From positions 1-48,144 of the forward strand of contig CAZOYD010000024.1 of the NCBI GenBank assembly GCA_964583985.1: 48,144 nucleotides of DNA. The letters are read 5' to 3'. Shown here piece after piece: positions 1 through 48,144 of the stretch. Source of the stretch: an uncultured archaeon. Its GTDB lineage: Archaea; Asgardarchaeota; Lokiarchaeia; Sigyniarchaeales; SOKP01. The position numbers were made by a program, and so were the translations under genes. The first letter of the stretch is position 1. Every line of letters starts with the position of its first letter. The notes beneath the pieces are model-generated. The model had not been told where the DNA came from. It was given only the letters and a program-made list of their open reading frames with translations, and did not search any database.

Positions 1-172
1 TCATGATTATTCATATAGTGAATTTAGTTAATTATACTGATGATTTAGTTCTTGAAATAATTGAACCGTATTTGAATCTTACTATAAATATAATTACTTA
101 CTCTAAATAAAAAGATATGCAAAATTTAGCTTGTGAATTGTTGGGATATTCAAAAAGATTTTGATGAGTATT

Positions 173-1270
173 CTAATAAATGCTTCTATCTCCAATAATT
201 AAATTATCCTTGCTAATGCTATCTATTGTCACGTTGCTTCCAATGATGGAATTATAAGATATTACCTTCATTAATGAAGTACGCTTCTCAATAACACAAT
301 TTCCCAATATGCAGTTTTCGATATGGCAATCACATCCAATAGATACATAAGGTCCAATTACGGAGTTGATGATTTGAGTGTTTTTGCCAATATGGACCGG
401 ATTTTTCAGATATGATTTATCGAAAATGATGTTTGATTTTTTAAAATCTTCTTTTTTAACGTTATGAGTCTCCAATAAAAAGCGGTTACCATTAAGTAAT
501 TCAACTGGTTTTCCAAAATCTAAAATTCCTTTCTTTAAATTTATTGCAGATAACACGAATCCCTCATCAATAATGTCTTGCAAGCTTTGAGTTAGGTATA
601 TCTCTTTTGAATCTTCGTTTCTTTGATCTAAATATACTTTTAGACGTCTGAAAAGAGCTTTCATCACCGAATTTGAAAAGATATAAAATCCACCAATTGC
701 TAAATTGGATACGTAATCCTTTGGTTTCTCTACCAATCTTATAATATTAGAGTGTTCATCTAACTCAACTACACCATATGAGCTGGCTTCTTCTTTTGGA
801 ACTTCCCAAACAGTAATAATTCCATCCACATCAGATTCATAATAACGATAGAGTAATAAAGAATATTCCTCAATGGGAATCATATCTGCGAGAAAGATCA
901 GAGCGCCTTCTCTCTTATCTTCTTCTTTTACTTCGAAGGTATCTTTTGTGAATAGCGAGTGTGTTAGATAGATAGATTCTCCCATCCCCCAAAAGAAAGG
1001 AATATCTTCTATATATCCGCGAGGTTGTTGTTCTATAAATGTGAGCTTGAATTTATCGCCATAATTTCTTTTTACGAATTCAGCCATTTGTTCTTTCTTA
1101 TATCCGACAATTAATATCAATTCCGCATTTTTTTCAAAGATATCGTTAAATCTATCAAGAATATGTTCTAAAACAGTTTTTCCTGCAACGTTTATAAATG
1201 CTTTTGGCTTGTTCAATGTAAAAGGGCGCAAACGAGAGCCAATACCTGCACAAGGACCGATTATTTTCAT
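173..1270 (-). CDS. Sugar-phosphate nucleotidyltransferase (glucose-1-phosphate thymidylyltransferase/GlmU-like) with C-terminal left-handed beta-helix
   Basis: N-terminal PCAGIGSRLRPFT..KPK motif, YGVV and LVEKP motifs, hexapeptide repeats (IGKNTQI/IGPYVSIG). Start moved from the track's 1327 to ATG 1270 (MKIIGP) because the family motif begins there. Confidence 0.85.
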   Translation of the reverse strand: MKIIGPCAGIGSRLRPFTLNKPKAFINVAGKTVLEHILDRFNDIFEKNAELILIVGYKKEQMAEFVKRNYGDKFKLTFIEQQPRGYIEDIPFFWGMGESIYLTHSLFTKDTFEVKEEDKREGALIFLADMIPIEEYSLLLYRYYESDVDGIITVWEVPKEEASSYGVVELDEHSNIIRLVEKPKDYVSNLAIGGFYIFSNSVMKALFRRLKVYLDQRNEDSKEIYLTQSLQDIIDEGFVLSAINLKKGILDFGKPVELLNGNRFLLETHNVKKEDFKKSNIIFDKSYLKNPVHIGKNTQIINSVIGPYVSIGCDCHIENCILGNCVIEKRTSLMKVISYNSIIGSNVTIDSISKDNLIIGDRSIY

Positions 1271-1323
1271 CTTTAGTAATTTCAGTAATTTTGGTAAATT
1301 AAATAATTTTTTGCGAAATTTTT

Positions 1324-2100
1324 TCAATAAAACTTTGACTTATCGTCATCAAAAATTCTTTGTAGATATGCAAATAATAACTCTATACCATTTTCTTCCT
1401 TAATTGATATAGGAATTAACTCTGAGGTAGATCCTAATTGAGTGAATACATCTGAAATAAGCATGGATAATTCTCTAATTAAGCCACTCTCTCTTTCATT
1501 GGTAGAATCCTCAAGAGCTTGAAAATCTTGACTCCAGTTAACTATCATGTCAATTTGATCCTCATCTATCAAATCTACTTTTGAAAGCACATTTATTTGT
1601 GATATATCACGAAATCTAAATTGAACTGAGGCAGCTAATAGAAGAGTGGAGATAAAACCGTTAGGTCGGAGGACGAAATTCGAATCGAACAAGAATGAAA
1701 CTGATTTTTGAATCGATCCAAATCCCAAAGAACTTGCAATTAATGGCCCAGTTTCTCGAAATGCAAATAATTCAAGCTGGCCTGCGGTATCAACAAATAC
1801 CCAATCTGGATTATAATCATCTATTTCATCTTTTAAATCATCCAAATAATTGACCATCAAATCTGAGGCTAATATCATTGCTCCATTTGGACCTAATTCA
1901 TACTTTTCCATCACTTCATCTAAAATAATATAATCCCGTATGTCTATATCTGGTACGTACGGTATTGATTTAGCTCCTGGGTCTAAATTTATCGTGATGG
2001 CAGTTATTTCAGGATCGCGATTAATAACATATTTTTTCATTCCCCCAGTTATCGTTGATTTTCCGCTTCCAGCAGTGCCAATAAAATAATTTAGTAACAT
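1324..2100 (-). CDS. GPN-loop GTPase
   Basis: P-loop GTAGSGKS, INLDPG, signature LGPNG, DTAGQLE, and SKVD as G4. Confidence 0.93.
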   Translation of the reverse strand: MLLNYFIGTAGSGKSTITGGMKKYVINRDPEITAITINLDPGAKSIPYVPDIDIRDYIILDEVMEKYELGPNGAMILASDLMVNYLDDLKDEIDDYNPDWVFVDTAGQLELFAFRETGPLIASSLGFGSIQKSVSFLFDSNFVLRPNGFISTLLLAASVQFRFRDISQINVLSKVDLIDEDQIDMIVNWSQDFQALEDSTNERESGLIRELSMLISDVFTQLGSTSELIPISIKEENGIELLFAYLQRIFDDDKSKFY

Positions 2101-2270
2101 AAGTTCCCTTCTTTTTTTATATATTTAAAATCTTAATTTGTAAATACTATTCCAATTCTATGATATCATAGATTATTATTAAAAATTGTCAATTTTTTAA
2201 ATTGAATATAAAAAATGGGAGGGTTTTGAGTTAAACTTTATCCATGAACTGTTTCCTATACGGAATGTAT

Positions 2271-3251
2271 TCACTCGGGTTTTCTTAAGTCTTCCAAAAC
2301 AAGATCTTTTTCTTGAGACCTTTTATATCTCTCAATTTGATTTTGAATTGCAATCTCTTCTTTTTTCAGCAATTCCTCTTCACTTAGCTTGATCTTGTTT
2401 AGTTCTTCTTCACTCATAGGTTTTAGGAGCTTTTGAATGTTAAAATCTGAATTTTCTTCAATATTTTTTTGAAATACGGATTTCATTTCTCTTATTACCA
2501 TAATTTTAGCAGAGGATTCTCCCATTAAAGAAGAAATCGATGGTGTGCTCTGAATCCGTTTAATCGGTGGACCAGAATTAGATCTGATGGGCGGTCCACT
2601 AGGTAAATAATTCGTTCCTGCATTTAATGACGCACTCTTCAAAACAGTAGTTAGATTTTTCAATTCATTCGCGATTACTTTAAGCGTGTCATTATTTTCT
2701 TGAATTAATAAGGATATAGAACCACCATCCAATACATTTTCAACTTGCTTTTTTTCAATAATCGTTGTCTTTTTTTCCTTATTATTTGCATAATCCTTTT
2801 GCACTTGACAGACGACTTTTTCATGAATAATTGTGCTTTTAAGTGTTCTTCTTGATCCTAGATCTTCAATCTGATAGCCCACATAACAATCTTCATTCAT
2901 CCAAATGTCTGCTAATTTGAACTTTTCTGAGAATTTATATTCAAATTTCTCTCCTGAAAATAGGAAGATTATTACTCTAAGCACTTTAATTTGAAGGTCA
3001 TTAATATTTGCAAAATCATCTAATTCTATAGCAAATGATAGACACTCATTGGAGTGATATATGCGTTTTATTGAAACAAGAAGGGGAGGCGGCCTAGATA
3101 AAATGTCTTGACCAATAATTTTAGAGATCTCTAACTGTATGTTAACGTATTTTATCCGTTCAGGAAGATATAAATCCTTTTCTTCGTCGTCCTTCTCAAA
3201 TTCTAAGAACAACTTTTTCTGATCGTCCCAAAGTATTTGGAACATTTCCAT
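2271..3251 (-). CDS. Hypothetical protein with Pro-rich linker and charged helical C-terminus
   Basis: 326-aa ORF; GPPIR/GPPIK repeat; no family recognised. Confidence 0.75.
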   Translation of the reverse strand: MEMFQILWDDQKKLFLEFEKDDEEKDLYLPERIKYVNIQLEISKIIGQDILSRPPPLLVSIKRIYHSNECLSFAIELDDFANINDLQIKVLRVIIFLFSGEKFEYKFSEKFKLADIWMNEDCYVGYQIEDLGSRRTLKSTIIHEKVVCQVQKDYANNKEKKTTIIEKKQVENVLDGGSISLLIQENNDTLKVIANELKNLTTVLKSASLNAGTNYLPSGPPIRSNSGPPIKRIQSTPSISSLMGESSAKIMVIREMKSVFQKNIEENSDFNIQKLLKPMSEEELNKIKLSEEELLKKEEIAIQNQIERYKRSQEKDLVLEDLRKPE

Positions 3252-3393
3252 TTTGAATTATGACCTTTTTATGCTCACTTAATAATTTGAAATTAGTATA
3301 TTGAAAAAAACTCTTTAATCTCTTTAAATAATTGTGAGTTTGGGGAATTATTGATTTTTAATGCAGAATTGATCCTAAAAATAAGAGATGTAA

Positions 3394-3801
3394 CTATTTT
3401 TTAGATAATTTTGAAAGCAAATATATGGGACGTTTTAATATAGAAGTAAAATATTCTATTTCTTCCTTGGATTGATCACCAATGTATCCATCGACATCTA
3501 AAACTAAAATTGCATCATGATGTTCTAACTTTTTAAGGGCAATTAGTTGTAATTTATCCCATTCTTTTTCTGAGAACTTATTTTTATGTAACAACCCATC
3601 CACAGAACAAATTCCTACTTGTTTACTATGAATAACTTGTAATATCGTTTCAAGTTTTATAAAGAGGTCTTTAAATCGAATTGATCCTACTAAAAATATT
3701 TTTTCTTCTTTAATACGAGAAAAATCAAGATTTCTAAAGGAGTTCAAGAACTTCTTATTTAATCGTTCTTTTTTCATAATAATATAATAACGCAACATCA
3801 T
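3394..3801 (-). CDS. Nucleoside 2-deoxyribosyltransferase-like (Rossmannoid) small protein
   Basis: KIFLVGS strand and DAILVLDVDGYIG..S..EIEY motif resembling NDT-like/DUF4406-type proteins. The start may be ATG 3777. Confidence 0.6.
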   Translation of the reverse strand: MMLRYYIIMKKERLNKKFLNSFRNLDFSRIKEEKIFLVGSIRFKDLFIKLETILQVIHSKQVGICSVDGLLHKNKFSEKEWDKLQLIALKKLEHHDAILVLDVDGYIGDQSKEEIEYFTSILKRPIYLLSKLSKK

Positions 3802-3815
3802 TATTTAATCACCAC

Positions 3816-4619
3816 ATGAAACTAAATGCGGTATATCTTGCGGAAAATCTGGAATTTTTAAAATCTATCAATTCCAATTTTATTGAATTAATATATATTG
3901 ATCCTCCATTTTATAGTGGAGTAGATTATAAGGAATTTTTGGATAAGTGGTTGTCATTAGAAGATTATTTGAAGTTCATGAAGGATAGAATTATTGAGAT
4001 GCATCGAGTTTTAAAAGAAAATGGAAGTTTCTACATGCATTGCGATGCAAATGCTATTTTTATTCTTAAGCCGCTATGTGATGAGGTATTTGGCAGAGAA
4101 TATTTCAGAAGAGAAATCATATGGAATGTAGGAAGCGTTTCTGGGTTCAAAAGTCAAGTTAAAGGTTGGGTACGTCAACATGATACAATTCTTTACTACA
4201 CGAAATCTGATAATTTTACCTTTAATAAACAATACGTCCCCTATCGCAAGGAATATGTTGAGAAAATGTTTCGATATAGTGATCCCGATGGAAGACCTTA
4301 TCGAAAACGGAGGAAGGGGAAGCAATATCTGGATGAAAACCCAGGAAGAATGGTAGGAGATGTATGGAACGATATATTTTCTTTTCAAACTACTACACGA
4401 TCAAAAGAATATACGGGATATCCTACACAAAAACCTGAAAAGTTACTGGAGAGAATAATTTTAGCCTCTTCCAATGAAAGTGATATTGTTGCGGATTTTT
4501 TTTGTGGTTCTGGAACAGCATTAGTAGTGGCAAAAAAATTGAATAGAAATTGGTTAGGAGTTGATAATAATTCAAATGCTATCGAATTGTCTAAGAAGCG
4601 CCTCTCAATTCCACTCTAA
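3816..4619 (+). CDS. Site-specific DNA methyltransferase (N6-adenine/N4-cytosine, beta class), apparently orphan
   Basis: Motif IV IYIDPPF precedes YPTQKP and motif I DFFCGSGT. Confidence 0.92.
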   Translation: MKLNAVYLAENLEFLKSINSNFIELIYIDPPFYSGVDYKEFLDKWLSLEDYLKFMKDRIIEMHRVLKENGSFYMHCDANAIFILKPLCDEVFGREYFRREIIWNVGSVSGFKSQVKGWVRQHDTILYYTKSDNFTFNKQYVPYRKEYVEKMFRYSDPDGRPYRKRRKGKQYLDENPGRMVGDVWNDIFSFQTTTRSKEYTGYPTQKPEKLLERIILASSNESDIVADFFCGSGTALVVAKKLNRNWLGVDNNSNAIELSKKRLSIPL

Positions 4620-4703
4620 ATTTATTTTTAAATTTGAGTTAAATCGTTCGGTTTAAAAATATTCATCTAGAATTATGAAATATATAGTTCAGATGGATAA
4701 ATT

Positions 4704-5987
4704 ATGGATAACGTTCAAACTAATTATCATTTCAAAAGCTACATTTCATTTTGGATTGGACAAATGTTCTCACTTTTAGGATCGATCATTGTTCAATTTA
4801 TAATAACATGGTGGCTAACTATAGAGACTCAGAGTGTGATTATATTAGCGGTATCATCTTGCCTATATTTTATTCCTCAAGTCATAATAATGCCATTTGC
4901 AGGAGTAATTGCTGATAATTGGAATCGAAAAAAGATAATCTTAATCGCAGATTCCAGCCAAGCAGGTTTAACATTTTTATTGATCCTATTTTTTGATTGT
5001 GAAGCTTTGAATAACTTGTTGGGCATCACCATAATTTTGAGTATTAATACCATGAGAGGCACATGTCAAGCCTTTCACTATCCAACCATTAATGCCATAA
5101 TCCCATCAATGGTTCCTAAAAACAAGCTTTCTCGGGTAAATGGCTTGACATCAACTTTTAATCAACTTATACAAATATTAGGACCCGCATTAGCTATTTT
5201 TCTTTTACCCCATTTCCTCATAAAACACATACTATGGATTGATATTTACACCTTTCTTATCGCTCTCGTCCCCTTAATCCTTGCTAAAATCCCTTCAGTA
5301 AGTAAAGAAGAAAAAAACAAAAAAACCAAGTTTTTCAATGAATTCAAGCAAGGTTTTCAAATAATTAAAGGAATACCTTTAATTTTTATCTTGATAATGT
5401 TGTTCATGTTTCTTAATTTTTTACTACAACCCATTAGTGTTTTACTCCCTTACTTTATTAACATCACGCATAAAGGAAATGTATTTGATTATGCGTTTAT
5501 AATGATGCTCTTTAATATCGGGTTTTTTCTAGGAGGGGTTGTAATGTCTATCAAGAAAAAATGGAACAATAACATAAAAACTATCTTTCTTGGAATCTTG
5601 TTAGTAGTTTTAGGCTATTTTTTATTGAGCATGAGTCCATTTCAATCTTTCTTATACATGGGAATTGTATTTTCTTTAATGGGTTTTAACTTACCAATCA
5701 CTAATGCTTTATTTCAAACGATTTTACAAACAAAAGTACCAAGAGAAAAAATCGGGAGAGTTTTTTCGATTTATGTTGCTTTATCGTGGTTAATCAGTCC
5801 AATAGGCAAGATTTTAACAGGTGTACTTGCCGAAATAATTACAATCACCAGTTTATTTTTATTTTGTTCTATAATCGGATTTCTCATAACAATTTTCTTT
5901 TATTATCTTACAAAGCAGGCCACAGTTAACAAAAAGGACCATCTTGCTATTGTTCTAACTCAAAATTCCCTTGAAACAAGCACCTGA
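4704..5987 (+). CDS. MFS transporter (DHA3/MefA-like efflux family)
   Basis: About 12 hydrophobic segments; FWIGQ.FS.LGS, GVIAD.WNRK (motif A), Q.KVP.E.IGRV. Confidence 0.88.
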   Translation: MDNVQTNYHFKSYISFWIGQMFSLLGSIIVQFIITWWLTIETQSVIILAVSSCLYFIPQVIIMPFAGVIADNWNRKKIILIADSSQAGLTFLLILFFDCEALNNLLGITIILSINTMRGTCQAFHYPTINAIIPSMVPKNKLSRVNGLTSTFNQLIQILGPALAIFLLPHFLIKHILWIDIYTFLIALVPLILAKIPSVSKEEKNKKTKFFNEFKQGFQIIKGIPLIFILIMLFMFLNFLLQPISVLLPYFINITHKGNVFDYAFIMMLFNIGFFLGGVVMSIKKKWNNNIKTIFLGILLVVLGYFLLSMSPFQSFLYMGIVFSLMGFNLPITNALFQTILQTKVPREKIGRVFSIYVALSWLISPIGKILTGVLAEIITITSLFLFCSIIGFLITIFFYYLTKQATVNKKDHLAIVLTQNSLETST

Positions 5988-6085
5988 TGAAGAAATATGC
6001 CGTTAAAGGATAGAAAATTACTCATGTTGTTGTAAAATCTAATCGATTGAGAGATATTCAATTAACAAAAAAAAAGGAAAAAAAA

Positions 6086-6805
6086 TTAATCATGGGGAGA
6101 AATTTTGTAATTAATGAATATCAAAAGAAAAAATACTAATCCAGGCGGGATAAAAATAATTGTGAAAATTCCTGTAATCTCATGAATTCTATAAAACAAT
6201 TCAATCATTAGTACCCCGATATTCACAATGAATGCTCCCGTTAATGCCATTATATAATTGCCTCCTTCGAAGATCTTCCATGTAGTAAAACCATAAACCA
6301 TAAGACCACCCGCGATTAAAATGAATCCCCATATAGGTATTTGGTTTGAACCGAAAAAATCAGGAATTCTGATTGCTGCTTCAACCATGAAGAAAAAGAA
6401 TGATCCTGATGTTAGCATAAAAGAAAGGTTAAGTGCTTTTTTATTATCAAGTTCATCCTTATTATAGATAAAGGCGACCACCATTAATAGCAAGAATGAA
6501 ACAGAGGGAATAATTACATAATAACTAATCCAAGTACCCAAAAATGGAAATATTGTATTAAAATAAAATAATACGAATATTTCTCCAATGACAATTAAAG
6601 TACTTCCGATTAATTCTACTTTAAAGCCTTCAACAAGATATAATCCTGTTATGTAGGTAACGATACCTGCTGCGATAATGTAAGTTCCATAAACCCAAGA
6701 ACTCTCCGGTGTCAATGGAAAAACGATAATTATATTTATTAAGACAGCTATAAATATAACGATATTTATTAAGCCAGAAATTATTAAAACTTTTTTTTTA
6801 TCCAT
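6086..6805 (-). CDS. Polytopic membrane protein of unknown function
   Basis: About 8 hydrophobic segments. Confidence 0.75.
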   Translation of the reverse strand: MDKKKVLIISGLINIVIFIAVLINIIIVFPLTPESSWVYGTYIIAAGIVTYITGLYLVEGFKVELIGSTLIVIGEIFVLFYFNTIFPFLGTWISYYVIIPSVSFLLLMVVAFIYNKDELDNKKALNLSFMLTSGSFFFFMVEAAIRIPDFFGSNQIPIWGFILIAGGLMVYGFTTWKIFEGGNYIMALTGAFIVNIGVLMIELFYRIHEITGIFTIIFIPPGLVFFLLIFINYKISPHD

Positions 6806-6860
6806 TTTTCATCTTATCTCTTTATTTAATTAATTATATTAAATAAACATAAGAAAATAA

Positions 6861-7508
6861 TTATGCCATTGGTCTTATTTTTTCTCTTTCATCAAGTTTT
6901 ACAGAAAGCTCTTTCTTTAAATTGGCTAATTCTGTCTCTTTATCTTTAATTTTTGTTTCTCTATCCATAAGGGCTTTTTTGGCTTTATTTAATGCTTTTT
7001 CTTGTCTCATATATGTTTGCTCTGATAAAGATATTTTTTCAGGAGGTTCTTGAGACTTGGCACTTTTAACATACGCAAGTTGTTTTTTACCTAATAGCTC
7101 TCGTTCTTTAGCTAAAGTAAAATTATCTTTTGAATGTTTAAATTTCTCTTCTGATATTTCTTTCTCTACATGAGCAATTCTTTTGTGGATATCGGCAAGC
7201 TGTATCTGTGAATTTGCTAGTTTATCATTATAATTAGCGGCATTCATCTCAGCTTTCAGATCTGTTTCAGAATAATTTACTAAGTTCATGATATCATATT
7301 TTTTTTCAACTAGTTTTTTCATCTTTTCTGCTAATTCCTTTTTTGTACCAGTAACGTCATAATCAGCCTTTACTAATCCTTCTCGTGCTTTAGATCTTTT
7401 CAACTCTAATTTAGCAATTTTTTTCGTATCTAAAGAGATTTCTTTTTCTTTTTCTGCCACTTTTAGATTTTCATTACCAATTTTTTCAATATTTTCTATT
7501 TTTTCCAT
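6861..7508 (-). CDS. Coiled-coil protein
   Basis: K/E-rich heptad pattern over almost the whole 215 aa. Confidence 0.75.
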   Translation of the reverse strand: MEKIENIEKIGNENLKVAEKEKEISLDTKKIAKLELKRSKAREGLVKADYDVTGTKKELAEKMKKLVEKKYDIMNLVNYSETDLKAEMNAANYNDKLANSQIQLADIHKRIAHVEKEISEEKFKHSKDNFTLAKERELLGKKQLAYVKSAKSQEPPEKISLSEQTYMRQEKALNKAKKALMDRETKIKDKETELANLKKELSVKLDEREKIRPMA

Positions 7509-7703
7509 AAATCGTCCCTTTGATTCATTTGATTGATTTTTATAATATTTTTTTTTGCATACATATTTTTTTTATAAAATTTATTAGAATAATTGATTTT
7601 ATGAAAACAAAATATTTAAATGTTTTCAATTGATAACAAATATATATAATGATATCTTTCTGATATTGAGATTTTTAAATTCTATTATTTAAAAGGGATT
7701 TTC

Positions 7704-8267
7704 TTGAAAAATACTAAAAACAACTTCTTAGGGTTTAGACTTCCTGAAAACTTAATAGAAAAATTAGATTCGATTTCTGAACAGAAAGCTAAATCACGGG
7801 GCTTAATCGCAAAGAATGCTATTGAACAATGGATAAACCATGAGATGTTCAATCAAACAAACCAAATGATGATAATTCCAAAAGCGTTATTATGTGAAAT
7901 TTTTAAAAATTACAATTCTGAGGATGACTTCCAACTATTAATTAAAGGAACAGTTGATTTGATCGCAGATATCATGAAATTTGTTTTGAGTGAACCCATG
8001 AACCAAGCAAATCTCGATGATTATATAAAGTATTCAATATATCTCTTTGGAAGTAATGGATTCAATTGGTTTAATTCCATTGATATTAATTCTAATGAAA
8101 AATCTTTTACGTTAATAGCGTTACATGATCTAAATGAAAATTTTTCAATTTTCTTTAAATCATTCTATAAATACCTACTTAAGGAACACTTTAATTATGA
8201 GTTTGTTATAAATCTTGAAGAAACTACCTCTAATTTAATTCACTTAGATTTTACCTTAAAAAAGTAA
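7704..8267 (+). CDS. Ribbon-helix-helix (CopG-like) regulator with C-terminal domain of unknown function
   Basis: FLGFRLPENLIEKLDSIS...SRGLIAKNAIEQWI fits the RHH pattern. Confidence 0.7.
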   Translation: MKNTKNNFLGFRLPENLIEKLDSISEQKAKSRGLIAKNAIEQWINHEMFNQTNQMMIIPKALLCEIFKNYNSEDDFQLLIKGTVDLIADIMKFVLSEPMNQANLDDYIKYSIYLFGSNGFNWFNSIDINSNEKSFTLIALHDLNENFSIFFKSFYKYLLKEHFNYEFVINLEETTSNLIHLDFTLKK

Positions 8268-8430
8268 AATTGGAAAATGCCAAAATTAGTTAAAGATTCA
8301 ACAAAAAATTCAAAGTGATCCAGTTAAATCTTTCCGATTTATAAATATAGAATGGTTTCTAGTAATAAATAATAAATAAAATATGTAAATAGATAAACTA
8401 ATAGATATAATAATTGCTTAGTGTGTGTAA

Positions 8431-9057
8431 TTGAGATTAGAAGAAATTTCAGATGCATTGACAAAATTAGAGGAAGATAAAGTATTACTATATGTGAAAG
8501 AAAAAATTGATGCTAATGAAGATCCCATTAAGATTTTAGAAGCCTGTAGAAAAGGAATGTCTGAGATTGGAAAAGGAGAGGATGAGATCTTTTTAACAGA
8601 TTTAATTATGGCGGGGGAGATTTTCAATGAAGCTCTAGAATTATTAATGCCAAAATTAAAAAATAGTACAACTAAAAGTATAGGAAAGATTGTTATCGGA
8701 ACAGTTGAAGGGGATATACATAATATAGGAAAAGATATTGCTATTAAATTTTTAAAAGCAGAAGGATTTGAGGTTATTGATTTAGGTGTAAATGTTCCCG
8801 CTCAAAAATTTGTTGATGCAATAAAAGAATATAATCCTCATGTAGTAGGCATGAGTGGATTACTTACATTATCAATCAACCCAATGAAAAAGAGTATTGA
8901 GACTATAACTGCTGCTAATTTAAGAGATAAAGTAAAAATAATTATTGGTGGAGAAAGAGCAGATGAAAAAGTTTGTACCTACGTTGGTGCAGATGCCTGG
9001 GTCAATGATGTTATTGAAGGTATAAAAATAATTAAAAAATGGGTAGTAAGTGCCTAA
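8431..9057 (+). CDS. Corrinoid (B12-binding) methyltransferase protein, MtaC/MtbC-like, copy 1
   Basis: Cap domain plus GDIHNIG (DxHxxG), SGLLT and IGG motifs; TTG start. Confidence 0.93.
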   Translation: MRLEEISDALTKLEEDKVLLYVKEKIDANEDPIKILEACRKGMSEIGKGEDEIFLTDLIMAGEIFNEALELLMPKLKNSTTKSIGKIVIGTVEGDIHNIGKDIAIKFLKAEGFEVIDLGVNVPAQKFVDAIKEYNPHVVGMSGLLTLSINPMKKSIETITAANLRDKVKIIIGGERADEKVCTYVGADAWVNDVIEGIKIIKKWVVSA

Positions 9058-9066
9058 ATCATACAC

Positions 9067-9423
9067 TTATTTTTGTCTATTTCTGAGATTATTTGGACAC
9101 TCGTCACACTTACCATCAAAATTACACTTCATTGATGATATTTCTAATATAGAATTGAGAGCTTTTTGATAAGACTTGTATTTAGTCTTATCTACATAGT
9201 AAAAAATTCGATTATGTTCTTTGTCTGATTTTATAAGATTAAGTTCCTTCAAAATATTAATATGTTGCGTAATAGCTGGTTGAGAAATCCCTATTTTTTC
9301 AGCTAAATCAATTACCTTAAGTTTATCCTCATTATTAAACATCAATAATCTCAAAAGTTTAAGTCTTGTAGGATCCCTAAGAGCCTTAAATAATAGAGGT
9401 AGATCTCCGAGAACAATTCTCAT
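9067..9423 (-). CDS. ArsR/SmtB-family transcriptional repressor with Cys-rich C-terminal tail
   Basis: FKALRDPTRLKLL...ISQPAITQHI..L; tail CNFDGKCDECP. Confidence 0.9.
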   Translation of the reverse strand: MRIVLGDLPLLFKALRDPTRLKLLRLLMFNNEDKLKVIDLAEKIGISQPAITQHINILKELNLIKSDKEHNRIFYYVDKTKYKSYQKALNSILEISSMKCNFDGKCDECPNNLRNRQK

Positions 9424-9456
9424 AAATTATTAAACAACATTAATTTTATTAAATAA

Positions 9457-9474
9457 TATAAGTAGCCACTAATA
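9457..9474. promoter_or_regulatory. Candidate ArsR operator (autoregulatory), TATAAGT-AGCC-ACTAATA
   Basis: One-mismatch copy of the 7-4-7 palindrome found twice at 9585-9618. It lies just upstream of a minus-strand TATA-like TTTAATAA (9453-9446) for the ArsR gene. Confidence 0.65.
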
Positions 9475-9584
9475 TTAGTATTTCGGAATATCCAGAATAG
9501 TCCAGACTAATTAGGTTACTTCTTTTGTAAAAGTGTTAATAAATAAAAAAGATAAGATTTAAATTAATAATTATCATAATTTTT

Positions 9585-9618
9585 TATAAGTAATCACTTA
9601 TATAAGTCGATACTTATA
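9585..9618. promoter_or_regulatory. Tandem candidate ArsR operators TATAAGT-N4-ACTTATA (two copies)
   Basis: Perfect palindromes at 9585-9602 and 9601-9618, between a TATA-like TTTAAATT (9558-9565) and ATG 9642. Confidence 0.75.
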
Positions 9619-9641
9619 CAATAATAAACAAGTGAAATTAA

Positions 9642-10271
9642 ATGAGTTTTGAAGCAATAACAAACGCAATTAAAGAATTAGAAGAAGAAAAGGTTCTTAA
9701 ATTAGTAAAAGAACAGCTCGATAAAGGTGAAGATCCTATTAAAATTTTAGATGCGTGCCGGAAAGGTATGACTGAAATTGGAAATAGTTCTGGTGATACA
9801 GTTTTTTTAACTGATCTCATAATGGCCGGGGAAATTTTCAATGAAGTAATGGAAATTTTATTGCCAAAATTGGTTAAAGATTCAACAAAAAGTTTGGGGA
9901 AAGTTGTAATAGGAACTGTTGAAGGCGATATTCACAATATCGGCAAAGATATTACCATAAATTTCTTAAAAGCTGAAGGATTTAACGTTATTGATTTAGG
10001 TGTAGATGTACCTCCTCAGAAATTCGTTGATGCAATTAAAGAACATAATCCCCCTGTTGTAGGCATGAGTGGATTGCTTACATTATCAATAGAACCAATG
10101 AAAAAAGCGGTAGAAGCGATTACTTCTGCAAATCTGAGAGATAAAGTAAAAGTAATTATCGGAGGAGAAAGGACGGATCAGGGAGTATGTGATTATGTAG
10201 GAGCGGACGCTTGGGTTAATGATGCAATAGATGGTGTAAAAATAATTAAAAAGTGGGTAGGAGGTGCCTAA
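9642..10271 (+). CDS. Corrinoid (B12-binding) methyltransferase protein, copy 2
   Basis: GDIHNIG motif; colinear close paralog of 8431-9057. Confidence 0.94.
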   Translation: MSFEAITNAIKELEEEKVLKLVKEQLDKGEDPIKILDACRKGMTEIGNSSGDTVFLTDLIMAGEIFNEVMEILLPKLVKDSTKSLGKVVIGTVEGDIHNIGKDITINFLKAEGFNVIDLGVDVPPQKFVDAIKEHNPPVVGMSGLLTLSIEPMKKAVEAITSANLRDKVKVIIGGERTDQGVCDYVGADAWVNDAIDGVKIIKKWVGGA

Positions 10272-10275
10272 AATT

Positions 10276-11532
10276 ATGGATAATGCAGAAGAAATCTATA
10301 ACGCAAAATTAGAGAGATTAGAAGTTGCAGCTGCAGCAAAAGAACCAGATAGAGTTCCTATAGGAATAAACACAACTTATTTTCCTGCAAAGTATGCAGG
10401 AGTAAGTTATGAAGATATGTTCCATGATAATAATAAATATATTGAAGTTATGGCAAAATTTGCTAGAGATTTTAACTGGGATGGATATAATTCTCTTCGA
10501 TCATTTGAAAGTGTACCTCTGGGATTAGCATTAGCTGGGTATGATCCCGATTTAGCCATAGGAGTTGCGGTTTCTTCCGTTTTAGCTGGAGGTGCATCAC
10601 ACGATATTTTAGCTGATGTTTATTCTTCAAATCCCGGCAGAGAATTAGGAAAAAATGTCGAATCACAATTCGTAATGGAAAAACCCGTCATGAATAATGA
10701 TGAATATGATAACCTAATAAAACAACCCTTTGAATTCCTAATGAAAACCGTTATACCGAGAGCATACAAGAATTTAGCAGATTTAGATTCTCCAAAAGGA
10801 GTAGGTACTTTATTAAAGATGGGTCAAGAACTTGCTAAATTTCCAGCTTTTTTCGGGGAATTTCTTGGAAAAATGAAACAAGAAGCCTGGCTTCCATGGT
10901 ATTTAGCTTTAACTCCAAATCCATTAGATTTTATAGGAGCATGGTTAAGAGATTTCGATACGCTTACATTAGATCTTTATAGAATGCCTGAAAAAGTTAA
11001 GGCTGCTTGTGAAGCATTGACTGGTGTATTAGCAGCAGTAGGGAAATTGACTGGTGCAATATCAAAATCAGCCACAGGTTCTCGTAGAGTATTTTGCCCG
11101 ACTTGGTATAATACATATTTATCACCCGAACAATACAGAGAATTCCATTTCCCTTATATAAAAAGAATTGTTAATGAATTGGTTGAAGCCGATTTTACAC
11201 CCCTTTTATGTTTCCAAGGGCGCATGGATCATTTATTAGATACTCTTACGGAACTTCCTGAAGGGAAAGTCATCCTCTGGTTTGATAAAACAGATTTATC
11301 AAAAGTAAGAGAAGTTGTAGGAGATAAATACTGTATTGCTGGTGGTATCCTCTCATCTCTTCTCATAAGTGGAACGCCGCAACAAGTTAAGGATCACATG
11401 AAAGAAACGATAAACAAGTATAAACCCGGTGGGGGTTATATCGTAACAACGGAGTTTAATGGAATGGGTGACGCAAAAATCGAAAATGTTAAAGCGATGA
11501 CTGAAGCTGTAATGGAATACGGAAAATATTAG
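10276..11532 (+). CDS. Uroporphyrinogen decarboxylase-superfamily (URO-D/MtaA-CmuA-like) methyltransferase, probable substrate:corrinoid (MT1-type) enzyme
   Basis: EPDRVP, LSPEQYREF.FPY, IAGG...L..GTPQQV, GGGYIV, KIENVKAM motifs; lacks the HxC...C Zn motif. SD GGAGGTG (10260-10266) supports ATG 10276 over GTG 10264. Confidence 0.85.
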   Translation: MDNAEEIYNAKLERLEVAAAAKEPDRVPIGINTTYFPAKYAGVSYEDMFHDNNKYIEVMAKFARDFNWDGYNSLRSFESVPLGLALAGYDPDLAIGVAVSSVLAGGASHDILADVYSSNPGRELGKNVESQFVMEKPVMNNDEYDNLIKQPFEFLMKTVIPRAYKNLADLDSPKGVGTLLKMGQELAKFPAFFGEFLGKMKQEAWLPWYLALTPNPLDFIGAWLRDFDTLTLDLYRMPEKVKAACEALTGVLAAVGKLTGAISKSATGSRRVFCPTWYNTYLSPEQYREFHFPYIKRIVNELVEADFTPLLCFQGRMDHLLDTLTELPEGKVILWFDKTDLSKVREVVGDKYCIAGGILSSLLISGTPQQVKDHMKETINKYKPGGGYIVTTEFNGMGDAKIENVKAMTEAVMEYGKY

Positions 11533-11567
11533 TATAATTTTTTAATTTTGTTTTTTTTATTTTATTT

Positions 11568-12134
11568 TTATTTAAAGCAAGCTAAACCAAATCGATAAGA
11601 ATATTTATTAGATGGATATTCTATACCGAGTTTGTTTTTTAGTTTTTGCACCGTGCTTATTACTTCAATTCCTGTAGCTTCCATAGAAAATCTTTTCTCC
11701 TGAGGAAAACGACAGGGGGATCCTGAATCAAAAGTACATGATCCCACATTCATAATTTTACAATATTTGCATGTTCCATCATATAAGAGAATCCTTTTTT
11801 TATATTTCTTATCATATTGGGATAAGAATTTCTCAAATTCAATTTCCAAATCATTAGAATCAAAACTTTTGGTCAATAAAAACGTGTTTTTGATGTAAAA
11901 TTCTGACCTATTTGTTCTTTCTATTTCCTCTCTAACATAACTTTCCAGATCAAACATGGAATAGATTAAATAGAAATCCGTATAAGTTTCAAGGGCTTTT
12001 TGAAGATACGGTGAATTAGGAGGGCAACTCCATGAATGTCCATAGAAAGGGCACTTAAAACTAGGCGAGATACACATCTCTTGAACCTTGGGATCAAAAT
12101 AAATGTCCTTATATTCAATTTGAGCAAAAGGCAT
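11568..12134 (-). CDS. DUF2284-family predicted metal-binding protein
   Basis: C..Y..SWSCPP, GTCKYC, C...CRFP..KRFSMEATGIEV motifs. ATG 12134 is preferred because it avoids overlap with the divergent gene. Confidence 0.8.
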   Translation of the reverse strand: MPFAQIEYKDIYFDPKVQEMCISPSFKCPFYGHSWSCPPNSPYLQKALETYTDFYLIYSMFDLESYVREEIERTNRSEFYIKNTFLLTKSFDSNDLEIEFEKFLSQYDKKYKKRILLYDGTCKYCKIMNVGSCTFDSGSPCRFPQEKRFSMEATGIEVISTVQKLKNKLGIEYPSNKYSYRFGLACFK

Positions 12135-12236
12135 CTTCAGATCGAAAAATTTTGAATGGATTTTAAATTTATTTATTACATAATATTGGAACACCTTCCA
12201 CATTTTTATTACAAACTATTGTTATATTATATAATA

Positions 12237-13253
12237 ATGGATTCGTTTGAACGTATTCACGCTGCATTGAGGGGTAGATTTGTTGATAGGCCTCCTGTAT
12301 TTCCTCAAATCGGGGATCATGCAGGCATAATTAATGGATCATCTTTTAATCTAATGTATCAAAATGCTACAAAAGCCGCAGAAGCACATGTTAAAGCATT
12401 GAAATTATATGGTTACGATATAACAACAATACAAGTAGAACCTAGTTGGCCAGTTGTTGAAGCGTGTGGAGCAGAAGTCAAATATCCGCCCGATAAAAGT
12501 CCTTGGATAACTAAGCACCTAATAAATTCAGAAAATGATTTAGAGATCCTGGATGTTCCAGATTTCATGGAAACACAGAGTTCAAGAGTTATGATTGAAG
12601 GGACGCGTATTCTTGCTGATGAAGTCGATGTTCCGGTTGCAGCTTTTATGACTGGACCTATCACATTTAGCTTGCAGTTGATGCCTTATACAATTTTAAT
12701 GATTAAGATGATTAGAAATCCTGATTTTACCCATAAATTAATTCAAAAATCTATTTTAATCATCAAGGAATATATTAAAACCTTGAAAGATGCTGGGGCA
12801 ACAATTTTTGTGGCATGTGAACACGATATACAGATGTTAAAGCCAGAATTAGCCCAAGAATTTAGTTTGAAATATCTACAAGATATTTTTAAGATTTTTG
12901 ATTATAATATTCTTCACATGTGTGGAAAAGTGGCTATGCATTTGAATCTTTTAGCTGAAGATCTGAAAAGAATCGATAAATTAAATACAGTAAATATTGG
13001 CCCCCATGTTGACATTGCCAAAACTCAAGATTTGCTCGACCATAAGATTGGTGTTGCAGGTAATATTGATCATTACAGACTTCTTCCACGTGGTAGTCCC
13101 AAAGAAGTAGAGATTGCAGTAAAAAACGCAATAAAAGCCAGTGGTGGAAGTTCTCGTTTTATGATTGCTCCGGGATGTGAAATAACAGTTGATACTCCAA
13201 TAGATAATGTGAAAGCCTTTGTAAATGCTGTCAAGGGTCATGAACTTGCTTGA
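12237..13253 (+). CDS. MtaA/MtbA-like methylcobamide methyltransferase (URO-D superfamily, Zn motif intact)
   Basis: ERI.AAL.G..VDRPPVFP, GPIT, LHMCG and APGCEI...TPIDNVKA (HxC...C Zn ligands); ATG 12237. Confidence 0.88.
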   Translation: MDSFERIHAALRGRFVDRPPVFPQIGDHAGIINGSSFNLMYQNATKAAEAHVKALKLYGYDITTIQVEPSWPVVEACGAEVKYPPDKSPWITKHLINSENDLEILDVPDFMETQSSRVMIEGTRILADEVDVPVAAFMTGPITFSLQLMPYTILMIKMIRNPDFTHKLIQKSILIIKEYIKTLKDAGATIFVACEHDIQMLKPELAQEFSLKYLQDIFKIFDYNILHMCGKVAMHLNLLAEDLKRIDKLNTVNIGPHVDIAKTQDLLDHKIGVAGNIDHYRLLPRGSPKEVEIAVKNAIKASGGSSRFMIAPGCEITVDTPIDNVKAFVNAVKGHELA

Positions 13254-13456
13254 TCAATCACTCCTATCATACAAAATTTAAATTTATAGACTCATTATTT
13301 GAAAAATCCGACTCTTAAATGAAGTCAAAAATCAATCTCATTTGGATTCAATTCAAATTTTATTCTTGGAACAGGCGAAAAAATCTTAATCTAATAGAAA
13401 AATTGGAGATGTCAACAATTATAAATTAGTTATTCTATTATTGATGTAGTATATTC

Positions 13457-15682
13457 TTGAGCAAGTCAATGATTTCAGATATAAAATATATTGATGAAGG
13501 GTTAGATAATATACTCAAGTCTTTAGTGGATAATTTATTTCTAATAAAATATGATACCACCATTTTAGATTATACAAGTAATGAATCAACGTATATAATA
13601 AAATCATCCCATTTTATCAACCAAAAATTAGTAAATTATATTCCCGAGGATCTGAAAGAGCCTTTATTAAATGGTATTGATAAAGTAATTCACTCAAAGA
13701 AAATGTTCGTTATTAAACACGATCTTTCGAAAGAGTCAATATCACTTGAAATAAAAATCATTCCTTATTCGAGTGAAATTCTAGCCGTATCCTTACGAGA
13801 AATATCAATTCAAAGAAAATCTTTAAAAACGCTTAGGAAAATAAAAAAGAATCTAAAACGGGAAGGACAAAAATCCTTAATCAGTACATTTATTCTTCAA
13901 GATGATAAGTTGAAATATGTAAATGAAGCTTTTGAAAGCATCTCAGGTTATTCCTCTGAAGAAATTAGGAATTGGGAGCCCTATGAATTTTTGAAATTAA
14001 TTAAATCCGATTATCAAGATTTTGTTAAAGAACAAAATGACCTTAAACAAATGAATTTGAATGATAACATACCCAATTATGTTGTAAAAGGAGTCAGGAA
14101 GGATGGATCTGAACTATGGATTGAAATAAATTCAGAATATTTCACATATGAAGGAAGACCGGCCATAATTGGAAGCATAACAGAAATACTAGAGAATGAA
14201 AAATCAAGTTATAACGCAAAAAGAGTGAATAAAGCTTTAATTGATTCAATGCCAGAAGGAAGTTTTGTGATATCGAAAAGTTATGAGATTGAATATTATA
14301 ATCTCAAAATTCTCGATATTTTTAATTTAGTTAAGGAACTAAGAGGTATAAGTATTTTTGAGATTATACCAAAGAAATTTGGCGATGTATTAAATGAACT
14401 TATTAAAAAAACCGTAATGACCAATAAATCATCATTTAAATATTTTCCATTCAAATTTAAGGGTAAAAAGGATTTTTTCTTAATACAGGTACTCCAATTT
14501 GATCAAGAAAGATTAGCTATCTTCATACGAAAAAAAAATGACGATAGAGTAACTCAAGTGAATTTTAATATTCAAAAGAAAAAATCCAAGGAATTTTTTA
14601 ATTCTTTAAATGAGGGCGTTTTAATAGTCCAAGATAATAAAATAGTTTTTGCCAATAATTACTTCCCGGAAGTTATAGGGGATTTAAGATTAAATTTTGA
14701 GGAGTGGAACTTTCAGGATTTTCAAAATTTAATTGTAGAGTCTAATAAAATTTTATTTCAAAATTGGATAAACAAATTAGAAGATGATAATAAAGAGATT
14801 ATTCCTCATATTACTTATCAAATCTTAAATAAAAAGGGAGAATCTAAAAAAGTTGAGCATTTTGCAAAAGGCATTTTTTTCGAGGATCAGTTTTCAGATC
14901 TCATTGTAATATTTGATGAAAAAAGTGAATCCTTGATGGATGGATCATTGAATCATCTCAAATTTCAGGATAAAATAAAGAACTTCAATGAGGATTTAAT
15001 CCAAAGAATATCCCATGAATTAAAAACCCCCTTGACTTCGATTTATATTGCATCAGAGATACTCTTGAATTTTTATAGGAAAAACATCGATAGCGATATT
15101 TTAGGTTTTGTGGAAATCATCAATAAGGGCGGTAAGAGGTTGAAAAATCTAATCGAAAATTTCATGGAAGTATCTTTATTAGATTTAGGAAAGGTCAGAC
15201 TCGATCTTAAAATCGTAAATTTATCCTCATTAATAATTTCTTGTGTTGGTATGCACAATGAATTAATTAAAAAGAGAAATTTAAATTTTAAGTCAGAAAT
15301 TCAACCGAATATAAATTTATATTTAGATGAAGAAAAAATAACTGTGGTATTTTCTAATCTTATCTTAAATGCAATAAATAACACTCCAAAGGGAGGGAGT
15401 ATTCATTTAAAATCTATTGAGGAGAAAAAGGCTATTACGATTGAAATTACAGATACTGGAGTTGGTTTTACGAAAGATGAACTTTCGTCAATCTTTAAGA
15501 AGTTTGGAAAAATCGAGAGGTTTGGAAAAAATCTTGATGTTGAAATAGATGGTCCAGGATTGGGATTTTATATTACTAAAAAACTGCTTAAACTACATGA
15601 CGGAACGATTAAAGTGGTATCTCAAGGACGGGATATGGGTGCAACTCAAATAGTCACTCTTCCTAAAGATATAACTGCTTGA
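13457..15682 (+). CDS. Multi-PAS sensor histidine kinase (cytoplasmic)
   Basis: PAS motifs (YVNEAFESISGYS...RKDGSELWI); H-box ISHELKTPLTSI, N-box NLILNAI, DTGVG, GPGLG. Confidence 0.93.
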   Translation: MSKSMISDIKYIDEGLDNILKSLVDNLFLIKYDTTILDYTSNESTYIIKSSHFINQKLVNYIPEDLKEPLLNGIDKVIHSKKMFVIKHDLSKESISLEIKIIPYSSEILAVSLREISIQRKSLKTLRKIKKNLKREGQKSLISTFILQDDKLKYVNEAFESISGYSSEEIRNWEPYEFLKLIKSDYQDFVKEQNDLKQMNLNDNIPNYVVKGVRKDGSELWIEINSEYFTYEGRPAIIGSITEILENEKSSYNAKRVNKALIDSMPEGSFVISKSYEIEYYNLKILDIFNLVKELRGISIFEIIPKKFGDVLNELIKKTVMTNKSSFKYFPFKFKGKKDFFLIQVLQFDQERLAIFIRKKNDDRVTQVNFNIQKKKSKEFFNSLNEGVLIVQDNKIVFANNYFPEVIGDLRLNFEEWNFQDFQNLIVESNKILFQNWINKLEDDNKEIIPHITYQILNKKGESKKVEHFAKGIFFEDQFSDLIVIFDEKSESLMDGSLNHLKFQDKIKNFNEDLIQRISHELKTPLTSIYIASEILLNFYRKNIDSDILGFVEIINKGGKRLKNLIENFMEVSLLDLGKVRLDLKIVNLSSLIISCVGMHNELIKKRNLNFKSEIQPNINLYLDEEKITVVFSNLILNAINNTPKGGSIHLKSIEEKKAITIEITDTGVGFTKDELSSIFKKFGKIERFGKNLDVEIDGPGLGFYITKKLLKLHDGTIKVVSQGRDMGATQIVTLPKDITA

Positions 15683-15737
15683 ATTAAACTGAGAGAATGA
15701 ATTAAAAAGAAAAACTGAAAATTGGGAGTGAAATTTG

Positions 15738-15761
15738 TTCGTGAAACAACTCTTTCACGAA
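15738..15761. repeat. Perfect 9-bp inverted repeat TTCGTGAAA-N6-TTTCACGAA
   Basis: Seen directly in the intergenic region downstream of the kinase. Confidence 0.7.
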
Positions 15762-15860
15762 GTATAATAAACCGATTTTAGAAGTCTTAGACTAAGAAAT
15801 TATACCTTTTTGTAATGTTTGGATAAAATCTTTAAATAAGAAAAGAACTATGATCATTAC

Positions 15861-15986
15861 ATGGAAAAAAATCCTTTTAGTGCAATGGAATTCAGAGAAT
15901 TAGTTCAAGGAATTAAAGAAATTGTCTTAGAACTTAAAAATTTGAATTCAAAATTAGATAAACTCGAAATAGGTAAAAAACACTAA
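15861..15986 (+). CDS. 41-aa coiled-coil microprotein (not in ORF track)
   Basis: MEKNPFSAMEFRELVQGIKEIVLELKNLNSKLDKLEIGKKH*. TATA-like TTTAAATA at 15831-15838 (leaderless spacing); T-rich tract after the stop. Confidence 0.6.
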   Translation: MEKNPFSAMEFRELVQGIKEIVLELKNLNSKLDKLEIGKKH

Positions 15987-16046
15987 TTTTCTTAAAATTT
16001 TCTTTTTTACTAACTATAGAATTTTAAAAATAAAAAAAATTATGAA

Positions 16047-16997
16047 TTATTTTTTAGATCTGGTAAATATTTCTTGCGAGAGATATATTAAAATCTCGGG
16101 AATCTGAATATCTTTGCCTTTAGAGATATCAAAACGCTTTGCTTCCACTTCATCAGCAATAGAACTTATTTCTCCATCTGAAATAACTTCAGTATCTCCA
16201 ATCACCACGAGAGCTATAGGTAATTTAATAAATTTGTTTTCACGCTTTTTTGTATTAAATACTAAATTAGTTTTTGCTTTTATTTCCGAGATAAAATTTT
16301 TTATTTTTTCTAAAGATTCTCGTTTTTCTCTATATAAGACTAAAATTATCCCTGCAGATCCTTGAAAATATTGGTTTCTAATCGATTCAAATCTTTTTTC
16401 ATCGGATACTCTCCAAATTTGAAGCAATAGCGAAGACTTATCAAATAATTCAAGTATATATGTATAAAAGTCCACACCAATAATTTCAATGGAAGATTCA
16501 TTAGTCTTTGTTAATAGATAGAGCATTTTATCCGAATAATCTTCATCTAATCCCAGTAAGATGATTTTTAATCGTTGATCATAATCTTTTCCCCATTTTC
16601 CAAAACATTCTAAAAATCGTTCATATCTCTGTACTTTCTTACGTAATTCATGTAATTGACTACGTTCTGTACTCGTTAGTGTGATTCCTAATTCGCGCTT
16701 TAAAATTGCTTGAACTTGTCCATGGCTTATAGTTTTTTCAAACTGTTGGAAAATATGAGATGAAAGATATGAGATTATCCAATTAATATCATAATATTGA
16801 CTGATTTCAGTGATAATTTCCTCCAATGATAAAAGGGATTTTTGATAAGGCTCTTTCTTAAGAAATATATCTAATGTTGATTCCTGCAAATCATCTACTA
16901 AATTAACTTTAGAGTACTTGATTTGCTTCAGAAATTTTACCAACTTATCACGCTGTTCATTCGTGAGCAATTCTTTTTCTAACATTTTTTTCATCAT
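16047..16997 (-). CDS. HTH-like N-terminal domain fused to a degenerate Rab-like GTPase domain
   Basis: Rab hallmarks LKIILLG, IGVDF, LQIW, RFESIRNQYFQGSAGIILV are present, but G1 (GLDEDYSD), G3 (WRVSDE) and G4 (GDTE) are degenerate. Confidence 0.75.
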   Translation of the reverse strand: MMKKMLEKELLTNEQRDKLVKFLKQIKYSKVNLVDDLQESTLDIFLKKEPYQKSLLSLEEIITEISQYYDINWIISYLSSHIFQQFEKTISHGQVQAILKRELGITLTSTERSQLHELRKKVQRYERFLECFGKWGKDYDQRLKIILLGLDEDYSDKMLYLLTKTNESSIEIIGVDFYTYILELFDKSSLLLQIWRVSDEKRFESIRNQYFQGSAGIILVLYREKRESLEKIKNFISEIKAKTNLVFNTKKRENKFIKLPIALVVIGDTEVISDGEISSIADEVEAKRFDISKGKDIQIPEILIYLSQEIFTRSKK

Positions 16998-17014
16998 CGT
17001 GTCATACTAATTTT

Positions 17015-17060
17015 TGGACGTCAATGATTAAAGTGGACGTCCAATATATGAATGGATGTT
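17015..17060. promoter_or_regulatory. Three TGGAYGTY boxes with exact 19-bp spacing upstream of the HTH-Rab gene
   Basis: TGGACGTC at 17015, TGGACGTC(CA) at 17034, TGGATGTT at 17053; TATA-like TTTAAATA on the minus strand at 17072-17065. Confidence 0.6.
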
Positions 17061-17312
17061 TTCATATTTAAATGTTTTTATAATTTTATTTAAATTTTTT
17101 AAAAAGGAAAAAAGGGGACTTGGAGGTTAAAACCAAACTGAATAAGGATTGAATTTCATTCATGCAACGTTCAAAGACTTAGTCTAATATGAGTCTACTA
17201 GTCTATTTAGACTTCCTCATTTCAAATTATTAATGGATTTTTCGATATTTTAATACTTAGGAGCTAAGGATCGTATATAATAAAAATTAACATCTTAGGA
17301 ACTTGATAAGAA

Positions 17313-17627
17313 ATGAATAAAAAAAAAACAGATTTACAATGGGAACTCGATGCTTCTGTTTCTGATCTCCTCTTGGATTCAAATAATGAGGATTTCGATT
17401 TAATCAAGCACGAGTTTATGCAGAGAATGAAATGGTTCCAAGAGGAATTTGATGAAATATTCAGTTTAAAGGCTCATGCTATTACCGAAAAAGAGAGTGA
17501 ACTAGCTTGTGAAATTTTAGATGAACTTTCGGAGACGATTAATGAATATAGAGATGAGGGAATGCTTCAAGAATTAGTCTCCACCTTAAACAAGATTGAA
17601 AAGAATCATCCTGAACTTTTTGAATAA
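17313..17627 (+). CDS. Acidic helical hypothetical protein
   Basis: 104-aa ORF with ATG start and plausible composition. Confidence 0.7.
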   Translation: MNKKKTDLQWELDASVSDLLLDSNNEDFDLIKHEFMQRMKWFQEEFDEIFSLKAHAITEKESELACEILDELSETINEYRDEGMLQELVSTLNKIEKNHPELFE

Positions 17628-17713
17628 TTAAATCTGATTCTTTAAATATTTTTTGTCAAGATCAAAAATATAGGCTCAAAAATGATAAACTTCTTCAAGA
17701 AATAAATAGAAAG

Positions 17714-17876
17714 TGGGAACCGAGGGAATATCCACGCGTTTGGCAATCAAACGCATTTTTGAACCCCCGACCTACAGGTATCCGCGCGCAATAAGTTGCT
17801 TATAGGATCTGGAGCCTGTTGCGTTCGGCTATTAGGTTTAACGTTCACTCTACATACCGGGCTACGCTAGGTCCCC
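17714..17876 (-). tRNA. trnW: tRNA-Trp(CCA) with three introns (D-arm about 22/23, anticodon loop 37/38, T-loop about 59/60)
   Basis: Acceptor GGGGACC/GGTTCCC plus A73; D-arm GCGT-AGCCCGGTA-TCGC; anticodon stem ACAGG/CCTGT with loop CT-CCA-GA; T-arm GGGGG-TTCAAAT-CCCTC. Removing 17853-17824 (30 nt), 17808-17780 (29 nt) and 17757-17728 (30 nt) gives a 74-nt cloverleaf. CCA end is not encoded. Boundaries are uncertain by 1-2 nt. Confidence 0.9.
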
Positions 17877-17998
17877 ATGTGGTTATGAAGTTATAAAATA
17901 TTTCATGAAATTTATATTTTAAGATTAGGCAAGTTTGCTCTCGTCATTGAACCTATTTTAAAGAAAAATAAATATAATTTGGAAGATTTATAATTAAA

Positions 17999-18595
17999 AT
18001 GAAAAAATTAGGGGAGTTGAGTCTGATATCAATAACATTGATTCAGATCATTGTGTCTGTAGCGATTTCTTTAACATTCCAATTCATCATTCCCCTTGCT
18101 TGGCAACCACTTGATGCGTTTGAAGCGGGAAGAATGATATATCATGGAGAGGAAGGGACAAATATTGTTATTTTTACCGTGAGCCAGTGGTATTTCTCTT
18201 TTTCTATATCGTGGCATCTGAAGCGTGATAATAAATACATAAACAATTTTTTAGTATATTCTATTCCAGGTTTATCTTCAATAGTTTTCATAGAATTCTT
18301 CTTTTATGGACTATATTATGATTATATCCACCTACTTACTTTGATAACGGCATTATATATTATCACAAAAAAACGGGATACTCTAATTCCCATACAAGCA
18401 ATACCTAATTTTTTACTTGTGACTTTCTGGTTATTTTCTGTGTATTTCTTGAGATTGGCTTATTATAATTCACCATTTAGCGATTATTTTCTTAGGTGGT
18501 TGTTAACGTCAATTGCTAATCTTGGAATTTGGTGTTATATCATAATCAGATATAGAAAAGATAAAGAAAAGAATAGAAATTCAAGTAAGCTTTGA
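17999..18595 (+). CDS. Integral membrane protein of unknown function
   Basis: About 6 hydrophobic segments. Confidence 0.72.
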   Translation: MKKLGELSLISITLIQIIVSVAISLTFQFIIPLAWQPLDAFEAGRMIYHGEEGTNIVIFTVSQWYFSFSISWHLKRDNKYINNFLVYSIPGLSSIVFIEFFFYGLYYDYIHLLTLITALYIITKKRDTLIPIQAIPNFLLVTFWLFSVYFLRLAYYNSPFSDYFLRWLLTSIANLGIWCYIIIRYRKDKEKNRNSSKL

Positions 18596-19093
18596 ACCAC
18601 AATATTCACAATATCGTAAATTTTCTATTTCTTTTAGATTAGCGCCACAAGTTGGACAGAAATTGACTCTTCCAGGAAGGGGTGCTCCATCTTGAATGAT
18701 AACATAATCTTGAGGCCTTCTTTCTGTTGATGGTGCAGTAAGAGGCGTCCTACAAAACTTGCACGCAAAATTTTCAGTTCGTTGAAGTCTATCACAGTTA
18801 GGGCAACGTGTTAACAATTCCAAACCACAATTTTTGCAGTATTCAGCATAATCACCTACGGGATAATTACATCTTTGACACCTTTTTTGTGAAGGTCCTG
18901 AAATGTGGTTGATAATTATCCAAAGTATGGGTAAAATGATTAGAAATATGAAGATTCCAATCAAGATGCTGAACATCATATCGGAACTCACAAAATCTAG
19001 CAAGAATAACAATACAAGTATAAACACCACGAAGATTATAATTGTTGATATAATTATTATTCCAGTTCGATTGCGATTATTTGCAAGGCTCAT
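18581..19093 (-). CDS. Membrane-anchored double zinc-ribbon protein
   Basis: Two N-terminal TM helices followed by six CxxC pairs. Confidence 0.82.
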   Translation of the reverse strand: MSLANNRNRTGIIIISTIIIFVVFILVLLFLLDFVSSDMMFSILIGIFIFLIILPILWIIINHISGPSQKRCQRCNYPVGDYAEYCKNCGLELLTRCPNCDRLQRTENFACKFCRTPLTAPSTERRPQDYVIIQDGAPLPGRVNFCPTCGANLKEIENLRYCEYCGSKLT

Positions 19094-19164
19094 TATTATA
19101 TTGATAATGTTCCGGTATTTTTATTGGTTCATATCCTTATAATCTTGGATCAAAGTATTAAAGA

Positions 19165-19317
19165 TTATTCAAGCTCTACATTGCAATAAGGGCACACTCT
19201 GGTGCCAGGTGCTATTTTTTCACCGCAGGCAAAACAAACTACTTTATCCTTACCAAAATGGATCTTTCCATTTTTTACAACTTCTTGTTTCTCATCAGCT
19301 TTTTCATTTTCTGACAT
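19165..19317 (-). CDS. 50-aa zinc-ribbon microprotein (not in ORF track)
   Basis: MSENEKADEKQEVVKNGKIHFGKDKVVCFACGEKIAPGTRVCPYCNVELE*; an alternative in-frame ATG lies at 19326. Confidence 0.8.
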   Translation of the reverse strand: MSENEKADEKQEVVKNGKIHFGKDKVVCFACGEKIAPGTRVCPYCNVELE

Positions 19318-19492
19318 GGTACCCATTCATTATGTTTTATTATATTACTTATCTAGGTAAAATAGGGTCATAACTTTAAAAGAAACGGGGACCGATTTTT
19401 GATTCAAAATAAGTAAAATTTAAGTTATTAAAATGATTTTTACCTAATGATCAAGTGAATTAGTAAAAATTTATTAATAATTGTGTATAAAA

Positions 19493-19696
19493 ATGCCAGG
19501 AAGTCATGGTAGTTTAACCAAAGCAGGTAAAGTAAGGCAGCAAACTCCCAGAATAGATCGATCTGGAGTAAATTCTGTTAAGAAAAAACCTCCACGAATG
19601 CGTTACAGAAAATTATATGACAAACGTGTAGTAAAAGGGAAATATTCAGGTCAAACGGATAGTATTGGGGCCAAGAGAGCTTCATTCTCTCGTTAA
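19493..19696 (+). CDS. rps30e: 30S ribosomal protein S30e (eS30)
   Basis: SHGSLTKAGKVR.QTP signature; ATG 19493. Confidence 0.95.
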   Translation: MPGSHGSLTKAGKVRQQTPRIDRSGVNSVKKKPPRMRYRKLYDKRVVKGKYSGQTDSIGAKRASFSR

Positions 19697-19780
19697 TTTT
19701 TAAACAATTCTTTTTTTAAATCATTGCACAAATAGTTTTTCTTCTTTCTTGTAGGTTTGAAAGAAATTTACTTATTTTAT

Positions 19781-20332
19781 TTATTGATTTAATTTGCTTA
19801 GTTTTGATTCAAACTTCGGTAGCATCTTGCGAATATTTTTTTCCACTTTTTCTTCTTTCCCAAACCAAGGCATATTTTTTAAGTCCATTTTATTGTAGAA
19901 GTCTAAGTCTTCCTTGTGAGCCTTTATATACCTCAGATGTTCCTTCTGACTCTCAATAATGTATGGAAGAATTTTCTTCTGGAATTCCAGCCAACGCTCC
20001 TTAAACTCACTCTTGGTCTCACCGGATTTATCATTATGTTGAGGTCGAAAATCCAAATACGAGATATAGACGTGCTTATGGTTATTAAAAACATGAGTTT
20101 TATAGAGGGGTATTTGAAAAAATCCCTCCGCTTTATTTTGATGAGATATTTGAAAGAAAACAACGTGCTTATTAGTGAAAATAAATGGGGTTTTCCATCT
20201 ATAAACAATTTTTCCAACCATATGCGCGATTAGACCATAGGTGGCATAGACCACATCCTCATCAGAAGGAATAAACTTTTTAAAAATATCCAAATCTTTA
20301 CTTGTAATATATATATCTGACACTTTGACCAA
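19781..20332 (-). CDS. Hypothetical protein, possible PH-like domain
   Basis: EDVVY...FIFTNKHVVF...IPLY pattern resembles bacterial/archaeal PH-like domains (weak). Confidence 0.6.
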   Translation of the reverse strand: MVKVSDIYITSKDLDIFKKFIPSDEDVVYATYGLIAHMVGKIVYRWKTPFIFTNKHVVFFQISHQNKAEGFFQIPLYKTHVFNNHKHVYISYLDFRPQHNDKSGETKSEFKERWLEFQKKILPYIIESQKEHLRYIKAHKEDLDFYNKMDLKNMPWFGKEEKVEKNIRKMLPKFESKLSKLNQ

Positions 20333-20421
20333 TTCGAATTTGATTTTAATATTTTTTTAATATTTTAGTTTAAATTTTTTTTTAAGTATACTTTACCTTT
20401 CTTGTATTTAATGCTAGCGTT

Positions 20422-22311
20422 TTAATTCATTACACCAATCTTCTTCAATTGATTTACCAAAATCTGGCCTTGTTTGTAATAATAGCTGGCATTTTGGCTG
20501 TCTTTAACAAGCATGTCAAAATAATCGCTCATTAGAAGATTCCATCGAACCCCTCTTTTAATTCCTGAAATTTCTTTCATATTTAGAGGAACTCGATTTT
20601 CAAGGTTTTTTAATAGAAAAAACGCTTTCTTGGAGTCGATTCTTTGATGGATGTAAAATTCTGCCAATTCCAATATTATATCAAAAAAGAGGAGTTGATA
20701 CTGCTTTTCGTCAAAATTTATTCCTACGGCATCAATTCCAGCCTTGAGAAGTTTTTGAGATTGAGAAAGATTCCCTTTATCTTTAAACTGTTTCGCTCGC
20801 AGAAGATAATAATTTAATTTAACTTTTATACTTGAATTCGCAAGTTGAATGGCTTTTTTATATTCGCTTTTAGCAAGAGCTAGTTGACTCTGTTCATCAT
20901 GAATTAAGCCCATATAGAGAGTTGCCAATCCTACGTATTCTTCCTTATTAATTGATTGTTCTTCATTTTCAAGGAAATTTACAATAATATTGAAATGGTT
21001 GAGAGCTTGGAGCATATTTTTTATTTTAAAGAAATATTTTCCTAATTTATAATGTATTTTTAAGATATAATCGATTGGCACTTCTCCCGATTTTGCTAAA
21101 CTAAGGGCCGTTTGCAAGTAATTAAGTGCGATTTCATCCCGATTTAAGAGGGATGCAATATGATATAACTTTAAAAGAATTGTTACCACGATTTTTTTCT
21201 GACGATTTTTATTAAACACTATTAACGATTGATTTAAGAGTTCAGTAGCATCATCAAACCGATAATTTTTAATCAATTCTTCAGCTTCAGTGTATAAATT
21301 TATTGTTTCTAGAACTTCGAAATTTGTAGGGGGTGAATTAAATAAATCATTATGAATTTGATATAGTTCTCCCTTCTTTATCAAGCTTTCATAATAAAGT
21401 GCTGAAAATGCAAAGTTATTGGTCTCTTCTTCGAATTCATTATCTTGTAATTCCCTTTCTACATTAAATTGGATGAGATCATGTTGATTAATTTCTGCTA
21501 AATCAATTATTTGAATCATTGAATTCAGCATCATTCTAGCAAATTTAATCCAATTATCTACTAAAAGCTCCAAATTAACATTCATTGAGTTCAATAATCG
21601 ATGTATTACATAAGGAGTGTAAGAATCAAATCCCGAACGAATATAAAATTTTTTATAATCCAAGTCTTTAAAATACGTGAGAAACCCTTTTTCAATGATA
21701 AAAAATTCATCACTTGGTTCATCATTTGAGAAAAAAAGGGTTTCAGATGTTCTAATTCTTGGTACTCCACTTTTTAATTCCCATGGTAACTTAAATGTAG
21801 GAAAAAGTCCTGATTTGTTTACAGCTGGTAATATTTCATCAACGATAGATTGTTCTTGTTCTTTGAACTCATCTCGTTTTGACATAAGAGTGATTCGAAT
21901 TTTGTTTTTCCACCTATTTTCATTTTCACCTTTAACAGATTCTGGAATTATCACATTAAGTAGGTCTACAATCTCCTTCTCTTTTCCCTCTACAGGAAAA
22001 GAATGTTCAATTGATACTTGGATTGCTAAATCTCTCAACATCTTCAACAGATAGACTATTAATTTATTTGTTGTTTGATTTAAATCCCAGATTTTAAAGG
22101 CTATAGATAATCGGAAATTGACAACTTCTAAGGGAACATTAATCCTCAAAGGAAACGCAACCGGAAATTTAATCGTGAAGACGATAACTTTATCCTTTTT
22201 TAAACTATACCTGAAATTGTTTTCAATGGATGAATTTATATGCCAACCATTCTTTTCAATGGCCATGCGTAAATTTTCTAACTCATTGGAAGAAAAAGGT
22301 CTAATTGACAT
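20422..22311 (-). CDS. Large protein with C-terminal TPR-like solenoid
   Basis: Repeated TPR-like units (IHYKLGKYF...ALNHF; LYMGLIH...AKSEYKKAI). Confidence 0.78.
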   Translation of the reverse strand: MSIRPFSSNELENLRMAIEKNGWHINSSIENNFRYSLKKDKVIVFTIKFPVAFPLRINVPLEVVNFRLSIAFKIWDLNQTTNKLIVYLLKMLRDLAIQVSIEHSFPVEGKEKEIVDLLNVIIPESVKGENENRWKNKIRITLMSKRDEFKEQEQSIVDEILPAVNKSGLFPTFKLPWELKSGVPRIRTSETLFFSNDEPSDEFFIIEKGFLTYFKDLDYKKFYIRSGFDSYTPYVIHRLLNSMNVNLELLVDNWIKFARMMLNSMIQIIDLAEINQHDLIQFNVERELQDNEFEEETNNFAFSALYYESLIKKGELYQIHNDLFNSPPTNFEVLETINLYTEAEELIKNYRFDDATELLNQSLIVFNKNRQKKIVVTILLKLYHIASLLNRDEIALNYLQTALSLAKSGEVPIDYILKIHYKLGKYFFKIKNMLQALNHFNIIVNFLENEEQSINKEEYVGLATLYMGLIHDEQSQLALAKSEYKKAIQLANSSIKVKLNYYLLRAKQFKDKGNLSQSQKLLKAGIDAVGINFDEKQYQLLFFDIILELAEFYIHQRIDSKKAFFLLKNLENRVPLNMKEISGIKRGVRWNLLMSDYFDMLVKDSQNASYYYKQGQILVNQLKKIGVMN

Positions 22312-22454
22312 TAAATAAACGTTAAAGAAATATAATTTATGTTAAAAATCTAATATTAATCCTTATTATTAACTTTGCACAAAACAATATCAATTTTAAA
22401 TAATTGGTTTTACTTGTAGAAGATATAGAGAATAAAAATTGAAGATATTACATC

Positions 22455-23108
22455 ATGGATATCTCTAAATTTAATAAAGAATTAGGCTATAGGGTAGTGA
22501 AAGCTCAGGGGTTAGAAAAAAATAAAAAAATAAAAGAAGCTATTAAGGAGTGGATTGGCATTTCAGATTTGGTTTTAAAAGTTACAAAAACGCCTAATAT
22601 AACTTTTTCATACAAATCGATGCTAATTGAGAAAATGACACAGATTATGGAACACGTAAAGATGCTAAAGGCTCAAATATATGTTCCTAAAACTGAACCA
22701 ATTAAACTGGAAGAAGAAGTTCCGACCGATGAAATAATATCTTTAACAACAGATGAAAAAGAGAAATATTTATTGGATCCAAGCCTTGGTACAAGAAAAT
22801 CTAAGACGGAAAAGCCTAAGATCATTGATGATAGTGAATTTAAAAACATTCCTAAAGGTTTCAAGGAAATAGAAGCTCCAAAAGATTTTAAAATAATTAC
22901 GCCGCATGATGAGGATTTTATTAAAAATATCTTAAAAACTGATGTTGATATGAATAATGAACAAGAAAACGTTTCACAAAATTTAGATGATTCGAGAATC
23001 CAATTTGAACCTTCTAAAGATGGAAAATTAGAATTTTGTTTCGCTTGTGGTGCAGAAATATTACCAAATCAAAAAAAATGTCCCTCTTGTGGAACTAAAC
23101 TTACATGA
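22455..23108 (+). CDS. MIT-like three-helix domain, acidic linker and C-terminal zinc ribbon
   Basis: KAQGLEK.KKIKEAI..W...K.MLIEKM..IMEHVKMLK resembles MIT; C-terminal CFACG...CPSCG. Confidence 0.65.
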   Translation: MDISKFNKELGYRVVKAQGLEKNKKIKEAIKEWIGISDLVLKVTKTPNITFSYKSMLIEKMTQIMEHVKMLKAQIYVPKTEPIKLEEEVPTDEIISLTTDEKEKYLLDPSLGTRKSKTEKPKIIDDSEFKNIPKGFKEIEAPKDFKIITPHDEDFIKNILKTDVDMNNEQENVSQNLDDSRIQFEPSKDGKLEFCFACGAEILPNQKKCPSCGTKLT

Positions 23109-23122
23109 ATGCGAATAAATAA

Positions 23123-23812
23123 TTAGAAATTATAAAATTTATTTGCATCTTCAAGATGAAAGACACCAAACCGTTCTTTCCTCCTTCTTTTTAACGTTTC
23201 ACGTCCAATACTTGAATCTTTTAGGCATAATTGTGTTTTATATAAACCCATTATATCATACAATCGATCTCGATATCTTGCCATGTCTATTTTTATTTGT
23301 TTTTCCATTGAGACTTTTAAGACATTATATATAGCATACACATAGAATTCGATTTGATTTAATCCCAAAATTAAAGCAGATTTTTTTGCTATGATGTGAG
23401 TTGCTTGATGATCAACGTGGTTATTATTATCGCTTGGGCAAACTATACGATTGGCATCCTTAATTATATTACTAGCTAAATTAACCCCCTCATCAATTCG
23501 ATTTAAAGCTCCTTGATCATGAAACTTAAAGAGATGAATATTTCTTTTTGGGAAACCTATTGATCTCGCAACGTCCTCAGCTTCTTTAAGACCTATTTTA
23601 GCAATCTGATCTTCATTGAGTTTTGAGTAGGGTTTTGCTTTTTCCTCAATCAATTGATCATGAGTTCTTCCCCAAGAAATCAGCACTCGATTATCGGTAA
23701 CATAAATTATATGGACCTCATGACCCTCATCCATCCATTTTAGAATACTCCCCCCACATCCATAAATTTCATCATCAGGATGAGGAGCAAAGACTACAAT
23801 CTTCATAATCAA
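23123..23812 (-). CDS. PIG-L/LmbE-family deacetylase
   Basis: APHPDDE and HVDH metal-binding motifs. Confidence 0.92.
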   Translation of the reverse strand: MIMKIVVFAPHPDDEIYGCGGSILKWMDEGHEVHIIYVTDNRVLISWGRTHDQLIEEKAKPYSKLNEDQIAKIGLKEAEDVARSIGFPKRNIHLFKFHDQGALNRIDEGVNLASNIIKDANRIVCPSDNNNHVDHQATHIIAKKSALILGLNQIEFYVYAIYNVLKVSMEKQIKIDMARYRDRLYDIMGLYKTQLCLKDSSIGRETLKRRRKERFGVFHLEDANKFYNF

Positions 23813-23849
23813 TATTTATCCATGGATTTTTTTATATTAATTTTAGTAG

Positions 23850-24542
23850 TCAAATTTTGATATTTATATCGAAATAAGATTTCCCTTCTTCTTTTGAGAC
23901 ATAAATTTCCTTAACATTACAAGATACTTCAGATTTCAATGCTCTAGATAAAATTCCCTCCGTTATCCCACATATAATATAAATATGATAAGTATAATCC
24001 TCTGAATCGTCCAAAAATGAAGAATTACCAAATCTAAAAGTAGCACTCTTTCCTTTCGTATCAATATCAATTATCGAGATTTCAATATTTGGTTGAAAAA
24101 TATCATATACTGGATAAAAATTTTTAAAACTCTCTAGATGAATTCGTGAAATGGGCACATCTTTCAAACTTTTTAGTTGTTTGTAAACATTCGGTCCAAA
24201 TGTAAATTTAATATCTTTGACTGCTTCTCGACCTACTTTTTTAGCTAATTCTTCAGTTCCAGGTAAATATTTCTTAAATCTTTTAATTAATGCCTTATAA
24301 TATGATACTGCGAAGTCTAGTGGAATATAACTGTTCTTAGTTGTAAAATAAAGATTATACACTCCAATTTTTTTTTGAAATATTTCTTTCTTGACTTCCA
24401 TGATGGAAACATACTTAGATATAGTATTTCTTGAGAAACCCGTGAATTTAGCTATATCTGATACTGTTATTCCTCCCGGATGGTTTCTTATGCTCTCTAA
24501 AACTTCCTTTTCATAATTAACTTTTTGAACTTTTGTCGTAAT
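23850..24542 (-). CDS. Winged-helix transcription factor with V4R-like C-terminal domain; probable non-canonical ATT start
   Basis: The frame stays open 47 codons upstream of ATG 24401 and encodes NYEKEVLESIRNHPGGITVSDIAKFTGFSRNTISKYVSI (HTH). SD AGGTGG lies 7 nt before ATT 24542. C-terminal ICGITEGILS...V.C.V is V4R-like. Confidence 0.75.
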   Translation of the reverse strand: MTTKVQKVNYEKEVLESIRNHPGGITVSDIAKFTGFSRNTISKYVSIMEVKKEIFQKKIGVYNLYFTTKNSYIPLDFAVSYYKALIKRFKKYLPGTEELAKKVGREAVKDIKFTFGPNVYKQLKSLKDVPISRIHLESFKNFYPVYDIFQPNIEISIIDIDTKGKSATFRFGNSSFLDDSEDYTYHIYIICGITEGILSRALKSEVSCNVKEIYVSKEEGKSYFDINIKI

Positions 24543-24576
24543 TGTGTTTCCACCTTTTAATTTTTAAATATGTCCT

Positions 24577-24597
24577 ATGATCATCACGAGTGATCAT
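24577..24597. promoter_or_regulatory. Palindrome ATGATCA-N7-TGATCAT upstream of the wHTH-V4R gene
   Basis: Seen directly; a role as operator is inferred from position only. Confidence 0.4.
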
Positions 24598-24768
24598 TAA
24601 TAATTGATAGTAGTTATGATTAAAAAAACTATTAGGAGAAAAAAAATCTCTATTTTGGTCCAATCTCAAGTATTTTGATTTGCTAATAAAAATGTTAAGA
24701 AAAGATTTATATATTAATTCATCAAAATTGATCATTATATGTAATCAATACTGCTCAAATTTATTAAA

Positions 24769-26415
24769 GTGAAAAAAATGTCGCGAAGGGGTTCAATCAC
24801 GCTGATATGTCTTTTAGCTATTGGATCAGGATTAGTACCAGCTGGATTGTTTATCAATAATAGTATTTTAAATGAAGTTGCAAATTCGATTGATGAAGGT
24901 CTTATAGGAATACAAGAAGAAGCTCTTCCAATGGTTGAATCCATGATCGCGGAATCGGGAATACCTAGAGCATTACGAGATATCAGAAAGATAGGATTAA
25001 GTGAAACTGAAGCTATTGTAAACGCCACATTTTTTATGTCTGTATTAAACATGACTTTAAATGAACCAGCTGTTCTTGGAGTTGTTCCAATTAATTTACT
25101 ATTTGATCGTTGGATTCAATGGATCGTCATAATTCCAGTTACTTTCAGTTCTGCAATGCAAAGTTTAGGTTATCCTCCTATAAAAGGGATTTCAGAATAT
25201 TTTCAACAAGATCTATGGTATGGAAATGCAAAATATGTTTTAATGGAAGGAACAGTATCTCTTCCAGGATTGATAGGAAATAACTCATTAGGAACTGGAG
25301 TATTAGATTTCTTAGATTTATATGATCATGCTGTCGGTAATACTACTCTTGAGCAGGAATTATCAAGTGGTTATAATACTACATGGAATAAAATAACAAA
25401 ATTAACAGAATATTATCGGAATTATTTTGTACCATACGCAATCCCAATGATTGTAGCAAATTTAGATATCTTAATGCCGAAATATTCTGGAATGGATACA
25501 AAATCTATTGCTGAGATGTATTATTTTGCTCAATGGGCAAATTGTTCCATGTTTGAAGGAGGAATTGATTTAAGCACTATGGTTGATAATTTGGATAACT
25601 CAGTGTATGGTTTTGAACTTGATCGATTAATTCGTTCAAATATAAGCAGATCATCATGTGATCTATTATGGGAGGATAATAATCCTCAATCACTTACAAA
25701 CGATACAGGAATTAATGAATGGATAAAAGCAAGAGATAATACTACTATTTTAGAAGAATTAAGAACCCTATTTCTCCTGGAGGAATATCAAATTAAAATG
25801 ATCGGTTATTGGTTATGGAATGCATCATTTAAATGGGATATCATGCCTATCCTCATTATACTTCCACCTCCATTAGGAGAGGGAATGAAACTTGAAGAAT
25901 TTGCTAAAGTTATATTCTTGGAGGTATGGACAAATGGGACAGCAGATGGTAGAATGCTATTTCCTTTTGGATTCCCTCTTGAAATGCAAGCAACAACGAC
26001 TTATGGTTTCGAAATAGGATTCCAATCTCAAACCAAACCAGTAATTCCAAGCAATATATCACTTGCTTCAGCACGATCTTTATGGAACACTTCAAATCCA
26101 TATTCATTAGTTACAAAAAATGGTGTAATGGAATGGTTTAAAGCGGTTGATAATCCCAATTCAGCAACTGCTTATGGTTTAAAAATGGCAAATGGATTGA
26201 CAGATGAACAATTATATATGATTTTATCTTGGTTACCTCGATTTAAAAACAATGTCATGCCATTTCTAGCTCAAGAGGAGATGAGTTTACCATTAGATTC
26301 AACAACGCTTGGAAACACTATTCAAACGAGCATGGTAGTATCAGGAGGTTTTGTGATAGGTTTAGCAGGTGTTGGATTCATAAGGAGAGGTTTGTTAAAG
26401 AAAAGGTTGAGATAA
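24769..26415 (+). CDS. Extracellular protein anchored by N- and C-terminal TM helices, with internal repeats
   Basis: Hydrophobic helices at both ends, many NxS/T sequons, duplicated W.N...GFE...SNIS....LW...NP.SL....G..EW.KA...Q..MI..WL module. Confidence 0.8.
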   Translation: MKKMSRRGSITLICLLAIGSGLVPAGLFINNSILNEVANSIDEGLIGIQEEALPMVESMIAESGIPRALRDIRKIGLSETEAIVNATFFMSVLNMTLNEPAVLGVVPINLLFDRWIQWIVIIPVTFSSAMQSLGYPPIKGISEYFQQDLWYGNAKYVLMEGTVSLPGLIGNNSLGTGVLDFLDLYDHAVGNTTLEQELSSGYNTTWNKITKLTEYYRNYFVPYAIPMIVANLDILMPKYSGMDTKSIAEMYYFAQWANCSMFEGGIDLSTMVDNLDNSVYGFELDRLIRSNISRSSCDLLWEDNNPQSLTNDTGINEWIKARDNTTILEELRTLFLLEEYQIKMIGYWLWNASFKWDIMPILIILPPPLGEGMKLEEFAKVIFLEVWTNGTADGRMLFPFGFPLEMQATTTYGFEIGFQSQTKPVIPSNISLASARSLWNTSNPYSLVTKNGVMEWFKAVDNPNSATAYGLKMANGLTDEQLYMILSWLPRFKNNVMPFLAQEEMSLPLDSTTLGNTIQTSMVVSGGFVIGLAGVGFIRRGLLKKRLR

Positions 26416-26418
26416 TTA

Positions 26419-26967
26419 TCATTTATTACTTGATTCTTTATATTTTTCATATTTTTCTATAGCAATATCTCGCCACTGAGTATTCCATTTTTTAAATCCT
26501 GATTTGACGTACTTCTCTCTTTTATAAAAATTACGAGTAAGCCAATTAAAAAGAACAAAATATCTTTTTGCTCCACTTTGCGTTGTTAATTTTCTTGAAC
26601 GTATTCCCAAATCATCTCTTAGATGTTTCACTAATCTTCCTTCTACTGCATTCTGTAATTTTCCTTCTATAATCGCAGGTTCATAAATTATGCCAACATC
26701 ATCGAAATATTGTCTAACGTGATCAAAGATATTTCCACGGCATAATAATACTTTTTCATTTTTCTTATCAAAATTTAGTTCCTTTAATCCTTCCTTAACT
26801 AAATCCACGGTCATTTTATACGGTTCTTTATTTTTCCAGTTATCCCCTTTAAATAAATCCACAGAAAGAGTCTTGAATAGTAGTTCACCCGTTTCTTGTC
26901 TAAGAAAACCTATAAAAGCGTCGCCTACCAAGTCTCCCGTACCGCTATCGTCAATTTCAATAGTCAT
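26419..26967 (-). CDS. Archaeal-type protein with RNase HII-like N-terminal motif
   Basis: IEIDDSGTGDLVG resembles the RNase HII GIDEAGRG motif; function not established. Confidence 0.55.
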   Translation of the reverse strand: MTIEIDDSGTGDLVGDAFIGFLRQETGELLFKTLSVDLFKGDNWKNKEPYKMTVDLVKEGLKELNFDKKNEKVLLCRGNIFDHVRQYFDDVGIIYEPAIIEGKLQNAVEGRLVKHLRDDLGIRSRKLTTQSGAKRYFVLFNWLTRNFYKREKYVKSGFKKWNTQWRDIAIEKYEKYKESSNK

Positions 26968-27022
26968 ATTCTATGATTCTGAATGAAAATTATAATATCA
27001 AATTTGCCAAGTGAAGAAGGAG

Positions 27023-28396
27023 TTATAAATTTTTTTCTAATTCTGATCTGCGTAGAAGTTTAAGCTCGCTACATTCTTTAAATTCTCTTGAATAATTCTG
27101 TAAACTAATTATCCAAAATAGCGATCCCAGCATCCATAAAAATAACACAAGAAATATTGCGAAGCTTAAATAGCTAATATTTTGTTGGATTAAAGAAGAC
27201 AATATTAAATTTCCTATAATAGCTCCAATATTAGACATTACGCCATTAAATGCATTTACCGTGCTTCTAGTTTCAGGAACACAAACTTCTGAATAAATTG
27301 CAAACACATTCCCAGAATACAAACCTGTAAAAAAGTTACCAAACATGCCAAGACTAAGAAATAGAATCCAAGATAGGATAATTTCTAATTGATTGCCGGT
27401 AAGAATTGGTAATAAGTAAAAAAGCATTAACAAAATTATTCCTACAATTAGACCAATTAAAGTAAGGAAAATCCGTCCATTTCTCTTACCAGATTTTACG
27501 TACTTATCGCCCAATTTTCCTCCAATAATAGATCCTGGAAGAATTCCTATACCTGTTAATAAGTAAAGAGTTGTAGCGATCAATCCAGAATCCTCGGCAA
27601 TAATTTTCTGAGTTAAAAAAAAAATAGCCCAATTTCCTAATGTTGCGGTTGCTATTCCATTTGCAATGATAAAAAGAAGTATACCTCTAACTGTTTTTTT
27701 TTGAAATATATGAAGAACTGATTTATATGTAATCTTATAATTATAATTGATTGTTCCTTCAAAATTTTCGAATTCCGGTTCAGATCTACCCCTTTCAGGA
27801 TCAATACCTTTTAAAACATAAAGAATTAACGCAAAGAAACTCAGGGTTGCTCCAAAAAGATATGCCCATCGCCACCCTTCTGGTCCCGTATAACTTCCGA
27901 GCAATCCCCCAAATAATAAACCCATCCCAGAACCCAAGTTTAATGCAAGGGCCATTATTCCATATCTGCTTCCTCGTTCTTTGGGTGAATATAAATCCCC
28001 AACAATTGAAAATCCAAGAGGTAAAAATGCACCGCTCCCAAATGAAGCTAAAATCATGAAGAATAAGTAATTCTGATAGTTTGAAACAAAAAAGTTTAAT
28101 CCATACGAGAAAACCCAAATTAAATTGATAAAGGCAAAGAGGTTTTTTCTTGAAATGGATTTTGATATCTTTTCACCAAAATACCCAAAAAACAATAAAC
28201 TAAATGTCCCTACAGATAATTGAATTACAATTATCATTCCTATACCAAATTCTGTCGTTCCGGGTAGATTTACAACTAAATTATAAATATTTACGGGTAG
28301 AATCCCAATGCAGAAATATAGCATAAAATATAATACCCATAATGATTTAAACGTCCAACTTTTATTGTCTTTTGGAATATCATTCACGTTCTGCAA
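27023..28396 (-). CDS. MFS transporter (spinster-like)
   Basis: About 12 TM segments; SIVGDLYSPKERG, WRW and GG.LGD motifs. Confidence 0.85.
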   Translation of the reverse strand: MQNVNDIPKDNKSWTFKSLWVLYFMLYFCIGILPVNIYNLVVNLPGTTEFGIGMIIVIQLSVGTFSLLFFGYFGEKISKSISRKNLFAFINLIWVFSYGLNFFVSNYQNYLFFMILASFGSGAFLPLGFSIVGDLYSPKERGSRYGIMALALNLGSGMGLLFGGLLGSYTGPEGWRWAYLFGATLSFFALILYVLKGIDPERGRSEPEFENFEGTINYNYKITYKSVLHIFQKKTVRGILLFIIANGIATATLGNWAIFFLTQKIIAEDSGLIATTLYLLTGIGILPGSIIGGKLGDKYVKSGKRNGRIFLTLIGLIVGIILLMLFYLLPILTGNQLEIILSWILFLSLGMFGNFFTGLYSGNVFAIYSEVCVPETRSTVNAFNGVMSNIGAIIGNLILSSLIQQNISYLSFAIFLVLFLWMLGSLFWIISLQNYSREFKECSELKLLRRSELEKNL

Positions 28397-28545
28397 TCAG
28401 CCCAAATATGTGTTATACTATGTTGATTATTAAACTATCATCCATAAAAATCTTCTAAATGACTTAAAAGAGTCTACTAAAATTTTATACTATATTCTTT
28501 AGAAAGAATTCATTTCTCTTTTTATAGGTTTTGGAGCATTTGAAA

Positions 28546-29334
28546 ATGAATGTTGAGATTTTAGTAATAGGTAATGAGATACTTATTGGCAAAACACAAG
28601 ATACAAATTCAAATTGGATGGCCAAAAGAATAACAAAATATGGACATAGATTAAGAAGAATTACGACAATTGGAGATAGTCTTGAGGAAATATCAACTAC
28701 TTTAAAAGAGATCTTGAAACGCAATCCAGACTTGATAATCACATCAGGAGGGTTAGGACCAACATTTGATGATATGACTTTAAAAGGTATTGCCATGGGA
28801 TTAAATACAGAAATCGAACTTAATGAACAGGCTTTAAATTCAATTAAAAAAGCTTATGAAAATGCGAATAAACAAGGTATTCTAAAACTCCAGGGATTAA
28901 CTAAGGAAAGAAAAAAAATGGCATATCTTCCAAGAGGTTCTACACCACTTCCTAACACTCGTGGAACGGCACCAGGAGTTAAAATTAAAGAAGATAATAC
29001 TATTATATTTATTTTGCCAGGAGTACCTGCTGAAATGAAAGCGATGTTTTTAAACGTGATATCACCTATTTTAAAGGAAAAGCAAGGTAAGTTCGTGGAA
29101 AAAGGCTTTATATTTAAAGGTATAGGAGAATCCCAAATTGCTCCTTATGTCACTAAACTTGAGGAAAAGTATCCTCAATTATGGATCAAAACTCACCCAA
29201 GAGTGGGATTATCGATCGAAGTTGAATTGTCTATCACTGCATTTAATGTAAAAAACGGTGAAGAAATGGCAGAAAAAGTGTTAAATGAATTAAAAAAAAT
29301 AATTCTTAGCCTTGATGGCAAAATTAAAGAATAG
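28546..29334 (+). CDS. cinA: CinA-like molybdopterin-binding (MocF) domain protein
   Basis: IGNEILIGKTQDTNS, TSGGLGPTFDDMT, N..GTAPG and LPGVPAEM motifs; ATG 28546. Confidence 0.88.
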   Translation: MNVEILVIGNEILIGKTQDTNSNWMAKRITKYGHRLRRITTIGDSLEEISTTLKEILKRNPDLIITSGGLGPTFDDMTLKGIAMGLNTEIELNEQALNSIKKAYENANKQGILKLQGLTKERKKMAYLPRGSTPLPNTRGTAPGVKIKEDNTIIFILPGVPAEMKAMFLNVISPILKEKQGKFVEKGFIFKGIGESQIAPYVTKLEEKYPQLWIKTHPRVGLSIEVELSITAFNVKNGEEMAEKVLNELKKIILSLDGKIKE

Positions 29335-29409
29335 ATGATGCCTCCTCACGGGTGGAATTTTCAACGAGTGATCACTTAATCGTGTTTAAACTCATATCAT
29401 TAACATCAT
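29335..29409 (-). promoter_or_regulatory. Eukaryote-type SECIS element in the 3' UTR of selD
   Basis: Minus strand reads AUGAU-AUGAGU-UUAAA-CAC-GAUUAA-GUG-AUC-ACUCGU-UGAA (29400-29360): AUGA/GA quartet, 6-bp helix II, unpaired AAA and an apical mini-stem. A possible helix I is AUGAUGUU/GGCAUCAU (29409-29402 with 29342-29335). Confidence 0.8.
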
Positions 29410-29413
29410 AAAA

Positions 29414-30436
29414 TTATAAAACCTCAATTTTTTCAACATTTTCAGAAATTGTAACGCTGTTTGGTATTTTTGCTTCGATTTTTCCAACAATCCAATGATT
29501 TACTTTATTTGCGAAGAGAATTTCTGAGAATTCTTCAGTTTTAGCGGGATCTACAGCAAGAATCATTCCACCTGCAGTTTCATGACACGTACAATCATTA
29601 AAAGCATATCCTAACTCTTGAGATAAGTCTTCAGCGAGATTAATCGAAGGTATCTTTTCAATCACAGCAGATAATTTAGAATGTTGAAGCATCTCTTGAA
29701 GATGCCCAGCTAACCCAAAACCAGTGCAATCACTCATGGCATGGATAAAAGAAAAATCATCTAATGAGTGAATTGCCTTTATAACCGGTTGAGTTGGGGT
29801 AGTCATTAGTTCAATGGCAAAATCAATCGATTTTTTAAGTTCATTCCTAGAATATTGCTCTAACATTTCAGGAAAATCTTTTAAAATCCTGTAACTTGCC
29901 ATTATTGCTTGTATTCCGATAGGTTTTGTAAGAAATATCTTGTCATTTTTCTTCACTCCACTTTTTGTGATGATTGCGTCACGTCGAACAAAACCAGAAG
30001 CTTCACCTCCTATAAGAGGCCATCCAGAATAAATCGTATGCCCTCCAACAACTTTCGATGAGATTTTTTCTTCCATGAAATACTTAATGCCCTTTAAAAT
30101 ACCTTCTGCCACATCTGGTGGCGTTTTAGTTTGGATTGCCAAGAAGACGAGCATTCCAGAGATTTCGGGGACATTCATTGCGAAAATATCGTTCGTAACA
30201 TTACAAGCAGCAATCTGCCCCATAATATGCGGTTCATCGACTATCGGAGTGAACACGTCAATATTCTTTACTAAGACAAGCTCGCTTCCTGGAATAGGGA
30301 TGACAGCAGCATCCTCAATATCACCAAATAGACCAGTATTCACCAATAGATTATTTAAATCATTTGCACCGAGCTTACAACTTCATCCATGTATTTTAAC
30401 TTCTGAGGTCAGTCTATACTCATGCTCTCCTTCCAT
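29414..30436 (-). CDS. selD: Selenide,water dikinase (selenophosphate synthetase), selenoprotein with Sec18
   Basis: ATG 30436 follows SD GAGGTG; MEGEHEYRLTSEVKIHG-U-SCKLG with in-frame TGA at 30385-30383; EDAAV, DVFTPIVD, GGHT, LTKPIG and DCTGFGL.GH motifs; 340 aa. Confidence 0.95.
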
Positions 30437-30724
30437 TATTCACCTCAAATCTGTTTTAGTGTTTTTAATTTATATGGTTTTTGAAAGTATGTAAAGAAAT
30501 TCAAAATCATATATTAATATTTTAGATTTTATTTATCGAATATCTTAATAAATTATAAAAAAGGCTCCTAAGCTCATAAACATACAATAGATCTTAAAAG
30601 ATAATTGAGGTTATGAGATATTAAGTACACGCATTGAAAAAATGGTCTAAATATCTTTTTTTAATCTTCATTTCTATTATTCCAATATATCGTAGATTTC
30701 AATTAAAATTAAAGTGAATTTTTA

Positions 30725-31048
30725 TTGATAGAGTACAATTTGAATTATTGCCCCTATTGTGGTAAAAAATTGGGAGCTAATAACGGAAAAAAACCGAATT
30801 TTTGTAGTTACTGTGGTCAAAAATTCAAAACACCGATAATCTCTATAGAAGGGAAGATACAATGTACCATTTGTCATAATTTTATCTATTTAGAAAAAGA
30901 TACCACGATTAAATGCTCTTTTTGTGGCAGTATCTATCATTCTTCATGCGTTTCTTCTTGGCTTATGAAGTATAATTCTTGTCCAATGTGTCAAAATGTA
31001 TTCTTAAATCCCACATTAATCAATTATAATAGAGTAAGGAAGAAATAG
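30725..31048 (+). CDS. Zinc-ribbon plus RING-variant (C4HC3) finger protein, putative E3 ubiquitin-ligase-like
   Basis: CTIC...CSFC-x4-H-x2-C-x3-W...CPMC; N-terminal CPYC...CSYC ribbon. Confidence 0.8.
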   Translation: MIEYNLNYCPYCGKKLGANNGKKPNFCSYCGQKFKTPIISIEGKIQCTICHNFIYLEKDTTIKCSFCGSIYHSSCVSSWLMKYNSCPMCQNVFLNPTLINYNRVRKK

Positions 31049-31087
31049 CACTTTTTAAAAAAAAGCATCAAATAAAAGAATAAAATA

Positions 31088-34036
31088 TTAAGATAATAAC
31101 AGATCTATCTTTTTAGATATTTTCCGTGTAACATTAAATGGATCTCTATAAAAGAGATTCAAAGTAATCTCATTAGCACTAGGATCTGAAAGTTTTTTTT
31201 CAACAATTCTATTCATCTTTAAGACATAATTGAATTTTAATACACTTCCAGGTTTTAATTCATTCATATAGAGATTTCTTGGAAAACTTTCATTTTTAAC
31301 AAGGACCAAATATACTGGTATTCGTAGTATGAGTTGCAGATCTTTGAAAGTGAGGTTAGTTGGATTACTTAATTTAAAATCAAGATGGATTTTATTCCCA
31401 ATGGATTTAATCGTTTTAAATAATAAGAGATCTTTGGATTCATATAAATCTTCTAATGTAGGTGAATGAAGTGTATCATCTTTGATTTTTCCACTTAATT
31501 TATTTTTACTTATGAATTTAAGGACATAATCTGTAAGTTGGTCAACTTCCAAATCCATGTATAAAGCTAACTTGTTTAATTTAATAGGGTTCATCACTTC
31601 TAGATAATATTTAATTTGATTTAGATATATTTTTTCAAGATTCTTTTTTTGGAATTTTTTCATTCTATTTATGAGCATTTCTTTAGAAGAAACAAATTTA
31701 GTAATGAACGGACGTATGTATAAATTGAAAATATTGTTATCATTCGTAATTTTACCGATTATAGTATCAATCTGATTTTCATATTCTTCGATAAAATTTT
31801 GAACTTGCGTTTGATTCATTTCAATAAATTTCTTTGCATCATTAAATTCATTTTTTTTGATTAACTGACTTACTTTTTCATTAAGTTGTTCAAATTTGTC
31901 ATTAAAATTCTTGAATCCCTCGATTCCTTGGCTAATAATTGATTGTATATGACCTTGGAATAATTGGAAACCGAGTTCATTTGTAATATCTTTAACTTTA
32001 CCATTCGAAACAGCTTCACGAGATTTGATATTTATGAAATATTTAACCATTTTGTCCTTGATAAGCTTAATTTGTTTATCCAATCTGCTTAAATACTCCT
32101 GAATTTCAATCTTTAGTTCTACCCAATTTTTAAGCAATCCCTTAAAAATATCAAATTCTACATTAGTTACGATAAGATCTCTAATTTCATCATCCAATTT
32201 AAACAGATAATTTCTTAATTGTGTGATTTGAGTAAATTTCTCTTCTAATTCCTCGTTTTGTTCATTAGATAGGATAATTTCATCTAAATTGTCTGGAAAT
32301 TCATAAAATTTTAGCACTTCATATTGAACTCTCAAGATATTTATACGATCTTGAAATATCTTTATTTTACCTTTTAATCCTGAGGAAAATTCCATTTTTT
32401 TCTCGTCAAAGATCTCTTGAATAAATCCTTTAATGATACTCAATTCATCAATGATCTGCAATTTTGTTTCTTCCCAATCTTCAATTAAATTAAATGCTAA
32501 TCTTTTGTATTCAAATTTATTAATTTTTTTATTGAATTTCCTTATTCGATTTAATATCTTTCTATAAGCATTGCTCAACTCGATCTCAGTTTCATTAAAT
32601 TTGAATTCTTTGATTAAAGTCATCATTTTTTCGCGAAATTTGGCGGGGGATTTTTGAAATTCCCTGATTTTGCTCGTAAATAGTTCCAATTCGTAATTTA
32701 CTCTACTAATTGTTTCGTCCATTCTGTTAAAATTAGTCTTAATCTCCTTCAAAGTGAATATAATTTCATTCTTAACATCTGGATCAGTTTCAATTATTAG
32801 TGCTTTATCTAATTCTATGAATATCCATACTGCTATCTTTCTAATATCGAGTATATAAACTAAATTCTGAAGAAGTGTTATGTTTTTTTTTCTTTCTCTC
32901 CAATACTTCGATTCAAGTCGATATAAAATCTTTGTAATCTCATTTTCGATTTCTACTTGGTATTCTTCATATAATCTTTTAAAAACCAATGCAACGCAAT
33001 CTCTTACAGCTTCTGAAGGGCTCTCTAATTCCTCAAAGATATAAATAAAGATATCCGGAATATTATTTTGACTAAGATGGTATAATGCATTAATGACGGT
33101 ATTTCTATAATCCTCATCATCCAGATCGAGTGAATGTATTAAGTTTGACCAAATCTGATCAAAATTATTTTTAGAAATGCTTACAAGTGCATCAATTACT
33201 CTTTGCTGAATCCGATAATCATCCTCTTTCAATAAATTGATTAATTTAGGAATTATTGGGATTATTTCAGAAGATTTTTCTTTCCCAATCTCACCAAATA
33301 ACCAAATAATAAGTTCTTTGACTCGATCTTCCTCATTATATAGTAAATTGAGTAGAATATGCATTATTTTATCTTTAGAGAGAAAATATGTTCCTAATAT
33401 TTTCAATAATTCTGCTGAAGATCGAGCCACATCCTCATCTAAATCACGCAGATTGACGATTACTATTGAAAGAAGTGGCTCTAAATCCGGAATTTTAGAA
33501 AAATCTTGATTTATTATCTTTTTAAGAGTTTTCATCACTTCTAATTTAACTTTCCAATCATCATCGATAAGTTTTGCAATAAATTCCTCAATTATAATTA
33601 GAATCTCTTCTTGGTCTATATGTAGTGAAATTAACAGATTTCCCATTATTTTCACTGCTAATCTTCTCACCGTTGGTTCAATATCATAAAAACGACTTCG
33701 AACTTTTGTTATTAATTCTAACAATAGATTTGGTCGATAAATTGAAATTTGAAAAAGAATTTCTAATGAAACTAAACGGATCCATGAATTAGAATCATCA
33801 ATTGTGAAGTTCATATACTTTGCAGTACGTAAAGAAATAGCAGGTGTTTTATCACAAATATGATTTAACAGATTCAATGATTTATATAAAATTTCCTTAT
33901 CCAAGCTATCTCGATTTTCAATTAGACCGAAAATGAGCTCACCAGCTTCTTCATAATTACCACTAAAAATTAATTTTTCTAACCGTTTTTCATCTAATGT
34001 TAAGATCGTCACTTTGCGTCTTATCTGATTAATCAT
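31088..34036 (-). CDS. 982-aa HEAT-repeat protein with helical mid-region, PCI-like winged helix and C-terminal Ig-like domain
   Basis: HEAT repeats (D.NSWIRLVSL, D.DWKVK, D.DEDVARSSA); IKLNKLA..M.LE...L...VL..I....L.GKI is PCI-like; terminal beta-rich segment LSNPTN.TF.DLQL...ELKPG. Confidence 0.8.
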   Translation of the reverse strand: MINQIRRKVTILTLDEKRLEKLIFSGNYEEAGELIFGLIENRDSLDKEILYKSLNLLNHICDKTPAISLRTAKYMNFTIDDSNSWIRLVSLEILFQISIYRPNLLLELITKVRSRFYDIEPTVRRLAVKIMGNLLISLHIDQEEILIIIEEFIAKLIDDDWKVKLEVMKTLKKIINQDFSKIPDLEPLLSIVIVNLRDLDEDVARSSAELLKILGTYFLSKDKIMHILLNLLYNEEDRVKELIIWLFGEIGKEKSSEIIPIIPKLINLLKEDDYRIQQRVIDALVSISKNNFDQIWSNLIHSLDLDDEDYRNTVINALYHLSQNNIPDIFIYIFEELESPSEAVRDCVALVFKRLYEEYQVEIENEITKILYRLESKYWRERKKNITLLQNLVYILDIRKIAVWIFIELDKALIIETDPDVKNEIIFTLKEIKTNFNRMDETISRVNYELELFTSKIREFQKSPAKFREKMMTLIKEFKFNETEIELSNAYRKILNRIRKFNKKINKFEYKRLAFNLIEDWEETKLQIIDELSIIKGFIQEIFDEKKMEFSSGLKGKIKIFQDRINILRVQYEVLKFYEFPDNLDEIILSNEQNEELEEKFTQITQLRNYLFKLDDEIRDLIVTNVEFDIFKGLLKNWVELKIEIQEYLSRLDKQIKLIKDKMVKYFINIKSREAVSNGKVKDITNELGFQLFQGHIQSIISQGIEGFKNFNDKFEQLNEKVSQLIKKNEFNDAKKFIEMNQTQVQNFIEEYENQIDTIIGKITNDNNIFNLYIRPFITKFVSSKEMLINRMKKFQKKNLEKIYLNQIKYYLEVMNPIKLNKLALYMDLEVDQLTDYVLKFISKNKLSGKIKDDTLHSPTLEDLYESKDLLLFKTIKSIGNKIHLDFKLSNPTNLTFKDLQLILRIPVYLVLVKNESFPRNLYMNELKPGSVLKFNYVLKMNRIVEKKLSDPSANEITLNLFYRDPFNVTRKISKKIDLLLS

Positions 34037-34232
34037 TTAATGATATATTTTTTCCAATAATCTCTTTTATCGTAAAAGTATAAAAATGTTTTTTTATAAG
34101 AATTTTAAATCAAAAAATACATAACAATTTAGTTTTTTATAATTAATGAGTTTGAATTCATAATTGAATTATTAAATGGATAAATGAGAAATTGATGAAT
34201 ATTTTTCATATAAAAAAAGAAAGAAAAATAAA

Positions 34233-34781
34233 TTAATTATATAATTCTATAATTGCCGTACCAGGCATTGAAACCCTTTCTCGATATGTTAAGGTTCCAC
34301 CATCGACTTCCTTGGTTTTCACTAACTTTCGTTCAATATCTTTTTCAGAGATGTACCCTCTTTCTCCCGCTTCAAATTGTTTGAGAATTTTTCCATTTTT
34401 ATCTTTAATATCAACATTAGTAAATGTAGTTTGCTTCACGTCAAAAAAAACCCTTTTACCTTCAATTTTTGTAACTGTCGCTTCTGTAACTAATGTGTCT
34501 CCGCATCTAACCATCCCACGCATCTCGATATCAATATCAATTAACTTTCCATACTCTTCTTGATTTAGAAAATCTTCAAATAATTTGGATATGAATCCGA
34601 AACTAAAAAGGCCATGAGCAATTATACCTTTTAAACCTGCTTTTATCGCTACTTCATCGCTTGTATGAATTGGATTTGTATCTCCTGATGCTTTCGCATA
34701 TTCCCTCAATAATTCTCGAGTAATCTGACTAAATTCGTTTTTAATTACTTGCCCAACTTTTATATCTGATATTTTTACCAC
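34233..34781 (-). CDS. MaoC-family (R)-hydratase/dehydratase, catalytic subunit
   Basis: YAKASGDTNPIH...IIAHG hydratase motif; SD GAGGTG precedes the GTG start. Confidence 0.9.
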   Translation of the reverse strand: MVKISDIKVGQVIKNEFSQITRELLREYAKASGDTNPIHTSDEVAIKAGLKGIIAHGLFSFGFISKLFEDFLNQEEYGKLIDIDIEMRGMVRCGDTLVTEATVTKIEGKRVFFDVKQTTFTNVDIKDKNGKILKQFEAGERGYISEKDIERKLVKTKEVDGGTLTYRERVSMPGTAIIELYN

Positions 34782-34797
34782 TTTTTATACACCTCTT

Positions 34798-35298
34798 TTA
34801 ATATCCTCCAGGTCTTACTGCAGCTGTTATTAAAGGCTTGCATACTAATTCATCATCTTGGTTTTTAACTAGAACTTCTATTTCAGAAAAAAGAACCATT
34901 GTTTTTTCAATAACCCATACTTTCCCGAATTTTGCCGTTATTGAGAGTTTATCTCCCGGTTTAACATCCACACACCCTTCCCAATCATATTTCTGACCCC
35001 CGTGAAGTAGTTTTCCAACATTCAACATGAAAGGTCGCTCCACACCATCTTGAACAAGCTTCATTCCAAGTAATAATTTATAAAGTGCTTTAATTGTGAA
35101 ATGATTTGCAAATGCATGGCAAGCTACAATTCCATTTTCTTCGGGGCCCACATATTTAGGATCGGTAATCCCATAAATTTCTGCAAAACTAACAAGAGTC
35201 TTGTATCTAATGGATACCTTTGCCGTGCCAGGAATTTCCTTTCCACCCAGATTTTTAATTAAAAAATCTGCATTTTTTTTTATTTCTGCGTTGTCCAT
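34798..35298 (-). CDS. MaoC-like hot-dog partner subunit (HadA/FAS1-N-like)
   Basis: FA...G..DP.Y, LLHGGQ.Y.W...V.PGD and NQD.ELV motifs. Confidence 0.82.
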   Translation of the reverse strand: MDNAEIKKNADFLIKNLGGKEIPGTAKVSIRYKTLVSFAEIYGITDPKYVGPEENGIVACHAFANHFTIKALYKLLLGMKLVQDGVERPFMLNVGKLLHGGQKYDWEGCVDVKPGDKLSITAKFGKVWVIEKTMVLFSEIEVLVKNQDDELVCKPLITAAVRPGGY

Positions 35299-35399
35299 CT
35301 GATCTCACATTATTTTCATTTGTGTTTTGAATTATTATTATTATTAACTTCGTGATTTATATAATTAAAACTTTGATTTGGATATTGATTAATCAGTAT

Positions 35400-36128
35400 T
35401 TAACTATCCATATCTTTTGGAATAATTTGGGTACTAATAATATCATTATTTTTTAAAAAAAAACGAGTTATTGTTTCTGATTCTGCTCCATTTAAAATTA
35501 TGCAGGGTATTCTATATTCATCAATTAGAACGGGTAAGTATTCATCAATGGGTATCGAATTCTTTTTGGTAAGTATATCATCATCCATTTTTAGTAACTG
35601 ATCTTTAGTTTTTAAATCCTTCAATTCTAGGGTAGATATTTCTTGTATGCACGAATTATCTTTGCGAATGATTCCATTAACATCTTTTATCAAATATACT
35701 CTATCAAAATTTAATTCATGTGCTATGTATAACGCGATAGAATCAGAAGTTACTTGCCAATTATGGGGTAGTATATCCTTACTTTTTAAATACTGATAAG
35801 GAAGAAAAATAGCAAATACACGTCGTTTCTTTTTTATTGCATCAATTTTTTCAATGGTTTCAATATGATCATAACAAGATGCCAGTTTCTTTCCATTAAA
35901 ATTCATGGCATGTATTGCCATCCAATGTGATTTTTCATCCCCCAAAACCATCTTCTCATCAAGATTCCTAACAAAATTAGCGAGAGTTCCTCCTCCAGGA
36001 ATAATAATAATTTTATCGAGATTGTTATTATTATAGAGACTATTTAATTGCGAAATAGAGTTCTCCAAATATGCTTCATTTTCAAGGATTTTTCCTCCAA
36101 TTTTACATAATGCATATTTCCTTGTCAT
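35400..36128 (-). CDS. mfnE: Amino-acid-kinase family protein, probable methanofuran biosynthesis kinase MfnE
   Basis: KIGG, IPGGG..ANFVR, SHWMAI.AM, LPHNWQVTSDSIA and KDVNG motifs; adjacent to the MfnF-like gene. Confidence 0.75.
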   Translation of the reverse strand: MTRKYALCKIGGKILENEAYLENSISQLNSLYNNNNLDKIIIIPGGGTLANFVRNLDEKMVLGDEKSHWMAIHAMNFNGKKLASCYDHIETIEKIDAIKKKRRVFAIFLPYQYLKSKDILPHNWQVTSDSIALYIAHELNFDRVYLIKDVNGIIRKDNSCIQEISTLELKDLKTKDQLLKMDDDILTKKNSIPIDEYLPVLIDEYRIPCIILNGAESETITRFFLKNNDIISTQIIPKDMDS

Positions 36129-36136
36129 GATATTAA

Positions 36137-37237
36137 TTAATCCTGTATTTGGTAATAAAGTGCTCCTGCTACAGCATAAGCGGAGGAACTTATCATATCA
36201 GGTATTTTTGTAAGAGTTTCGTAAGAAAAGATCAAATTGTCATTAAAACCCATTTTGTGAAGACTTTTCTTTATAAGGTAATCTGCTGACATGCCTGTAA
36301 TGACAAATTTAGGATTTTTAACCATATCTGGTTCTTTTATCATCAACTCATTAAGAAAAGCTTCAATCTCATCAACTATTAAACTTAATTGCTTTTCGTA
36401 TATGTATTCTGCTATATTACTCAATTCTTCCATTGTAAGCATGCTTTTATCAGCACAGATTATTCGTGCTAAACGAGAATAACAATCTTCTAAAGAAGTT
36501 CTTCTATTATCGGCGGTATCATTTATATATTGGCTTTCCATAATATTGTTTAAAATTCTATGAACATCAGAAACCAACGCAAATTTTTCAAAGGATATTC
36601 GAATAAATTCATCCTTATAAGGAACTTTATGAGTAATTGAAGGAATTGTAGCTCTTAAGCCTCCAGTATAAATTAATTCATGATAGACTAATCTCTCAAC
36701 ATCAGTTTTTCCTTTTGGAATCGGTATTCCATCTTTTATGGGAATTAAATCAATCGTAGTGGAACCAGAGTCTATTAAAATGCAATTAGGAATTATCTTT
36801 CCTAAAAACAATGCCGTAGATACCCAATTAGCTGCAGCAACTTTAAGATAATTTTTTCTAGCTTGTTTTTCTGACATGTAATTTCCTTGAGTACTAATAA
36901 AGAATAATTTATTGGATGGAAAAACCTGAATCAATGCATCAATAGTCCTATTAATCCCTTCATTTTTGGTTTGAAAAGCATCAGAAAGTTCACATGTTAT
37001 TGCAATAGCGAAGTAAGTAATTTCATCTAATTCGAGATTATTTTGGTTTAAGAGCAAGTTTGATATACGAGTGAGCATTTCTGGAATATCTTTGAGAGTT
37101 TTTTCCCAAAATGGAAAGTATTCAATAGATGAGGATGCGTGTATTATATTACCCTCGCTAAACACCAACAAAGCTGCTTTCGTGTTAGCACCTCCAATAT
37201 CTAATCCTAAAATAGAGATAAAACCTTTTTCATTCGT
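36137..37237 (-). CDS. mfnF: Hydantoinase A/oxoprolinase-family protein, probable methanofuran synthase MfnF; start codon anomalous
   Basis: In-frame ILGLDIGGANTKAA lies upstream of the track's start; T.ELSDAF.TK.EG, AAANW, IDSGSTT.DLIP, ELIYTG.LR and RLARIICAD motifs. The start coordinate (ACG 37237) is tentative. Confidence 0.78.
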   Translation of the reverse strand, partial: TNEKGFISILGLDIGGANTKAALLVFSEGNIIHASSSIEYFPFWEKTLKDIPEMLTRISNLLLNQNNLELDEITYFAIAITCELSDAFQTKNEGINRTIDALIQVFPSNKLFFISTQGNYMSEKQARKNYLKVAAANWVSTALFLGKIIPNCILIDSGSTTIDLIPIKDGIPIPKGKTDVERLVYHELIYTGGLRATIPSITHKVPYKDEFIRISFEKFALVSDVHRILNNIMESQYINDTADNRRTSLEDCYSRLARIICADKSMLTMEELSNIAEYIYEKQLSLIVDEIEAFLNELMIKEPDMVKNPKFVITGMSADYLIKKSLHKMGFNDNLIFSYETLTKIPDMISSSAYAVAGALYYQIQD

Positions 37238-37264
37238 ATTAAAGATTCACCAAGATTGTTATAA

Positions 37265-38305
37265 TTAAGATTTATTCTCATACTTATGTTTGAGATAAGC
37301 TATTAGCTTATCTAAATTATCTCCGGTTAGAGCGTTGGTCATGAAAAAGTCATTTTCATTTAAATTCAATTTCTCCTTTAAAAAATTAATTTCCGCAGAA
37401 CTGGCCAGATCTTTCTTATTCATAATGATTAACATGTCAATTTTTCCCTCTTGTGTAAAATTTTCCTTTATTTCATTATAGAGTTGAATTTGAGATTCAA
37501 TAGAGTAACCACAAGCGGGAGTTGGATCGAAGACAAAAATAATCAAATCAGAGATTAATTTCAAAGCTAAAATTGCTTGAGCTTCAATATTATTACGCTC
37601 TGACATTGGGCGATCTAAAATACCGGGCGTATCCATGCATTGAAGTTTGATTGCATCAAATCTACGTTCAATATGTAAATGACCTAAAATTAATTCCTTT
37701 GTAGTGAATGGATATTCCTGAACTTCTATCTTTTTATTTGTTGAAATGTTGACTACTAAACTACTTTTCCCTACATTGGGATAACCTGCAAATACAACGC
37801 AAGGCATTTCATAATCAATCGATGGAATTTTTCTTAATTTTCCTCTTATATTATTTAAATATTCGAGATTCTTATTTTGCTGCCTTAAAATCGATGATAT
37901 TCGTCCAAATGCAGCGCGGCGTATTTTATCTGCTTCTTTAGGTGCTTCAATATGATTTAAATTTCTAAAGCTATCTCTTTCAATCTGACTAAGTATGGGC
38001 AATATCCCGTTTAATTTTCCTAATGTAAGTCTTAATTCATCGACATCAACTAATAACGAAGCTAATTCCCTATAAAAATCGGGCAATTCTTCAATCATGG
38101 GGACGCTTTTAATGATTTTAAGTATTCGCTCAATGAGATCTTCGATTGCTACTTTTATCCGTTTGTATTCCTTTTTTTTTGCTTTCATGAGAATGGGAGC
38201 GTTTTTCGAAACTTGAGCAGAACTCTTCATTGCTCGTTTGAAAGCAATATCTAATAATTCTTTTGTGTTTGGAACGTGATAAAAATTTAAGAATGGGTTT
38301 TGCAT
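37265..38305 (-). CDS. nog1: NOG1-family ribosome biogenesis GTPase
   Basis: LPDFY.EL, GYPNVGKSS, YPFTTK, DTPGILDRPMSERN.IE and NKKD motifs. Confidence 0.93.
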   Translation of the reverse strand: MQNPFLNFYHVPNTKELLDIAFKRAMKSSAQVSKNAPILMKAKKKEYKRIKVAIEDLIERILKIIKSVPMIEELPDFYRELASLLVDVDELRLTLGKLNGILPILSQIERDSFRNLNHIEAPKEADKIRRAAFGRISSILRQQNKNLEYLNNIRGKLRKIPSIDYEMPCVVFAGYPNVGKSSLVVNISTNKKIEVQEYPFTTKELILGHLHIERRFDAIKLQCMDTPGILDRPMSERNNIEAQAILALKLISDLIIFVFDPTPACGYSIESQIQLYNEIKENFTQEGKIDMLIIMNKKDLASSAEINFLKEKLNLNENDFFMTNALTGDNLDKLIAYLKHKYENKS

Positions 38306-38354
38306 AATGATGGGAATAATAACATGTTTAAATTAAATAAAGAAGGATTCGATA

Positions 38355-39674
38355 TTATTTTTTCTCTTTTAATTCCCTTAATTTTTGCTCTGTTGCGGAT
38401 ATCTCACGGCTTAGATCTATTACATCATTTGGAATAGATTTAAACTCCTCTAATATAAATTGAAATCGAGAGATTACACGGTCAAATTTTCCCATTTTTT
38501 CTTCTTTTTCTGCTTTAATTTTTGCCAAATTTACCTTCTCTAACTTATTCCTTATCAGTGGAGGAATAACAAGATGTTGATCCAATTTCTTCTCTTCGTA
38601 TCTCTGTTGTTCACTAGTGATACTGTCAACTCGTTTTTGAAAGTCATGTTCTTCTTGCTTTTTTACTAGGATTTTTTGTTCTATTTTTCTCTGTTCTTCT
38701 TTTTTATATAATTCAATGTTCCTCAATTCTTTTTGTAAAGTACGAGTTTGATCCAACCAGCCCATCTGATTAAAAATTTTAATAGCTTGTTGGTATGAAA
38801 ATGTAGCTTTATCGTAATCCTTATTTATTAATGCTTTTTTTCCGTTGGTTAATAAATCTTCTGCTTCTTTGAGAAGTTCTTCTTCCCTTTTCTTCTTTTC
38901 TTGTAATGCTTTTACACGCGCTCTTCTTTCCTCAATTTGTTGTTTGCGTAAATTTACTTGTTCCTTTATAATATTCCCTTGAAATTGCATTTGTTCTTGT
39001 TCTTTCTCCTTTTCTTTAATACGCTGTTGAAATATTTTGGGGTATTTTGATTCAATGGTTTCCCCCATTTCTTGAGAGTTTACAGAAACTTTCTCATTTT
39101 GAGGAATTTTAGGTCTTTCTATTTGATTTTGAAGCTTAATTCTTCTTCTTTCTGCAGTTGCTAATGCCACGATATCCTTGATATTTATTTTATTCCTTAA
39201 TCCTTTTCCAGTTTGTTTCCATCGTATATGCTCCTTGATTTCATTAATTTGCAATAAAATTTGCTTGCTTTCAAGTTCATATTCTAATTCATTAAAAAGA
39301 TTATAGGTTTGTTCCAATAATTTGAGAGCACCATCATATTTTTCTTCCATAGCAAGTTCTCTTGCTTGATCCAACATGGCATAACCTTTTATTTCTGATG
39401 ATACAATAATTTCTGAATCTTCCTTGCATTCTAAATCCTCCTTTTCTTCAAGATTTTTTGAAGGAATAGAAGCAGCAGGATCACTTCGTTTCAAGTTTTT
39501 TATTCTAACGATTTCCCTTATAACAATTCCTACTTGCTCGGTCAATCCTATCTTAGAATAAAGCTCTTTTGCTTCGTTCAGCATTGAGATCGCTGAATCA
39601 TAATTTTTAAGTTTAATCTGTGATTTTGATCGTTCCTCCAATTTCTCAGCTTCCTTTATTAAAGGGTCATGCAA
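38355..39674 (-). CDS. TPR-like hairpin and coiled-coil protein
   Basis: Repeated A.....YD.A...Y..A..IF..MGW units separated by E/K/Q-rich coils. Confidence 0.72.
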   Translation of the reverse strand: MHDPLIKEAEKLEERSKSQIKLKNYDSAISMLNEAKELYSKIGLTEQVGIVIREIVRIKNLKRSDPAASIPSKNLEEKEDLECKEDSEIIVSSEIKGYAMLDQARELAMEEKYDGALKLLEQTYNLFNELEYELESKQILLQINEIKEHIRWKQTGKGLRNKINIKDIVALATAERRRIKLQNQIERPKIPQNEKVSVNSQEMGETIESKYPKIFQQRIKEKEKEQEQMQFQGNIIKEQVNLRKQQIEERRARVKALQEKKKREEELLKEAEDLLTNGKKALINKDYDKATFSYQQAIKIFNQMGWLDQTRTLQKELRNIELYKKEEQRKIEQKILVKKQEEHDFQKRVDSITSEQQRYEEKKLDQHLVIPPLIRNKLEKVNLAKIKAEKEEKMGKFDRVISRFQFILEEFKSIPNDVIDLSREISATEQKLRELKEKK

Positions 39675-39785
39675 GGCAATTATTCACCTTAATTCACTTA
39701 TATTATATTGATAATTAAAAAAGATAATAAAATTATTCAAATTACTAATGTTAATCATTATTAATATACTTCCATTTTGATTTAA

Positions 39786-40877
39786 ATGATGCAAGAAAAA
39801 TTAGAAGTTGGTCTCATTGGCGCAACTGGAATTGTAGGGCAAAATTATATTAAACTCCTAAGAAATCATCCTTGGTTTCAAGTTGTCGATGTTGCGGCAT
39901 CTTCACGATCTGAGGGAAAAAAATATTCAGAATCAGTACGGAATAAATGGCAAATGAATGTCGATATTCCAGAGAATATAAAGAATTTAATAGTACGAGA
40001 AGCTCACGATATTGATTCTTTAGATCCTCAGATAAAGTTCGTGTTCTCAGCAATTAATTTACCTAACAAGGAGGATGTTAAAGAATTGGAATTAGACTAT
40101 GCTCGAAAAGGAATTCCCGTAATAAGTAATAATTCTGCTCATAGATGGACACCAGATGTACCTATGATTATCCCTGAAATAAATCCGGATCATATAAATA
40201 TCATTCCTATCCAACAAAAAAACAGAGGTTTTTCAAGAGGGTTTATTGTAGTAAAACCTAATTGTTCAATACAAAGTTATATGACGCCAATCTATTCACT
40301 ACAAAATGCGGGGTATAACGTTGATAAAATGATCATTACAACACTTCAAGCGGTTTCTGGGGCCGGATATCCGGGAGTTTCTTCAATGGATATCATTGAT
40401 AACATAGTACCTTATATCGGAGGTGAAGAGGAAAAATCAGAAATGGAACCTTTAAAGATTTTGGGGGCTGTTGGAGAAAAAGGGATAATAAATGATGATT
40501 CAATCAAAATAAGTACAACTTGTACTAGAGTACCAGTAATTGATGGTCACATAGCTAGTGTTAATATCAAATTTAAGGAAAATATACCCACTAGAGATGA
40601 AATAATAGATATTTGGCGTTCATTTCGAGCAATACCGCAGGATCTTTCTCTTCCTTACGCTCCAAAACAGCCAATTATATATTTAGAGGATGAAAATCGA
40701 CCCCAACCCAAGAAAGATCGTGACAACGATAAAGGAATGGCGGTTACTGTCGGTAGACTAAGAAAGGATCATGTATTTGATTATAAATTCGTTGCTTTAA
40801 GTCACAATACAATTCGGGGCGCCGCAGGAGGGGCAATTTTAAATGCGGAGTTGTTATTTAAGAAAGGATTTTTGTAA
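39786..40877 (+). CDS. asd: Aspartate-semialdehyde dehydrogenase
   Basis: GATGIVGQ, PNCS (catalytic Cys), QAVSGAGYPG, RVPVIDGH and SHNTIRGAAG motifs. Confidence 0.96.
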   Translation: MMQEKLEVGLIGATGIVGQNYIKLLRNHPWFQVVDVAASSRSEGKKYSESVRNKWQMNVDIPENIKNLIVREAHDIDSLDPQIKFVFSAINLPNKEDVKELELDYARKGIPVISNNSAHRWTPDVPMIIPEINPDHINIIPIQQKNRGFSRGFIVVKPNCSIQSYMTPIYSLQNAGYNVDKMIITTLQAVSGAGYPGVSSMDIIDNIVPYIGGEEEKSEMEPLKILGAVGEKGIINDDSIKISTTCTRVPVIDGHIASVNIKFKENIPTRDEIIDIWRSFRAIPQDLSLPYAPKQPIIYLEDENRPQPKKDRDNDKGMAVTVGRLRKDHVFDYKFVALSHNTIRGAAGGAILNAELLFKKGFL

Positions 40878-40881
40878 CTTT

Positions 40882-42393
40882 TTAAAATTCATGTCTATCA
40901 ATGATAATAGGTAATAATAATTTCAATAAGGAAAGCGAGCTTTTAGATTTAAATAACTTGAAGGCAGGTGAATTTGGATATACATCAAGATATTTGGGAT
41001 TTTTAGCCATTTTTAAAATTTTATATAGTTTAAATATTGATACTTCATGCATGTTTAAAATGCATTTTTCAATTTCTTTAATTAATTCAACATCTACTTT
41101 AACTGTAAAATCTAAATGATCCATGGTTTCGAATAAACTTGAATGAATTTCCTTTGTATCAAAATTCTTATTAAATGCTCTGGTGTTATTGGCATTGGTT
41201 ATTTTTACCAAAGAGCCATTTAAAAAATGAAGCAATAAGGTAATTTGGAAATCATTATTTCTGTTATTTGTTAAAAGTAATGATATATGCGAATTTAATC
41301 CAATGTTGGAATTAAGAAGATTAATCGCATACTCGGGAATATTCCAATGAGAGAGCTTTCTAAGATTGATGTTAAATCCAATTAATCTTAATAAATATCT
41401 GATTAGGGTATTGTATATTTTCGGTCGAGGAAACATCTTCCAGTGAGTATCGAAACTTCTTAATCCAAATAAAAATTTCTGCAGGAGAAGTTCCATCTGA
41501 TTAGTCTCAATAGGAACTTTCTGTTCAAAAATTTCACTTAAAAAGCTAATCACGGTATTTAAATCCATTGAAATTATACTTTCAAGATTATTCTCTTCTT
41601 TTATTTGAGGTAACCATGATTCGTCTAAATCCTCCTTGGGAGATAGCACTTGACGAATAAATTCAACCTTGTTTATATTTTCTTCTTTTTCAATTTGGCA
41701 AGTAAATGAAACGTCATTAGCATTGAAGTAAATCGCATGTTTATAACTGGGGCACAAATTATTAAACAAATTATAAATACGGGATATTTTTATATCGTGA
41801 AATATTGAAAATAACTCTTTCATGAATCTCATTATATCTGGTTCTGGATAGAGTATGATAAGTCCTTTTTCGATGCATTTTTGTGCTAAATCTAATAAAT
41901 TACTCATGAATTCATTAAAGGAATATTTTTTTAGATTTTCACAGTGTGAATTCATTAAATCGATGGCGCGTTTTTTAAAAATGCGGATTGACATGATTTT
42001 GATTCCATTTTCCTTAATAATGGAATCTTGAATTTTTGTGAACAAGTTCTCAATATCATCTAAATCATTTTTCTTGATGGAAATTACATCATTTTGTAAA
42101 TGGATCGCCTTTTTATGTATTCCCGCTATTTTTGTTTCATATAAGTAACTTTCTAATACTAAATTGTCAATGTCATAATCGGAAAGGATAATATCAGCAA
42201 TATTTTGCTGAGCATTAATGAATTTGGGATATATTAATTCTGTTAACTTGTAAAGAAGAAAAGCATCTATTTGAATAGGAGTGAGGGGTATCCTTACAAA
42301 TTCGTTTAAGAGCTCTGGATTTTCAATAATTTCTATATTCGAGTTAAATTTTAAAATTTTGTTCCAGTTGTCCTTAAAATAACGATTAATCAT
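40882..42393 (-). CDS. Hypothetical protein
   Basis: 503-aa ORF directly downstream of the DUF362 gene on the same strand; no family recognised. Confidence 0.75.
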   Translation of the reverse strand: MINRYFKDNWNKILKFNSNIEIIENPELLNEFVRIPLTPIQIDAFLLYKLTELIYPKFINAQQNIADIILSDYDIDNLVLESYLYETKIAGIHKKAIHLQNDVISIKKNDLDDIENLFTKIQDSIIKENGIKIMSIRIFKKRAIDLMNSHCENLKKYSFNEFMSNLLDLAQKCIEKGLIILYPEPDIMRFMKELFSIFHDIKISRIYNLFNNLCPSYKHAIYFNANDVSFTCQIEKEENINKVEFIRQVLSPKEDLDESWLPQIKEENNLESIISMDLNTVISFLSEIFEQKVPIETNQMELLLQKFLFGLRSFDTHWKMFPRPKIYNTLIRYLLRLIGFNINLRKLSHWNIPEYAINLLNSNIGLNSHISLLLTNNRNNDFQITLLLHFLNGSLVKITNANNTRAFNKNFDTKEIHSSLFETMDHLDFTVKVDVELIKEIEKCILNMHEVSIFKLYKILKMAKNPKYLDVYPNSPAFKLFKSKSSLSLLKLLLPIIIDRHEF

Positions 42394-42396
42394 GCT

Positions 42397-43758
42397 TTAA
42401 ACACCTTCCTTTTTCACTTTTTTAATGTCAGTCAAGGTATAAGTTTCCATAAGATTGCGATACAATAGTAAATTAGGAACTTGTTGTTTTCCATGATAAT
42501 CTGAAATTAATTTAATGCTTGAATTAAAAGTTGGAGGACATCCTGGTATTTGTAGGACTTGCTTATTTTTTCTTTTCTTGGTTATTTGTATTTTATTTGG
42601 TTTTTTTCTGTTAAAAATTGATTTGATTTTATCTAATAACGGAATACTCTCCTTTGAAGTGATTAATGTATTAAATCCATAATTTTTTGTGCTATTAATT
42701 GCACAATTGCCAAATAAGATCACGTTTTTCTTTATCTCGGGCTCTGGAGGATTTTTACCAATTAAAAATGATTGACCCGCAATATATTTTAAATCTTTCG
42801 TCATGTAAGTTTTCACGGTGTTTAATAGATGATATGCCATGTGATAGCACCCAGAGCATGTCGAACCCGTTTTTATGTCACAATTATGAATTTTAATCTC
42901 TTCTAAATTCTTTTTACAGTAATTAATATGAATGATAGAAGTTTCCAAATCCACACCTATAATATTAATATTATTTAAGTCAGTAGTTCCAATATTTCGT
43001 TCACGAGCACTAATGATTAAAGGATTTTCAAGTGGATCATTATCCAATAATTTTAAAGTGATAAAATCTACCGCAACAGCATCATTACCACCGACCATCA
43101 GATCTGTTTTGATTAATTTAGAATCGCTATAGATATAAGGTCCTGCTCCTTCCATTAGATAATAAAGATCATTGAGGATTAAATCTGGTTTCCTCTTTTC
43201 AAATAAATTCAATAATTTTGAGACAAAATTTTTCTTATAAAAGTCATTTTCCAAATTTTGTTTCATAGGATCATTGAAATTTAGATTGTTAATATCAAAT
43301 GAGTTCATCATAGATAGTGTATAATCGAATAATGGATCGACATTTACTTGATTAACAACAAAAAATTTATCACAATTTTGAAGGATATCGAGCAATTCAA
43401 ATTCCGAGTCTTCGTCTAAAAATAGTAATTGTGCTCCTAATGGGTTTATTGATTCGTTGATTTCTAACAAATTATCAATATTCCTTATTTTTACTCCCTT
43501 ACTAGAGTAACTTCCCAAAAATATGTTACTTGCTCCTGCTTTCTTACAAGATTTGATCATTGATTTTATTAATGCAAAGCTTGTATTCACAGGGAATCCT
43601 TCTGGTGAATTGATATTAACTTTTATGAAGATTTTATCATTTTCTGAAACAAATTTTCCGATTCCCCCCAAATTTGTTAGAATTTCATTATAAGTGTTAA
43701 GGGGATTATCTCTTTTTGCTATTGCTACGTTAACTATATCCTTTTCTAGTTGACTCAT
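42397..43758 (-). CDS. DUF362-domain Fe-S protein
   Basis: LGG...FV...DKIFIKVN, MEGAGP, DAVAVD, CSGC, GNCA and IPGCPP motifs. Confidence 0.8.
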   Translation of the reverse strand: MSQLEKDIVNVAIAKRDNPLNTYNEILTNLGGIGKFVSENDKIFIKVNINSPEGFPVNTSFALIKSMIKSCKKAGASNIFLGSYSSKGVKIRNIDNLLEINESINPLGAQLLFLDEDSEFELLDILQNCDKFFVVNQVNVDPLFDYTLSMMNSFDINNLNFNDPMKQNLENDFYKKNFVSKLLNLFEKRKPDLILNDLYYLMEGAGPYIYSDSKLIKTDLMVGGNDAVAVDFITLKLLDNDPLENPLIISARERNIGTTDLNNINIIGVDLETSIIHINYCKKNLEEIKIHNCDIKTGSTCSGCYHMAYHLLNTVKTYMTKDLKYIAGQSFLIGKNPPEPEIKKNVILFGNCAINSTKNYGFNTLITSKESIPLLDKIKSIFNRKKPNKIQITKKRKNKQVLQIPGCPPTFNSSIKLISDYHGKQQVPNLLLYRNLMETYTLTDIKKVKKEGV

Positions 43759-43833
43759 AATTCTGAAAAATATGAAATAGAATAAATTGAATAAATTAAA
43801 TAATTAAATAAATCTTAATTAAATTTTTAGAAC

Positions 43834-44727
43834 GTGATCAAGATTTTTACTACTTATTCGATAAAACTCAAAGATGATCCAATCTCAAGTAATATTCCCC
43901 AGAATGTGATTGGGATTGATTTAGGTCAGAGTCTTACTAAAATAGCATATCTACATAATAACGATTTGTGCCTATCAATCCATCCTACGCATGATAATTA
44001 TCAATATATTAATAAATATATAGTAGATAACAACCTAACTAACATGAAATTAAATCTAACTGGAGGAAAAGCTTATTACTACCAGAAACAACTTTCTCAT
44101 GACCATAAATCGAACATTTTTAACGAATTTGAAGCAAATGTCAGTGGAATTGACGTTCTTTTCAATCTTATAAAGTCAAAAAATCTTCCTGAAACTCTTA
44201 TTACCACAATTGGAACTGGATCATCCATGATCTTAAAAAAAGAAAGTTATGAGCATATTGGAGGATCAGCACTTGGAGGAGGCTTTTTTATGGGTTTAAT
44301 TAAATTGTTATATAACATCACGAGTTATAAGGAGGCAATAGAATTATCCGAACAAGGAGATCGTTATAAAGTTGATTTAAGAGTTGCTGACATATATTCT
44401 CCCGAAGATCAAAGAATTGATGCAATTTTTCGTGAATTTACAGCTGCATCATTAGGAAAAATTAACTCACGAGATAAAATTGAACATTACAATAAAGAAG
44501 ATCTTTTGAATTCACTCATCTGCATGATAGGAGAAAATATAGGGACAATAGCAGTTGAGCTAGCTAAAAATCATAATATAAAGAACTTGATTTTTTGTGG
44601 AGGTTTTGTATCAAATAATAAAACATTGAAGCAAGTTCTCACGATACTATGTACAATTAGCAAAAAAAAGGCAATATTCTTGAATCATTCCACATTTGCG
44701 GGAGCAATCGGAGCATTGAAATTATAA
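43834..44727 (+). CDS. coaW: Type II pantothenate kinase (fumble/PanK family)
   Basis: GIDLG.SLTK, LTGG, NEFEA, IGTGSS, HIGGSALGGG.F.GL, GDR.KVDL.V.DIY, AASLGK and GAIGAL motifs; start uncertain. Confidence 0.85.
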   Translation: MIKIFTTYSIKLKDDPISSNIPQNVIGIDLGQSLTKIAYLHNNDLCLSIHPTHDNYQYINKYIVDNNLTNMKLNLTGGKAYYYQKQLSHDHKSNIFNEFEANVSGIDVLFNLIKSKNLPETLITTIGTGSSMILKKESYEHIGGSALGGGFFMGLIKLLYNITSYKEAIELSEQGDRYKVDLRVADIYSPEDQRIDAIFREFTAASLGKINSRDKIEHYNKEDLLNSLICMIGENIGTIAVELAKNHNIKNLIFCGGFVSNNKTLKQVLTILCTISKKKAIFLNHSTFAGAIGALKL

Positions 44728-44800
44728 TGTATGCCCATTTGGAGACCTCAAATCATCGTCTTTTTAGTAAAATCTCATAGAGGAACTATAAAATGGGCAC
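44728..44800 (-). ncRNA. Archaeal single-hairpin box H/ACA guide sRNA (predicted target: LSU rRNA helix 69 uridine, E. coli U1911 equivalent)
   Basis: Lower stem GUGCCCAUUU/AAAUGGGCAU is followed directly by ACA; pocket UAUAGUU/UCUCC; upper stem CCUC/GAGG; K-turn UGA...GAUGA; 15 nt from pocket top to ACA; TATA-like TTTAATAA at 44830-44823. Confidence 0.8.
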
Positions 44801-44853
44801 AAAAATAGTAGGATATATAGTATTATTAAATTTGGTATTCCTTTAAGAAAAAC

Positions 44854-45507
44854 TCAGATTGACTCGGAATGTTTTGTAAGCAAATCTTCGTTGGTCCGTC
44901 CTAATTTAATTGCTAATTCAGCTATAATGGCATCTAAATAGGTAAAAGCGACTTGTTCAAAAGCTGTTCCTTCGGGAGTTAGCAATGCAGTATCATCGTG
45001 GCGATCTGTCAGGTCGATCTTTGTACGTCCTTTTAATTTAATGGTAACATCTCCAACCCGCCCAATTATGGTTTCTGGATGGGAGGTTATGGTTATTATC
45101 CCATAAGGTTTTATAGTATTCACGTAACTCTTTAGCAAGCTTACAACGATGTTAGTTGTTCCCGAACCAGATAAAACAATGAGGAGATCATCCTTGGTTA
45201 AAGCAGGCATGCTCGCTAAATTAGTAACCATATAAACTTCAGCACCTAAATGAACTAATCGGGTAGCAAAACACTGTAAAATGAATGCAGAACGCCCAGA
45301 TGCCAATAAGAAGAATTTTCTCTTGTTTTTTAATCCATCATACACTAATTCTATGAAATGCTGCGTATGCTCGAAATGTTTCGGTTTCATGAGATGTTCC
45401 ATATTTTCTTGAAGATTCTTCATGATGAGCTCCATGGATTGAAATAATATTTCTTTAGCCTTCCCATTTACTGGTTTCCCAGTTGCTGCATTGGTTTTAT
45501 CTGCCAT
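44854..45507 (-). CDS. hxlB: 6-phospho-3-hexuloisomerase (SIS domain)
   Basis: GRSAF....FA.RL.HLG, DLLIVLSGSG.T, ITS.PE and P.GTAFE motifs. Confidence 0.85.
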   Translation of the reverse strand: MADKTNAATGKPVNGKAKEILFQSMELIMKNLQENMEHLMKPKHFEHTQHFIELVYDGLKNKRKFFLLASGRSAFILQCFATRLVHLGAEVYMVTNLASMPALTKDDLLIVLSGSGTTNIVVSLLKSYVNTIKPYGIITITSHPETIIGRVGDVTIKLKGRTKIDLTDRHDDTALLTPEGTAFEQVAFTYLDAIIAELAIKLGRTNEDLLTKHSESI

Positions 45508-45658
45508 GATTAATCATTATTTTATTTTAATTAATATGATTTAATAAGAATGAATTGAAAAAATATGTTTCGGTTACTAATTCATCAATTCTAACTCTTA
45601 TAAATAGCGATTATCAAGTGATTAATGAATGAACAATAAATCCCCTATTTACTAAAAA

Positions 45659-45946
45659 CTAAGGGACAAAAGGAGTTTTTATCGGTTTTTTGACTGGGAC
45701 GCCCTCAGGATATTTTTTCTCTAAATAATACGTATGTATTCCCACGTAAATCAATAATAATGCAACTCCAAGCATAAATATCCAAAATCCTAAACCCAAT
45801 GCATAAGTGAGATAATTTTCGAAAACTCCGACTTCAAAACTCCTTATAATAATTGCCGTGATTGATATTATTGAAATAGAGCCCCCACAAATGCAATCAA
45901 AATATATTGCTTGCCGTTCTTTTTTAATCTCTTTTTCCGTCTTCAT
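45659..45946 (-). CDS. Small two-TM membrane protein
   Basis: Two hydrophobic helices, 95 aa. Confidence 0.65.
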   Translation of the reverse strand: MKTEKEIKKERQAIYFDCICGGSISIISITAIIIRSFEVGVFENYLTYALGLGFWIFMLGVALLLIYVGIHTYYLEKKYPEGVPVKKPIKTPFVP

Positions 45947-46130
45947 GAGAATATTACAATTTCTTTAACTCTATTACTAAAAGCTAATTAAATTAATGAA
46001 ATTTGTGAATTTAAATTTTTATAAAGGGAGAATTTAAAAAAACAATCAAAAATTTTTTGCCGATCGATGAACTAGTGCTTTTCAATAAGAATGTAAATAT
46101 TTTAGGTAATAGGATTTCAAATCATGAATA

Positions 46131-46658
46131 TTAATGCGATCGTGAATCAATAATCCGTCGAGTTAACTCGGTAAAAGATTCATCGACATGTTCCCCCGTC
46201 TTCGTTGATGTTTCAATGTAAATGCTTCCTTCACTTTCAGCGAATTTTCTAACTTCTTCGGGATTTATGACAACACCGACATCTTCTATTAAATCTGCAT
46301 TATTACCAATCAAGACAAACGGCATATTTTCTCCCGCGAATTGTCTAATTTCAGTCAACCATTTACGAGTTTCTACATATGTTTGCTCACGGGTTAAATC
46401 AAAGACTAACAAGGCTCCTGCAGCTCCTTTGAAAAAAGTACTTCGAATAAACTCAAATCTTTGCTGTCCTCCAATATCCCATATTGCGAGAGTTGCGATT
46501 TCTCCCGGTCTAAATTCTACATCCTTAGTTAATATATCTACTCCCACGGTTAATTTATAATTGGCTGCAAATCGATTCTTGATGAATCTCTGAACCAATT
46601 CTGTCTTACCGACTGCTGCTGCACCAGTTAGAATAATTTTGAGTTTAAAACTTGACAT
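46131..46658 (-). CDS. Rab-like small GTPase
   Basis: G1 GAAAVGKT, G2 TVGVD, G3 WDIGGQ, RFEFIRSTFFKGAAG, G4 variant NNAD, G5 TSTK; no C-terminal prenylation motif. Confidence 0.92.
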   Translation of the reverse strand: MSSFKLKIILTGAAAVGKTELVQRFIKNRFAANYKLTVGVDILTKDVEFRPGEIATLAIWDIGGQQRFEFIRSTFFKGAAGALLVFDLTREQTYVETRKWLTEIRQFAGENMPFVLIGNNADLIEDVGVVINPEEVRKFAESEGSIYIETSTKTGEHVDESFTELTRRIIDSRSH

Positions 46659-46798
46659 GATTATAGATTACAAAATGTAAGTATTAATAAGCAAATCGAA
46701 TTTATAAATAATTTCTATAAAATTTGATAAGATTTTTATATAAAGTATAGAAATAAATCTAATTGGAAAATTCAATTCTTTAGTAGAAAAGAACTAGT

Positions 46799-47827
46799 TT
46801 ATTTTTGTGTATTTTTTTCTTTTTCATGTTTATGAGTTAAAATTGAATGAATTCCAAAAAGGAGATTGAAAAACACAAAAATTACAAACAAACCTCCTGC
46901 TTGTAGGATTTGCATATCTACTGCAACAATTTTTGGAACGATTTTTGAAACTTGGACATAGATTTTCATGATTATTAAAAATAATGCTATTGTATCCAAT
47001 TTAAGGATCTTCAGTTTGGTCTGAATATAACCAGCTCTCGAATAAACTGTTCCTAATATATATAAAAACAAGGACCAATCAACAACAAAGGAGATTAACA
47101 TATAAATTGGATTTACTGATGTAGAGCTGAAGAAAGCACCATATAGATAATCAATAAGAATATATAACGTGTAAAATAGGGATAACAAGAAAAATAGAGA
47201 GATGAAAGCCGAAAACTTTTTAGTGCTAATTAAGCGAAGAATAACAATGATCATTAAACTCACATTTACCCAAAATAGAATTTGAAGAAGACGGATTACA
47301 ACTAGAAATAATGGAGTGGGTGTATTACTAAAAAATTTCAAAATTATTAGTGAAAACCACAAGTTTAACAGAAAAAAAATAAAAAATTCCATTAAACGAG
47401 TCAAGATACGACTTTTTTCTTTTTCATATAGATAATCATCTACCTTTGTTGAGAAATCCATGCAAAATTTGAATGCAAAAAAAGCCGTAAAGAACTGGTT
47501 TATCGTTAACAGGATAATAAACAATAATTCTGAGGTTACGAAAAAAACTAAACGATTCAAAATAAATGTTAAGAAGAATGTTATTGCGTAAATAACGAAA
47601 AATACCCATTTTTTTAGCTCGCTAATAGCTTTTATAAATGAAATAAGAAAGAGTAATATTGCGAAGTATAATAAGCTTCCACCAAAAAGCAACACAACCA
47701 ATCCAAGAATTATGCTGGAATAAAATGAATTAACTAAAATTAAGATCCAGATAAATGTAAACGCAATGACAATAAAAACATATACAGGTGTTTTAAATAG
47801 TCCTTTTAGACCAGTTATAAATTTCAA
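46799..47827 (-). CDS. Polytopic membrane protein of unknown function
   Basis: About 10 hydrophobic segments; TTG start. Confidence 0.72.
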   Translation of the reverse strand: MKFITGLKGLFKTPVYVFIVIAFTFIWILILVNSFYSSIILGLVVLLFGGSLLYFAILLFLISFIKAISELKKWVFFVIYAITFFLTFILNRLVFFVTSELLFIILLTINQFFTAFFAFKFCMDFSTKVDDYLYEKEKSRILTRLMEFFIFFLLNLWFSLIILKFFSNTPTPLFLVVIRLLQILFWVNVSLMIIVILRLISTKKFSAFISLFFLLSLFYTLYILIDYLYGAFFSSTSVNPIYMLISFVVDWSLFLYILGTVYSRAGYIQTKLKILKLDTIALFLIIMKIYVQVSKIVPKIVAVDMQILQAGGLFVIFVFFNLLFGIHSILTHKHEKEKNTQK

Positions 47828-48089
47828 ATTTCTTCAACCCTTAGTTTCTTATCATTCCTTGTTGTTTTATCTAATATATTTTAATTATTTCTTCCGATAT
47901 TATTTTAAAGTATAGTTCACAGGTATTAATTCATTAATAAATGAAAGAAAAGAATCTATCACGGTATTAATTAAGAAAAGAAGGAGCAATAAGTGAACTA
48001 CTTAGTATTAACATTATTTTGCAAAAATAAAAAAGTAATAAAAAAAAGATATAAGATTTTTTTGTCCAATTGGACTGATGACACATGCT

Positions 48090-48143
48090 TTATTTGTATT
48101 TAATCGATAAGAGTAAATCATTCTTTGTAATTTTCTTTCGATT
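48090..48143 (-). CDS. Partial CDS (C-terminus), probable archaeal histone-fold protein
   Basis: ...NRKKITKNDLLLSIKYK* resembles the histone L2/alpha3 motif RKT(I/V)xxxD(I/L)xLA; truncated by the window edge. Confidence 0.5.
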   Translation of the reverse strand, partial: NRKKITKNDLLLSIKYK

Positions 48144-48144
48144 A

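Follow-up and report, generated by a model that had tools for sequence, protein, structure and literature searches.

A tRNA-Trp(CCA) gene interrupted by three introns with relaxed splice motifs in a Loki-type Asgard archaeon, and its intron alleles within the genus

The window considered here is the whole stretch of DNA that was analysed, 48,144 nucleotides in length, and belongs to a MAG of 138 contigs and 3.8 Mb which is rated 100% complete with an estimated contamination of 5.25%. The tRNA-Trp gene under study sits within a gap of 371 nt, with open reading frames at 17313-17627 and 17999-18595 on either side. It forms an island of elevated GC content, 46% vs approximately 28-30% in the flanks, and within the gene the exons display 62% GC vs 43% for the introns. 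The coordinates of the gene, of its parts and of the other features mentioned in the text are given in Table 1.

Table 1. Positions of the tRNA-Trp gene parts in the window and of related features elsewhere in the genome
Feature	Position	Strand	Remarks
tRNA-Trp(CCA) precursor gene, whole, 163 nt	17714..17876	-	Discriminator A73; CCA not encoded
Exon 1, 23 nt	17854..17876	-	Acceptor 5' strand, U8, A9, D-stem 5' strand, D-loop to U22
Intron 1, 30 nt, D-arm 22/23	17824..17853	-	Gene positions 24-53
Exon 2, 15 nt	17809..17823	-	D-stem 3' strand (C23-C25), A26, anticodon-stem 5' strand, C32-G37, anticodon CCA
Intron 2, 29 nt, canonical position 37/38	17780..17808	-	Gene positions 69-97
Exon 3, 22 nt	17758..17779	-	A38, anticodon-stem 3' strand, variable loop AGGUC, T-stem 5' strand, U54-A59
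Intron 3, 30 nt, T-loop 59/60	17728..17757	-	Gene positions 120-149
Exon 4, 14 nt	17714..17727	-	U60, T-stem 3' strand, acceptor 3' strand, A73
AT-rich TATA-like box, TATTTTATAA	17891..17900	-	15-24 nt upstream of the mature 5' end; weak evidence at 31.7% GC
Oligo-T stretch 3' of the gene	17697-17713	-	Located by eye from the sequence; weak evidence at 31.7% GC
EndA alpha, 207 aa	L001:1453-2076	-	Catalytic Tyr, His and Lys kept
Second EndA paralogue, 205 aa	L002:1423-2040	-	Phe and Ser at M. jannaschii Tyr115 and His125; Lys kept
rnhB insert, 30 nt	G000:C1:127777-127806 (L074 2078-2107)	-	In-frame TAA in DEAGRGP
Multi-insert tRNA-like genes (examples)	C1:112852-113016, C27:21821-21996, C27:30196-30341, C66:17266-17400, C105:3324-3487		

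Upon removal of the three inserts (30 + 29 + 30 nt), the four exons add up to a product of 74 nt, which is called tRNA-Trp(CCA) by ARAGORN. The call survives the retention of the anticodon intron only, in which case a tRNA-Trp with intron is reported, and nothing is returned if the D or the T insert is retained or when the full precursor is submitted. The deduced mature tRNA displays G1-C72, A73, U8, A14 and G18 G19, the anticodon loop CUCCAGA, the variable loop AGGUC and the T-loop UUCAAAU. Its CCA anticodon is held in a loop of 7 nt, with U33 and a purine at position 37, and this loop is invariant across the orthologues. G1-C72 and the discriminator A73 constitute the archaeal/eukaryal-type tRNA-Trp identity set; both are present in the gene, and G1-C72 is invariant in the 21 mature orthologues. 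The single mismatch, U13-U22, arises from the D-arm junction. In the minimum free energy fold of the precursor, all four cloverleaf stems (acceptor, D, anticodon and T) are preserved next to three separate intron hairpins, the partner of U13 in the D stem being then the last A of the intron. The preliminary description of this DNA, made from the letters alone, proposed that the 163-nt gene yields a 74-nt tRNA-Trp once three inserts of about 30 nt are taken out, and this is borne out both by the ARAGORN call and by the intron-free alleles described below.

The gene escapes the usual detection procedures. ARAGORN reports no tRNA in the window and Rfam returns nothing in the window at the gathering threshold; at E <= 10, no tRNA match is obtained in the region 17500-18100. 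These blanks indicate that the gene is hidden rather than absent. The expectation that tRNA-Trp may be reported missing from such genomes is upheld, as ARAGORN and the Rfam tRNA model both overlook the gene. Additional searches were devoted to the possible presence of another tRNA-Trp, a point raised in the preliminary description. A scan of the whole genome for the combination of acceptor stem, T-arm and CCA anticodon stem-loop, with introns allowed, identified tRNA character at the focal locus only. A second whole-genome scan for CCA stem-loops in a GC-rich context gave no other match with a T-arm, and BLAST of the gene against the genome detected no second copy. No other candidate was thus found in a roughly complete genome by these heuristic scans and by BLAST, a search which is blind to split, permuted or very unusual genes and to unassembled DNA. 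When the three introns were compared to the genome with blastn-short, only self-hits were obtained, so at this sensitivity they are not a repeated mobile element.

The tRNA gene set of the genome as a whole was also surveyed. ARAGORN finds 10 intron-free tRNAs in the whole genome and 22 if anticodon introns are allowed, and the Rfam tRNA model finds 23 above the cut-off; such numbers in a 3.8-Mb genome imply that much of the tRNA set is hidden. The heuristic scan yields 32 tRNA-like genes, 11 of which have a T-loop of 37-40 nt, equivalent to an intron of approximately 30-33 nt. Seven of the nine T-loop introns listed are in the canonical 59/60 register with UUCR/YGRA and a 3-nt bulge, and these paralogous introns include a covarying UUCG/CGAA. 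The T-loop intron of the tRNA-Trp gene resembles those of two other tRNA genes (z = 5.2 and 4.1, the score being reached by 0 of 500 shuffles), a similarity that is partly forced by the common helix and bulge. Many other tRNA-like genes, 130-176 nt in length and in several cases 146-176 nt, carry two or three inserts, and examples are included in Table 1. Two of these, C27:30196-30341 on the plus strand and C27:21821-21996 on the minus strand, have a clearly homologous T-loop intron with the core ACTTAAAT...GTTAAG, a sharing that recalls the copying of introns between tRNA genes in Thermoproteales. ARAGORN also calls a tRNA-SeC(TCA) at C27:19492-19584, which fits a selenocysteine system, as is known for Lokiarchaeota.

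The locus was compared by BLAST to 60 related genomes and the orthologues were extracted, giving 29 distinct precursor sequences. Every orthologue possesses an anticodon intron, of 21-29 nt. It is the only intron in L011, L012, L017, L052, L059 and L060. It is accompanied by an intron at D-arm 22/23 in L004-6, L040, L057, L070 and L073, and by a T-loop intron in L007-9, L015, L036, L041, L045, L046, L054, L066 and L072. All three of these sites are occupied in the focal gene and in L010/L033. There is also a second D-loop site at approximately 15/16, after G15, which is occupied together with the anticodon site in L013, L014 and L016, and together with both the anticodon and T-loop sites in L064 and L071. 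The ends of the introns at this second site, AUUUAA...GCAAAAU, resemble the D-loop intron of the tRNA located at C1:112852-113016.

The alleles nearest to the focal gene define its junctions. Those of L004-6 are 98% identical to it and lack exactly the 30-nt T insert, leaving TTCAAAT; the T insert is also absent from L057, L070 and L073, where the T-loop again reads TTCAAAT. In L007, with 90% identity, it is the 30-nt D insert that is missing, again exactly, which leaves GGTAT|CGC; exon 1 of the focal gene is identical to this allele up to GGTAT. The focal D insert is absent from L007-9, L011, L012 and L015. Since natural intron-free alleles exist, the exon junctions could be fixed without any motif search, and the fit to a tRNA is more than a matter of chance. 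They are compatible with a cloverleaf: removal of the inserts restores a canonical fold, and the natural alleles agree with it. Among the 21 distinct deduced mature sequences, standard pairs occupy 437 of the 441 cells of the stem alignment, and two-sided compensatory changes are seen in 9 of the 21 pairs.

The splice motifs were examined individually at the junctions so defined. At the D-arm site, exon nucleotides CGGU (17a-20) pair with GCCG at the 3' end of the intron, and the helix is bordered by bulges of 3 nt each, AU|G on the 5' side and AA|C on the 3' side. Both the helix and the bulges had been described from the letters and are present in the fold. Cutting after the second bulge nucleotide yields exactly the sequence of L007. 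The outer helices are nearly absent, so that the motif is relaxed and HBh'-like. In L040 an unrelated intron occupies the same site, and its H' sequence AUCG still pairs with CGGU, which amounts to covariation; in the D-arm intron of L010, UCCG stands opposite CGGU with three pairs. All three introns at D-arm 22/23 end with CGAA before C23.

In the anticodon intron, the exon nucleotides C32 U33 C34 C35 face GCGG, with C34 opposite C. The 3' bulge AU|A38 is proper and is followed by the anticodon stem, while on the 5' side the bulge widens into a larger loop without h', making the motif hBH-like. The mismatch reported in this central helix by the preliminary description is thus real, and it is kept in nearly all orthologues, the base opposite C34 being unpaired in them. 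The C32-G pair is kept as well, and U33-R and C35-G are retained in most orthologues. A conserved element, AUCCYNUWDGCA, occupies the 5' half of this intron (17796-17808, minus strand) genus-wide; the 3' half varies. An alternative helix, UCCA/CGGA with a cut at 38/39, was rejected, because it would shift the register of the anticodon stem and shows no better conservation. In euryarchaea such as Haloferax and Pyrococcus, the tRNA-Trp intron carries a box C/D guide and is located at position 37/38. The present intron occupies the same position but is only 29 nt long and contains neither a C (UGAUGA) nor a D (CUGA) box, and therefore it cannot be a guide RNA.

The T-loop intron contains the 8-bp hairpin UGCGUUUG/CAAACGCG that had been noticed previously. 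Its central helix had been described as GUUCA/UGGAU, of 5 bp instead of the usual 4; this is one possible reading, and the usual 4-bp helix, in which UUCA (54-57) pairs with UGGA between two 4-nt bulges, AAAA and UAUU, also fits. With bulges of this size, the rule of cutting behind the second nucleotide of each bulge would lead to a T-loop of 8 nt, and cuts at AA|AA and UAU|U are needed to obtain the 7-nt loop of the relatives. The 8-nt loop does not arise when the T stem dictates the 3' cut or when a 5-bp helix is assumed. The latter reading adds a G53-U pair and gives the product of the relatives by the rule of two nucleotides after the helix, at the cost of depriving C61 of G53. The 3' bulge of the homologous T intron in L007 measures 5 nt. 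Altogether, none of the three introns displays the strict hBHBh' motif, which consists of a 4-bp helix, two bulges of 3 nt and the two outer helices. A relaxed form (HBh', hBH or an enlarged bulge), with a helix between the exon and the 3' end of the intron, is present in all three, and the description of the splice motifs as relaxed is confirmed by the folds and by the orthologue comparison.

The genome encodes machinery that would suit such substrates. Two EndA loci are present, and both proteins match PF02778 and PF01974. Over its full length, the alpha protein is similar to the catalytic alpha subunit of Aeropyrum pernix (3P1Z_B, E = 1e-36). The alignment of YGAPLGISKPR with YGQPLDVEKPR of A. 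pernix is gapless through the L1/CSL loop and puts K65 opposite K44. In A. pernix, the CSL loop and K44 confer cleavage of relaxed motifs (PMC5829648). The second paralogue fits a non-catalytic, structural beta subunit, because the catalytic Tyr and His are replaced by Phe and Ser. RtcB is encoded as well. An (alpha-beta)2 EndA with the L1 loop and its lysine was reported bioinformatically in Asgard archaea in 2018, along with incomplete tRNA sets (PMC5829648). The permissive EndA anticipated in the preliminary description thus has a counterpart in the genome at the level of sequence: the subunit architecture consists of an alpha paralogue carrying the triad and the CSL/L1 Lys and of a beta-type paralogue devoid of the Tyr and His, which points to the broad-specificity type.

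The maturation pathway that we propose can be briefly summarized as follows. The gene would be transcribed as a precursor of approximately 163 nt, in which the cloverleaf stems would form from the exons and each insert would fold in its own hairpin. At each junction, four exon nucleotides and the 3' end of the intron would constitute the central helix of a relaxed bulge-helix-bulge. An EndA of heterotetramer type, combining the catalytic alpha with its Lys-bearing L1/CSL and the non-catalytic beta, would cut both bulges of each motif, presumably at the positions within the enlarged bulges that the alleles of the relatives indicate. The four exons would then be ligated by RtcB into the 74-nt tRNA, with CCA added afterwards. 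Cleavage and ligation at this gene are predicted on these grounds, and the three introns may well be removed independently of one another.

We consider it very likely that this is a functional tRNA-Trp(CCA) gene of a Loki-type Asgard archaeon, apparently the only one of its genome, with three introns spliced by EndA/RtcB; the gene is probably essential. Among the other explanations, the one deserving most attention accepts the gene and its three introns as real and displaces at least one junction by 1-2 nt. A D junction at 21/22 would supply A22 and convert U13-U22 into the Watson-Crick pair U13-A22, and a T junction at 57/58 or 58/59 would give UUCAAUU, which has a natural equivalent in the TTCAATT of L011; the run of A at the 5' site of the T-loop and the 4-nt bulges add to the ambiguity of the cut. 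However, GGTAT|CGC and TTCAAAT are the sequences of the nearest intron-free alleles, the BHB rule applied to CGGU/GCCG leads to 22/23, and the paralogous T-loop introns of the genome are in the 59/60 register, so that a displacement of this kind appears rather unlikely. That the locus is a decaying pseudogene with accumulated insertions, the working tRNA-Trp being unassembled, split or permuted, is far less probable still. The three interruptions, the imperfect splice motifs and the draft state of the MAG with its 138 contigs could be taken in its favor, but the exons are undamaged and retain all conserved tRNA positions, the stems covary across the 21 distinct orthologues, the interrupted architecture is retained in many species and the introns are better conserved than the flanks. 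The absence of another tRNA-Trp candidate in the genome scans and in BLAST argues in the same direction.

An assembly artifact would account for the three-intron state in another way, by joining a strain having the D intron with a strain having the T intron. Close relatives do display either the D and anticodon introns (L004-6) or the anticodon and T introns (L007), and in the comparison with L004-7 the D and T introns occur together in the focal genome only. Nevertheless, the T intron is only about 80% identical to that of L007 and the D intron is one base off that of L004-6, so neither half was copied from a sampled strain. Both flanks are syntenic with those of L004-6, and independent three-intron alleles exist in L010/L033, L064 and L071. 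We regard a chimera as the least probable of the explanations, with a very small chance of being correct.

The same comparisons bear on the history of the introns. L004-6 are the nearest relatives (approximately 80% identity in the syntenic flanks) and L007 is more distant (approximately 70%). Between the focal gene and L004-6, the D intron is identical at 29 of 30 positions and the anticodon intron at 29 of 29, whereas the protein-coding flanks, syntenic on both sides, are only about 80% identical. As the two introns are more conserved than the flanks, this suggests that they are constrained and under selection themselves. The T-loop intron appears to be inherited, since a homologous one is found in the more distant L007; the most economical scenario would be its precise loss in the lineage of L004-6. 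The focal D-arm intron is common only to L004-6, and may result from a gain in the common ancestor with these organisms or have undergone a loss in L007.

Regarding the host, the preliminary description had drawn its parallels from Thermoproteales, and the lineage implied in this manner does not hold. The GC content is 31.7% for an assembly of 3.8 Mb, and most of the congeneric records are MAGs labelled Promethearchaeota, a phylum of the kingdom Promethearchaeati, the others bearing the names of other Asgard groups. Thus Hodarchaeota, Hermodarchaeota, Odinarchaeota and Thorarchaeota appear as labels of MAGs (L038, L051, L056, L060) that share identical tRNA-Trp genes with genomes of the same genus; because identical genes occur under different Asgard phyla, the record names are unreliable as to the group. 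In Thermoproteales, multiple non-canonical tRNA introns combined with an (alpha-beta)2 EndA are classic (PMC4090602). The tRNAs of this order likewise contain up to three BHB-type introns at non-canonical positions (Sugahara 2008; Fujishima 2010, as reviewed in PMC4090602), and similar introns occur in different tRNA genes, their removal requiring an (alpha-beta)2 EndA with CSL. These organisms differ from the present Asgard host, with its 31.7% GC, in phylum and lifestyle.

Closer parallels have been described in other Asgard archaea. In Atabeyarchaeia and Freyarchaeia, 92-95% of the tRNA genes have introns, often several of them and at non-canonical sites (Valentin-Alvarado 2024, PMC11291895). 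A 2026 census preprint (bioRxiv 10.64898/2026.10.13.758758) counts 2.2 intervening sequences per gene in its focal families and describes inserts in the D-arm that tRNAscan-SE overlooks, gains that recur, and a location of the inserts at BHB motifs. The multi-intron tRNAs of both studies resemble the present gene in having several introns of approximately 20-30 nt in the D-arm, in the T-arm and at 37/38, with repeated gains on terminal branches and an EndA of (alpha-beta)2 type. Both papers are centered on families of Atabeyarchaeia and Jordiarchaeia, whereas the present genus belongs to Promethearchaeota (Loki-type), and the main text of the preprint contains none of the terms 'Lokiarchae', 'Promethearch' and 'Trp'. 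The evidence presented here consists of a series of alleles of a single gene, with or without the individual introns, within one genus. Individual relaxed introns have equivalents elsewhere: the hBH intron of ARMAN-2 pre-tRNA-Cys is located in the T-loop at 59/60, as here, and the HBh' intron of M. kandleri pre-tRNA-Glu is likewise a relaxed D-loop motif, but at 20b/21 vs 22/23 here (PMC5829648). Efficient cleavage of these two introns in vitro needs an EndA with a specific loop (PMC5829648). Those are other organisms and other tRNAs, and in the present case both kinds of intron are combined in one gene with a 37/38 intron.

A similar insert was encountered in a protein gene. The sole RNase HII match of the genome, rnhB, is interrupted by one internal TAA and its frame reads GLDEAGR[I*FISNYMLT]GPVLGPMV. 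The RNA of the insert folds into UGGU, a bulge AGA, a 9-bp hairpin, GUUG and a bulge ACA; cuts placed behind the second nucleotide of each bulge (AG|A and AC|A) remove 30 nt and restore DEAGRGP. This insert is a candidate for an mRNA intron spliced by EndA, and it falls in one size class (approximately 30 nt) with the introns of the tRNA-Trp gene. A loose scan of the whole genome for hBHBh' motifs with inserts of 26-38 nt gave 1605 matches vs 1640 in a mirror-sequence control; since the control matches as many, nothing can be concluded from the scan at this stringency, the genome being AT-rich. We propose tentatively, with somewhat more reserve than conviction, that the tRNA-Trp introns may be part of a genome-wide class of EndA/RtcB mini-introns that also interrupts protein genes, subject within the genus to gain, to precise loss and possibly to exchange between tRNA and mRNA.

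Multi-intron tRNA genes with non-canonical sites and (alpha-beta)2 EndA with L1 have already been published for Asgard archaea, and the gain provided by this gene is therefore incremental. Its allele series (anticodon; D and anticodon; anticodon and T; D, anticodon and T; two D-arm sites) maps the splice sites without RNA data and documents intron turnover within one genus, including a probable precise loss. It thereby bears on the gain and loss of archaeal tRNA introns in the closest relatives of eukaryotes. The bulges of 4-5 nt and the conserved helix mismatch constitute concrete substrates for delimiting the range of Asgard EndA. As neither ARAGORN nor the Rfam tRNA model detects what is apparently the only tRNA-Trp, conclusions on decoding and completeness drawn from such MAGs will be wrong as long as multi-intron tRNAs are not included in the search. 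Should the mini-intron class be real, splicing of the tRNA type would be a general step of gene expression in this Loki-type lineage.

Follow-up and report, generated by a model that had tools for sequence, protein, structure and literature searches.

A conserved small RNA gene of Loki-type Asgard archaea, predicted to encode a single-hairpin box H/ACA guide for pseudouridylation of 23S rRNA helix 69

Genomic context of the small RNA gene

A spacer of 126 nt separates two open reading frames (ORFs) in the window (the whole 48,144-nucleotide stretch of DNA that we analyzed), and it holds a predicted small RNA gene (Table 1). Read directly from the window, the minus strand from 44800 to 44728 gives 73 nt whose sequence agrees with the transcription in the initial annotation. 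That annotation placed the RNA between convergent coaW and hxlB genes, and neighbors of these types are indeed present: a Fumble kinase-like ORF on the plus strand and a SIS-domain, hxlB-like ORF on the minus strand. The RNA and the SIS gene share a strand, with the RNA 53 nt further downstream, and the RNA is convergent with the kinase gene. The stop codon of the kinase-like gene (44725-44727, plus strand) abuts the minus-strand ACA box, so that the region where the RNA terminates and the 3' end of the kinase-like gene overlap. The distance between the kinase stop codon and the RNA varies among relatives from a few nt to about 40 nt.

Most genomes of the same family retain the order SIS gene, RNA, kinase gene. 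In another genus, several genomes carry an inverted SIS gene that diverges from the RNA, and in the sister family neither a SIS nor a kinase neighbor occurs within 2.4 kb of the RNA. Given this inversion and the absence of both neighbors from the sister family, the RNA is not simply the 3' UTR of the SIS mRNA.

A TATA-like box had been reported upstream of the RNA. We locate it as a candidate, TTTAATAA, at 44830-44823, corresponding to positions -30 to -23. With the RNA 5' end as anchor, the sequences upstream of 39 dereplicated homologues are A-rich from -34 to -31, almost free of G and C from -30 to -23, and carry a U at -1. In a genome as AT-rich as this one, the BRE/TATA-like signal upstream of the RNA is suggestive only.

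Table 1. Coordinates of the predicted small RNA gene, its structural elements, and the flanking features in the window.
Feature	Coordinates	Strand	Remarks
Whole single-hairpin box H/ACA sRNA (predicted)	44728..44800	-	Covariance-model match spans identical coordinates, 84.5 bits
Kinase-like ORF	43834-44727	+	Pfam Fumble / type II pantothenate kinase-like, 164 bits
SIS-domain protein ORF, hxlB-like	44854-45507	-	Upstream neighbor
Candidate BRE/TATA promoter, AAA + TTTAATAA	44823..44833	-	-33 to -23 of the RNA 5' end
Lower stem, 5' strand (RNA positions 1-10)	44791..44800	-	Pairs with 44731-44740
Pocket 5' strand UAUAGUU (5' guide)	44784..44790	-	Complementary to helix 69 ACUAUA (E. coli 1913-1918)
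Upper helix H2, 5' strand CCUCUA	44778..44783	-	Pairs with 44746-44751; one U.U mismatch in the window copy
K-turn non-bulged strand: U (3n), G (2n), A (1n), then C-stem G	44774..44777	-	Conserved
Apical stem-loop, distal K-turn C-stem and loop	44759..44773	-	Variable among homologues; A/U-rich self-complementary arms retained
K-turn bulged strand: C (C-stem), GAU bulge (first base variable), GA, U (3b)	44752..44758	-	Conserved
Upper helix H2, 3' strand UUGAGG	44746..44751	-	Partner of 44778-44783
Pocket 3' strand UCUCC (3' guide CUCC)	44741..44745	-	Complementary to helix 69 GGAG (E. coli 1907-1910), which immediately precedes the target U
Lower stem, 3' strand (RNA positions 61-70)	44731..44740	-	Partner of 44791-44800
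ACA box	44728..44730	-	15 nt past the pocket-closing C-G pair, 14 nt past the U.U layer

Conservation across Asgard genomes

A DNA search of 40 related genomes returned 8 clear homologues. In 3 of these relatives the BLAST match is exactly the proposed 73 nt (query 61-133): it shares the 44728-44800 boundaries and includes nothing beyond them. For more distant searches we used two covariance models, R1, made from an alignment of nine same-genus copies (A1), and R2, made from an alignment of 49 diverse copies (A3). R1 detects one copy each in 106 of 130 same-family genomes, which represent ten genera, and a weak match in 1 of 14 sister-family genomes. R2 detects one copy in 23 of the 24 same-family genomes sampled, as well as in 1 of 2 sister-family genomes. 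A search of other Asgard genomes for covarying homologues, the check suggested at the outset, has therefore been run: homologues occur throughout the same family, and their stems covary. We rejected a repeat or mobile element as an explanation because the R1 search finds one copy per genome.

Across 124 genomes of other Asgard families, R2 yields only one marginal match (E 0.07), which has a different 5' pocket; we do not claim the RNA family there. The match (L159:1501-1582, in genome G267 of another Asgard family) shares the architecture, with a lower stem of 10 bp, a K-turn reading UGAG ... C-AUA-GA, and the 3' pocket UCUC, but its box is GUA and its 5' pocket diverges. It may be a different H/ACA-like guide.

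Searched against Rfam, the whole window yields no match at gathering score, and the segment from 44600 to 44950 yields none even at E up to 10. Our literature search found no paper describing an H/ACA guide RNA in Asgard archaea. On comparative sequence evidence, the locus is a conserved small RNA gene of Loki-type Asgard archaea that is missing from Rfam.

Stems, covariation, and folding

The single sequence leaves the question of structure unsettled: the minimum free energy fold differs in its interior from the H/ACA fold, and the two have energies of -18.5 and -13.3 kcal/mol, respectively, the latter with K-turn and protein terms excluded. The minimum free energy fold retains the 10-bp lower stem; its z value is -2.72, and 1 of 200 shuffles is equally good. 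RNAalifold applied to nine same-genus sequences recovers two stems only, with little covariation, and we therefore widened the sample.

Across the 49-sequence alignment, both partners vary in 14 of the 18 stem pairs of the model. Standard pairs fill 96.9% of cells, compared with 88.3% in column shuffles, and 0 of 500 shuffles reach the observed values; the alignment was fitted to the covariance model, which favors the structure, but the margin is nonetheless large. As a control, sliding the partners by 1-3 columns leaves only 32-56% of cells paired.

The lower stem has the 10 bp initially described and ends in a G.U pair. Nine of its ten pairs change on both sides among the 49 homologues, with 98.1% of cells paired. 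Most copies begin its 5' strand with GUGCCCA, part of another genus with GCGCCGA, and a third genus with GCACCUG; in the sister family the strand starts with UAGCCAAGAG, a wholly different sequence that still pairs. Each of these 5' variants comes with a matching 3' strand, as compensatory change requires. In the upper helix, 5 of 7 pairs change on both sides. Here the comparative data correct the initial annotation, which had drawn a helix of 4 bp: the helix comprises six positions (CCUCUA/UUGAGG), with one U.U in the window copy, and is followed first by a non-canonical layer and then by the tandem G.A pairs. At the level of sequence, covarying stems around invariant single-stranded bases form the pattern expected of a guide RNA.

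Pocket, K-turn, and ACA box

The bipartite pocket proposed earlier is present in the window copy, with strands of 7 nt and 5 nt. The published descriptor of such pockets specifies two single strands of 5-11 nt each (PMC2377435). In the family consensus, a closing G.U pair leaves 5-6 nt on the 5' side and 4 nt on the 3' side, the latter slightly below the descriptor. The pocket bases are near-invariant: AUAGU is found in 48-49 of 49 homologues, as is CUCC.

The K-turn was likewise read correctly: its 5' strand carries GA and its 3' strand C-GAU-GA. Its polarity is the expected one: the bulged strand is the 3' strand, and an invariant G-C pair opens the C-stem. On the non-bulged strand, the A and the next G are conserved in 49 of 49 homologues and G2n in 43 of 49. 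On the bulged strand, the counts are C 49, A 48, U 49, G 49, and A 49 of 49, while the first bulge base is variable. The K-turn in the upper stem is a predicted L7Ae site.

Counted from the C-G pair, the ACA box lies 15 nt below the top of the pocket, the distance given initially. In most copies of the family it lies 14 nt from the closing G.U pair, made up of 4 nt of 3' pocket and 10 nt of lower stem. The first position of the box is A in 46 of 49 homologues and the third in 39 of 49, and most homologues read A-N-A. About 10 of 49 have ACU, GCU, AUU, or another variant that is not ANA, which means that ACA is not strictly required in the family.

Layers of the GA stem were counted by hand. 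The family shows ten stacked layers: the closing G.U, 6 pairs, a non-canonical layer (U.U, A.A, or U-A), and 2 G.A. In the window copy a U.U takes the place of the closing G.U and another U.U lies further inside; two C-G pairs partly offset these. In published archaeal guides, ten layers are stacked, the first being the pocket-closing pair and the last the second G.A; the ANA box lies at 14-15 nt, and the lower stem measures 7-9 bp (PMC4652768). An H2 of 5-6 bp and an ANA box rule are also described (PMC2377435). The archaeal H/ACA layout invoked in the initial annotation is borne out by the geometry, which fits the first of these sources in its ten layers and 14-15 nt spacing and the second in H2 and ANA. 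The RNA carries each of the elements that define an archaeal box H/ACA RNA: a lower stem of at least 7 bp, the pocket, the K-turn, the ten layers, and the ANA distance.

Predicted target in helix 69

Neither a covariance model nor a search with a 19-nt helix 69 pattern, allowing 2 mismatches, found 23S rRNA in this assembly of 138 contigs; we therefore infer the cognate target from the rRNA of relatives. The assembly (G000) is rated 100% complete by marker genes, yet neither a 23S rRNA nor any piece of helix 69 is present in it. Nine 23S rRNAs of related archaea, four from the same genus and five from elsewhere in the same order, agree in helix 69, which reads CGGGAGUAACUAUAACUCUC. It contains GGGAG-UA-ACUAUA, the target that had been predicted from the guide. 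CUCC can pair with GGAG (4 bp) and UAUAGU with ACUAUA (6 bp), which places U1911 and A1912 unpaired between the two duplexes, in the canonical arrangement.

We scanned one same-genus 16S and 23S rRNA for sites that match the pocket. Helix 69 is the top site, with 10 Watson-Crick pairs; the runner-up scores 8 and includes a G.U pair. This second-best site lies at about position 511 of the same-genus 16S rRNA (L094) and reads GGGA-[U]A-AUUAU, with 4+5 pairs. When pockets are shuffled, 97 of 2000 (about 5%) reach an rRNA site at least as good, so the target match alone is only marginal and the case does not rest on it.

Changes in the guide add further information. A same-genus subgroup has the guide CUCCC, which gains a fifth pair with GGGAG. 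In the sister family, the guide GUUAUAGU forms eight pairs with ACUAUAAC, and the 3' guide is shortened to CUC. One copy with a UUCC guide preserves the pairing through G.U. The invariance of the guide, together with lineage-specific changes that track helix 69, strengthens the assignment of the target. The duplex of the 3' guide, at 4 bp, is short; this is the duplex that matters most (PMC2377435).

The initial annotation described the target as lying in a eukaryote-like context, a label that comes down to one base pair: A1909-U1921 replaces a G-C pair, while position 1918 is A, as in bacteria. We give the label little weight.

In yeast, the 1911-equivalent position is not known to be modified. 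U1911 of E. coli is a pseudouridine, and Psi3727 of human 28S rRNA is its equivalent (PMC2875026). In Haloarcula, pseudouridines in helix 69 occur only at the equivalents of 1915 and 1917, three being found in 23S rRNA overall, and the equivalent of 1909 is Gm (PMC2584109). This Gm lends indirect support to the earlier statement that many archaea read GGGGG in helix 69.

Two observations concern the rRNA genes of the relatives. A tenth 23S locus, L040 (G015:C263) from a same-genus MAG, has the bacterial form of helix 69, GGCCGUAACUAUAACGGUCC, and an archaeal-model score of 1829 versus about 2550 bits; the contig is probably a contaminant of the bin. Furthermore, the 23S gene spans about 3.33-3.37 kb in the window's genus (L031, L032, L035, L036) versus about 3.1 kb in the sister family (L033, L034, L038), a gap that suggests lineage-specific expansion segments.

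Proteins and proposed mechanism

The host genome encodes the four proteins Cbf5, Nop10, Gar1, and L7Ae. Cbf5 comprises DKCLD, TruB_N, TruB_C_2, and PUA domains. Nop10 scores 49.1 bits, Gar1 29.8 bits against a cut-off of 29.3, and L7Ae 79.5 bits, all in the same genome.

The mechanism that we propose is modeled on the H/ACA family. The RNA would be transcribed from its own promoter and assembled with these proteins into an RNP. L7Ae would bind the K-turn of the upper stem. Cbf5, with Nop10 and Gar1, would bind the lower stem, and its PUA domain would hold the ACA tail. The 3' guide CUCC would pair with GGAG (1907-1910) and the 5' guide UAUAGU with ACUAUA (1913-1918) of 23S helix 69. In this manner, U1911 and A1912 would be left unpaired at the top of the pocket, and U1911 would be isomerized to pseudouridine.

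We put at roughly 0.83 the probability that the minus strand from 44800 to 44728 encodes a stand-alone, single-hairpin archaeal box H/ACA sRNA that guides pseudouridylation of U1911 in helix 69. The initial annotation had arrived at an H/ACA guide as well, and this reading draws support from the covarying stems, the invariant pocket and K-turn, the geometry, the proteins, and helix 69 of the relatives.

Alternative explanations

The closest alternative accepts a genuine H/ACA RNA and questions its target: U1911 of helix 69 may not be the target, or not the sole one. The RNA would then act on a tRNA, on 16S rRNA, or on an mRNA, or it would serve as a non-catalytic chaperone of rRNA folding. Several points lend this idea some weight. 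The helix 69 match is marginal when taken alone, 16S position 511 offers a weaker site (4+5 pairs, G.U included), the scan was confined to rRNA, and one pocket can guide up to three sites (PMC2377435). Helix 69 is nevertheless the best match composed entirely of Watson-Crick pairs, the guide bases are invariant, and the lineage-specific changes extend pairing with helix 69 specifically. In addition, the 1911 site is a pseudouridine both in E. coli and in human 28S rRNA (PMC2875026). On balance, we hold another target, or an additional one, to be unlikely. The RNA could instead be a cis-acting K-turn element of the SIS-domain (hxlB-like) mRNA, whether a 3'-UTR stabilizer, a terminator, or an L7Ae-binding hairpin. 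It does lie 53 nt downstream of that gene on the same strand, most of the family's genomes share this arrangement, and K-turn operators that bind L7Ae are known. A UTR, however, has no need of an invariant pocket complementary to rRNA, of an ANA box at 14-15 nt, or of a GA stem of 10 layers. The opposite-strand, diverging SIS gene in several genomes of another genus, the lack of either neighbor within 2.4 kb in the sister family, and the BRE/TATA-like signal at -33 to -23 also speak against a cis element, and we judge it highly improbable.

A functionless chance hairpin in an AT-rich spacer would be in keeping with the unremarkable single-sequence z of -2.72 and with the lack of an Rfam match. 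That explanation is refuted by conservation in over 100 genomes, where 14 of 18 pairs show compensatory changes. We also considered a box C/D sRNA and rejected it: the sole GAUGA sits inside the RNA, in the 3' half of the upper stem, the 3' end has no CUGA, and the RNA is without terminal C/D boxes. A box H/ACA guide directed at helix 69 is the reading that we retain.

Comparison with known guide systems

The predicted Asgard guide most resembles the single-hairpin sRNAs of Pyrococcus (Pab91, Pab160/Pf9; '10/5/9', '10/6/9'; PMC2377435, PMC4652768). Both have one hairpin with a lower stem, a two-stranded pocket, an upper stem that ends in a K-turn 10 layers above the pocket, and an ANA box 14-15 nt from the closing pair; both are matched to an rRNA target in which a U and the next base stay unpaired, and the set of four proteins is the same. 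The differences lie in detail and in origin. The Asgard RNA is of a '10/4/10' or '9/5/10' type, with a lower stem of 10 bp and a 3' pocket of 4-5 nt, whereas the canonical Pyrococcus type ('10/5-6/9') has a lower stem of 7-9 bp and a pocket strand of 5-6 nt. It shows no sequence or covariance-model similarity to the Pyrococcus RNAs detectable with Rfam at E up to 10. Its host belongs to a different clade, and its predicted target is helix 69.

Among archaeal H/ACA guides aimed at the helix 69 loop of 23S rRNA, the one characterized closely is sR-h45 of Haloferax volcanii (PMC7075261, PMC5029457). It comprises two stem-loops and is responsible for Psi1940 and Psi1942 (E. coli 1915 and 1917) as well as Psi2605. 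The Asgard RNA, in contrast, has one stem-loop and is predicted to act on the 1911 equivalent, a site absent among the three 23S pseudouridines of Haloarcula (PMC2584109).

Eukaryotic H/ACA snoRNAs use the same chemistry and the same guide principle on a nearly identical target helix. They differ in having two hairpins (H + ACA), in lacking a K-turn, and in using Nhp2 instead of L7Ae. Yeast snR191 serves the 1915 and 1917 equivalents, and a human guide serves Psi3727, which is listed as the 1911 equivalent (PMC2875026). Shared guide bases alone are insufficient, and homology with the eukaryotic guides therefore does not follow from them.

Bacterial RluD makes the pseudouridines at U1911, 1915, and 1917 of helix 69 (for the sites, see PMC2875026). 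It is a protein-only enzyme that uses no guide RNA, whereas the Asgard RNA is a predicted guide for the first of these sites.

Implications and natural variants

The RNA family supplies the R2 covariance model and a concrete, testable prediction, namely a single pseudouridine, placed in a ribosomal helix of central functional importance, in the archaea most closely related to eukaryotes. Most descriptions of archaeal H/ACA guides concern Euryarchaeota and Crenarchaeota. If true, the prediction would give the third "bacterial" site of helix 69 a guide in archaea. We entertain, as a tentative and rather doubtful extension, that the 1911 equivalent is RNA-guided in Loki-type Asgard archaea, such that the guide-based helix 69 pattern of animals was already in place on the archaeal side of eukaryogenesis, and that natural guides of the classic type can recruit Cbf5 without the PUA-ACA anchor, as the sister lineages that keep the whole RNA intact after losing the ACA box would imply. 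The RNA family leaves the known H/ACA mechanism unchanged; its natural ACA-less variants could inform how Cbf5 is positioned.

The ACA-less homologues come from several lineages: L090, L091, and L084-L087 belong to the same genus, L069, L072, and L083 to another genus, and L158 to the sister family. Their boxes read ACU, GCU, AUU, or UCU, while stems, pocket, and K-turn are intact. Their lower stem is shorter, at 8-9 bp, and their box follows at a distance of 12-13 nt. Two ACA-less copies occur together in one genome, G046. In genus g17 (L074, L075, L076, L078, L081, L088), the box is AAA or AUA, and a G+C-rich hairpin (GGGAGCC ... GGCUCCC) lies directly 3' of it. This hairpin could be a second domain, a terminator, or a neighboring RNA.
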